Source: Zootoca vivipara (lineage: Eukaryota). Taken from it: a stretch of 64,000 nucleotides of DNA. The stretch's first letter is position 1. Every line of letters begins with the position of its first letter. Of this stretch, positions 1 through 64,000 are shown piece after piece. The stretch is taken from assembly GCF_963506605.1 (NCBI RefSeq), contig NC_083284.1, forward strand, positions 17,422,001 through 17,486,000, in the 5' to 3' direction. The position numbers and the translations under genes were made by a program. The notes below the pieces were generated by a model that searched no databases, was not told the origin of the DNA, and worked only from the letters and a program-made list of their open reading frames with translations.

Positions 1-3
1 AGT

Positions 4-452
4 GGGTTGTATCCAATGCTAGCTGTGCTTGGAGTAGACCAGGGGTAGGTAACCTAAGGCCTGTGGGCCAGATGCGGTCCAATCGCCTTCTCAATCTGGC
101 CCACAGATGGTCCGGGAATCAGTGTGTTTTTACATGAGTAGAATGTGTCCTTTTATTTAAAGTGCATCTCTGGGTTATTTGTGGGGCCTGCCTGGTGTTT
201 TTACATGAGTAGAATGTGTGCTTTTATTGAAAATGCACCTCTGGGTTATTTGTGGGGCATAGGAATTTGTTCATATTTTCCCCCAAAATATAGTCTGGCC
301 CACCACATGGTCTGAGGGACGGTGGACCAGCCTACAACTGAAAAAGGTTGTTGACCCCTGGAGTAGACCCATCGAAGTTAATGCACATGACTAATTTAGG
401 GTAATTAATTTCAATGGGTCTACTCTGAGTAGGATTTAATAGCCTACAACCA
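4..452. repeat. Old palindromic MITE-like element interrupted by the hAT MITE
   Basis: With 40-368 removed it reads gggttgtat...gagtagacccatcgaagttaat / attaatttcaatgggtctactct...tacaacc, an inverted repeat. A related copy lies at about 9864-9983. Confidence 0.6.
40..360. mobile_element. hAT (Charlie-like) MITE
   Basis: TIRs CAGGGGTaggtAACCT...AGGTTgttgACCCCTG; 8-bp TSD GAGTAGAC at 32-39 and 361-368; internal ~64-bp tandem duplication (about 124-187 and 196-259). Confidence 0.9.
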
Positions 453-3102
453 ATACATTTTATTCACCAACTGATGTTTTGTGAGAAGAGCTCCTTGAAA
501 AACAGCAGTACTGTATGTTTCAAGACTTATTTTCAACAAAATAGGCATATCAGGCAAATGCACTTAAACAGTTCTTCCTGGTAACATTTTTGTTGTTGAG
601 CTTGTATCTTTGTACAGTTATCAGTGGCTGATTATGATTATCATTGCTTTCTTTTGACATCTATTGTTGGTAAGTGTGACAATTTGCCAATTATAGCAAG
701 GCTGAAATTGGTACTACAGTTGGTTTTCTCAGAATATTGAATTTAGGTTCTTAGGGACCATTATTACATGCTTGAATTATTGCGTTTAAGCATGTATTCT
801 ATGAAATGGAAGTGGGGTTAGCTTTGTGACTGGAATCTGGATAGCTTGTACTTCTCTTTGGATGTTTCTTAGGATTTAAAATTGGAATTCAATAAGCTGT
901 TAAGGAAAGGAAATGTTTGATGGGGTGAAGGCAGATCTACCAGCATGCATGGGTGGGAAAACTCCAGTTATTATATTAAGATTGCATTTAAGAAAGTATT
1001 TACTGTAGCAATACTGAAGCTATTGGGTTCTCTCACTGAGGGGAGCTGATCCAATCTTCTGCTGAAAGCTTCCTAAATCTTACTAACTTTCTTAAACTGT
1101 AATGCCTTTTAATGAGTATTTAGATATCCTTCTTAATGCCCATTGTAGTTGCCTTCTGAATTTCAAAAAGGTGGCACTCATTCAGGTTTGGGTTTAGGAG
1201 AAGAGAAATTTCAGTAAATATTTCAAACAAGGATTTCACACAGCACAAGACAAACACCTGCTCTTGGGTGTAATCCAGATTAAATGGTGAAATGTGCATT
1301 TGCCCACACACCCAGGAGTGAAATCTCAAGTGACAAGAACCAATATTGGTAAACCAATAGGAAACTCACCTGCTGCAGGCATATTCAAGTTGCATAGACA
1401 AAATGATAAAGACCCTCTGGATCTTTACCTGAGCAAGCTTACCCAGGTTAGATGCCCAGTACCCATCCTTAAACTGATGTGAACCTTTCATTGCTCGCTC
1501 ATCATGGTGAGCTAAAGGGCACCTGTTTGCCCATCCCACCCAGTTGTTCAGTGTTTGGAAGCATGCGCCCCCAGATTCCAAGGGAATTATACTAATGCAA
1601 ACCTCTTGAACTGGTCAGCAATTTTACCAATGTTGGTTAAATATCTGAGAGTGCCTCAGAGGTGAATGTGGTGTTTTACAGCGCTGCTCACATTTACCGC
1701 CTAGTGCCACAGGCAAATATTGAATCATTCAGCTTTTGGGAGCCTTAACAAACTCAATGCCAGGGCTAAAGCTCTGACCATACAAGATTCTGAATGAAGT
1801 CACGTAGGTGCAGCCATCATTCTGTTTGTGGAGGTGGGGGGGGGACATCTGGAATCTGAATGCAAGATTTGGACAGCAGGGACTTTTGTCATGCAAGATC
1901 ACAGGCCAATATTAGGCCACTTCAGATAAAGCCCTCACTCATTTAAAAAAGTATGTGTTGGGGGGAGGCATACAGGGTAGCCTCACCACTGATACACATG
2001 CTGACCACGTGTTTGGGGCATGTCTACTGATGTACAGGCAAACCTGCAATGAATAATGATTCCCTTTGCATGCATATTCTTTTGTGTTTCACACAGCAAC
2101 TGAACAGATGGCAAGGGTGGTACTGGTGGGTCAATCCCATCCAGGAGGGCGACCTTCATTTGTACACCTTTTAAAGAGCTTTTGTTGGGACAAGGAGTTC
2201 CATGTTTTCATGACCTTTCAGATGCTGAATTCATACATGAAGCGCAACACATGTGCCTCAAACTAATACCGTAGCAATGAAGTAGTGGAAATGCAGTGGG
2301 ACTAAAAGCTTTTCACATACTGTGGGGTGTTTTAACCACATAATATTAGGCAAGAAGCCATAAAATGCTGCAAATTTGGTGCTGGTAGAACCCACTGCCT
2401 GTTGGAACTCAGTATACATGGTTGTCATAATAGTTGTTACCAGCTGTCCAAGCTTCTGCCAACAGCAGCAACAAAAAAAAAGGTTAACCACATATGCTTC
2501 CATAAAGAAGTACTGCTGAAATTCTGTGGAATTCTAATTAATTCCAGTGGGATCTGCAAATGAGATATTGATGGCTTCTACAACATTTCTTACTTTGATA
2601 GCAGACATAAGAACCTTATACCTAATTATAAACTAGTCCTAAGTCACTCTGCATGCAATTTTGTAGGTAAGTGTGATTGTATTTCTCAGACTCCTGTCTC
2701 TCTATTTTATCAAGTGGTCATCCTTTTCAATCTCCTTGTGTAAATTACCCTGAGGCTTTCTCCGTATAGATCTCAGGGTAACTGGCGAATACTTCTCATT
2801 TGATTTATGAAACTTCACTTACAAAGGTGAGTCATATATTTTCCTCCCCAAGACTGGAGAAGAGATATCTTGTAAGTAAGACTAGATGTGGCCTCAGGAG
2901 ACAACTGCATATATTATAGAGTGCTGAAATATAAGATTCAATTGGTTTTAATAATAAAAGAATTCCCTTTAGCATAAAATATTATGGAGAAGTCCTGAAG
3001 TTAACATGGGTCTGCAGAAGCTGACCCACATGTTCCAAAAAATCCACTGAAAAAAAATCTAAAGCTGTTACTTAGGTCTATTAGAAATAGATGCTGCCAT
3101 GG

Positions 3103-3306
3103 CAGGAAGGTAAAATGTGTTTCCATGCGCTCTGGCTTCCATCACGGTGTTCCGTTGCACCAGAAGCGGTTTAGTCATGCTGGACACATGATGTGGAAAG
3201 CTGTCTATGGACAAACGCTGGCTCCCTCGACCTGAAAAGTGAGATGAGCGCTGCAGCCCCATCATTCCCCTGACTGGACTTAACTGTCCAGGGTCCTTTA
3301 CCTTTT
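3103..3306 (+). mobile_element. Sauria SINE (Squam1-type), 3' part
   Basis: ccagaagcggtttagtcatgctgg...gagatgagcgc...gactggacttaa ending in an (ACCTTT)-type tail; reverse-complement similar to 12279-12618. Confidence 0.8.
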
Positions 3307-3354
3307 AACCTATTAGAATGGATTTCTCTGCTTATGATAGACATAACCATACAA

Positions 3355-3892
3355 GTTGCAGCAGCTAAAAAAGCCAATGCAATTCTGGGCTGCATCAATA
3401 GGAGTACAGCATCTAGATCAAGGGAAGTAATAGCACCACTGTATTCTGCTCTGGTCAGACCTCACCTGGAGTACTGTGTCCAGTTCTGGGCACCACAGTT
3501 CAAGAAGGATACTGACAAGCTGGAACGTGTCCAGAAGAGGGCAACCAAAATGGTCAAAGGCCTGGAAACGATGCCCTATGAGGAACAGCTTAGGGAGCTG
3601 GGTATGTTTAGCCTGGAGAAGAGAAGGTTAAGGGGTGATATGATATCCATGTTCAAATATATAAAAGGATGTCATATAGAGGAGGGAGAAAGGTTGTTTT
3701 CTGCTGCTCCAGAGAAGTGGACACGGAGCAATGGATTCAAACTACAAGAAAGAAGATTCCACCTAAACATTAGGAAGAACTTCCTGACAGTAAGAGCTGT
3801 TCGGCACTGGAATTTGCTACCAATAAGTGTGGTGGAGTCTCCTTCTTTGGAGGTCTTTAAGCAGAGGCTTGACAACTCTATGATTCTATGAA
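3355..3892 (+). mobile_element. CR1 LINE 3' fragment (ORF2 C-terminus)
   Basis: [16 protein letters not shown]...[24 protein letters not shown]...RRLRGD is the typical CR1 ORF2 end; (ATTCTATG) tail; highly similar to 60619-61207. Confidence 0.93.
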
Positions 3893-3984
3893 ATTCTGTC
3901 CCAATAGAAGAACCCAGCTTGGAAACACATACAGAACCCACAATCAAACCTTAGGCATGCATGCATGCATGCATACATAATTTT

Positions 3985-4200
3985 ATTTTATGTCACCTTT
4001 CCACAGTTCAAACCATGCTCAAGGCAGCTTATGACATGAAGAAAGATATAGCTACAACCTAACAAAAGTAAAGCATTAAAAACATACAACCCAAGAGAAC
4101 AGTTTCCACATAAATCACAAAATATAAAAGAAAGACAAAAAACCAACATCATCAACAACTCCACAACCAAGCCCCACAAACAACCCCCCGAGCCCAAGAG
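3985..4200 (-). repeat. L2-type 3' UTR fragment (related copy at 53640-53880)
   Basis: cacctttccacagttcaaa.catgctcaa.g..gctta shared with 53650-53695. Confidence 0.6.
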
Positions 4201-5847
4201 TGTGTTCCGCAGTCTCAGCTTTTGTATTTTGAATCAGTCAGGAGATGGGAAAAGGCCTGTAAGACAGGGAGCAGGTCTTCTAGGACTGACAGCCAAGGCA
4301 TGTTTACTTAGAAGTAAGCCACATTTCCCTTAATTACCTAATAAGTCATTTGCTATACCCATGGTTTCTGTTTACTCTGCAGAAATTGTCATTCAGGTTT
4401 TCCTAGGAGGAAAGAGAGAGACAGACAGAAACTGATAAATAATCAAATTTCACTTTTTCTGGAACATAGGGACCTGCCTCGGGTTGCATCAGACTATTTG
4501 TTCATGTCGCCCAGTATTGTTTCTTGTAATTGGACACAGATCTTCAGGGTTTTCACATCATCAGTTATCTACAGAATGGAAAACTTTAAAACAATGTAAA
4601 AAGTAATTAATTGTGTACCATTGTGGACTTAAATCCAACAACAATGATGTGAATTAATACCAATTAAATTTACTTAACTAATTTCCATTCCTGACCACAG
4701 AGGAACAGAAATTTCTGCTTCCTTTTTCCATTTTCATTGGAAGTCGACCACACAAAACCAACAAATTTTCAGGGACCAGTTCCAGCAAACCAAGGATATG
4801 GAAGCAAGAAAAAGCAGCATACTTTCTCTTTCTGCCTTTGTGAATGTCAGAGGTGATTTGAAGAAGATCTTAAGCCACCCAAGTGGATGCCAGCCTCTTC
4901 ACAACAGTGTTATTGGTTGTCCCTTTAGTGACAGCAATCCCCCATCCCCTGAATCTGGGCTGTCATATATCATTGTCCGTCTTGTTTCTTGCTTCACAGC
5001 ATCAGTCATGGAGCATCTCTGCAAGGCTTAGTACTGCCTGAGGCATTGCTTACACCTGGATAGCTGTTTGTTCCATTCAGTGGGTTCAGCAAAGAGGCAC
5101 CCTCTTCGACAGCCTCTGCAAACCTCTGGCTTTCAAATCCTTCAGAGTTTCAGCTCTGTCAGCTTGAAGCTCTGATCTCATAAATTGGACTTGCCACACT
5201 TGCCTTCTTTGAGCCTTTCAAGGATGCGTCCTGACAGTAAATTTCAGTGCGAGAGTTTTCTGTCGTTTATATTGTTGACTTTGAAAAAGTCCTTTTATTT
5301 CTGTCTTTGTGATGTGCTCCTAAAGAGTTTGGCAAACAAATATCAGCTTCTTTGATAAATGCATTCAAGTACGTGCATAAATAGTTTCCTAAATCTTGGA
5401 GAGGCCTTGCAAACAGATTTTTACAGGGGCCTTGTTCTTCTCCTTCTCACTCCTTAGCAGGCCTGATCCACACCTCTAAAGGAGGATGGTGAGCAATCAC
5501 AGGTGGCAGCAGACCCTTGCCATTGCCATTCACTTGCTTGTCCACTTGAATGACTGCAAGTGGTGATGGTGGCAAGGAACAATCCCTCTCTTTAGCAGAA
5601 GGGGGACCTGTGACCCTCCAGATATTCTTAGACTTCAAATCCCATCATCCCTCAGCACTGACCAGACTAGTTGCTGTTGGGAGTTGGAGTCCAACAATAT
5701 CTGTAGGACCACAGGTTCCTCCATCCCTGCTGTTGATGGTATAACCCCCTCTCAGATTAGAACAAAATGGCAGGTGAGCAAGTTTGGTTGTCAGCTCTCC
5801 CCATTCTGCACTTGCCTGTTTGCTTAGGCCTGCAAGCAAATCGTATC

Positions 5848-5936
5848 CATAGCTGCCAAGTTATCCCTTTTTTAAGGGATTTTCCCTTATGCTGAATAGG
5901 CTTCCTCGTGAGAAAAGGGAAAACTTGGCAGCTATG
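5848..5936. mobile_element. Tiny hAT MITE (89 bp)
   Basis: TIR CATAGCTGCCAAGTT(a/t)TCCCTTT; perfect 8-bp TSD ATCGTATC at 5840-5847 and 5937-5944. Confidence 0.9.
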
Positions 5937-7677
5937 ATCGTATCTGTGCCACCTGCCACCTGCATCTCAGTCTCTGTCCTGTGGATCAGGTTCTTAACCC
6001 CCCCCCCCAAAAAAAACACATTTCCACCTCTAAAGTCCTATAAAGTAACACATAAATAAGACACATAAATAGAATTTATAACTGTATTATCTATTCAATA
6101 TACATATCAGATCACAGCTGGCTTAGGGTGAAACTGGAGCTGAGTGACCCTAGGCTATGGGCTCATGCCCCTAAGGGGCTATCAAGAACGGCTGACCAGA
6201 GTGGTGAGCTGTGTCACTATAGCTTTTTTAGTGAAGAACCTTCTGACCTGATTCAATCCAGGCTGACAGTTGCCTCTTTCTGGTCAAGAAGGAATATAAA
6301 AGGGCACTTGGTCTCCGTGGAGTTTTGCTTGAGCAGCAAGGTCTACCTGAACCCTAGCAACTCTTGCATTTCTGGTCTTGCTTTTCGGTACTGAGTCCTG
6401 GCTTGTTCTCCTTCTGGTTTGCCCTCTGATCCTGATAGCTTTTCAATCTGGACTCCTAATACCTTGGTCCTGTTTTACAGCCCAGCCCTGATGGTTGTCA
6501 CACTGACACCACACATTTAATGCACATAAGAGTGCTGGGAATTGCTGCAGTTCCCAGGATTCCTTGGGGGGGTGGTGGATGTGACCGTGACACTGTGTTT
6601 GGATTCATCTGGAAATCCACGATGTACTTCCGTTGGAATGCTTTGAATGTAGTCAGTTTAATCAAAGTATTTCACAACAAACCAATGTGCCAAAACCAAT
6701 GACCAAGGCCCCTCATACTCATTCTGCAATTCCCTCTGTGTCTCACCTTGCTATAAATAATTGCAAATGTTTTAAGCTTGGCAAGTGTGAAGAATAGTGC
6801 TGGCCCTATTATAATTTGAGTAGATACTGACTGCATCCTTTGTCAAGTTGGTGTTAAAAAAAACAAACCAAAACTTGCCCTGGCTAGGGAAGAATATAAG
6901 GCAGTGAGCCATAGCAAAAATATTTTATTTTGGGCACAGAGTAGCAGAGGTTTGACAGGAAGAGGGATATGTGAAGGTTACAGCCAGGATTTCATTGAAG
7001 GAAAGTTTTATGTAAAGAAATTATGGCCTGGTGGATACAGCTCCTCCAGTTGTTTGGGTGCTTGAAGTGATGTGATAAGTTTGTCCTTTCCAGTTTTTCT
7101 GATTGCCACAGAATCCAGTTCCAAATCCTCACAATTCATGGACTGCTAAATGTCTGCTAGATGCACTAAAGGCTTGGATTTCACCCCCACCCCTGATGCT
7201 TTTTGAAGTACTGTTTATTAACTGGGGCACGTTCAGGTTGATATTAAACCTTTATAGTATCACAATTCTTCACTGCCTTTCCATTTCATTTCAAGTCCAC
7301 TTTCTTATTCCATAATAAAATGGTCTGATGTAAAGTGATATGTTCGTATTCAAACTCAAGGGTTGGGGGACGAAATCATTTTTGCCTTTTGAAATGTAAA
7401 GCGGTCAGGGTAGGTGAGGAGGCAAGAAAGAAATAGAGACACGTTGTACAGTATATTGGCTAACACTTCTCTGTAGCATGATAACTGGTTATTTTGTTTT
7501 ATGTCTTAAGTGAATTCTGAGCCAGATAGACCCTCTTTTCACCTCCTTATTATTCACACATAATTGCCCCGATCCAGAATTTGTGATCTGGAAAGAAAAA
7601 AAGTTTCTATGTTTCGGTCTACTGTGGGTGCAAAATGAGTACCAAGCAGAAAATGGCATATTCTGAAACTTACTTAG

Positions 7678-8138
7678 TGTCAGAGGTGTTTGCAGCTACT
7701 CTTGAGTAAAGACGCTCCACTCCATCTTGTCTTTCAGAGTTTTATTGTGTATATATTTACAGTGCAAAGATATCAGCAAACATGACTGCTTAGTCCGTGT
7801 CAGAACCCCGCAATGGCTTCTTCCGGGTTCTTACCCAGCATAAAAGCCTGGGCACCCCAAAGCATCGCCCCCTGGCCCTACAGGTGAGCGCGCGCCTCAA
7901 TTCTGGCGTCGGACGGAACGGTCTCCTTTTTGGCGGCCCTGTGTCCAACATCTCTCCAGACTCCTCCTCCCCTGGCCTTCTCTCATAGCGGCACTGAGGC
8001 TCCGATACCTGAAAGAGCCCTCTCTCCTCCCCACTCACTTCCTCTTTCCTTTCTCCTGACTCGCTGCTCGTGCTGACGCTGGGTGAGGAGCTTTTCAGGA
8101 TGACAGGGGGCGGCTCTCTGTAATGTGTCCCCCTGGCA
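7678..8138 (-). mobile_element. Solo LTR (same family as 22587-23055)
   Basis: TGTCA...GGCA ends; shares gctactcttgagtaa.gacgctccac and tatttacagtgcaaaga blocks with 22587-23055; AATAAA on the minus strand; TSD degenerate. Confidence 0.7.
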
Positions 8139-9863
8139 GATAGCTTGAGAGGTTATTCTGAATAATGTCCCCTGTGAGCCCATTGCTTCACCTGCTGGCT
8201 ACCTGTTGCATCTGTACCCAATGGTGGATTTACTCAGTGGTTGCAGCCGTGCTCCATCAATCAGTGCTGTGCTGCTGCCATTTAAAAATTCCCAGAAGAC
8301 CCATTCCTATAGAGCATTGTGGGAAATGAAAATGGTGGCAGTGCTGTGTTGTGTGTTTTAAGATACTGTGAAAGATTTTAAATGGTGGCTTGTGTTGGGT
8401 TGCCATCCTGCGGGAGCACTTCAACAGCCAGGTTCCCACCTCCCCCACTTTTCCTTGGTTTGTCTTCCTGGATCTACTCCAGGCATGTTCTAACAGCTCA
8501 CCCACCATAGGAAGGACATTTGGCACTATATATAAAAGGCAGGTGTTGGCTTTGTCAGTGAAAAACATTTAAAAACATTCTTATTTACTTTTGATGGCTT
8601 ATAGATACTGTTGCAGGCAAACCTGAAATCATTGTTTGAGAGAAAGTTGTTAACTGTTTTTTGAATGCTTAAAAAGAAAACATCAATTTTTTTAAAGTGT
8701 TTTATTGTTATTATTGATGTTTTTGTTGCCTTTGAGTCCTTTGGGAGGAAGGGAGGAATATAACTTGAAATAATAATAATAATATACGTAAAATATTTCT
8801 CATATGAGTCATATTTGGTGTTATTGGCTGAATCTTAGGAACGCAAAAAGATGAAGCAAATAAATACTATTCATAATGGACCCGTTTGCTCTCTTCTCAT
8901 TCCTTCCTTCCCTTCCCCTAACCCCTTAGTTATTTGACTAGTACCCAGTCATGTAAGGTCCCAAAGCTTTCATCTCTCCCTAAAGGAAGATATAACTGTA
9001 GAACTTTACAATACTGTATGCTCAAGGCTCATGCCATCACTGGGCTTAAATTGCTTAACTGTGTATTCGATTGTGCCCAAAATCTATTTTCTTTCTGGAC
9101 TAAAGATATCATGCTTATTAAAAAATTATGCAAGTGCAAATGCTTGCAACATGTTCAAAATCCTAATTAGTCAAATTAAAAATATAAACTGATCAGTAGG
9201 TTTAGATAACTGTTTTCTCCCACCCTGTCCCAATGCAGTTCCATGGGGCACTTCATACTTAGCCCTGTCTAAAATTATTGGTGGACTGCAATTGCAACCC
9301 ATTATTTTGTTTTCAGTGCTGTTTGGTGAGCAGCTGATACTGCTGAAGTCCTAGGACATGGGCATTGTGCGACTAGCACCCCATAAACATTACTCCAGTC
9401 GGATCAGTCAGTTGGGTGAACTGTGAAGCAGGTTATTAGCTTTTGAAATGGACTTGAGTTAGAACTGATTGAAGATGATTCAATCTTGGTATGGGATTAC
9501 AATGTTCTGTTTCTAATGAATGTGATTCTTGCTGCTCTTCTATGTGAACAACTACAGTATAGATTCTGGTTAATTGCATTTTCTATTGTTTTGGGGGGGA
9601 TTCTAATCCAGGTTGTTTCATCTTTAACTTTTTTTTAACAATTCACCATCTGACATAGCCAACAATTTCCTTTGATAAATTCAAAGCAGTATTATTTTAC
9701 CTTTCTTTTAAGAGAGCTGCATGAATTCAGACCCATCTAAAATCATTTCTGTAGTGTGCTGATGGCCACAGACCTTTGCACAGATCTAGAAAAGAAATAT
9801 TTAGGTGAATGAGTCATGTGGGTTCCCTGATCTCCAAAGTTAGTCACCTTGCACTAACACTTT

Positions 9864-9983
9864 GGGTGGTAATCAGTTAAGCTTTGCACAGAGTATACAC
9901 ATTGAAATTAATAGACCTATCTTAATCATGTTACCGTAATTTCAGTGGGTCTGCTCTGAGTGAAACCTAATTGAATACCACCC
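9864..9983. repeat. Old palindromic MITE-like element (same family as 4-452)
   Basis: gggtggta...cagagtatacacattgaaatta / taatttcagtgggtctgctctg...taccaccc. Confidence 0.55.
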
Positions 9984-12278
9984 ATAACCTCCCCTCCCCT
10001 CCCCCAAAATAAAAAAATGTCTTTGGTAGTCAGAGTGAAGTATTACAGTATGTGGGGGGCAAAGAGCAAGCCCATTATGATTTTACCTCATTGGTATGAG
10101 CTGTGTAATGAGTATGTTTCCTTGTAATCCACATGGTTTCTGGCAGGCTGATCATTTAGCTTTAATAAATGAACTTTATCTACATCTTTCGCTTATCTGG
10201 TTTCATTACATTTACTCCTGGTAACCCCATATCAAAGGGATGATTAAACTGAAATTCCCTGTTATTAATCATTCTGTGTTTTCCAACATTCATTTAATTA
10301 AATGAATTAATATTACAAACAATAAATGAAGGCTGCAGTCCTGTGAATCCTTTGCTGTAAATAAGCAGTGCCGTTGTATTCATAAACATGAATAGGGTTG
10401 ATTGCACTACATAAACATAAGAACATGAGAAGATCCTGCTGTACCAGACCTATGTATGGCCCATCTAGATGGCCTTTGGGAAGTCCCCCTGTCTCCTCTT
10501 GTGCTTTTCAACAACTGGTATTCAGAAGCATTGCTGCCTCCAACCACATGCAGAGGATCAGGATGCTTATATCCAGTTCAGTATGACACCTTCACGGATA
10601 TATACATAAGGTATCTTTCATACTTACAATTTTGCAATTTATTCACCTTTCCTGTTCTGTTTCTTTGTGATATGAAACATTTTCAACAACCAATATTTAT
10701 GCAGCCTTTTTGCAATATTATTGTCCCAAGCCAAAATCCCACTAAAAGTAGTACCAGAAATCTAATGAAAATTGGAGCCTTTTGTAATTTTGATCACAAG
10801 GAATACTATTACTAATGCAGCCTTTCATAATTTCTAGCACTATCGACGTGGTCAGATGTGAAGTACATGTGGCAGACAACAGCAGCGTGATGTGGCTTAA
10901 TTCTGTCAATGAGTGGATAATAAGCCATAACTCTTCAGAGACAAAGCCCAGAGTGAATTATGAAGGTCATTTCCTTAGGTGTTGAAATTAATTGCATTTT
11001 AGCCAGGCTTTCTTTATACAGCAACTTACCAAGAAATTTTTTATTAAATTTCCATTTATGAAAGACTTCTCTGAACAAAAGGGAGCAGTTAACAAGGACA
11101 AATTTGCAAGACAGGCAAGTGCCTTATTAGAAGACTAATCATATCTTAAAGAACATAACCTGCTTGCATTTTAAGGAAACTCCTGCTATTGAATTGCCAT
11201 TTTAATTGTATAACTAAATGTCAGTGTGATCTCAGCCCAGGTGATTATTCATCCCTCTGAAGCAATCTTTGATGATTATTATCATATTAAGCTAAATGCA
11301 ACGCCTTTAAATCCTAATACTTACAAGATGAACAGGGGACCTGGACCTTAAGTGTCCATGAAAGAACTCAAGATCCACAAGAAGTTTCTGCCAGCAACAA
11401 CAACAACAAAAGGGGGGGGGGGTTACTCTCATGCCATCTCCCATACTGCTCCAGAGATTTATCTTAAAACAGATTGTGGGGGTAGGGGAGACAAGTTGCT
11501 GCAGATGAAAGGGGGATAGGCTAAAGTTACTCCCCCCCCTGCTTTTTATTGGAATATCCTATGAACAGAACTCAAGTCGGCTCCTAGCAAAACCCTAGTT
11601 AGCACCTAAGCTGTGGCATCTATGGAGGACCAATCAGTTTGCATGGTTATCCATCTTCAGCAACGTTTCCATTTGTGATCTGTGTGATGCAATATTAGTG
11701 AAAAGTTTCAGCTTCATGCCTTGGCATCATATAAAGCCAAATCAGAGTGGAGGCAATTCTTCTTGCCCTCACTCTGGAGCCTTGTACAGGAAAAAAAAAT
11801 CAGTTTCCAGTCCATATCACTTTTGTATAAGTCAATTCTAATCTGTTTCTGCATTAATATGTGCTGCTTCTATAAATAGCAGTACACATTTAAATACTGT
11901 ATGTATTTTTAACACATTCTCAAAAATGCACCTTTCTAAATTAATTGTAATACTTTTTAAAAGCTGAGAACTGTGTAACATTTCTAGAAGTTTGAAACCT
12001 AATGGATAAGTTCTGATATGCACATTAGTCTGGAAGCTGCAGATCAGGTCAGGACGGTATCATATTGAAGTTCACAAAGAATAAGTGTTTCAAGTTCCAT
12101 ACGAAAGACACTGGTGCCCGCCAGCAACTGGGAGCATGAACTTGACCTCTTCTACCCGAATCATGAAACAGTGTTGGCAATGACTATGTGATGTTGACAG
12201 TTTTGTGAAACTTGACGCACACCTAACCAGAACCTTCACTTTCTGCTTGGAACTTTCAGTTCAGCTCTAATAATAATA

Positions 12279-12618
12279 AAGGTAAAGGTAAAGAGACCCC
12301 TGACCATTAGGTCCAGTCATGACCAACTCTGGGGTTGCGGCGCTCATCTCACATTATTGGCCGAGGGAGCCGGTGTACAGCTTCCAGGTCATGTGGCCAG
12401 CATGACAAAGCCGCTTCTGGCGAACCAGAGCAGCACACGGAAACGCCGTTTACCTTCCTGTTTATCTACTTGTGCTTTGATGTGCTTTTGAACTGCTAGG
12501 TTGGCAGGAGTAAGGACCGAGCAATGGGAGCTCACCCCGTCATGGGGATTCAAACTGCTGACCTTCTGATCTGCAAGCCCTAGGCTCTGTGGTTTAATCC
12601 ACAGCGCCACCCACATCC
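12279..12618 (-). mobile_element. Sauria SINE (Squam1-type), near full length
   Basis: 5' GG..GGGTGGCGCTGTGG head, (ACCTTT)n tail, TSD TAATAATAATA at 12268-12278 and 12619-12629. Confidence 0.92.
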
Positions 12619-13153
12619 TAATAATAATACAAAGTGCTTAATTAGTTGTTTCTTGCCTCATATACATTATCTCAGTAATCCTTTCTTATAAGGTAGATTA
12701 ATTTTACAGTCCACACTTTATAACTTGGTGGGTGGAGGCTGATGTGTAATGATGGCATGATGTGAAGACTACCTAAGATGTTTAAAACCACCTATTGTTT
12801 TTAGATGTCATTATAAACCATGATTTACCATGATGGAAGTGAGCCTCTGTGAACCTTGGACTTGTGTTGCTCTCTTGTTCCTGCTCCTCGTTTGGTGCAA
12901 CTTCAGGGAGGAGTTCAGAAGCTTCTAAAATTTTTAATTGATTGCAGGTTCTTTCATCTGAATCTATCATACTGTGGTTAATCTTAACTATGCTTTAAAC
13001 AAACCAACTTAAAACTAAAATTGACTTGTTTCCAAAAATCAGTTAAGATAAACCACATGTTCTGTGGTTAATTAAGCAATAGAAACATCTCCCCTTTTCA
13101 GGTGTGTCAGGGAAACCTGGTGATCACTGCAGTTCATTCCCATCACACTATAC

Positions 13154-13289
13154 AAGGCTTCCTCAACCTTGGCCCCCCAGATGTTTTGAGACTACAGTTC
13201 CCAGCATTCCTGACCACTGGTCCTGCTAGCTGGGGATCATGGGAGCTGTAGGCCAAAAACATCTGGAGGGCCGAAGTTGAGGAAGCCTG
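13154..13289. mobile_element. 136-bp hAT-Charlie (URR1-like) MITE
   Basis: Palindromic ggccc.ccagatgtttt...aaaacatctggagggcc; TSD CACTATAC / TGCTATAC. Confidence 0.85.
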
Positions 13290-13512
13290 TGCTATACCAT
13301 GGTTTATTGTGATGTTTAACCACAATTAGCAAGTTCATGAATTGCATAAAAATTAAATCAGTAACTTCTTGGACAGTTGTGCAGTATCTGTTTTGCTGTT
13401 ATGGTGCTTTCTTGGTTATAGGTAAGTTGGCTTAATTATAGTTACACAAAGATACAGGTGTTGAGTTTACTGCAAGTGTAAGAATTCTTCTGTCAAAGTA
13501 TTTTGCATGAAT

Positions 13513-13605
13513 AAGCTCATACCTATGACAAACTTAGTTGGTCTCTAAGGTGCTACTGGAAGGATTTTTTTATTTTGTTTTGACTGCGTCAGACCAACAC
13601 GGCTA
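13513..13605 (+). mobile_element. PLE 3' terminal fragment (pLTR end plus tail)
   Basis: aagctcatacc...aacttagttggtctctaaggtgctactggaaggattttttt...cagaccaacacggcta aligns with 42847-42936. Confidence 0.85.
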
Positions 13606-13949
13606 GGTAAAGGTAAAGGGACCCCTGACCATTAGGTCCAGTCGTGACCGACTCTGGGGTTGCGCACTCATCTCGCATTATTGGCCGAGGGAGCCGGCGT
13701 ATAGCTTCCAGGTCATGTGGCCAGCATGACAAAGCCAGTTCTGGCGAACCAGAGCAGCACACGGAAACGCCGTTTACCTTCCCGCTGTAGCGGTTCCTAT
13801 TTATCTACTTGCATTTTGATGTGCTTTCGAACTGCTAGGTTGGCAGGAGCTGGGACCAAGCAACGGGAGCTCACCCCGTCACAGGGATTCGAACCGCCGA
13901 CCTTCTGATCAGCAAGCCCTAGGCTCAGTGGTTTAACCACAGCGCCACC
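13606..13949 (-). mobile_element. Sauria SINE (Squam1-type)
   Basis: Highly similar to 12279-12618; B-box GGTTCGAATCCC on the minus strand; abuts the PLE tail fragment. Confidence 0.92.
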
Positions 13950-16003
13950 TGAAAGCCCCAGTTTAAAGATGGTTAGCTTTGAACTTTGTCTATGGAGAAA
14001 TCAAAAGTGTTTTATTTCTCTGGGTTACCCAGAATTTATAACTCCAGGAGGTTCGGAAATGCTTATGGAGTGAAAAATCCAAGAAGTGTCCCATAGGGAA
14101 AGGAAGGGAAATATTTTTATCTAAATCAGAAGTTAACACCTTCTGTGAGCTGACCTTTTAAGCACCTCTTCTAAGCATATGTCAAACCATTCACAGTCTA
14201 GAACATTTTGTGTAATGACAGGAGGTCAACCACATGCTACTTCTGTGGAAGGCAAAGTTATCGTAGGGCACTCATTTTAACTTGCCCTTGCCTGCCATGG
14301 CAAGATTTAAATCTTCATTAATCACCACCGAAAGGCTAATTACCACAGCGAACACAGCAGCCCATTAAACACTCTTACTGTAGCATGCAGTTCAGCAACA
14401 CAGTCTGAGAGCACAGCATTTAAGCATGCAAAATGTATAATTTAGTTTTCAGTTTGGTAAATTTTACCAATTCAATCACATTGATAATGACTTTTTAAAA
14501 ACAGTAGCAGCAGCAGCAAACCTTTCATTTCTGAAAGCAGTAGGAATAGTCCCATGGTGACAATGAAACCCTTGTGGTCATTGCCACAGAAGATTTGTAT
14601 GCATATTTTCAGACATGATACCATTAAGGCATTCTTAGACAACCCTCCTTCTTTCACTTAATGTGTTTTACAGCCAGATCCAATGCAGGATAAAAGGAAA
14701 GTAAGTCTCATTGAGTTACATGAAGCTGCAGTCCTGCGCACTCATCGCTAGTATTAAGTTCCATTAAACATTTTTTTATTGATATGCCACCTTTCAGCCT
14801 AAAAAGCCCACAAGATGGCTCACAAAGAATAAACATGCAAATGCAAACAGTACAGATGATAAAAATTCAAAACAAAAGCTTAACATTTTAAAACAAAATG
14901 CATTATTTTTTTCTGCCACAAAGGCAAGGACCATTCCCCACAATAAAGCTTAGGGGAGAGCAAAAATAAATACTTATGAAGCTCCTCCCCCTTACTAGGG
15001 TTTGAGGCAGGGGCAATATATGATCTTTTAAAAATATAGATATTTTTGTAACAACCTGCAAATGTTTATGTTTTATGAATCTATCCATAAAAGGTATTAA
15101 TGTTTGTATATTTAATTTTAGCAACAATCAGTTCCTTTACTTGCAGTCTCTAGTTCTTTCTTAATATAGTAAAGTGAGTTCCAATTGCTTAAGAATATAG
15201 GATTCTTACAAAAAGAGAAGTCTTTTGTTCATCAAGACTGCTAAATCACATCTAGTTCTCCTTGTCCTCTGTAACATCCGTTCAGGCTTAACACCTGGGA
15301 CCAGCCAAAGGTCTGTTTGGATGGGGGGGGGAGGGGAAGGTGATGGAACACGAGAAAACACCTAATGGCTATCACAATATAAAGGAATTTACTTATTTAT
15401 GGATGTGAACTTAAGTATTTTTTCCTAAGAAATGAGTCCTGTTGTACTCAGCATAACTTATTTCTGTATGGAGATGCTTAGAATCAGGTTGTAAATGTGG
15501 TGGTTTTCTTAGTTAGCATGGTACTGTGGTTTCAGAGTCAGATTTGAATTTGGGGGAAATTGGAATCTTTGTTCCATTGGTTTTCCTAATTCCTCCTCTG
15601 CATGCAGGAGCTTGTGCACCTCCAACTAATCTAAAGAGTTGGGGGGAATTTCCATAATAGCATAGACTGGATCTCCACTCTTTCCATGAATGGAAAGACC
15701 CCTTCTGTTTGCAGAAGGGCAACTATTTGAATCCTTACAGGAAGATAAGAGAATATATTTAAAGAAACAGGATACTAAAATAATGATTCAACATGAATGT
15801 CCCCCCCCCCCCAATCTTAGTCCACACTGAATTTATTTTAAGAAACAAGGTTATGCTCATATGACCTTGACTGTGGTTAACGCTAGCAGGGTAAGATCAG
15901 GTGGAGCTTCATCTGAGAAGGAAAAGTTTGGCAGAGGTACAAGACAGTCTCAGTCTGCTCCCAATCTCTTAATCATGGTGGGAGAAATTTATACGTGCAT
16001 ATA

Positions 16004-16267
16004 AAATGTAAAGTTAAAGGGACCCTTGACCATTAGGCCCAGTCGTGGACAACTCTGGGGTTGCGGCACTCATCTCGCGTTATTGGCCGAGGAAGCCGGC
16101 ATACAGCTTCCAGGTCATGGAAACGCCATTTACCTTCCCACTGTAGCGGTACCTATTTATCTACTTACACTTTGACGTACTTTCGAACTGCTAGGTTGGC
16201 AGGAGCAGGGACCAAGCAACGGGAGCTCACTCCATCATGGGGATTCGAACCGCCGACCTTCTGATTG
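16004..16267 (-). mobile_element. Sauria SINE, 5'-truncated with internal deletion
   Basis: Similar to 13606-13949; flanked by a GCATATA direct repeat. Confidence 0.88.
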
Positions 16268-17814
16268 GCATATACTGGACCACTATTTTAGCAATTGGTG
16301 GAGCTTTTACGAGACTATATTCACAGCTGGTAAACTGCAAGTCACCACGAAGAAAATAATCTCGAATATTATAGTGACAGTTTGCTTTCAGATGATACAG
16401 CTAGCTGCCATATTTGCTTTTGGATTATTTTCACTGTTACGAACATTTCCCCTCCTCTGTATTTTATGACTTCATACCATAAGAGACCTTGAGCTATGCC
16501 TTCCCATTTCTTTCTGTATATATGATTCCTTGACCCACAGCAATCCTAAGACTGCAAATACATTTTTAAGGATTTATTGGGCAGCCTTGTCTGTGTCACA
16601 AAGGAAACGTAGTACTCATATTTCAAGCAACAAAACACCTTTACCTCCCACCAGATGATCTTTGAGTCAATAAGACATTCTTTAGATAGGTTTCTGGACC
16701 TTCAGTGTAGACAGAACACTATCAAGAGCCTCTCGTGACAAAATGTGATGTATTGGACTACGGCAGAGTAGTGTGAGATAAGGTAATAAAATACTTTATT
16801 TTGCCAAAGCTATTTGTGAAATAAGACAATAGAGCATTGTAAATATGGATCTGCTTTCGTAAAAAGCAGGGGTGCAGAACCTGGGCCCCTCCAGATGTTA
16901 CTGGACTCTAATTCCCATCAGCCCCAAACAGCAGGGCCAATTCAAGTCAGTGGGGCCATGCTCTGAGCACACACACACATTTATCACAACACAACATGCA
17001 AAACAATGCCACTGTTGTTACCATTCCATAAGTGCCAGTGACACAGGCAGCAATGCTCTTTCTACTGCCATCCCTGAGCATCCTTCTATGGGGGCTTGGG
17101 ACTCATTATGCTGTTCACAATCACTGTTTTGCTGCATGGCCATCACAGTGATCCCCTGGGCAAGAGGCCTGCACAGAGCACGAACAGTTTTCCTGAGACA
17201 AGGGCTAAAGATCCACACACGAGAGCAATGATAGGGAGAACCAGAGCAACCAACAAAGGGAACAACGGTCACACGCTGCTAGTGGCAACCTTCTGTGGCT
17301 CATGGCAGAGGCAGATTTAGGAGAGAATGGCCAGTTCGGTCGCACTGGGTGTGGAGGTTCGAAGAATAGAAGGGGTAGAATAGAAGGTGAGAGACGTGTG
17401 CGCGCCAAATTTTGGCATTGCACAGGGCACTGCCAAAATTTGAGGCCCTAAGGTCCACCACTGCTCAGTGGCAGGGGAAGTGGGGGGAAATAGCTCATCT
17501 TTTGCACCCCTGCCAAAATAGTGAACTAAGGGTCCAGAAGACCTTCGTGACATTATTGCACATTGCAAGCTTCCTAAAAATTCATGCACAGTGGCTGATA
17601 GGAAGCAGGCGCATCATGGGGCACTTGTCCTCCTGCCCTAGGTTCAACACCCGTAGATAGCAGGAACACAGGAACTGCGGAAGAAGCGCTCATTCACTGG
17701 AAAGGATCTTGTTTTACATGCAGGGGAGAATCCAGGGTAGAATTAGAAACTTTAGGTGAAAGTGGGTCCCACTCTCAGCCCCAGATGAGCAGAAGTGGGA
17801 TTCAAAATTACCTT

Positions 17815-18313
17815 AACAGATTGGAGAACTGGGCCAAAACTATATTTTTAAAAAAAGATTAGAATAGGGACAAATGTGGGGTTCTACAGTTATCAGAAAT
17901 AACGAGCTGCATACTGGGGGGGGGACACTTGGATTGCCAATAGTACACGTGAAAAGGATCTAGGGGTCTTAGCTGACCACAAGTTTAACATGAGTCAACA
18001 GTGTGATGCAGCAGCAGCAGAAGAAGAAGAAGCCAAAAGCCAGTGCTATTCTAGGTTGCATCAACAGAAGTCCAAATCAAGTAAAGTAATAGTTCTGCTC
18101 TATTCTGCCTTGGTCAGACAACACCTGGAGTAGCTTTCCCAGTTCTGGGCACCACAATTTAAGAAGGATATTGACAAGGACTCTTTTTCCTTGGAGGTTT
18201 TTAAGTAGACCATCTGTCTGGCCACCTATCATGTATGATCTAGCTGAGATTCCATCATTGCAAGGGGTTGCACTAGATGACCCGTAGGGTCCCTTCCAAC
18301 AGTACAATTATTC
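17815..18313 (+). mobile_element. Degenerate CR1 3' fragment
   Basis: gaaaaggatctaggggtcttagctgaccacaag...agtcaacagtgtgatgcagca...cacctggagta...cccttccaac; many indels. Confidence 0.8.
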
Positions 18314-20459
18314 TGTGGCCAACTCATTTCTTTTGGCAGCCCATGTGACAAACTCCTCTTTCTATTTGTTCAATAGGCCAGTCCTGCTGGGTAGCATCTT
18401 ATCAGATCTCATTACTGCTCCCTCTTACCATTTCCCCCTCACCCGTATATGGAGTTTATGTTCTGTTAGTGGTTTGCTGCGATTGGGTGCTGATTTACAC
18501 TATATCTAGTGCTCTAGGCATGGAGAGGTAGTTTTTACTGTAGAAGCCAGTAGGAGAATTGAAGCTCATATGTAGTGTGGATGGTGTTATATGCAGTTAG
18601 TTCTCATTAACTCTCAGCTGAATAAAGTAACTGTATTTCACTGCACTTTGAGTACAGCAAAATTGAAAGTAAAGAGAGCTTGATTCCTTTTTAACTGGAA
18701 GCCTTTGACTGTGGATGGGCTTCAAAAATTGCTTTCTTGCTTTAGAAGCTGTTCAGCAGATATTGTTCATTGCCTGGCAGCTTGCTAAGGCAAATGTGGT
18801 ATGGCAAATATTTTAAGCTATTAAGCCCAAGGATGTTCCAGCCCTTCTTAAGCTAAATAAATGTACAAGTAGCAGGTACTTTTAAGCCTAGGGGTATTCC
18901 AGGTCATCTTAACCCCAATAAACCTAAAAGTTGGAATGCTCCACCTTTCTCCAAGTTATGTAGTAGTCTATTTATCCTATATACTAATAGCAAATTCATT
19001 ATCCAAATGTGGTTCCTTTTGTAGCCACAACTTTATCATTCAGATACAAGAAGAGAGGTTTTGGGAAATCTCAAGGTTTCCAGAAGTACATAAAGTATTA
19101 AGGGAAAGGTGGGGGCAGGCTCACAAGCAGCCCATTCTCAATGGGCATGGAATATGACTTGGTTGAGAATAGAAAATGGAGGTGAGGGATGGAATGGAGT
19201 TTTCTGAAAGAGGGCATGGCTGGCTGGCTGCAACTCTAATACAGCACTCCAATCTATAACATTTTTAGTAGGGTTGTACTTGTTTATTTAATTACTAATT
19301 TTATATACTTCTTTTACCTTTTAAAAAAATCAGAGCTGTTGGCAATCAAATGAAAACACTGATGCTATTTGGTAACTTTTCAAAGAATGTCTCAAGTGCT
19401 CAACATAAAGCAACCTACCTATGAAAATGGATTCTCCCCTTCCTTAAATGGAGAAACCAGCCTTGCAATTGAGAGAATATAACACAGTGAAGAAGGCTGA
19501 TTAGAAAAAGACAAAAAAAATGTTAGTTAAAAGTTATGAGACTGTCTTTCCATAATCATTTAAGGCTGTAACTGTTAGAGTTTGGTGTCCCTTTTGTTGA
19601 CAGGCATTGTAGAATAGCAGAAGGGCAAATGTAAAAAGTTCAAGGTGGGTTTATGTTTTTACCCACTGGAATATATTGAGGTGGAGTAAACAAGAGTGTA
19701 GACGTTTATTGACTGTAGTACAATAAAAGTGCTTATACTGTAAGTCATTCTTCACTGCAGTGTCTTCAGACACTGAATATTAATGCAGGCAGGTTACCGC
19801 TTGGGAAGGAATTTAGGATGTAATTCAGATACAGAACTATTGAGTAGCGGTAACAGTGCAAGTTTTGTGAAAGGTTCCGCTTCCTCCTGCTGGGAAGGTT
19901 TCTCCTGGCTATATTTTGATATTTGCTGGGCTCATGTTCTAAGTCTTGTACAACAGCAAACCATTATGGCTTCTGGAGATAGTGAACAACTGTGTGATAT
20001 CAAAGGAGGTTAATGGCATTTCTGTTTAGTGCCTGGAATAAAAGAAAGTGTTGTTTCCTGCTTTCATTTCTCCTTGTGGCCTGTGAATCTCTGGGGAAAT
20101 ATCCACAGAAGTTTACAAAGTGGCTAAGAGAAAGAAATATCCACTGCCTTAGTTACAACCTTTGGCCAGAATATTGCTCCTGCAATTTTTCACTTTCTTG
20201 ACTTCACATGCATGCTGCAAAGTGGGAAGGAGTGATGTCTTTAATTCAGGGGCATTTCACACACATTATTTTCTGCACAAAGATACAAAAAGAAAGATCC
20301 TTAACCCAAAGCACAACAGACATGGGCCTTAAGGAAACAATTATTCAATCACAAATGTAGCATTTAATACAGATAAACTACAAACTGAACCTAGATGCCT
20401 AGCAATGGTCCACAAGCAATATATAACAATAATACACATAATAATACAATGATATAATA

Positions 20460-20886
20460 CAGTCATACCTCGGTTTAAGTATGCTTCGGTTTGAGTACTT
20501 TCAGTTTAAGTACTCCGCGGACCCGTCTGGAACGGATTAATCCACTTTCCATTACTTTCAATAGGAAAGTTCGCTTCAGGTTAAGTACGCTTCAGGTTAA
20601 GTATGCACTTCCAAAACCAATTACACTCATACTTCGGGTTAAGTATGCTTCAGGCTGAGTACTCCGTGGACCCGTCTGGAACGGATTACTCCACTTTCCA
20701 TTACTTTCAATGGGAAAGTTCGCTTCGGTTTGAGTACTTTCAGTTTAAGTGCTCTGCGTACCTGTTTGGAACAGATTAATCTACTTTCCATTACTTTCAA
20801 TGGGAAGGTTTGCTTCAGATTAAGTACGCTTCAGGTTAAGTACAGACTTCCGGAACCAATTGTGTACTTAAACCGAGGTACCACAG
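20460..20886. mobile_element. Tc1/mariner-pogo (Tigger-like) MITE with an internally triplicated unit
   Basis: TA|CAGTcaTACCTCGG...CCGAGGTACCACAG|TA; same family as 49594-49781. Confidence 0.88.
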
Positions 20887-20933
20887 TATGTGCATATAAT
20901 CCCCCCCCCCCTAAAAACCAGAAGTGTTTCAGT

Positions 20934-21078
20934 CAATGCTTTTCTTCTAGAAAAAAGGTGCCGGTAGTCACCATGAAGTTGTTACAGTAAGTGCCACACT
21001 TTTAACCAGTGCTTATCTTCTAGGAATAAATGGTGTTGGTACTACATACCCTCGAGTAACCCTTGAAAAAAAATACTG
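20934..21078. mobile_element. hAT MITE (CAGTGCTTTT-type TIR)
   Basis: TSD GTTTCAGT / GTTTCAGC; related to 45689-45770. Confidence 0.75.
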
Positions 21079-21162
21079 GTTTCAGCCTATATAAGCCTCC
21101 CTCAGTAATAAATGTGCATCAGTATATTGATATATAGCCTGTGCAACCAAACCACATTTTGA

Positions 21163-21362
21163 AACATAGGAAGAAAATAAGCTGCTGTATACTAAGTCAG
21201 ACCATTGGTCTATCTATCTCATTATTGTATGTATATTAACTGGCAGTGGTTCTCCAGAGTTTCAGATAGGGCCTCTCCCAGTCCTACCTGGAGATGTTTA
21301 GGATTGAAATTGGGATCTTAATGCATGCAAAAACAGATGCTCTGTCATTGAACTACAGCCCC
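21163..21362 (-). mobile_element. Old tRNA-Ala-like-headed SINE with a CR1-like tail
   Basis: The minus strand reads ggggctgtagttcaatgacagagcatctg...tgcatgc...atctcca, then ...gaccaatggtctgacttagtata...cctatgtt. Decayed relatives near 4462-4550 and 36758-36860. Confidence 0.6.
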
Positions 21363-22252
21363 ATCCCATTTGCAGAACCATGCTAGAATAAATAAAATGC
21401 CTCAGTCTGGTTACAAGTTACCACAGAAGAGGATCACACCCCTATAAATATCGATGAAAGGCATTTGAAACCATATGTTAACAATATTAACAGAGGGGGA
21501 TGCTAACCCCATGTTGAATAGATATTACTGAAGCCAAATTTTTGAATAAACATTAACTATCCTAGTATCCGAGCTTCAGTAACCTAGCAAAATATATGCC
21601 CACACTTTGACAGGAGGGTTCCAAAAGGCTTCACTCCTTACCAAAGGATGAGTTGGTTCTAGTTTCTACAGTGGTTTTTATATTTTTTTTACATTTATAT
21701 CCCAATTTCCTCCAAAGAACTCAAGGTTGTGTACATGGTTCAAGCCTTCCAATGGAATTTTCTCATAGTCCAGCTTCTATATATTTCTAACTGGGTTTTT
21801 AAAATCCAGATTATTTGCTCCTATATCTGTTCTGGGTGGCTTATTCTTCTTAGGAAGGCTATGTTTTTAAGTTAGGTTTCATACATAGCTAAAGGTTTCC
21901 ATGGAGAAAATGTTTTAGATACAAAATCACAGAAACTTGCATTTTCTTCTACCCCCCCCCCCCCACTTGGACACAAAATTACATGGGAGGTGATCAAGGA
22001 ACTGAAAGGTAAAAACATTTTTTTAGAAACCTTACAGAATTAGGCCACACCATTTTTAACTGCATCAAAGCATCAAGTATGTAAGGCTCCTTAATTCTGT
22101 ATGAATTATTGTTTAGTTAAAGGTTATGAATCGTAGCCTGCCATCCAGGTAATGGCAAGTAGCCAGTAAACCACTTAGAGAAAATTCCTGCTCGGCTGTG
22201 CAGAGTGTAATAGAGTGTAAGTACTTGAATGAAAGGCTTAGCCAGCCATGTA

Positions 22253-22485
22253 CCGTGTTTCTCATATTATAAGACACGTCTTATATTTATTTTTTCCTCA
22301 AAAAACACACTATGGCTTATTTTCAAGGGATGTCTTATTTTTTCCTCCTCCTCCTGCCACGGCCGGCATTGCTGCTGTGCCTATCACTATGTCTTATTTT
22401 CGGGGTATGGCTTATATTCCTTGAATGCTTAAAAATCCTGCTATGGCTTATTTTATGGGCATGTCTTAAAATATGAGAAACAGGG
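22253..22485. mobile_element. Tc1/mariner-type MITE, copy 1
   Basis: TA|CCGTGTTTCTCATATT...AATATGAGAAACAGGG|TA. Confidence 0.88.
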
Positions 22486-22586
22486 TATATAGTCTATGGT
22501 TGTGTACTGACTGTGGGAAGGCAGAGGGTTGCAAACCTGATTTGTTACCTCCAGATTGCTGGTATTTTGCTGGAGGGATTCAAGTG

Positions 22587-23055
22587 TGTCATAGGTTCTT
22601 GCGGCTACTCTTGAGTAATGACGCTCCACACCTGCTTGTCTTTAAGGTGTTTTTATTGTGCATCGTATTTACAGTGCAAAGAGTCTGGAAAACATGTCTG
22701 CTTAGTCTGAGCCAGAACCTCGCAATGGCTTCTTTCTGTTTCGCGCCCAACATAGCAGTTTGGGTACCCCAAAGCGCCTCCCCCTTGTCCTACGGGGTGC
22801 CGTGCGCCTCAATTCAGGTGTCGGGGGGGGGGGGGGAAGGGCGTCCTTCTGACTGCTCTCCCATCATTTCCTCCCCAGCTGTCTCCTTCTCTACTCGGTG
22901 TTGAGGCTCTTTTATGCTGCTGAAGCCTCTTGCCTCCCTCTCTGCTTCCTGATGCCTGTAATCTGATCAGCTACTGGATTTACTGCTCTGAGAGGAACTC
23001 GACCTGATTTTTTTTGGGGGGGGGGGGCTGTTCCCTATAAGCCCTCCCCCTTACA
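22587..23055 (-). mobile_element. Solo LTR with 5-bp TSD
   Basis: TGT...ACA termini; TSD AAGTG at 22582-22586 and 23056-23060; minus-strand AATAAA. Confidence 0.85.
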
Positions 23056-23120
23056 AAGTGCATACCAGAAATTTAGGTTTGTAGAATTAAAGTGGATTAA
23101 AGTGCTTGATCACCCTAGTG

Positions 23121-23256
23121 CAGACATCCCCAAACTGCGGCCCTCCAGATGTTTTGGCCTACAACTCCCATGATCCCTAGTTAACAGGACCAGTGGTCGG
23201 GGAAGATGGGAATTGTAGTCCAAAACATCTGGAGGGCCGAAGTTTGGGGATGCCTG
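23121..23256. mobile_element. 136-bp hAT-Charlie (URR1-like) MITE
   Basis: TIR CAG(a/g)CATCCCCAAACT; 8-bp TSD CCCTAGTG. Confidence 0.92.
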
Positions 23257-23516
23257 CCCTAGTGCAACAATTCTTTTTTAAAAAAAATCAGTATTTTTGA
23301 GGTTAGGAAAATGAAGAGGAAATGCACCAAAAGGTGTGGGATGGAGGAATGATTTATAAGAAGATGTATAAACACTGGAGAAACAAATCAGGATGAATGC
23401 AGGATGAATGCTCATTGTCATATAAGCCCTCCACAAACAAATCCAAGTAAATGCTTAATGAAACCCAGACATAGTCTAACCTCCACATAAGTTTTCAGCA
23501 AGACCTGTTGTGTTTA

Positions 23517-23752
23517 CCGTGTTTCTCATATTATAAGACACGTCTTATATTTATTTTTTTCCTCAAAAAAACACACTATGGCTTATTTTCAAGGGATGTC
23601 TTATTTTTTTCCTCCTCCTCCTGCCGCGGCCGGCATTGCTGCTGCGCCTATCACTATGTCTTATTTTCGGGGTATGGCTTATATTCCTTGAATGCTTAAA
23701 AATCCTGCTATGGCTTATTTTATGGGTATGTCTTAAAATATGAGAAACAGGG
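23517..23752. mobile_element. Tc1/mariner-type MITE, copy 2
   Basis: Nearly identical to 22253-22485, same orientation, TA flanks. Confidence 0.88.
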
Positions 23753-24014
23753 TACTAACAGGTCATCTGGGGCCCTAAGTACTGGACACAGTCCCCACTT
23801 TTTCTTGGTGTTTATGAAGTTTCAACGCAATATTAGCATAGGAGCAATGCATTGATACTAATACGTAAAAGAGTGACATACTAGTTGCAGATGTTACAAG
23901 AAGTATTAATGATGCTTCCAGTGAAACATCTCCTTGCTTGTCTCTCATTATTTGGTTCTAGGTCAAATGGGGGAGGGAGACTTACACATTGCCAAAAGGA
24001 AAACAAAACAAAAC

Positions 24015-24222
24015 TTAGAACCAGGCAGAGGGTCTTCTCGGTAGTAGCACTCACCCTGTGGAACGCCCTCCCATCAGATGTCAAGGAGATGAGTAACTAT
24101 ATAACCTTTGGAAGACATCTGAAGGCAGCCCTGTATAGGGAAGCTTTTTAATGTGTATTATTTTACTATGCTTTTATATACGTTGGAAGCTGCCCAGAGT
24201 GGGTCAGATGGGTGGGGTACAA

Positions 24223-24225
<3 letters not shown>
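24015..24225 (+). mobile_element. L2 LINE 3' end
   Basis: TRQRVFSVVALTLWNALPSDVKE...FGRHLKAALYREAF, then gttggaagctgcccagagtgg and a (TAA)n tail. Confidence 0.8.
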
Positions 24226-24278
<53 letters not shown>

Positions 24279-24342
24279 TAATTATTTAATTGGCAAGGTA
24301 CCAAAAAAGAGGGGCAAACAGGAGGGAGATAGAGACAGATAA

Positions 24343-24409
<67 letters not shown>
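24226..24409. repeat. Microsatellites (TAA)n and (CA)n(GA)n
   Basis: Direct reading. Confidence 0.95.
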
Positions 24410-24412
<3 letters not shown>

Positions 24413-25308
24413 TACATTTCAGCATAGTGGGAAAGACTGTGACCAGGTGACCTGTATGCCAACTCAGTCTGCTGTTCAGGTGTTAACATTTGATGGCCAG
24501 CTTCAAAGCCATATTTAGATTTTACTTGGACAAAACAGCCCATCAGATGAAGGACCATTCTTTGGAAAATAGGACACATGGCCCCCTCAAAGACAGAACT
24601 TGCAAAGGGGAGGGGGCAGACATCCAAAGCTTCCCAATGAACTTCTTGGTGGTGGTGCCAAGACTTCAGAACACACTCCTCATAGAGATTTTCCACTCCC
24701 TTTCTCCCAGCTTTAAATTAAAGCTAACTTTTAATTGGTGGCCTGCAATTTTGGATAAGTTCTCACAGAAGGTTTAGTGCTGTTTCTTCTTGTAGATTAT
24801 TTTTGATATTTTACTTTTAATTGAATGTAATCTTACTGTTCTGTCTTACTACATTGAAACATTTTCTACTGTATTCTGTCTTGGGTTATAATTGTAGTAA
24901 TATGGTAAATGAAATGAAACATGGAATATGCACAAAAGCACTTTGGCACAGCAGCGCTTCATTTGGTGGGCATATCTCCTTGCCACATATGTTGGCTTGT
25001 TTACATGTAACACTGAGACACAAATGCCAGCCAACACCCCAAAGAGGGCTTTTTGGAGGTCTCCATTGTGGGGTTGCAATGCTTGAAAACCATTTGGCAA
25101 AGCAAGGAAAGCATCAGAGGCTGCTCATTTTGAATCTAATGAAAGGGCAGCAGATTGCTGGGCCTGTTTAAACACTCTCTGCAAAATGTGCCTATTTCTG
25201 AGTCAGTCAGTACTTTCCTCCCCACAATGCAAACAGATGGAAAGGGAAAAATGTGGGAAAACAGACTGGGTAGGAGAATGCAGGGTAGCTGCAGCTGGGT
25301 GCAGCTTA

Positions 25309-25311
<3 letters not shown>

Positions 25312-25341
<30 letters not shown>

Positions 25342-25387
25342 CTTCTTCTTCTTCTTCTTCTTCTTCTTCTTCTTCTTCTTCTTCTTC
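25312..25387. repeat. (CTT)n microsatellite
   Basis: Direct reading; explains the poly-E/R/S/L ORFs. Confidence 0.97.
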
Positions 25388-25497
25388 CCCCACCCACCTG
25401 GCTGGGTTTCCCCAGACACTCTGGGCAGCTCCCAGCAGAATATTTAAAACATGATAAAACATCAAACATTAAAAACTTTCCTAAACAGGGCTGCCTT

Positions 25498-25750
25498 GAG
25501 AGCCAGTGTGGTGTAGTGGTTAAGAGCAGTAGACTCGCAATCTGGGGAACCGGGTTCAGGTCTCTGCTCCTCCATATGCAGCTGCTGGGTGACCTTGGGC
25601 TAGTCACACTTCTCTGAAGTCTCTCAGCCCCACTCACCTCACAGAGTGTTTGTTGTGGGGAAGGGAAAGGAGAATGTTAGCCGCTTTGAGACTCCTTAGG
25701 GTAGTGTAGGATATCAAATCCAAACTCTCCTTCTCTTCTCTTCTTCTTCC
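25498..25750 (+). mobile_element. tRNA-derived CORE SINE (Squam3-like)
   Basis: GAGAGCCAGTGTGGTGTAGTGG (A-box), GGGTTC B-box-like, CORE-like gtgaccttgggctagtcac, L2-like end gttagccgctttgag, and a (CTT)-rich tail. Confidence 0.8.
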
Positions 25751-28097
25751 TTGGCATCTGATTGTTTAGTCTGGTCTGTCTTGGGTGAAAACGACAGAGA
25801 CTTGAATTAGATAAGGCATTCCAGGCTCCAAAGTCTGAAAAGGTTCATCATATCCATCAGCTGACTGTATAAAATCCAATGTGGTTCCCACAAAGCTTCC
25901 TGTTATAGTCAGCCTTACCCCCCAATAGATCCGATTTAATGTGCAGAGAGTGTTAGTTGTAAGAAGGAGCTCTTAGTCCCAGACGTGCTCACTTGTAGGT
26001 TGCAGTCACACCGTCCAGAAACAGGTTCATCTGTTTCCTCATTCTGCTGTTTGTGAGAACTAGGCACTTTGTCATATTGCAGTTCCAACAGCTGGTCTCT
26101 GATGACCTGCCAGATTTGGCACAGCAGCCAGCTTTGGGGGAGTTTCTCAGCTGCTGAATATACATCTCTTCCCAGGGGTGTGTGATACAAAGCTCTTGCA
26201 GGGGTGGGGGGTGGGGAATTGTCTGAAGGTTCAGCTCTTGCCTTTGGCCCTACTGAGCGTCCTTGTAGCTTGTGAAGGTGTGAGAAGGGAAAAGAAATAC
26301 CTGACAGGATGCATGCATACATGTATGAGTGTGCTGAAGTAATTTCTGGAAAAGGATTATTTTGAAAAGACATAGGAAAGATGAGGGCGTTGAATGTAGG
26401 AATTGGAAACAAATTAAGTTCAGTTTGCATTTGAAGGCAGACTTAATTCATTTGCAGTTCCTGAAAGAACAGAAGAACCAATAGCACAGCCATCCTTCAA
26501 AATTCACACTTCAGATTTTTGCAAGTAATGTGTACAGGAATGCACGTGCACAAGAGTGCATGTAAAATGCATGAATTACTGAAAATAACATGGAAAAATA
26601 TATTATATTAAGGGGACCACTTTGCAAAACTGCATGCAAAAATCTTTCTACTACTGTATTTGAACTGCAAGGCTGATAAACACTCATTCTGCAATTGCAC
26701 AGGAGGTTTTGCCATAGGGTACAATGTAACTGTGTTTACATTGGAAGAATTCTTTATTAACAAACAAAGTGTCTAAGAGTTTATCTCAACTGGGGGGGGG
26801 GAACTCAAAATACTATTAAATCAGAATGCATTTGATTTAACCATTGTTCCATGTGCCACTCAAAGCACATAATGGAATAAACTTAAACTTTCAGAGTGAA
26901 GGGGAAACCCTCTGGAGCATTTCTGTGCATATTTTTTTTTTAACCAGAGCAACCTGCAAAGCAGCAGGAGGACTTTAGAGTTCATATCGACCATAGCAAA
27001 ATAGGCAGACAGTGTGATGTGTTTTGTAAGTAGTTGGTTTAGCACTGACATGAGCCTGTTAAGAAAGACTTACCTGCCATGAATCTTTTGAAAGAATCAT
27101 TGGAATTGCTGATATGCTCAATAAAAAGATAAGCAGAATCTATTTTATTGGTATTATTGCCCATGGGCCCATTTCACACCTTGCACAGGGTAGCCCCAGG
27201 CCAATCCCAGCTCCCTAATGATCTGTATGCTATACAATGAGCCAAAGTTATTCCCTATGAAAGGGAGAGGGAAATTCTGCTATTGGGAGGTGAGAGGTTT
27301 TTTTTTTTTTTAGGAGGGGTGTGTGTAAAGGTTTGGACTTACTGAAATGTGGTAGCAAAGTGTGCCCCCTCCACCACTGTGGTTAAATTTTGCTAAAAAT
27401 AAAAAATCCCTAGTCAAGTTATCTGCTGGAGATGGACCAGAATGCCCTTTGAAACATCCCCCTGGGCATTTGGGCAAATACCCAGCATGAACCGTGCCAG
27501 GGTCAGAAGATTCCAGTGTTCCTTGTGCCCACTCCAAGCAGGCACATGCAAAACTTTTATATGCCAGGGTGAGAGCAGGAGAATTAAAGCCCCTTCATTT
27601 AAGTATGAACTTTACCCAAACCTTCCCCCAATTCTCACATTGAAAACTTCATGGAATTTCTTCTGCCCTCTTTTGATTTCTTTCTCTTACCACCCTATTG
27701 CCTAAAAAAAAATCACCCTGACTGATTAAATCATCTTAGGAGTACGGCTGAATATGTAGTGTGTGAATACCTCCAAAAGTAGCTTTAAAGCATAAAAGTG
27801 TACATCATCTGCACTATTTTCCAGCACAAACACCTCTATGTGCATGCTGTGGAGAAAGAGGACAGGGATAAGGTTTTCAATCTGTCCCATAATACTAGTA
27901 CTTGAGGTCAGTCTATTAAAATTGATCAGTAGAAGCTTCAGGACAGGCAAAAGAAAGTCTTATTTCATACAACACAGATGGCTTGGCTTAAGAGCGATTG
28001 TGGAGGGTGCCAGATATTGGCCATGATAATAAAATGGAACCTCCAGCTTCATGATGCATTTCAATATTAGTTGCTGGGGAGCAAAAGTGAGAGGGGA

Positions 28098-28380
28098 TTG
28101 TTGTTGTTGTTTAGTCATTTCTGACTCTTAGTGACCCCATGGAACAGAGCACGCCAGACACTCCTGTCTTCCACTGTCTCCCGCAGTTTGGTCAAACTCA
28201 TGTTGGTAGCTTCGAGAACACTGTCCAACCATCTTGTCCTCTGTCACCCCCTTCTCCTTGTGCCCTCAATCTTTCCCAGCATCAGGATCTTTTCCAGGGA
28301 GTCTTCTCTTCTCATGAGGTGCCCAAAGTATTGGAGTCTCAGCTTCAGGATCTGTCTTTCCAGTGAGCACTCAGGGCTGA
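28098..28380 (-). mobile_element. RTE-BovB LINE 3' end
   Basis: (CAA)n tail; BovB-type ORF end and 3' UTR (ccaaccatct.gtcctctgtc.cccccttctcct, tctttcccagcatcagg.tcttttcca, gcccaaagtattggagt). Confidence 0.88.
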
Positions 28381-30179
28381 AAGAGGATTATTGCCTTCTA
28401 AACCTACTTTTTAGCTTTCCAGTGGTGTGCAGTTACCTACTGTGAGTGGCAGGATGCTGCACTTGATTGGACTTTGGTCTGATCCAGCAGAACTTATTTT
28501 TTTAAAAAAAAAAATGTGCTTGAGCAGCTTGGCCTCAAAATGCAGCTAGCAACCATACATAAGCATAAATTGGTTTTTCCCCAGTAAAGGAATGTGGGAG
28601 ACAGAAATCACTCACTAATGTGTGTTATTAGTGCTGTGATATCTCTGATATATTCAAGAAGCTCAATGAAATGGCAGTTCCTTCAGAGTGATCCAGATAC
28701 CAGTCTCACAGCTTGGGCATGTTAATTTGAACGGCCAGGGGGAAAATGTGTTGTCTAAAAAAGAAAAACAACAACAGATTGTGAAGACCAACACTGCCCC
28801 CCCCCGGTGACATCCACTCTGTTTTGGTGGGGGGGAATTTTGCCTTGCCTTCTCCTTGATAGAAATACTAAACTTCCCATCACATCAGTAAATGTTCCAG
28901 ATCTCAGTTCAGAATCTATACATACTGGATGTGATCCTTAGGGCATGCAAGTCGACTGTGATGAGTATAATGACTACTGCACCTGATCATCTCTGATACA
29001 GAACAGCCCTCTTCAACACCTTTCCTCATATTCAGTGAAGTTATCATTGTACCATGATGGGAAGGAGGGTCTGAAGAGAAAGAGCAGAGGAAGAGCCATG
29101 TGGGCTGGTTGACCTTGCTTCTTGATTCCGCTGCCAAAAGTCCAGGAGTCAGCAAAGCAAAAAGGACGGCCAGCCCACCAGAGCTCTCTGCCTAGGGATC
29201 AAGACTCTTTTGTGTGGGCAGCTCTACATAGACAGGAGCACATTGAAAGGGTAGTTCCTGTCACAAAGGCCTTGCTTTATAAAGAGTTCTCACTTGTATA
29301 GATTTTCAGTGAGTGACAGATGGTCCCATAATATTTGACCTAGCCTTGTCACTTTTGAAGCCGTCTTCTTTTCCCTGGAGCCTCTCTTACTTAACCAAAA
29401 GGAAAGGGCAGTGTTGGCTGAATCTGATAGGCAAGCACAGACCCATGCAGTTTATTTCCAGTTGCAATAAACTCCTAGAGTGCAATTTTGGCAAAAGCAT
29501 TTGACAAAACAGCCTGTTCCAGGCACTGTCAGCCACCAGCTCCCGGTATCATGGACTGTCAGGACTGCAGCTTTTTTTTTTACCCCAGTGCAATGTTGTT
29601 GTGTTGTATTTTTTATTATTATTATTTTAAAAAATGTTTATGGTCCCACACCATGCACCATGATCTGTTATGCAGCGTTTGTCCCTGACATTTATAGATA
29701 CTTGGTAGCTTGGGGATAGTTAGCAAAGAGTTAACTGTTGTGCTTCTAAAACAGAATGATCCATCACTAACTCCACATATTAATCAATAATGCTTAATTG
29801 CATGGCATCACAACTGCAGTAGAAAGCTCTGGGGTACCTTTTCTTTTCTTTTTTCTTTGAGGGCTTTATATTCCTCCAGATTGGTATTCCACAAGGCGAG
29901 AGGTTTCATTTTTATTCAACTCTTACACTTGGCAGCTTTTACCGTTATGCCTATTAACTTTTATAGATGTCATACATTTTTATGTTAATCCTTCCACACT
30001 GTGTATGGTGAGAAGTCTGATCTCTGTTCATCAAACTGGTGTACAAGAAAAAAAAAATATTGCATGCCTTCAAAATATTTAAAAGGGCTCCTTTTTTCTT
30101 GTTTGACAATAATTTATTAGCTTGCTTGCTTAAATAATAAAAATAAATTTACAAATGAATTACAGCTGGCATAACATTC

Positions 30180-30795
30180 AAAAAGGAGAGGCATAGTAGT
30201 CATGGAAGACTTCAGCTAGCCCCAATATCTGTTGGAACTCAAATTCTGCCAAGAATGTAAAGTCCAACAAATTCCTCAGTTGCATCATTGACAATTTCAT
30301 TTCCCAGAAGGTGGAAGAAGCAACAAGGGGATCATCTATCTTGGACCTGATCCTCACTAACAAAGAGGAAATGATAAATGAAGTGGAAGGCTGGGAGCCT
30401 TGGGAGGATGTGATCATGTCCTTGGATTTCATGATACAAAGGCAAGGACGAGCTGAGTGTAGTTAGACATGCTCTTTGGACTTTAAGAAGGCTGATTTCA
30501 AAAAGCTTGAGGAACTACTGGATGTGAGAAACCATGGTGAGAAATACTCAAAGAGAAGTGAGTCCAAGATGGATGGTAGTTTTTTAAAGGTGAAATATTG
30601 AAGGCACAAATGCAGGCAGTTCCAACGAAAAAGAAAAGTGGGAGGCAGTGTGGCTTATGGATGAGCTGACTTTTACAAAGAGCTTCTATAAGAAATGGAA
30701 GAAAGGGGAAATCACAAAAGAAAAGCATATATGAGGGAGAAGGTCCAGTGGGCCAAAGCTCAGAATGAGTTCAGATTTACAAGGGAGGTTAAAAA
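30180..30795 (+). mobile_element. Degenerate CR1 ORF2 fragment (endonuclease C-terminus and linker)
   Basis: Remnant frames such as DNFISQKVEEATRGSSILDLILTNKEEMI...DFKKADF. Confidence 0.8.
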
Positions 30796-31152
30796 TAATA
30801 ATGGGACTGAAGGAGCTTCCTTAGATCTAGGTGGAAAAGAGAATTAGAGCTAGGTGTCCTCAACATACTGGTGGCACCAAACCTTGGAACTCTGGACAAT
30901 GTCTCCCAGTGGAACAGGAGTCTCTCAGCACCACCTTCTGTGTTCACCCCTCCAGAAAGGAAAAGAGCCAGCTGCAAAACATTCTAAGGAAATGTTAATT
31001 ACAAAACGATAACGATGATAAAAGAAAACAGCAACAGAAGTAGCAAAATAAAACATGGTGTATGCAAAATCTAAAGCAACAGTGGGTCAAAACTGAATAG
31101 CAGTTCTGTTTGACTATGGCCACAATCATCTGTTGTGTGTGTGCATACATGG

Positions 31153-31186
<34 letters not shown>

Positions 31187-31782
31187 GGCAAGACAGGTAT
31201 TTCTTTTCTGGCACTATATTAGTGGCTTCCTTTGTGCTCCTATAATGTCCAGCTGAGAATTTCTCAGAGAACCAGCTGAAGCCCCATTACATCTGGCAGA
31301 GTAAGATGCTTGATTACAGGCAATGAGTCCATAACACTAATTAATGTTCACAACCTCTAGTTAGAGAGGGAAGGTGGTGGAGCGTAGCTGGCTATTTCCA
31401 GGTTTGTTTCTATTGTACGTTCTCAGCCAGAGTTCTGGCTTACTGACAGAAGGAAATGAAGTGAAATGGATCAAAAAGAGGGCTGGCTGCTTTAGTCTTC
31501 TGTAAACAGCTTACAGCGAGATTTTTTTTTTTTTAAAAAGCAGTTGTTTGTTAATGATCAAATAGAAATGGAGGCTGAAAAGGAGGTTTGAAAAGAAGAG
31601 GTGTACTTCAGGGAGGAAGAAGGACAGGGGAGGATTATTTCCCCTGGGAAACTTTGCCTCCAACTTCAGTAATAAAACATGGTCTTTATATGACCCTCTT
31701 CCGTCTGACTCTATTTTTCCCCAGAAGAGATGAAAGACAGTGTTTCTGAATCTCTAAATTGTGCTTGCATTTATATACAGTA

Positions 31783-32031
31783 CAGTGGTACCCCGACAAC
31801 CGAACGATTCGACTTCCGAAGGTTTCGACTTCCAAAGTCGGCAACCCTGGAAGTCTTTTTGTCGCACATTCTGCGCCTGTGCAAAGCGGAGCGCGCGGTT
31901 GGCGCATGGCATGCGCTGAAACGCGAAATTGTGCTTCGCGCATGCACAGAAGCGGTGCTTCGGCAACCGAAGACTTCAACTTACAAATACAGCCACGGAA
32001 CAGATCGTCTTTGTAAGTCGAGGTACAACTG
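31783..32031. mobile_element. Tigger-like MITE
   Basis: TA|CAGTGGTACCCCGAC...GTCGAGGTACAACTG|TA; contains gcgcatgc motifs; related to 38104-38321. Confidence 0.88.
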
Positions 32032-32408
32032 TATTTATTGGATAAAACGTGCACAGCTGAACATTGTCATTTGGGTTGCCATTTTTCCTACTTTACAAAA
32101 GAAAATCCTCTGGAATTTGAAGCGCTGTCAGATTAGAGTCCCCTATTGACAGAGTCCTCAATTTGATGTCCAAATGAAGTCAGGTTTAAAGATAAGGAGT
32201 CATAAGAAGGGAGATTGGAAGAGGGCTTGAAGTTGCCCATCACCAGGTAGTAGCTGAACAGCAGAAGAAGCAGGTGTACAGATCACCTGACCACAGTCAT
32301 CCCCACTATTGCGAAATATGCTGTATTTTTTAGCTAAATCACAGTAACTGTGTCTGAATCTGCATCTAAATACCGGTACATTGGGTCCTCCCATCAAGAG
32401 AGGGCATG

Positions 32409-33143
32409 CGTTGCAGTGGGGCTCGGCAACCAGGTCTAGGGGTTGGGGCGGGACAATTGGAGCGACCACAACACCCTGTTGGTGTTCCCTCTGATGGGGT
32501 GCAATTGTGCTGAGGACATGCCAATTAAAAGAGCCAGAGTGAACACTATTTAACTGCTGCACATGGCCTTTGAAATTCTCTTCTCAGGCACAGTGCATCA
32601 GAACACCCGCCCACCTCTCCCTAATTTAGGGCTTTCGCTTGACCTTGCTATGCCGTCGTGTGTCATCTCCCGTTGGGGTAGGGGCACAGCAGGAATTTTC
32701 CCCACTTGGCTGATTGGCTGTTGCCACTTGGGTTTCGCCTGCCGCGTAGCAATTCGTCACAACTTGTAAGGTTGCGGATAGGCTCTGATTCATGCTGATA
32801 AGGGTGGCATGATCCCTATCCACAGGTATTCCTCTTAAAGGAATCCATTGGACTTCTGGTTGGTCTTCCCCAAGTGGGGTTGTGCCCTCTCCAGAGTTCT
32901 GGGCACACATGGGGGAATTAGAGACCTGGCGGTAGTCAGGGCCCCCGTCCCAAATGTTGACCTGGCTGCTGACGTATGGTGCGCCCAGAGTCAGTGCTAC
33001 CCTAGGTAGCTTTGGGAACCAGAGCCTATGCAACCACTCACTTGGTTTGTAATCAATAAAGTTGTGCCCTTAATTTCTGCCAAAAACCAAACCATGAGTC
33101 ATGTCTGAATTTATTTCTAGGCCTAGGTTAAAGGATCTCCACA
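32409..33143 (+). mobile_element. Putative solo LTR
   Basis: GC- and CpG-richer block with TATA-like tatttaa near 32547, AATAAA at 33055-33060 and a ...CCACA end; boundaries and TSD uncertain. Confidence 0.45.
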
Positions 33144-35389
33144 TGCAAATCAGCAGGTGTAAAATTTATGCCAATATGTGTCATCCTTTATCTTTTAGGG
33201 GTAACACTGGATGAATGGGCACTGTAGTTGCATTTCAAGAGGCTGTGGGCACTTAAGAGTTACAAAGATCCATAACAGAATAAGTGATTGGCAAAGCAAA
33301 AGAAGCAAAAATCAGCTCCCACATATGCAGGTGAATGCATTCTCTTCCTGGTGGTTGTGCTCTTCTTGGCCTCTCTGTTCCCTCCTGCTACCAGTAACAC
33401 CCTTTGGTACCACCACCTACTTGACTAAAATATAATAGAGGTGTGGGAGGAACACAGAAAGAGGGTGTACCATCAACATTCTGCAGTGGAAGGATCTATT
33501 AACCTCCTTCCAGATTTATCACCTCATTCTGTTGCATGTGTAGACTAGACCGGAGTGGCAAATCCCCAGGAATTACTGGTAAGACTGCTGCATCTTGTGC
33601 TTTAGTGGTAATGAACATTTCCTTTTTCAATTAGATTTAAAACATTTAATTATTTGGATAATTGAATTAAGAATAATTGAATTAAGAATAATTTTCTATA
33701 TGTGTACTTCTGTTGGTTCATTGTACTTCTGCTATTGGCCATAGCATGACCAAAGAACTGCAACTGAGTGCAACTGTGATACCTTTTAAGACATAAATTG
33801 ATATGCAGTTCATCCAGCTGCTCAAAATATAGTAGAATTTCAGAGGCACCAGCTACAGAAAAACCAACCAATCTACTAAAAGCCCCTTATAATCTCATTC
33901 ACTTATTACAGAGCTGCTGTGCAGAAATGCAGGAGGTTATGTGATTGTGTTATTCATGAGGTCATCTTGCTTTTGGCAGGGCAAGAGCTCTCTCTCCCTT
34001 TGTAGCTTTGGAGCTGATGGGAAAAGAGGAAGGGATGCTGGGAAACTTGTAAGAGGTGATTTGAGGTCAGCTGCTTATAGCAGCAGAAGAGGGAGTGCAG
34101 GAGAAGTAAATTAAAAACATCCCCATTCCTGAGAGGTTCATATCTAATGGGATTTACTGCAATGTAACCTAACACCATAAGCAGCAAATGAAGCCATTGA
34201 CAAAGAAACATGAATCCAAACTGGCTACAAGTCTGTTGAAATGGACATTTTGGAGGGTCCGGCTTAATACAGTACTAAGGAATTGGAGTTTACTTGATTT
34301 GTCACTCCTGCACAAACAACCATCACATTAGGAGAGGTGGTCCTGGCCCCACAATTTCCCCCATCCTCACAGGTGTACACATATTGGAGGGGACCCTACA
34401 TGCCTAGTACAGGATCCCATCTACAGATGTGCTCCAACCAAGGCATGGGCAATGTAGTTTGGACCAGGAGGCATGGCCCTCATATGATATGCACCTTATA
34501 TGCAGGTGAAGCTAGAGATGCTTGAGGAATCTGATATTTGCTGATTCCTGTATCTCACAGCTCCTGAGTCCAGCAGCAGTCAAGACTCTCAAATTTAGGA
34601 GATAGGTCAGGTGCAGGACTCTGAGCTTGCTATGGTTTATCAAGAAATTACTGATGGACATGAGTGCTCCCCCTCCAAGAACCTCCCATACCCGTAGAGC
34701 AAAAGCCCAGACTCTCACAGGTATCTTCCACTGAACCTGAGGAACCAAATGCTTCCCATAGAACATTACCAGTCCACCAGTGCAGGAGGCTGTGGAACAG
34801 AGCAGGAGTGCTCACTGTCATGTGAGAAGCTTAGTCCTTTCAAAATCTAAAGTTAGCCACACACAAGGGAGCAGAGCCTAGGAGAGGAGATCTGGGGGCA
34901 GAGGTGTAAAAAACAACAACAACCTCAATCTGTGTTGACCTTTCTCAGGGCAAGTTGCTCATTTGCACTATCTTGATCCTGCAGCCTCTTACTTGCCTCA
35001 CTGCTGGCATGGCACTATGGGAATTACTATTTTGCATCCCTCAGACTAATTGCAGATTAGATATTAGCTATCTACCTGATTCCACATTCTCAATAATGTT
35101 ATGATACAGATCTCCACAGTTTAGGCTACTGCTGACTTAACAATTGTCTGCTCATTTGCAGGACCATTCTGTCTGTCTCTCCCACCCCCCACCCCTTAAA
35201 ATGTGGGGCAGTTTCTACTGTTTCAGGGGAGAAATTATCCCAAAGCTTTGGGTGTGATGATGTCTTGCCTTACTTTATTTTTAAAAGGTAGCCAAGGATA
35301 ATATTTTCAGCTGAAAATATCAGCACGGCATTAGTATCAAAATATGCATTCATGTATGTATTTTGAGAGAATATAGGCATTTAAATATA

Positions 35390-35533
35390 CCGTATTTTTC
35401 CATGTATAAGACTACGGTTTTTGTTTTGTTTTTACAAAAAAAAGGTTTAAAATTGGGGCTCGTCTTATACACGGGTAGTGCTGAGGGTTTTTTTTTTCTT
35501 ATTTTGGAGTGTCTTATACACAGAAAAATACGG
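35390..35533. mobile_element. Tc1/mariner-type MITE
   Basis: TA|CCGTATTTTTC..TGTATAAGAC...GTCTTATACACAGAAAAATACGG. Confidence 0.8.
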
Positions 35534-37109
35534 AATATTTTTTAGGGTACTTTTTTTCCAAAAACATTAGTGCAGAAACAGAACGAAGTGGAATGATGGG
35601 TCAAAACTTGTGAAAGTCGCCCAGACTAGAAACTGACATATTCTTCCAGCACTATGTGCATATTTAGTTAGCTCAGAAATGCTTCTTTCCTCTTAGGTAA
35701 AACAACACAAAAATCTTAACCTGTATAGCAGCGATATTCAGTAGGTTAAGAAAAAGACTTTGAAATCGTTCTAGCAAGCTAGTGTTTTTGCTTCACCTGC
35801 CCATGGGGAATGATTTGCTTTCCAGAGTCAGCTTAGGTAGCAGTGGGAAATGACACGCAGGCAGTATTATGGAAAAATCTGTGTGCGCAGAACTTTATAA
35901 ATTTCAAAAGATTCCATTTAACAGAAGTAGCATTTCTGGCAGGCTGAAACTGACTTGCCTGAATACATTTCTAAAGCAACTTGCTTGCCTTTCTAACAGC
36001 AACAGTAACAACAAAAACTCATTTCCTTTCTTCTTAGGCCAAGCAGTTGTTGCTAATGTAGTTGGCAAACAGGTCCGTTATCTCAAAGTGCTGACTCCTC
36101 TGCTGTTTCTTGCTGGGCTGTGAAGTAATTTCCGTCAACAACTCGTCTGTGGGAAATAGTATGGGCTGTTTCATATAATCTTTGGGAGTGATGGGGCCTG
36201 CCTACTTAGGATTTAGTCTTTCGTTTTATTCTATTTTTTTGCAGACTTGGAAGAAATCAGGTGACTGGCAGATGGTATGGCTTACAAGAGCCAAGTAAAT
36301 TTGTCAGCTCTCCCTTTCCTCAAATCAAGGCCAATTGATTAGCATGGCAGCTTTGCAGCCTTTTTATTGGGCAAGCGTCAGCAAATCGGGCTATGGGGAT
36401 TGTCCTCTTTCCCATCCTCTAACTGGGTAATAACTCCCAACAGTCTTGACTCCAAACAGCTTTTCAAGCCCATGTCTGAATTACTGCTGCAATTTAAACC
36501 TGTGTGTGCAACTAAATCATTCTAAAAAACGAAAAGTAAGAAGATATTGAGCAGCTTAAGTATTTATGGCCCCCAGTTAAACTGGTGCTGGACACTGGGC
36601 AAAATAACCTACTTCCACAGGTAGTTGGATTCATACATCACTAGTCAAGTATGCAAACACTTTGTAAACTAATGGTACCAAGCTATGCATGGCTGCAGCC
36701 ATACTGGCAGTATGTATTCCCCACTTTTTTATTTATTCTGAAGAACATATAGTTCGAAGGAACATAGTGACTGTCCTATAACAGATAGAGCTGGTTGTCT
36801 GTCTAGGCCAGTGCTCTTTGCTCTAACTGGCAGCAGCTCTCCTGGGTCTCTTGTAGAGATCTAATCTTTTTTGTTGCTTGTGAACCTGGGACATTCAATA
36901 AGTAAAGTATATACTGTGTGGCTAACAGTAGTTCCTACCATTGACGCAATCGGTCCTAAGTGCCCTTTCAATCCCTATTCTTCAAGGCTAGTAAAACCTA
37001 GTAGAAGGGGATTGACTGGATAGTTTCAGGGAGTGTTTAATGCCCACCACCTTGAAAGAGAAAGCAGTTAGCCCCTCTTGGAAAAACCTTCCCTGGCTCA
37101 CCATGGATA

Positions 37110-37274
37110 GGTTGGATACCTCTCTTGGTTAGAACATGGTGCTGATAACACCAAGGTTGCAGGTTCAATCCCCGTATGGGACAGCTGCATATTCCTGCAT
37201 ATTCCTGCATTGCAGGGGGTTGGACTAGATGATCCGCAGGGCCCCTTCCAACTCTACAAATCTATGATTCTATG
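37110..37274 (+). mobile_element. tRNA-Ile-headed, CR1-tailed SINE (Squam2-like)
   Basis: ttggttagaacatggtgctgataacaccaaggttgcaggttcaatccccgtatggg resembles vertebrate tRNA-Ile; followed by the CR1 3' UTR gcagggggttggactagatga...ttccaactcta and an ATTCTATG tail. Confidence 0.8.
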
Positions 37275-37283
37275 GATCTAGAG

Positions 37284-37408
37284 CAAGTGCGGCCCTCCAG
37301 ATGTTTTGGTCTACAACTCCCATGATCCCTAGCTAACAGGACCAGTGGTCAGGGATGATGGGAATTGTAGTCCAAAACATCTGGAGGGCTGAAGTTTGGG
37401 GATGCCTG
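37284..37408. mobile_element. hAT-Charlie (URR1-like) MITE with a deletion inside the left TIR
   Basis: TSD ATCTAGAG at 37276-37283 and 37409-37416. Confidence 0.88.
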
Positions 37409-37454
37409 ATCTAGAGGTTTTAGAGAACTTAGAACCCAGTCTCTAATATGTGTC

Positions 37455-37670
37455 TCCTGTGTAAGGTGATTGAGAAGGTGATGGTCAGACAGCTGCAGAT
37501 ATACCTGAAGGAAGCTGATTATCTAGATCCATTCCAGCCTGGCTTCAAGCCCAGTTTGGAAACTGAAAACCCTCAGTCACCATGATTTAGGATATTTATC
37601 AGGAGAGACACAAGGGGCATGCAGCCCTATTGGTTCTTCTTAACCTCTCAGCAGCTTTCGACACCATTGC
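37455..37670 (+). mobile_element. L2 LINE RT fragment
   Basis: Remnant KVIEKVMVRQLQIYLKEADYLDPFQPGFKP and LVLLNLSAAFDT. Confidence 0.78.
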
Positions 37671-38103
37671 TTCTCATACCTGTGCCACATTGAGTGTCAT
37701 GGCATATTTTACAGTGCATTCCTGTACATGTCAGCTCAGCAATAAGTTACAAGGTTTTCAATGAAGCTTACACCCAGGTTAGTGTGCATATCTTCAGAAC
37801 CTTTATCTTATCCTTATAGCAGCCACGTAGGCTGATTGTATCAATAGACTCATTCTGACTTTTGGAATTCAGGTTTAGAGGGCATGACTCACCAATGGTC
37901 TACACACCATTTTTAGATTTGGATCTTCAATCCTTTTGTTTGCTCTTGACTTCTGTTGTCCTCTTCCTTATCATTGCTTTTTCATTCAGCTTTCATGGTA
38001 TTTTGTCCACATAAAGAATAACAGTTAGAGTAGCACAGAAACAGAAGACAGAAGGTTGTTGTTATTTACATGAACATGGATCTAATTGTCATGTTTAGGT
38101 GTA

Positions 38104-38321
38104 CAGTGGTACCTCGACTTATGAAGGCGATCTGTTCCGCGGCACTCTTCGGAAGTTGAAAACTTCAGAAGTTGAAGCGTCCATTTTGCGCATGCGCAAA
38201 GCGTGATTTTGCGCTTTGCGCATGCACAGAATGTGTGCGTTGTGAAAATACTTCCGGGTTAGCGGACTTCGGAAGTCAAAACCTTCAGAAGTCGAGGCAT
38301 TCGTAAGTCGAGGTACCACTG
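38104..38321. mobile_element. Tigger-like MITE
   Basis: CAGTGGTACCTCGACTTA...TAAGTCGAGGTACCACTG. Confidence 0.88.
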
Positions 38322-39007
38322 CTCCATGAATCAAATTGCCCTTACATTCACCTGTGGCAATTAAAAAGTCATTATTTGCTTGCTAAGAACAGTTGTGACT
38401 AGATTATTGTCCTTTACCCATTTTCCTAAAACCATCTTTATTAAGTTTTCAGGGCGAGAAAATGAACTTTAGCCAGTGGGGAAAGCTTATTCAAAACCTT
38501 TAGACGGAGTCATTAAAAATACCTCTATGGGGATTTTTGTTTATTAAAGCAGTAAGCAAGAATTTTAAAGAAAGTCAAAATAAGGGGAGGGCTGATTATT
38601 CATCCTTTGATTGAGGTGGATTATTGCAGTGTCCCAGTTCTCCTAAAGCACCTAGGAAAAATAAAGCAATTTAATCATTAGGACAGGGACTCAAAGTTCA
38701 TTATGATGATAATTCATTCCTGACAGGCATGCTGTGAGTTATTGAACTTGAGAAGTTTTAAGTCCATGGATGCAATTGCAAGAATCACCTCCAGGGCAAG
38801 TCCTACTACAAGTTGGGGGGGGGGGGTTACACTTATGTCCAAAGTCTGTTTTTCTGTGCAAGCAAACAAGCACTTATTTGTAGCGGCTGGACTGGTATGT
38901 GAGACAGAGCCATAATAACATCCTGCAAGCTGATAATCAAACCATTTCATCATGTTGTAATTGACTCCATGCAGACTTATAACTGCATTCGCCAGTGTTC
39001 ATTTGTT

Positions 39008-39017
39008 TGTGTGTGTA

Positions 39018-39073
<56 letters not shown>
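39008..39073. repeat. (GT)n(AT)n microsatellite ~60 bp from the PLE insertion site
   Basis: Direct reading. Confidence 0.95.
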
Positions 39074-39076
<3 letters not shown>

Positions 39077-39194
39077 GAGGATTCCTTTTGAGTGCAATTC
39101 TGTAACTTTACAAATAATGAAGTATTCCAGAGTTACTGTTACTTGGAAAAATTCCTTCAGTAGCACCTTAAAGACCAACTAAGTTTTTATTTTG

Positions 39195-39232
39195 GTATGA
39201 GCTTTCGTGTGCATGCACACTTCTTCAGATAC
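39195..39232 (-). ncRNA. Minimal type I hammerhead ribozyme motif (inverted arm copy)
   Basis: Exact reverse complement of 42819-42856. Confidence 0.88.
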
Positions 39233-39431
39233 AGTGAAATGGAAGTTTCCATTATGAATAATCAGCCCTTATGTAGAGAAGGGGTGGGGAGGGGTGGGGA
39301 TGGGGAGGGGGGATCACTCAGAAGGGTGGTGGAAATGGGTGATTGACTGACTGATAGCTGTTGATGACCGCAAACGACTGCAAATGGTTTTGCATGAAAA
39401 AGCAAGGGTTGAGATGGCTGAAGATCGCTTA

Positions 39432-40822
39432 TCATGTATAATGAGATAAGAACCCGATATCTCTGTTCAAACCAGGTCCCTCCATGGTTTTGAGCTTGGT
39501 GATAAGTTGCAATTCAGCAACTTCTCTTTCCAGTCTATTTCTGAAATTCTTTTGTAGTAAGACAGCTACTTTGAGATCTTGTATAGAATGTCCTGGGAGA
39601 TTGAAGTGTTCTCCTACTGGTTTTTCTGTCTTCTGGTTCCTGATGTCAGATTTATGTCCATTTATCCTTTGGCGTAGGGTTTGGCCTGTTTGTCCAATAT
39701 AGAGAGCTGAAGGGCACTGTTGGCATTTGATGGCATACACAATGTTAGAGGATGAGCAATTAAATAGTCCTGAGATGGTATGTTGGATGTTGTTGGGGCC
39801 AGTAATGGTGTTGTCTGGGTGTATGTGGCAGCAAAGTTGGCATCTGGGTTTATTGCAGGCTCTGGTACCAGTGTCCATGTTAAGTCTGGTGGTTGTATTC
39901 TTGTGGGTGAGGAGTTGTTTAAGATTGGGTGGCTGTCTGTAGGCAATGAAAGGTCTTCCTCCCAGAGCTTGAGAAAGGGAGCGGTCATTGTCCAGGAGAG
40001 GCTGTAGATCTCTGATGATGCGTTGTACTGTTTTAGCTTGGGAGCTGTATGTGATGACTAGTGGTGTTCTGTTATTTTCTTTTTTGGGTCTGTCTTGCAG
40101 CAGGTTCTCTCTAGGTATCTGTCTGGCTCTGTTGATCTGTTGTTTAACTTCATCAGGTGGATATTTTAGTTCTAAAAAGGTTTGCTGTAGATCTCTTAGG
40201 TGAGATTCTCTGTCTGTAGAGTTGGAACAGATGCGGTTGTAACGTAAGGCCTGGCTGTATACGATGGATTGTTTGGTATGTTTGGGATGGTAGCTAGAAG
40301 CATGTAGATATGTTTGTCGGTCAGTTGGTTTTCTGTATAAGGTGGTGTCTATACGTCCATCCTGTATTTTTATAGTAGTGTCCAAAAATGTATTTCTTGC
40401 ATAGATTGGTTCATTGTTAGGTTGATGGTGGGGTGAAAGTCATTGAATGTCTGGTGGAAGGTTTCCAGGGTCTGTTGTCCATGTGTCCAGATAATAAAAA
40501 TATCGTCAATGTATCGCAGGTACAGGAGAGGTTTGAGTGGGTAGGAGTTAAGGAAACGTTGTTCTAAATCTGCCATGAAGATGTTGGCATACTGTGGGGC
40601 CATGCGGGTGCCCATGGCTGTGCCGCTGATCTGGAGGAACAGGTCATCACCAAATTTGAAGTGGTTGTGGGTAAGGACAAAGTGGCAGAGTTTGGTAGCA
40701 AAGTCCGCTGTGGTTTTATCTGAAATGGTGTTCCTTATGGCTTGTAAACCATCATTGTGTGGGATGTTGGTATATAGAGATTCCACATCCATAGTGGCTA
40801 GTATAGTATTGTTAGGAAGATT
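39432..40822 (-). pseudogene. Inverted partial copy of the PLE ORF (RT C-terminal half plus GIY-YIG) with a 1-bp frameshift
   Basis: Minus ORFs 40370..40909 and 39432..40385 repeat the plus-strand protein exactly from NLPNNTILATMDVES to the stop. The break is an A5 run near 40384-40388, where the plus arm has T6. Confidence 0.93.
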
Positions 40823-42631
40823 ATAGACATTATAATTAAAGAGGCAGACAAGGGTGGAGCTGTCGTCATCATGAACAAAACTGATTACATCCAAGAGGCC
40901 CACAGACAACTTTCCAATACTGCCTTTTACATGAAATTGGACTCAGACCCCACACAAGCATACAAAAAAGAACTGAACAAGATTATTAAGGAGCTACCCC
41001 TACACATCCAAGAACAGATCCTCACAAACACACCAGCGGAACCTCGGCCAGGAACTTTCTATCTTCTACCCAAAATACACAAACCAGGAAACCCAGGACG
41101 CCCCATCATCTCAGGTATTGGCACCATTACAGTGGGTGTTTCCGGCTATATGGACTCTGTTCTGAAACCATATGCTATCAGTGCTCCCAGCTACGTACGT
41201 GACACCACAGATTTTCTGAGGAAAATACAATATTTGAACAATCTTCCTAACAATACTATACTAGCCACTATGGATGTGGAATCTCTATATACCAACATCC
41301 CACACAATGATGGTTTACAAGCCATAAGGAACACCATTTCAGATAAAACCACAGCGGACTTTGCTACCAAACTCTGCCACTTTGTCCTTACCCACAACCA
41401 CTTCAAATTTGGTGATGACCTGTTCCTCCAGATCAGCGGCACAGCCATGGGCACCCGCATGGCCCCACAGTATGCCAACATCTTCATGGCAGATTTAGAA
41501 CAACGTTTCCTTAACTCCTACCCACTCAAACCTCTCCTGTACCTGCGATACATTGACGATATTTTTATTATCTGGACACATGGACAACAGACCCTGGAAA
41601 CCTTCCACCAGACATTCAATGACTTTCACCCCACCATCAACCTAACAATGAACCAATCTATGCAAGAAATACATTTTTTGGACACTACTATAAAAATACA
41701 GGATGGACGTATAGACACCACCTTATACAGAAAACCAACTGACCGACAAACATATCTACATGCTTCTAGCTACCATCCCAAACATACCAAACAATCCATC
41801 GTATACAGCCAGGCCTTACGTTACAACCGCATCTGTTCCAACTCTACAGACAGAGAATCTCACCTAAGAGATCTACAGCAAACCTTTTTAGAACTAAAAT
41901 ATCCACCTGATGAAGTTAAACAACAGATCAACAGAGCCAGACAGATACCTAGAGAGAACCTGCTGCAAGACAGACCCAAAAAAGAAAATAACAGAACACC
42001 ACTAGTCATCACATACAGCTCCCAAGCTAAAACAGTACAACGCATCATCAGAGATCTACAGCCTCTCCTGGACAATGACCGCTCCCTTTCTCAAGCTCTG
42101 GGAGGAAGACCTTTCATTGCCTACAGACAGCCACCCAATCTTAAACAACTCCTCACCCACAAGAATACAACCACCAGACTTAACATGGACACTGGTACCA
42201 GAGCCTGCAATAAACCCAGATGCCAACTTTGCTGCCACATACACCCAGACAACACCATTACTGGCCCCAACAACATCCAACATACCATCTCAGGACTATT
42301 TAATTGCTCATCCTCTAACATTGTGTATGCCATCAAATGCCAACAGTGCCCTTCAGCTCTCTATATTGGACAAACAGGCCAAACCCTACGCCAAAGGATA
42401 AATGGACATAAATCTGACATCAGGAACCAGAAGACAGAAAAACCAGTAGGAGAACACTTCAATCTCCCAGGACATTCTATACAAGATCTCAAAGTAGCTG
42501 TCTTACTACAAAAGAATTTCAGAAATAGACTGGAAAGAGAAGTTGCTGAATTGCAACTTATCACCAAGCTCAAAACCATGGAGGGACCTGGTTTGAACAG
42601 AGATATCGGGTTCTTATCTCATTATACATGA
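40823..42631 (+). CDS. PLE reverse transcriptase / GIY-YIG endonuclease polyprotein, 5'-truncated but uninterrupted (the ATG at 40871 is internal)
   Basis: Frame open from 40823: IDIIIKEADKGGAVVIMN (PLE DKG motif), FYLLPKIHKPGNPGRPIIS, ATMDVESLYTNIP, QISGTAMGTRMAPQYANIFM, YLRYIDD (YIDD at 41549-41560), C-x4-C-x2-C linker CNKPRCQLC (Neptune-type), and NIVYAIKCQQC...LYIGQT...R..H...HF...E (GIY-YIG with CCHH). Confidence 0.95.
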   Translation: MDIIIKEADKGGAVVIMNKTDYIQEAHRQLSNTAFYMKLDSDPTQAYKKELNKIIKELPLHIQEQILTNTPAEPRPGTFYLLPKIHKPGNPGRPIISGIGTITVGVSGYMDSVLKPYAISAPSYVRDTTDFLRKIQYLNNLPNNTILATMDVESLYTNIPHNDGLQAIRNTISDKTTADFATKLCHFVLTHNHFKFGDDLFLQISGTAMGTRMAPQYANIFMADLEQRFLNSYPLKPLLYLRYIDDIFIIWTHGQQTLETFHQTFNDFHPTINLTMNQSMQEIHFLDTTIKIQDGRIDTTLYRKPTDRQTYLHASSYHPKHTKQSIVYSQALRYNRICSNSTDRESHLRDLQQTFLELKYPPDEVKQQINRARQIPRENLLQDRPKKENNRTPLVITYSSQAKTVQRIIRDLQPLLDNDRSLSQALGGRPFIAYRQPPNLKQLLTHKNTTTRLNMDTGTRACNKPRCQLCCHIHPDNTITGPNNIQHTISGLFNCSSSNIVYAIKCQQCPSALYIGQTGQTLRQRINGHKSDIRNQKTEKPVGEHFNLPGHSIQDLKVAVLLQKNFRNRLEREVAELQLITKLKTMEGPGLNRDIGFLSHYT

Positions 42632-42818
42632 TAAGCGATCTTCAGCCATCTCAACCCTTGCTTTTTCATGCAAAACCATTTGCAGTCGTTTGCGGTCATC
42701 AACAGCTATCAGTCAGTCAATCACCCATTTCCACCACCCTTCTGAGTGATCCCCCCTCCCCATCCCCACCCCTCCCCACCCCTTCTCTACATAAGTGCCT
42801 GGAAACTTCCATTTCACT

Positions 42819-42856
42819 GTATCTGAAGAAGTGTGCATGCACACGAAAGCTCATAC
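42819..42856 (+). ncRNA. Minimal type I hammerhead ribozyme motif in the PLE pseudo-LTR
   Basis: GUAU-CUGAAGA-A-GUGUGCAUGCACAC-GAAA-GC-UC^AUAC. Core boxes CUGANGA and GAAA, palindromic stem II, loopless palindromic stem III (AGCU), stem I GUAU/AUAC, predicted cut after CUC (42852). PLE pLTRs are known to carry such minimal hammerheads. Confidence 0.88.
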
Positions 42857-43159
42857 CAAAATAAAAACTTAGTTGGTCTTTAAGGTGCTACTGAAGGAAT
42901 TTTTTTATTTTACTTCGATCCAGACCAACACGGCTACCTACCTGTAACCTGTTACTTGGAAGACACTGTCAGAGAAGTGTACTGTCATCATGGTCATCTT
43001 CACTGACCCCCTCACAGAGGTGAAGCTGCTATTTGAAAAAAAGAAGAAGTAGCAGCTGCTGCCAGTTTGAGCCTGGAAGGGCAGCCATAGGGGTGGGTGC
43101 AAAGCTTGGTTCAGATTGCATTTTAATGCAAAACTTTCTGATTTTTTTTTAAAAAATAT

Positions 43160-43365
43160 TACTTATTGTTTGTATACCACTCTTCATCCAAAGATCACAG
43201 GGCAGTTCACAACATAAAAATACAAAATGAGGACACAAAATACATAATAAAAACAAGAACAAGAACAAACATTGCTCCCACTAACACATTTAAAAGAACA
43301 TAGAATGTTAATCATCCAAAGGCCTGGTTCAAGAGAAACATTTTTGCCTGGTGCCTAAAGATATG
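43160..43365 (-). repeat. L2-type 3' UTR fragment
   Basis: ttgtataccactcttcatccaaagatcacagggcagttcacaac ... ttttgcctggtgcctaaa. Confidence 0.55.
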
Positions 43366-44639
43366 AAATGCATCCTTCCTGAAACAACATGAGAACTAAA
43401 ATGCAGCTATTTTAAATTCATGCTGCTTTGAATTTTGTGATGTTCTCCAACCAGATAATGTGTACAGAAATGTGTATATTAAGAGTACATAAAAACAACA
43501 TAGAAAAATGCATCATGTTAGGGGAAATTACTTGCAAAATGTATATGTTAGGCAAAACTGCATCTATGTGTATAGTCTGGAAAATGCAGAGTAAAATGCT
43601 GATAAATACTGGGAAGAAGATTAATTGTTAAACCACTCTGGGAATTGTAGGTCAGTGAGGAGAATAGGGGTCTCCTAACAACTCTCAGCACCCTTAACAA
43701 ACTATAGTTCCCTAGATTCTTTGGGGTAAGTCATGACTCTCAAACTGGTATTAAAACACTTTAAATGTATGGTGTGCTTGTACCCTAGGAAAGATTTTTC
43801 AGTAGCTCCTTCTAGTCATTCATGTTTGATGAAATGAATGCACAATGTTGGGAACATGATGTCGGCAGGCACTGTCTCTTACCTACACACACGTTCATTA
43901 GAATCTGTAGACAGCTCTCACTATGTATAGTTAGCATGAGTAAAATTTGGGTGCCAATCCCATGGAAATTCTAATTTAACCTAAAGGTCTGTGGTGCCAT
44001 CTTGTAGTTGAACGTGATGGCCCGCCCATCAACCTCACTTGCTGAATACACACAGCTTAGATTCTTAAAAGCTCTTTGGAGGTTTCCATGTTCATAGTTC
44101 AAAAGAGTAAGCAGATCACTTTCTGGACTGTGAAGAAAATTCCTGTCACTGTGTAAAATTGTATCATTATGGTATTATGGAGTTAAGGTCACCGAGGGAG
44201 AAAAGCATTGCCACACTCCATTTATTGAAATAGCCCTCATTGGTACAGAAGTCACAAAATGAGAACCACAAGGGTATGCTCTTTAGCACCATGACTGTAT
44301 GAATTCTAAGTCGGTAACACTTTGGCTTTTGCATGCTAATTCTAAGTTACTGTGGGCCAAACTGATCATCATATAAAATATATATACAGTATGCACAGGT
44401 TTTTTTGGGGGGGGGGAATGGGGCAGAGTTTTAAAGTGCAAATTGCATCAATAGAGAAGGGTTGCCTCTGACAGTTATTGGGATCACAGCAGGCATAGGG
44501 GGGGGGGGGAAACGTAATCCTTTCATTTCTGAAGGAAATATGTCTTCTGCTATTGGCTTTTGGAAGGAAATCTTCCACTGGCATCACTATAGGACTTTCT
44601 CCCAATGCAAATAATAGCACTTTGCAAGTAACACTGAAT

Positions 44640-44642
<3 letters not shown>

Positions 44643-44716
<74 letters not shown>
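44643..44716. repeat. (GT)n(GA)n microsatellite
   Basis: Direct reading. Confidence 0.97.
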
Positions 44717-44718
<2 letters not shown>

Positions 44719-45688
44719 TGTCAATTATTTATGAATTGTTTTTGTAACAGAAATAAAAAAAAACCTGCACACCAGTCACCTTTCTGCTCCTTTCCCAGGC
44801 CTTAGTTTAATTCTACAAATCCCCTCCTTTACTTTATTTCTTCTATTCCCCCAAGAAATCTAACTAATATCATTGTCCTCAGATGGTGTGTGCAGAATGC
44901 ATGCCGTGGGGGTTGAATCTATATTTCAAGCTTCTCCTTCTTGATGAAGCCACAGAGTAAGATTCGCTGAACACAAGAGTGATTTGTTACGCTTGTGAAT
45001 AGTTGGTCTGCTTTACAAATGAGGTAGCTTCTCAGTAGGTGTGTGTTCTTGTTGTGGCTATGTAATTATCAAACCTGAAGCAGGAAATCAGAATCCACAT
45101 TGTGCCTCCTTAGAGACAACTGTACTAGAGTAAGCACAGGATGATGGGGAGGGAGGCGAGTAAAAGGGAGAAAGGCGTGGAGACAGGAGGCTCTCTCCTT
45201 TAAATGTGCTGCCCTGAAACAGTAGTTTCAATGGCTAATCTTGGGAAGTAAGACAAGTGTGGAATTGAGACCATAATTATATAATCATAGCAGGAACGTT
45301 ATAGCATGAAAATGGGGAATGCCTCTGGTATTCCCCCACTCAACCCCACACTAAAGCACCATGTTGTGGGGCTTTGCATTGCCTAATGACAATGGCAGGT
45401 GGCCGTCTTCCTGGGGACACCACAGCCAAGACACCCTCACTTAGTGGTGTGCCTCTTCATTGACAGAGGCAAGCGGAGATGTGACATGCCTCTTCTCAGC
45501 ACCACCAACAGCAGGGGATTAGGACTGCCGTCTTATTCAGGTTTTCTTTTAATACTCTTTTAACAGTTTTGATTGTATGTTCCTGCTGCGCTGAATTTGT
45601 ATATTTTACAGCTGTAAAAAATGGAAAGAAAATCCATATACTGCCCAGATAACTTATTTGTAATGGGCAGTATAAGAATGCTGATTAT

Positions 45689-45770
45689 CAGTGCTTTTAA
45701 CCAGTGCTTTTCTTCTAGAAAAGGGGTGCTGGTACAGTGTACCTTTGAGTAGCCTCAGTAAAAAGCACTG
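45689..45770. mobile_element. hAT MITE (CAGTGCTTTT-type TIR)
   Basis: CAGTGCTTTT...AAAAGCACTG; TSD CTGATTAT / CTGATTGT. Confidence 0.8.
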
Positions 45771-45796
45771 CTGATTGTTATTATCATTATCATTAG

Positions 45797-46128
45797 CAGG
45801 GGCGGAGGAAGGGCTGTGGTGGGTGCGGTCCGCCCAGTGTGTCACCACTGAGGGGGGTGACAAAATGCTGGGCAGCACTCACCACGGGGCCTGCAGTGCG
45901 CCTGGGCCACGCATCTCTCCTGGGAGTGGCACGGTGGCTCAGGCGCACACAGCCTCCACGCAGCCCCAAACAGTCCACCTGCTGCCTCCCCCCCCCAGCT
46001 GTAGGGTGAGTGGGAGGAGGCAGGCATACTCCGGAGGCCCCGCGGTGCGCCCCACCCCTATGGTTGGCTCTCCCCACCCTTGACCCGCCCCTATGGGCGG
46101 CTCGCCCGAGGGGTTTCCTCCGCCGCTT
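45797..46128. mobile_element. GC-rich non-autonomous DNA transposon (probably hAT)
   Basis: CAGGGGCGGAGGAA...TTCCTCCGCCGCT inverted ends; imperfect 8-bp flanks ATCATTAG / GTCATTAC. Confidence 0.65.
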
Positions 46129-47670
46129 GTCATTACCATTTAACCATTTTGAAATAAATTCTTAAACGTTGATTTTCCCTTGCTATTCTTGAAACAGTGC
46201 CATTAGCAAGGCATTGCAATCTCTTCTGATTTGTTCTTCTAGTAAGTCACTCCAGAGGTTCATGGGAGGACAAACTTTTTTTTTTCCTGTTGAGGGTCAC
46301 ATTCCCTTGCTCCATAATCTCTGAAGGCCCACACATGGCAGGAAGAGTGAAAGCCAGTGGTGGTGGAGGCAGAATTAAAATGGTCAGGATCTCTCTCTCC
46401 CCTTCTCTCCCACCACCTAAAAATACAAATCCTGCTGTTTCTAGCAACTAGTATGTTCACCAGTTCTAGAGAGAGGGAGAATTTTTTTTCTTTGCTTTAT
46501 CCACTTTCTCCATACTATGCATAATTTTATACATTTCCGCCTCTTGCTTGCCTTTTCTCTAAAGTCCCAAATGTTACATCTCTTTCTAAATACCTCCTTC
46601 TAGTATGGTTCAGTTTAGTGCACTGTCCTAGACCTGAACCGCTTCCTCATCCTTCTTCTCTATAAGTGTATGGTGGCCAAAGCTTTTGGCACAATAAAAA
46701 GTAAAAATTCACCCTTTATATCCTTTCCAGTTCATTAACAGAGGAAATAATGTCATTTAAGTGAAGTACTTCTCATTATGTTAAAAGTCACTGTTTTGTT
46801 ACTAGATCATAACATATAATAGAAGGTCAATATCCACAGTGTTGCGCAGAATCTGTGCTAATGGAGTAACATAATTAAAATTAATTGAGTATGATTCCAC
46901 CTATTAAATGCATTAAGATTGATGTGAGTTATTTTCCCTGGCTGCTTTTTGTTAAGGTCCTGCATTGCTCAGAATGCCACCTCCTCTTGCTCTGTTATTG
47001 ATAGACAAAAACCAAATTAGGATAGAATTGTTCAAAGGATTAAGGGAGTAAATGGATTTAACCACATCATCAAAGTCCCTTGTTGAACACAAGCTGGCTT
47101 TTACAAATGCCCTCCTTTCTCCCATATACTGATGATGGGGAATTCATGATAAGGTCTCTTTTAGATGTTCCCCACACTGGCACACCTGGAGAACTCCAGG
47201 GTCCCCATTGCTGCTGTATGAGTTGGGTTCACAACAGGTGTATAACAAAGCTGTGGTGTAGCCACTGAAAGTACTTTTTAACATCTTCTCCCCATGCTAG
47301 TCAAGTAGCTGGAGATCTTGCTGAGTTTTCTACTGAAAGGCCAATGAATCATTAGTGCCACAGGAGAGAGTTTTAATAGCCTTTGATTAATCTGTAATCT
47401 TACCACCGCTGCAATATCTTTGGTAATGGAATTTTCAATTAGATTGTTATTTGAAACACAATTCATTTTACCTTCCTTTTAAAACAAAAAAGTGCTCTGT
47501 GCACAGTTATTTTGTCATTAGGTAATGTTTGGTTCAGAGATAGCAGAAGCCTCAGAATCAACATCTTTTTTCAGTGTTGGCAAAATGCAACTTTCCCCTT
47601 TACCCACCACTTATGTCTTGCTAGGCAAATAGAACTACAGTATCACCACTCTTGCTAAGATTAGCTTATC

Positions 47671-49277
47671 ATCATCATCACCAAACCTTTTATTGGCATC
47701 ACATACAAACATCCATATCACATCAATACAGAATTACCACCTCCCCAGTGACACAAAACATTTGCCAAAAGAAAAGAGGCAAAGCAGTCTATCGTCACAT
47801 CTCTAGTTCTTCAGGGAGATCGGACATCTGCAAAGTGTTTCAATGACAAACAACCAAATAAATATATTTAGCCACTAACTTGGTGAGCTCCTGATTATTC
47901 CCCAGTAATAGAAAATGTATGACCTCCAACTCTGGTTTCCATTTGGGGATGCAGAGTTGATCTGGGTATTGCTGATGGAGAACAGCATATAGTTTACATT
48001 TTAAGAACCATATGTGTAAGAGTTTCCACTGGGTGGTCTTCACATGGGCAAATTCTTTCTCCTTCCACTCTGCCCAAGAACCTTCCCCAAAGGAGGTTTG
48101 ATGGATTTGAATTAAACCTGGCCAGCGAAAGTGCCCTTCTTTCTTGAGGGTTAAGCAAAAATTCAAGATAATTGTGGTTAATTTCATGTGCCCAAGAAGG
48201 TTGAAAGTAAAGAGGGGAACATATTTTCTCTGCTGCTACTGTTAGTTTCTGGCATTCAATATCCCACAACCTAGTTTTTATTATAGCCTTGGCAGATGGT
48301 AGGGACGTCGATCACAAAAGTTCCACTGACAGCCCGAGTTGCTGTACCTTTATGTTAAATTGTTGTAGCCCTGGGGAAAGAAAGGGGTCTAACAAAACTT
48401 CGCTGAGGAGAGGATCTTTATCTGTTGTAAGGCAGATGTTTAACCAGCACAGAAGAAATCTCGCCCAGGCGACAGTCTCTACCTTGTGTTGACCTCCCTC
48501 TAGACCAGGCATCCCCAAACTGCGGCCCTCCAGATGTTTTGGCCTACAACTCCCATGATCCCTAGCTAACAGGACCAGTGGTCGGGGAAGATGGGAATTG
48601 TAGTCCAAAACATCTGGAGGGCCGAAGTTTGGGGATGCCTGCTCTAGACACAAGGCTGCATAGGGTACACAACATGGGACAGCAAAAATCTTAAAAAGGA
48701 AAGCTGCCTGCACTCCTTCTACCAGCTGGGTAAACCCTAGCAGCCAGGCTCGAATTCCATAGAGCAATTGAGCTATAATATTGGCGTTGAAGACCTTAAG
48801 GGCAGAGGGGATATGCAAATTACCTCTAATTATGAAGAAATGCATTATGGCCTGCATAGACATCTTACTGGCATTCACATGCATTGCACGGTGCGAGGAC
48901 CAAAGAAGCCTATGATGGAATGTAAAGCCACTTCTGCCTGAGCAGGAGGTGGGGCGGTCCCTTCACATGCGCACAGAATGTTTCCCAGTCCTGTACAATT
49001 GGGGGGAATCCCGGGACGCGTCATCCACCAGCCGCCCAATCCGGTCGGCCGGGAAACAAACTCCTGGGTGGTCTCCACCCATTAAAGCGTTACCACCTAC
49101 CTGGAAATTAACTCTTTTTGATGTGGTAGGTTCTGAATTATGGGCTCTTAAGAAATCATCCAGTTTACTCTGCTTGCACTTCTGCTGTGGGCTCACTTGT
49201 GGTGATGAGGCCGATTGCTTCTTTTTCTTAGACATTTTCCCGGAGATGCAGCCGCTACTAATTTCTGCTGTAAATCC
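47671..49277 (-). mobile_element. RTE-X-like LINE, internally deleted, retaining both ends, with 12-bp TSD
   Basis: TSD GATTAGCTTATC at 47659-47670 and 49278-49289; 3' CCAATAAAAGGTTTGG(TGA)n; ORF2-end remnants IPSALKVFNANIIAQLLYG and ERICPC...VETLTHMVLKC; 5' ORF 48963..49235 MSKKKKQSASSP... Confidence 0.8.
48506..48641. mobile_element. 136-bp hAT-Charlie (URR1-like) MITE nested in the RTE-X element
   Basis: TSD CTCTAGAC at 48498-48505 and 48642-48649. Confidence 0.93.
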
Positions 49278-49593
49278 GATTAGCTTATCCCTTACTCAGA
49301 TACACATTCTCAGTCCCTCCCTTAAGCAGCCTCAGGCAGAACAAAGTCAATGTCAGGTTTGCATCCTTACAGCTGTTTACTCTATTTATCCCAAAGCCTT
49401 GCTGGAGGGCTTATCCACACAGCTCAACATGTATATAATGAACAGATATAATACATTACCAGTAACAATTATATAGTCTTGGTGTGTTTTAAAACAGGGC
49501 AAGTGTTAAGGAAGTTCTAGGTGTCAAGATAATGTGCTACGTCTTGCACAGAATTCTAAAAAAATGTGGAGATGTAATATTTTATTATTATTA

Positions 49594-49781
49594 CAGTGGT
49601 ACCTTGGTTTACAAGCACAATTGGTTCTGGAAGTCTGTACTTAACCTGAAGCGTACTTAACCTGAAGCGAACTTTCCCATGGAAAGTAATGGAAAGTGGA
49701 TTAATCCGTTCCAGATGGGTCCGAGGAGTACTTAAACTGAAAATACTCAAACCGAGACGTACTTAAACCAAGGTATGACTG
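49594..49781. mobile_element. Tigger-like MITE
   Basis: TA|CAGTGGTACCTTGG...CCAAGGTATGACTG|TA. Confidence 0.88.
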
Positions 49782-49824
49782 TAATGATAATAATACTCCA
49801 CCCATCTGGCTGGGTTTAAATTTA

Positions 49825-63432: not shown

Positions 63433-64000
63433 TCAAAGGCTAGGCAGCTCCCATCACCGAGGACATTATTTTCTCATACATTGCATGTGCCACTAGGGAC
63501 ATACCTTTCCAATGTAAGCACAATTTCTCAGCCACCTTAACCCACACAAAGACCTCAAATGAATACAAGAAGTTGTAATTTCAGGCTGGATCTGTTCATG
63601 TGTGCTTCAACCCTACCAATGCACCCCTTTAAGTTAGGCATTTTTATGAGAACAAAATGCTCACCTTCCTGCCTTGTCTTTCTGATGACCGTGCTCCCCA
63701 TAGTTGAAAGAAAGAGAATTTTGGTAAATGCACCTTTTCATGCAAGGCTAAGAAATAAGTTTGTGCCAAATTCTCCCTTCGACATAGCCATAAAGTCTCA
63801 AAGGAAACATTACTCCTTCTATTGGGTCACCCTCTTGCTGTCAACATCTTTGTCTTAAAAGTAACATGAAAGGGCAATAGCAAAAATGTCAGGGACATGG
63901 CGGTTGTGAGTTCATCAAGGAGTATGCCATCAGTGAAATAAAAGGCAACCATGCAGGCCTTCCTAATAATGGTAAATCTGTCTAGGATCAAATGCTTTGT

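Follow-up and report, generated by a model that had tools for sequence, protein, structure and literature searches.

The insertion at this locus is made up of two truncated copies of a Penelope-like retrotransposon (PLE) from a lizard, arranged head to head within one 13-bp target-site duplication (TSD; Table 1). An earlier, sequence-only reading of this DNA had proposed such a palindromic insertion, and the unique pair of 13-mers and the inverted-repeat blocks described below confirm it. The 13-mer has no other occurrence on either strand of the window (the whole 64-kb stretch of DNA that was analysed), and a given 13-mer would recur by chance at a fixed position with a probability of about 4^-13. 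Because the two terminal A's could equally derive from the T run of the element, the length of the TSD is given as 11-13 bp.

Table 1. Features of the insertion and its left flank (positions in the window)
Feature	Position	Strand	Details and basis
Flank 14-mer GGCTGATTATTCAT, likely patch template	38590..38603	+	Single-copy; single-copy depth in bin 38577-38753
TSD, left copy CTGTTACTTGGAA	39136..39148		Exact 13-mer, only here and at 42949
Minus arm, 5'-truncated PLE copy	39149..40822	-	1,674 nt, 3' end leftward, ends at tail-less boundary ...GGAATTT(TT); arm comparison
Minimal hammerhead motif (candidate), minus arm	39195..39232	-	Mirror of 42819-42856, in the 100% inverted repeat block 39147-39251/42800-42904
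Patch, sense GGCTGATTATTCATAA	39252..39267	-	Between ...CTACATAAG and TGGAAACTTCC; plus arm has 4 nt (TGCC) there; arm comparison
Filler AT	40823..40824		2 nt between the arms, templated by neither; longer family copies and relatives' proteins
ORF	40823..42634	+	602 codons and stop, with DKG (EADKGG), RT with YIDD, CCHH linker CNKPRCQLCCHIH, GIY-YIG
Plus arm, 5'-truncated PLE copy	40825..42948	+	2,124 nt, 3' end rightward; arm comparison
Reverse transcriptase (RT) domain	41222..41656	+	Pfam RVT_1, residues 134-278, E = 1.6e-12, 48 bits (cut-off 29.6)
GIY-YIG endonuclease domain	42320..42445	+	Pfam, residues 500-541, E = 4.9e-5, 24 bits (cut-off 22.6)
Minimal type-I hammerhead motif (candidate)	42819..42856	+	GUAU-CUGAAGA-A-GUGUGCAUGCACAC-GAA-AGCU-C/AUAC, predicted cut 42852/42853; read by eye
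Tail, AC-rich	42905..42948	+	44-46 nt, ...ATTTTACTTCGATCCAGACCAACACGGCTACCTACCTGTAAC; plus arm only
TSD, right copy	42949..42961		Exact 13-mer; right-flank match of X15, X18 and X5 contigs starts exactly at 42949

The open reading frame lacks about 120 or more of the N-terminal residues found in Podarcis proteins, and what is retained opens with IKEADKGGAVV, the DKG motif N-terminal to the RT core, which is conserved in Podarcis and Zootoca relatives. The GIY-YIG domain lies C-terminal to the RT, with the CCHH motif upstream of it. In a protein search, proteins of Podarcis and Zootoca showed 94-95% identity and turtle proteins about 70%, and more than 4,000 protein matches at E <= 1e-30 bear RT and PLE-associated Pfam families. 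Matches at 90% identity or more form one cluster only (Podarcis, Zootoca and Logan contigs of up to 1.8 kb), and these matches were enough to locate the truncation in the protein. The Pfam matches, together with the readable DKG and CCHH motifs, support the Penelope-like identity that had been assigned earlier.

The reverse complement of the minus arm aligns to nucleotides 418-2080 of the plus arm (2,126 nt when counted with the filler), and the inverted repeat is made up of three gap-free, 100% complementary blocks (39147-39251/42800-42904, 39265-40388/41675-42798 and 40384-40822/41240-41678). There are no substitutions between the arms over 1,663 bp. The alignment bears out that they differ by a 1-bp homopolymer indel and one 16-for-4 nt patch, and by nothing else, and that the length balance of the sequence-only reading (1663+12-1=1674) is right. 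The indel, T5 for T6 at 40384-40388, shifts the minus-arm ORF, whose frame changes after ...QEIHF. The plus-arm section 40825-41239 is without counterpart in the minus arm. At the other extremity, the statement that both arms cover the same 3' ~1.66 kb holds for the 1,663 bp that they have in common but not for their 3' ends: the outer end of the minus arm is the boundary between tail and no tail, and the plus arm extends 44-46 nt farther out. The tail starts at about 42903/42905, a limit blurred by the T run, and it corresponds to the published PLE tail delimited by two RT start sites (PMC11167929). The same asymmetry, with a full tail on one arm only, is seen in an old mini head-to-head pair at 60244-60466, the second example in the window of the architecture of EN+ PLEs, in which 5'-truncated insertions have tandem or inverted partial copies and, optionally, a tail at one end, all within one TSD.

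The arms had been thought to be joined at 40822/40823. The minus arm does end at 40822, but the AT that follows is present in neither arm, and therefore the plus arm starts at 40825. Longer family copies, seen as loose contig ends at 40825, read ...AGGAACAACCC/AGACATT at this point, with ...GGAACAACCC before 40825, and Podarcis proteins have ...RNNPDIIIK where the plus arm gives IDIIIK, that is, P in the relatives and I here. Microhomology is absent from the junction.

Each arm carries a candidate minimal hammerhead near its 3' end. The motif, as read by eye, fits the four hallmarks of minimal hammerheads, namely an additional base between 9 and 10.1, pairing of G10.1 with C11.1, a 15.2-16.2 pair that is palindromic, and a conserved core (PMC4209133), and helix I and stem II form in the minimum free energy fold. 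Nevertheless, scanning 38500-43500 and 42790-42960 with Rfam brought up no hammerhead, and no Rfam hammerhead model matches the motif even at E = 10. Matches to the Rfam families mir-297, mir-466 and mir-1277 are sited on a (TG)n(TA)n microsatellite and were set aside as composition artefacts.

The sequence-only reading had implied that this layout was novel, which it is not. In published accounts of the typical PLE structure (PMC3846280, PMC8557442), an inverted, 5'-truncated copy adjoins the main copy, only one end bears a tail and there is one TSD, and by comparison with such copies the present layout is already known and ordinary for PLEs. The insertion shares with canonical EN+ PLE insertions (Evgen'ev & Arkhipova 2005; PMC3846280; PMC8557442) an ORF combining RT with a C-terminal GIY-YIG domain, 5' truncation, a head-to-head copy, a tail on one arm, and one TSD (about 10 bp in the canonical case) that encloses everything. 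The minimal hammerhead in the terminal repeat of canonical elements has a candidate counterpart here. It differs in that both copies are truncated, without a full-length ORF and without a direct pLTR, and in that the inverted arm, at 1.67 kb, reaches into the RT, whereas canonical inverted copies have the size of a pLTR (about 0.2 kb). With 44-46 nt, the tail is longer than the 30-40 nt of canonical elements, where it is optional.

One TSD around both arms had been taken to indicate one event, and this is consistent with contigs from three other individuals and one related species, which break or bridge exactly at the 13-mer. In organism B, matches stop at 39148 and resume at 42949; the X15 contig begins exactly at 42949; and the X18 contig matches 38665-38995 and 42949-43198 with 57 letters between. 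Since 140 letters would be expected between 38995 and 42949, either the microsatellite is 83 letters shorter in that individual or the contig is odd. These breakpoints suggest that other haplotypes lack the 3.8-kb block entirely, as would fit an empty allele, and the insertion is very young and probably still polymorphic. Two successive events, in which a second copy landed inverted exactly at the 5' junction of the first or an inverted duplication occurred later at the DNA level, are contradicted by a sole TSD that encloses both arms, with no direct repeat around either arm alone, by the lack of substitutions between the arms, and by the contigs of other samples, which miss both arms together. 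In favor of separate events, element sequences are among the possible targets of PLE nucleases (PMC11167929), and the arms do differ in homopolymer length and in the patch, but the patch was apparently copied from the local flank and not from another subfamily. We consider such a history highly improbable.

It could also be that the interior, or the entire minus arm, is an assembly artefact resulting from a palindromic chimeric read or a mis-join of identical repeats. Tandem and inverted PLE structures are known to trouble assemblies (PMC8557442), and homopolymer differences are typical read errors. In addition, no independent run shows the junction 40822-40825 among the contig matches listed, and for this reason the connection between the arms is taken from this assembly. 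However, a fold-back read would mirror the flanks, whereas the arms adjoin different unique flanks that are contiguous in the contigs of other samples. Matching 13-mers at both outer junctions also argue against an artefact, and neither outer ends with and without a tail nor a patch in one arm could come from a mirrored read. An artefact is thus very unlikely. For annotation, it is worth bearing in mind that palindromes of this kind are typical of PLEs and are not artefacts.

The best explanation of the insertion, and one that we hold to be reasonably probable, is that reverse transcription was primed on both strands of the target. The element nuclease would make cuts staggered by 11-13 bp, and both exposed 3' ends would prime reverse transcription of identical element RNA, supplied either as two RNAs in a dimeric particle or as two units of one tandem transcript. 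From the bottom strand, synthesis would begin at the distal RT start site and give the plus arm with its 44-nt tail, stopping after 2,124 nt, while from the top strand it would begin at the proximal start site and give the tail-less minus arm, stopping after 1,674 nt. The cDNAs would then be joined by their 3' ends through the two non-templated bases (AT), and each would be completed by copying the other. What the sequence and contigs show is the anatomy, the family assignment, the one-sided tail, the filler, the lack of substitutions between the arms and the breakpoints of other samples at the 13-mer; the order of events, the use of both strands as primers and how many RNA molecules took part are inferred. 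Such a course is favored over fold-back of a single cDNA because, in vitro, the PLE protein of the green anole cuts and extends the top strand as well as the bottom strand, and its RT starts at two neighboring internal positions separated by the length of the tail (PMC11167929). It also fits better because the minus arm stops at the tail-less boundary, the junction carries a 2-base filler, and no fold-back microhomology is present at 41240. Of the two models put forward by the sequence-only reading, priming on both strands is, on these three points, the better fit. The one-sided tail is compatible with it but is not explained by it, since the in vitro work reported no strand difference in the use of the start sites (PMC11167929).

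The insertion resembles Poseidon_Ac (PAc), from another lizard host, Anolis carolinensis, as studied by TPRT in vitro (Frangieh et al. 2024, PMC11167929): PAc cuts and extends both DNA strands, and its tail is bounded by two RT start sites. Distances from the hammerhead cut are similar as well, the start sites of PAc lying about 55 and 89 nt past it and the arms here ending about 50 and 96 nt past the predicted cut. PAc belongs to a different PLE family, however. Moreover, the PAc hammerhead overlaps a start codon, whereas here every reading frame is closed between the candidate hammerhead and the tail, and PAc prefers ATT cleavage sites, none of which is evident at this target.

A related scheme is known from L1 twin priming (Ostertag & Kazazian 2001). 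There, the 3' overhang on the top strand of a staggered break reportedly serves as primer for another round of reverse transcription, and the product is an inverted 5' segment within one TSD. That segment and the non-inverted part stem from one RNA, the inverted segment from farther upstream, and the two overlap little or not at all. The proposed second priming from a top-strand overhang and the inverted segment inside one TSD are alike in the two cases, but the insertion does not have the form of an L1-type product, as both orientations are represented over 1,663 nt and each arm begins at the 3' RT start region of the element. A literature search for PLEs linked to twin priming found nothing relevant, and a 2026 retrozyme preprint makes no mention of inverted copies.

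Fold-back self-priming, the other model of the sequence-only reading, has also been proposed for PLE inverted repeats (PMC3846280). Here, the 2,124-nt bottom-strand cDNA would prime itself 417 nt from its end and copy itself, and the hairpin strand would be joined to the left flank. Identity of the arm sequences is what one would expect if one arm was copied from the other. Mirror-image positions are also joined in many contigs of four runs (e.g. 39232 to 42819 and 39233 to 42818), and such spacerless palindromes were taken by Arkhipova (2013) as a sign of self-priming (PMC3846280), although at fixed positions they are also expected from two run-off cDNAs made on RNAs with a common 5' end. The insertion itself is unlike a spacerless palindrome in having a loop of 415-417 nt, next to the 2-nt filler. 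Microhomology near 41240, which was to favor fold-back, was not found: the cDNA end ...ATGTCT plus AT is without complementarity to the landing site, its terminal base being mismatched there, and a primer would need to end in ...GAAC. Copying back should furthermore cross the tail into the flank or stop at random, whereas the minus arm ends at the tail-less boundary. We therefore regard fold-back as unlikely.

PLE integration is poorly understood, the first in vitro system dating only from 2024. The locus reveals no new kind of element or mechanism, and its value is that of a well-resolved example. Two-strand cleavage and extension are already on record for a lizard PLE in vitro (PMC11167929). 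A substitution-free, apparently polymorphic insertion with known flanks offers a clean natural test of the in vitro claims of two-strand cleavage and extension and of a tail set by two start sites.

Subfamily-diagnostic differences between the arms were to favor priming on both strands, but the 16-for-4 patch does not tell two source RNAs apart, since it holds a copy of nearby flank DNA. Fourteen of its 16 nt are an exact inverted copy of the flank at 38590-38603, 546 bp away. With shuffles of the patch as control, the probability of such a match by chance is 0.002 for the window as a whole and about 1e-4 within 1 kb of the flanks; random 16-mers from the window were uninformative, the window's own repeats inflating the matches. 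From this match, the patch is best read as a local templated scar and not as a subfamily marker. It resembles Polymerase-theta-type templated insertions in that it holds a short inverted copy of DNA located on the same chromosome arm, leaves 2 bases unmatched and replaces 4 original bases, and differs in that its template, about 650 nt from the patch, is unusually distant for a scar of this type. Its origin may equally be an RT template switch in the course of integration or repair of the Polymerase-theta type. A more specific reading, which we find doubtful, is that the patch is a footprint of integration, the polymerase building the minus arm having switched briefly to the single-stranded (resected or unwound) left flank about 550 nt behind the nick before returning. 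If true, the locus would record PLE integration on a long single-stranded target end and, with one arm begun at the proximal and the other at the distal start site, would capture symmetric two-strand TPRT by a dimeric particle as it happens in vivo.

The 3.8-kb insertion consists of two 5'-truncated copies of one Penelope-like element (PLE) placed head-to-head, a minus arm and a plus arm, inside one target-site duplication (TSD). A repeat search resolved the arms as inverted copies of one sequence in three gap-free blocks (105, 1,124 and 439 nt) with 100% complementarity, and the minus arm, once reverse-complemented, aligns with positions 418-2080 of the plus arm as delimited, at 2,126 nt, in the sequence-only reading. 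Only two differences separate the arms, a T5/T6 homopolymer and a patch of 16 nt against 4 nt, exactly as that reading had described; its coordinates and length arithmetic are correct, the repeat blocks, the alignment and the two differences all being in agreement. The 13-mer has no further occurrence on either strand of the whole 64-kb window besides the two flanking copies. Two successive insertions are unlikely, as neither arm carries a separate TSD, and a mirrored-read assembly artefact cannot give these features, because it would not yield differing flanks, differing outer ends or a patch in one arm only.

Features of the 3.8-kb insertion and of the miniature head-to-head pair in the same window
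Feature	Position	Strand	Remark
TSD left copy, CTGTTACTTGGAA	39136-39148		follows unique flank
Minus arm, 1,674 nt	39149-40822	minus	PLE copy
AT filler, 2 nt	40823-40824		between arms
Plus arm, 2,124 nt	40825-42948	plus	PLE copy
TSD right copy, CTGTTACTTGGAA	42949-42961		unique flank beyond
T5/T6 homopolymer difference	40384-40388 (minus arm) vs 41675-41680 (plus arm)		
16-for-4 nt patch	39252-39267 (minus arm) vs about 42796-42799 (plus arm)		
Putative hammerhead, GUAU-CUGAAGA-A-GUGUGCAUGCACAC-GAA-AGCU-C|AUAC	42819-42856		3' of stop codon; motif-level match
Miniature pair, minus arm	60244-60364	minus	full tail
Miniature pair, plus arm	60365-60466	plus	begins at hammerhead helix I; most of tail missing

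The Penelope-like identity of the arms is borne out by the plus-arm ORF (602 codons, 40823-42631), which matches the Pfam families RVT_1 (E = 1.6e-12) and GIY-YIG (24 bits, exceeding the cut-off) and contains a DKG motif, YIDD and a CCHH linker. Among database proteins the closest come from the lacertid lizards Podarcis and Zootoca, with 94-95% identity, and turtle proteins are next at about 70%. These relatives mark the host as a lacertid-like squamate, in line with the Squam-type SINE sequence at 13610. Because the Podarcis proteins reach about 120 residues further N-terminally, both arms must be 5'-truncated; in the minus arm the reading frame is broken by the homopolymer change. Minimal, dimer-dependent hammerheads in PLE terminal repeats have four hallmarks, all of which the putative hammerhead shares: the conserved core, an additional base between positions 9 and 10.1, pairing of G10.1 with C11.1 and a palindromic 15.2-16.2 pair (PMC4209133). 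Helix I and stem II of the motif form in the MFE fold. Since none of the Rfam hammerhead models detects it, we rate the assignment as a motif-level match only.

The arms are not joined directly at 40822/40823, as had been proposed, but through a dinucleotide, AT, that is part of neither. Longer family copies among the contigs part from the window just before 40825, reading ...AGGAACAACCC, the Podarcis proteins read ...RNNPDIIIK against IDIIIK in the plus-arm ORF, and the minus arm, if continued, would read GTT. Since all three disagree with AT, the junction is a 2-nt filler without microhomology, as judged from diverging contig ends and protein relatives. Contigs of three other individuals under the same species label (X15, X16 and X18), together with those of X5, a related species, were placed on 38400-43700, and among those listed none crosses the central junction.

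At the outer ends, the arms do not share one 3' end, as had been supposed: beyond the common ~1.66 kb, the plus arm runs on by a tail of 44-46 nt (about 42905-42948, ...ATTTTACTTCGATCCAGACCAACACGGCTACCTACCTGTAAC) present in that arm only; the minus arm ends within the T run preceding it. The minus and plus arms end about 50 and 96 nt, respectively, past the predicted hammerhead cut, compared with reverse transcription start sites about 55 and 89 nt past the hammerhead cut of the green anole (Anolis carolinensis) PLE. In the latter, reverse transcription initiates at two adjacent internal sites, the intervening sequence being the genomic 'tail'; in contrast to R2 or L1, the PLE protein cuts and extends both strands in vitro (PMC11167929). 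Given this biochemistry and the similar distances, priming by both strands of a staggered cut, one of two models put forward in the sequence-only reading, is the simplest account of the insertion. The geometry calls for the 13-mer to have been nicked at its left edge on the bottom strand and at its right edge on the top strand, leaving two 3' overhangs facing into the insertion. The bottom strand would prime the plus-arm cDNA and the top strand the minus-arm cDNA, with the proximal and distal start sites used one per strand; the cDNAs would stop independently, at the 41240-equivalent and at 40825, and their 3' ends would be joined to each other with two added bases. The other model, in which the first cDNA folds back and primes its own copying, is disfavoured, because the cDNA end lacks complementarity to the landing site needed, the loop would measure about 417 nt, and back-copying offers no reason for a stop exactly at the tail-less boundary.

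The patch, which might have marked a subfamily difference between the arms, is no such difference but has a local counterpart. Single-copy flank DNA at 38590-38603, 546 nt to the left of where the element inserted, recurs in it as an exact inverted copy that accounts for 14 of the 16 bases (GGCTGATTATTCAT). With shuffled patches, 14-mer matches turned up somewhere in the window in 0.2% of the trials (P about 2e-3); restricted to 1 kb of the flanks, the figure was about 0.01% (P about 1e-4). A match to the local flank that shuffling so rarely produces argues for an origin at this locus, by template switch or templated repair, and the patch looks like a templated-insertion scar. The arms would then be copies of identical RNA, patch and homopolymer length aside.

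The flanks are single-copy, with X5 about 2% divergent from the window there. The PLE family is extremely abundant, and summed contig depth is highest at the element's 3' ends, as expected of a 5'-truncating retroelement. Several contigs bear on the empty allele that the sequence-only reading had called for. A 635-nt contig of X18 lacks the 3.8-kb block, since both flanks are placed on it (letters 1-328 on 38665-38995, letters 386-635 on 42949-43198), the right match opening with the 13-mer's first base. At 39118, depth in X18 equals that of this contig (4.7), which suggests that it also covers the left flank's final 52 nt. It holds, however, 57 letters between 38995 and 42949 instead of the 140 of a simple empty allele, so that its (TG)n(TA)n region, masked in the comparison, would have to be 83 letters shorter than in the window. 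A 251-nt contig of X15 starts exactly at 42949; de Bruijn contigs break where filled and empty alleles coexist. For X5, the distances from variants to the match ends locate the latter at 39148 and 42949, positions that likewise bound a single 13-mer on the outside. The evidence that both arms are jointly absent from other haplotypes and the sister species is good but not conclusive, and it agrees with the zero substitutions between the arms, which, if about 1e-9 substitutions per site and year are assumed, would imply an age below roughly 1 Myr unless gene conversion homogenised the arms. X15, X18 and X5 all have their right-flank start at 42949; in X16 the right-flank contig starts at 42963, two bases past the 13-mer, possibly owing to a nearby heterozygous difference.

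In typical PLEs an inverted 5'-truncated copy abuts the main copy within a single TSD, a hammerhead lies in the repeat and a tail of 30-40 bp is found at one end only; both self-priming and nuclease-driven explanations of the inverted copies have been discussed (PMC3846280, PMC8557442). The present insertion differs in its long inverted arm (1.67 kb, reaching the RT), in having no full-length unit, and in being pristine and probably polymorphic. Since these departures are a matter of degree, we rate it as a real, well-resolved case of an already known architecture, of modest value mainly as a natural test case.

An old miniature head-to-head pair at 60244-60466, about 75% identical, consists of two 3' ends in opposite orientation that meet near the hammerhead. 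An 8-bp sequence (TATGGATT) at 60236 and 60467 may be its TSD (60236-60474 overall), and the pair shares the architecture of the 3.8-kb insertion, with a full tail on one arm only. Mirror-image joints (e.g. 39232 to 42819 and 39233 to 42818) recur in dozens of contigs per junction type in all four runs, from two species; they connect 39215-39233 with 42818-42840, at or near mirror positions just 5' of the hammerhead, and other contigs join 39215 to 42818/42819, which is how the arms of the 60.3-kb copy are joined. Such numbers indicate that short, nearly spacerless head-to-head dimers of hammerhead plus tail, with arms starting at the hammerhead's 5' edge, are very abundant in these genomes. 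The dimers may multiply as whole units, or arise again and again from RNAs whose 5' end is fixed.

The insertion site has a (TG)n(TA)n microsatellite (38996-39083) 60 bp to its left, and microsatellites are reportedly favoured by PLE relatives; weak Rfam mir-297/466/1277 matches were rejected as artefacts of this repeat. Further left, at 38104-38321, direct repeats of the CTTCGGAAGT type accompany an inverted repeat of 25 nt (CAGTGGTACCTCGACTTATGAAGGC / ...GTCGAGGTACCACTG); together they are probably a further small repeat element. A solo PLE 3' end at 13496-13616, about 75% identical and strongly 5'-truncated, begins inside hammerhead stem II and retains the tail; directly after it, at about 13607, comes a SINE-like sequence (GGTAAAGGTAAAGGGACCCCTGACC...).

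Follow-up and report, generated by a model that had tools for sequence, protein, structure and literature searches.

A minimal hammerhead ribozyme motif in a young, Neptune-like Penelope-like element of Zootoca vivipara, doubled by one truncated head-to-head insertion

Introduction

Minimal hammerhead ribozymes (min-HHRs) were defined as a class by Cervera and De la Pena in 2014 (PMC4209133), who reported inactive monomers and weakly active dimers. Their paper also notes min-HHR pairs on opposite strands, and its Fig S4A depicts a 5'-truncated Penelope-like element (PLE) whose opposite strand bears another min-HHR. For the Poseidon element of Anolis carolinensis (PAc), Frangieh et al. (2024; PMC11167929) report that ribozyme-dead mutants insert normally and that reverse transcription starts internally at two sites. 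Insertions of EN+ PLEs are described as having an inverted, 5'-truncated copy at the 5' end, a tail at one end and a target-site duplication (TSD) around the whole unit (Arkhipova et al. 2013, PMC3846280; Craig et al. 2021, PMC8557442), and inverted copies and tails are also reported for Naiads, which lack hammerheads (PMC8557442). In the same work, a CX2-5CxxC linker between the reverse transcriptase (RT) and EN domains marks Neptune and Nematis.

The locus described here lies in a 64-kb stretch of Zootoca vivipara DNA, referred to below as the window, and resembles these systems closely. As in other EN+ PLE insertions, an inverted truncated copy, a tail at one end and an enclosing TSD are all present; unlike those in PMC3846280 and PMC8557442, its arms are kilobases long and nearly identical, which makes an arm-to-arm comparison possible. 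The family shares with PAc (PMC11167929) a tandem pLTR-ORF layout, an apparently uncut RNA template, the absence of RNA-seq ends at the cut site, and a spacing of about 35-40 nt, corresponding to the tail, between two insertion ends that both lie downstream of the ribozyme. In contrast to PAc, whose ORF starts inside stem II, the first ATG here lies ~104 nt past the cut site, and the window element has the cysteine linker of Neptune and Nematis. Neither a 2026 retrozyme preprint nor PMC6155905, as far as their content bears on this locus, changes the reading presented below.

Results

The hammerhead motif

The initial annotation had placed a min-HHR on the forward strand with a mirror copy on the reverse strand; every structural feature it listed is present, the mirror copy is identical, and its assignment to a PLE pLTR is borne out by the consensus fit and by the position of the motif. 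The elements of the motif, all read from the sequence, are as follows.

42819..42856, + strand: min-HHR motif (minimal type I hammerhead), 38 nt, with a predicted cut between 42852 and 42853; fits the consensus of PMC4209133 Fig S3
39195..39232, - strand: identical mirror min-HHR in the inverted arm, from sequence comparison
42819-22 / 42853-56, + strand: stem I, 4 bp, GUAU/AUAC
42823-29, + strand: core CUGAAGA
42830, + strand: extra A before stem II
42831-44, + strand: stem II, a 14-nt palindrome with closing pair G42831-C42844 (G10.1-C11.1)
42845-48, + strand: GAAA
42848-51, + strand: loopless stem III, AGCU
42852, + strand: C17, the cut site (cut 42852/42853)

The motif has the core CUGANGA...GAAA...UH, no loop III, palindromic positions 15.2/16.2 and a helix I within the 4-5 bp of the class, and it is located in a PLE pLTR, of which two copies flank full units. 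It follows the consensus of PMC4209133 throughout, from the U-rich lead, 4-bp helix I, CUGANGAH, G10.1-C11.1 and GAAA to the palindromic loopless stem III and the AU-rich trail. Its sequence is nevertheless absent from the 56 motifs aligned there, among which a palindromic loop II is rare. The closest of them, from the painted turtle, has the same core and stem III and differs by two compensatory pair changes, one in stem I and one in stem II (compared by eye).

A general min-HHR descriptor matched exactly twice in the window, at 42819-42856(+) and 39195-39232(-), compared with a mean of 0.01 matches in 200 dinucleotide shuffles, only 2 of which gave any match. The two matches represent one insertion event rather than two, because a 13-nt TSD encloses the whole inverted unit. 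The folding energy of the monomer is unremarkable (z -0.44). When the monomer folds, stem II forms 5 bp capped by the tetraloop CAUG, and it reads as a perfect palindrome because that tetraloop is itself self-complementary. The covariance-model search that the initial annotation had proposed gave no Rfam hammerhead among 19 matches at E<=10 across 36000-47000, which is unsurprising because the motif lacks helix III.

A single head-to-head insertion

The two motifs belong to one truncated, head-to-head PLE, whose parts are listed below.

40825..42949, + strand: sense arm, a 5'-truncated PLE copy with 99.95% identity to the full-length tandem unit, ending 97 nt past the cut site (long tail)
39147..40822, - strand: inverted arm, a shorter 5'-truncated PLE copy with 99.05% identity to the full-length unit, ending 52 nt past the cut site in an A/T run without a tail; 1-nt deletion near 40385
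40823..40824, no strand: head-to-head junction with 2 extra bases between the arms, from arm alignment
40825..42631, + strand: C-terminal ~600 aa of a 901-aa ORF, with RT (Pfam RVT_1, E 1.6e-12), CX4CxxC linker and GIY-YIG (E 4.9e-05); ~300 N-terminal aa absent
42788..42818, + strand: TATA-like box (42788-94) and initiator-like TCACT (42814-18), a likely pLTR promoter with a predicted start near 42816, from the sequence, copy starts and the layout given in PMC3846280
42910..42949, + strand: ~40-nt 'tail' extension, in the sense arm only
39136..39148, + strand: left copy of the 13-nt TSD, edges ambiguous by 1-2 nt
42949..42961, + strand: right copy of the 13-nt TSD

By its 5' truncation, the locus has lost the element's upstream promoter together with the ~300 N-terminal residues. 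The single ORF encodes RT followed by a C-terminal GIY-YIG domain, and the cysteine linker takes the form CX4CxxC, within the range that defines Neptune and Nematis. We therefore regard the element as a young, probably Neptune-like PLE, an assignment drawn from this linker and from vertebrate distribution. A PDB sequence search with the element ORF gave 0 matches. An identity as a non-LTR retrozyme was considered for the locus and rejected, since the locus is coding and inverted and does not consist of short non-coding tandem units.

Further features were observed in and around the insertion. In the inverted arm, ~12 nt are inserted between the TATA-like box and the motif (39248-39268), and 15 nt of this segment match host DNA ~550 nt to the left of the element (38589-38603), resembling a templated repair insertion. 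The window also holds two older, decayed stubs of the same PLE family, at 13513-13605 (+) and 60251-60420, neither with an intact motif; the latter is itself a small head-to-head pair. To the left of the insertion lie two small MITE-like inverted-repeat elements (37285-37396 and 38104-38321), the first of which gave sub-threshold matches to miRNA families.

The family in the genome

A 35-nt motif pattern has 17,000 exact matches genome-wide and its reversed control has 0; for comparison, 9,000 motifs were reported for Xenopus (PMC4209133). With a 100-aa query from the ORF, 150 places were found at 100% identity among the matches listed, many of them within 925-aa stop-to-stop frames. All seven of the source loci fetched are head-to-tail tandems with 2-3 same-strand motifs spaced 3,030 nt apart, and the 3,030-nt source unit carries the 901-aa ORF.

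These tandems bear directly on how a dimer could arise. As the initial annotation had noted, no transcript of the window locus holds two sense hammerheads, there being one motif per strand; its further step, that cleavage would need an intermolecular dimer, is not supported, the locus being a dead truncated copy. Tandem loci with at least two sense motifs supply the protein-coding RNAs, and therefore a dimer could form in cis. As a separate observation, one locus (L032:1936-4207; C1:2777825-2779653) contains four head-to-tail units of 598 nt, every one of which includes an intact motif and the 3' end of the element; this retrozyme-like array could form cis dimers.

Copy starts point to the position of the promoter. 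Among 63 exact copies, 23 start within 10 nt upstream of core C3 and only 4 in the next 29 nt; for this count, L001 was left out for its internal deletion, and L004, which is full-length upstream, was classed as long together with three older-subfamily copies. Combined with the promoter-like sequence, in which a TATA box stands ~20 nt before TCACT as in rotifer PLEs (PMC3846280), these starts suggest that transcription of the element likely begins ~3 nt before stem I.

The conservation across family copies on which the initial annotation had staked its ribozyme is found, the motif being kept while its flanks diverge. In an older subfamily picked by a downstream anchor, the full motif is present in 15 of 30 copies, 5 being identical and the remainder carrying scattered changes. 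In reads of other organisms, contig depth peaks on the motif and falls ~20-fold just 3' of it in two of four runs. All catalytic core positions are kept, N7 being the core position that varies. As for covariation, none of 30 stem I variants within the genome is compensatory and none was seen in the runs from other organisms; two compensatory pairs were noted, by eye, against the one turtle motif. Variants of loop II (261) and stem I (274) were considered as covarying subfamilies and rejected, as they look like single-copy decay. A candidate second min-HHR family (L146-L175, e.g. L150:1501-1533) was also rejected. This look-alike lies in frame in the 5' part of a many-copy LINE, which we take to be RTE/BovB-like from its AP-endonuclease-like protein, and its stem I closes with a G.G pair; it is probably a chance match.

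Insertion ends and the predicted cut site

We compared the ends of 19 inverted pairs, comprising the window pair, 13 long pairs that were selected by eye among the 150 places and hence do not form a random sample, and 5 pairs from other loci. All 19 combine a short end, 52-66 nt past the cut site, with a long one at 94-105 nt, so that neither arm has lost any of the motif and each continues for 52-105 nt after the cut. Flanking repeats of 12-16 nt that resemble TSDs are present in 13 of 14 inverted pairs, the fourteenth lying within a simple repeat. Likewise, 62 of 63 exact copies, preselected for 5 nt past the cut, carry sequence for ~40 nt or more beyond it.

We counted 108 copies that begin at the cut site, whereas control positions 4 and 8 nt upstream gave 54 and 71; this 1.5-2-fold excess leaves room for a small cut fraction. 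Of 20 such starts inspected by eye, however, 14 join the element to its own sequence in inverted or duplicated form, at a point where microhomology is supplied by stem I complementarity. Cut RNA could account for about 1% of copies at most. Judged by its genomic copies, then, the element is copied from RNA that is uncut at the motif, and a role for the ribozyme in making insertion ends or mirror-image insertions is unlikely.

Raw RNA reads from three runs of the same species (~6/100 of each) gave no pile of read starts or ends at the cut site, standard RNA-seq being poor at capturing 5'-OH and cyclic-phosphate ends. In these runs, motif reads occur on both strands, and 62-94% run on into unlike sequence, i.e. 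they belong to host transcripts. Many intact motifs are thus transcribed as passengers in host RNA. One example is L096:6594-6725 (X21-X23 reads): host RNA contains many short stubs with the motif, in both orientations, and the start of the ORF has near-zero depth.

Comparison of paired arms

The arms of a pair tend to resemble each other in sequence and in extent. In 12 of 19 pairs, including that of the window, the two arms have a variant in common that no other sampled long arm carries, except that the variant of L039 also occurs in L042. In 11 of 14 long pairs, no more than 30 nt separate the 5' truncations of the two arms; permutation yields 1.4 such pairs on average, and 0/100,000 permutations reach 11. 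Junction overlaps of 2-4 nt are found in 10 of 14 pairs. Variants confined to one arm occur in 7 of 19 pairs, and in 2 of 19 (L106 and L108) the arms disagree at a site segregating among other copies. In six of the 19 pairs (L104, L105, L108, L111, L045 and L011), no nesting of at least 15 nt is seen in either direction.

That paired arms share private variants and often stop together points to a single template source on which priming occurred twice, most simply one RNA primed at staggered sites by both nicked target strands. The shared variants could alternatively reflect gene conversion between arms, assembly polishing or two RNAs of one locus. Literature searches, whose coverage left out most subscription journals, returned no published arm-by-arm comparison, and likewise nothing relevant on PLE twin-priming, a head-to-head mechanism or PLE structure.

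Palindromic stem II and dimer energetics

Nearest-neighbour energies, which contain no tertiary terms, give -28.0 kcal/mol for a 14-bp stem II duplex versus -11.1 kcal/mol for the catalytic stem III dimer; the stem II duplex is predicted to gain 17 kcal/mol over two monomers. The predicted stem II-swapped fold leaves stem III unformed. Such a duplex would be non-catalytic, and two copies may be trapped in an inactive state. Judging from known hammerhead geometry, joining two cores by both helices at once looks impossible if the helices stack in line. Dimer cleavage of PLE hammerheads has reportedly also been described by Lunse et al., going by the title and a review's summary of that work.

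The palindrome is retained across subfamilies and in other organisms while the flanks drift. A strictly palindromic loop II was seen, by eye, in about 1 of the 56 min-HHRs published, and it is missing from the closest of these, that of the turtle. Separately, stem II stands out as a frequent site of the central junction in short head-to-head insertions: of the copies truncated inside the motif, ~19/100 listed fold back exactly on the palindrome (by eye, both arms counted).

Discussion

Our preferred explanation, to which we give a probability of roughly 70%, is that the motif is the min-HHR of a Neptune-like PLE, doubled in the window by one truncated head-to-head insertion copied from uncut RNA; it is likely both that the ribozyme pairs in cis within tandem transcripts and that it takes no part in making insertion ends. 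Transcription would start ~3 nt upstream of the motif and read into the next unit, yielding one RNA with at least two sense motifs. Held together by AGCU, these could form a slowly cutting double hammerhead, perhaps aided by the element's protein, and cutting would trim the RNA at a step separate from insertion. The endonuclease would nick both target strands about 13 nt apart. Each target DNA end would then prime RT at an internal site of a shared template source; in the simplest case, a protein dimer would read a single RNA twice. Head-to-head joining of the two truncated cDNAs would follow. In the window, a transcript running through both arms would be expected, from their identity, to form a ~1.67-kb hairpin masking the motif.

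The alternatives differ from this reading in what they ask of the ribozyme. The initial annotation had suggested an intermolecular route to the head-to-head insertion: a double hammerhead assembled from two RNAs would cleave, and the two 3' ends so produced would be delivered to a single cut in the target. The premise that the class favours dimers is sound, since min-HHRs cleave weakly as dimers and not as monomers, the loopless stem III requiring a partner (PMC4209133); the window locus has one sense motif per strand, and the element's 3' end is present on both arms. The proposed delivery, however, conflicts with arms that keep the whole motif and end 52-66 or 94-105 nt beyond the cut, the two ends differing in every pair. 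Tandem sources also provide two motifs in cis, ribozyme-dead Poseidon RNA inserts normally (PMC11167929), and the same inverted layout is reported for Naiads without hammerheads (PMC8557442), which together make this scheme highly improbable. At the opposite extreme, the motif might never cut in vivo, being a passenger or being kept for a non-cleaving job such as a 5'-end RNA fold for protein binding or the control of promoter or translation. Genomic copies and reads hold no trace of cut RNA, anole RNA-seq gave the same negative (PMC11167929), non-cleavage roles are allowed for by Cervera and De la Pena (PMC4209133), and Craig et al. suggest that hammerheads may parasitise PLEs (PMC8557442). 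Yet the catalytic core is kept at all positions but the varying N7, two base pairs covary against the turtle motif, and other PLE min-HHRs cleave as dimers or with protein (PMC4209133, PMC11167929), so that we judge a wholly non-cleaving motif distinctly unlikely.

Other alternatives concern how the second arm is written. Under self-priming, it would arise by fold-back of the first cDNA or, as proposed in PMC3846280, on an antisense template, with the ribozyme a bystander. The 2-4 nt junction overlaps together with near-equal truncations, the private variants common to both arms, and the short copies folded back exactly on stem II speak for it. Simple fold-back would nest the arms, though, and in 6 of 19 pairs neither is nested; moreover, the anole protein starts internally when it extends the two target strands (PMC11167929). 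Self-priming is the strongest of the alternatives and still unlikely. A further possibility is that two uncut transcripts of one locus pair through the stem II palindrome, in the manner of retroviral dimerisation, and that a dimeric RT reads both in step from two staggered internal starts, one RNA per arm. The predicted 17 kcal/mol gain, the retention of stem II amid drifting flanks, the predicted dimer of the anole Poseidon protein (PMC11167929), the private variants that RNAs of the same locus would have in common, and the two pairs whose arms disagree at a segregating site are all consistent with it. Set against these are the rarity of a strictly palindromic loop II, missing from the turtle motif, the occurrence of inverted insertions in PLEs generally, hammerhead-free ones included (PMC8557442, PMC3846280), and the alternative account of the palindrome as a 5-bp stem with a self-complementary tetraloop; we consider such pairing improbable.

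Significance

The ribozyme itself is ordinary: the literature has described the min-HHR class, its need for dimers and truncated PLEs with motifs on opposite strands since 2014, and cleavage here is predicted. If the improbable pairing through stem II were nevertheless true, the ribozyme fold would be a packaging device rather than a knife, and both arms would be written at once. The value of the family lies in its being a very young PLE of 17,000 copies with intact tandem sources, which offers countable footprints of PLE insertion: a short and a long end in each pair, nearly equal arms that share private variants, templates left uncut, and copies whose 5' ends fall at the likely start site. 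These footprints narrow the models for head-to-head insertion, and whether priming uses one RNA or two becomes directly testable.
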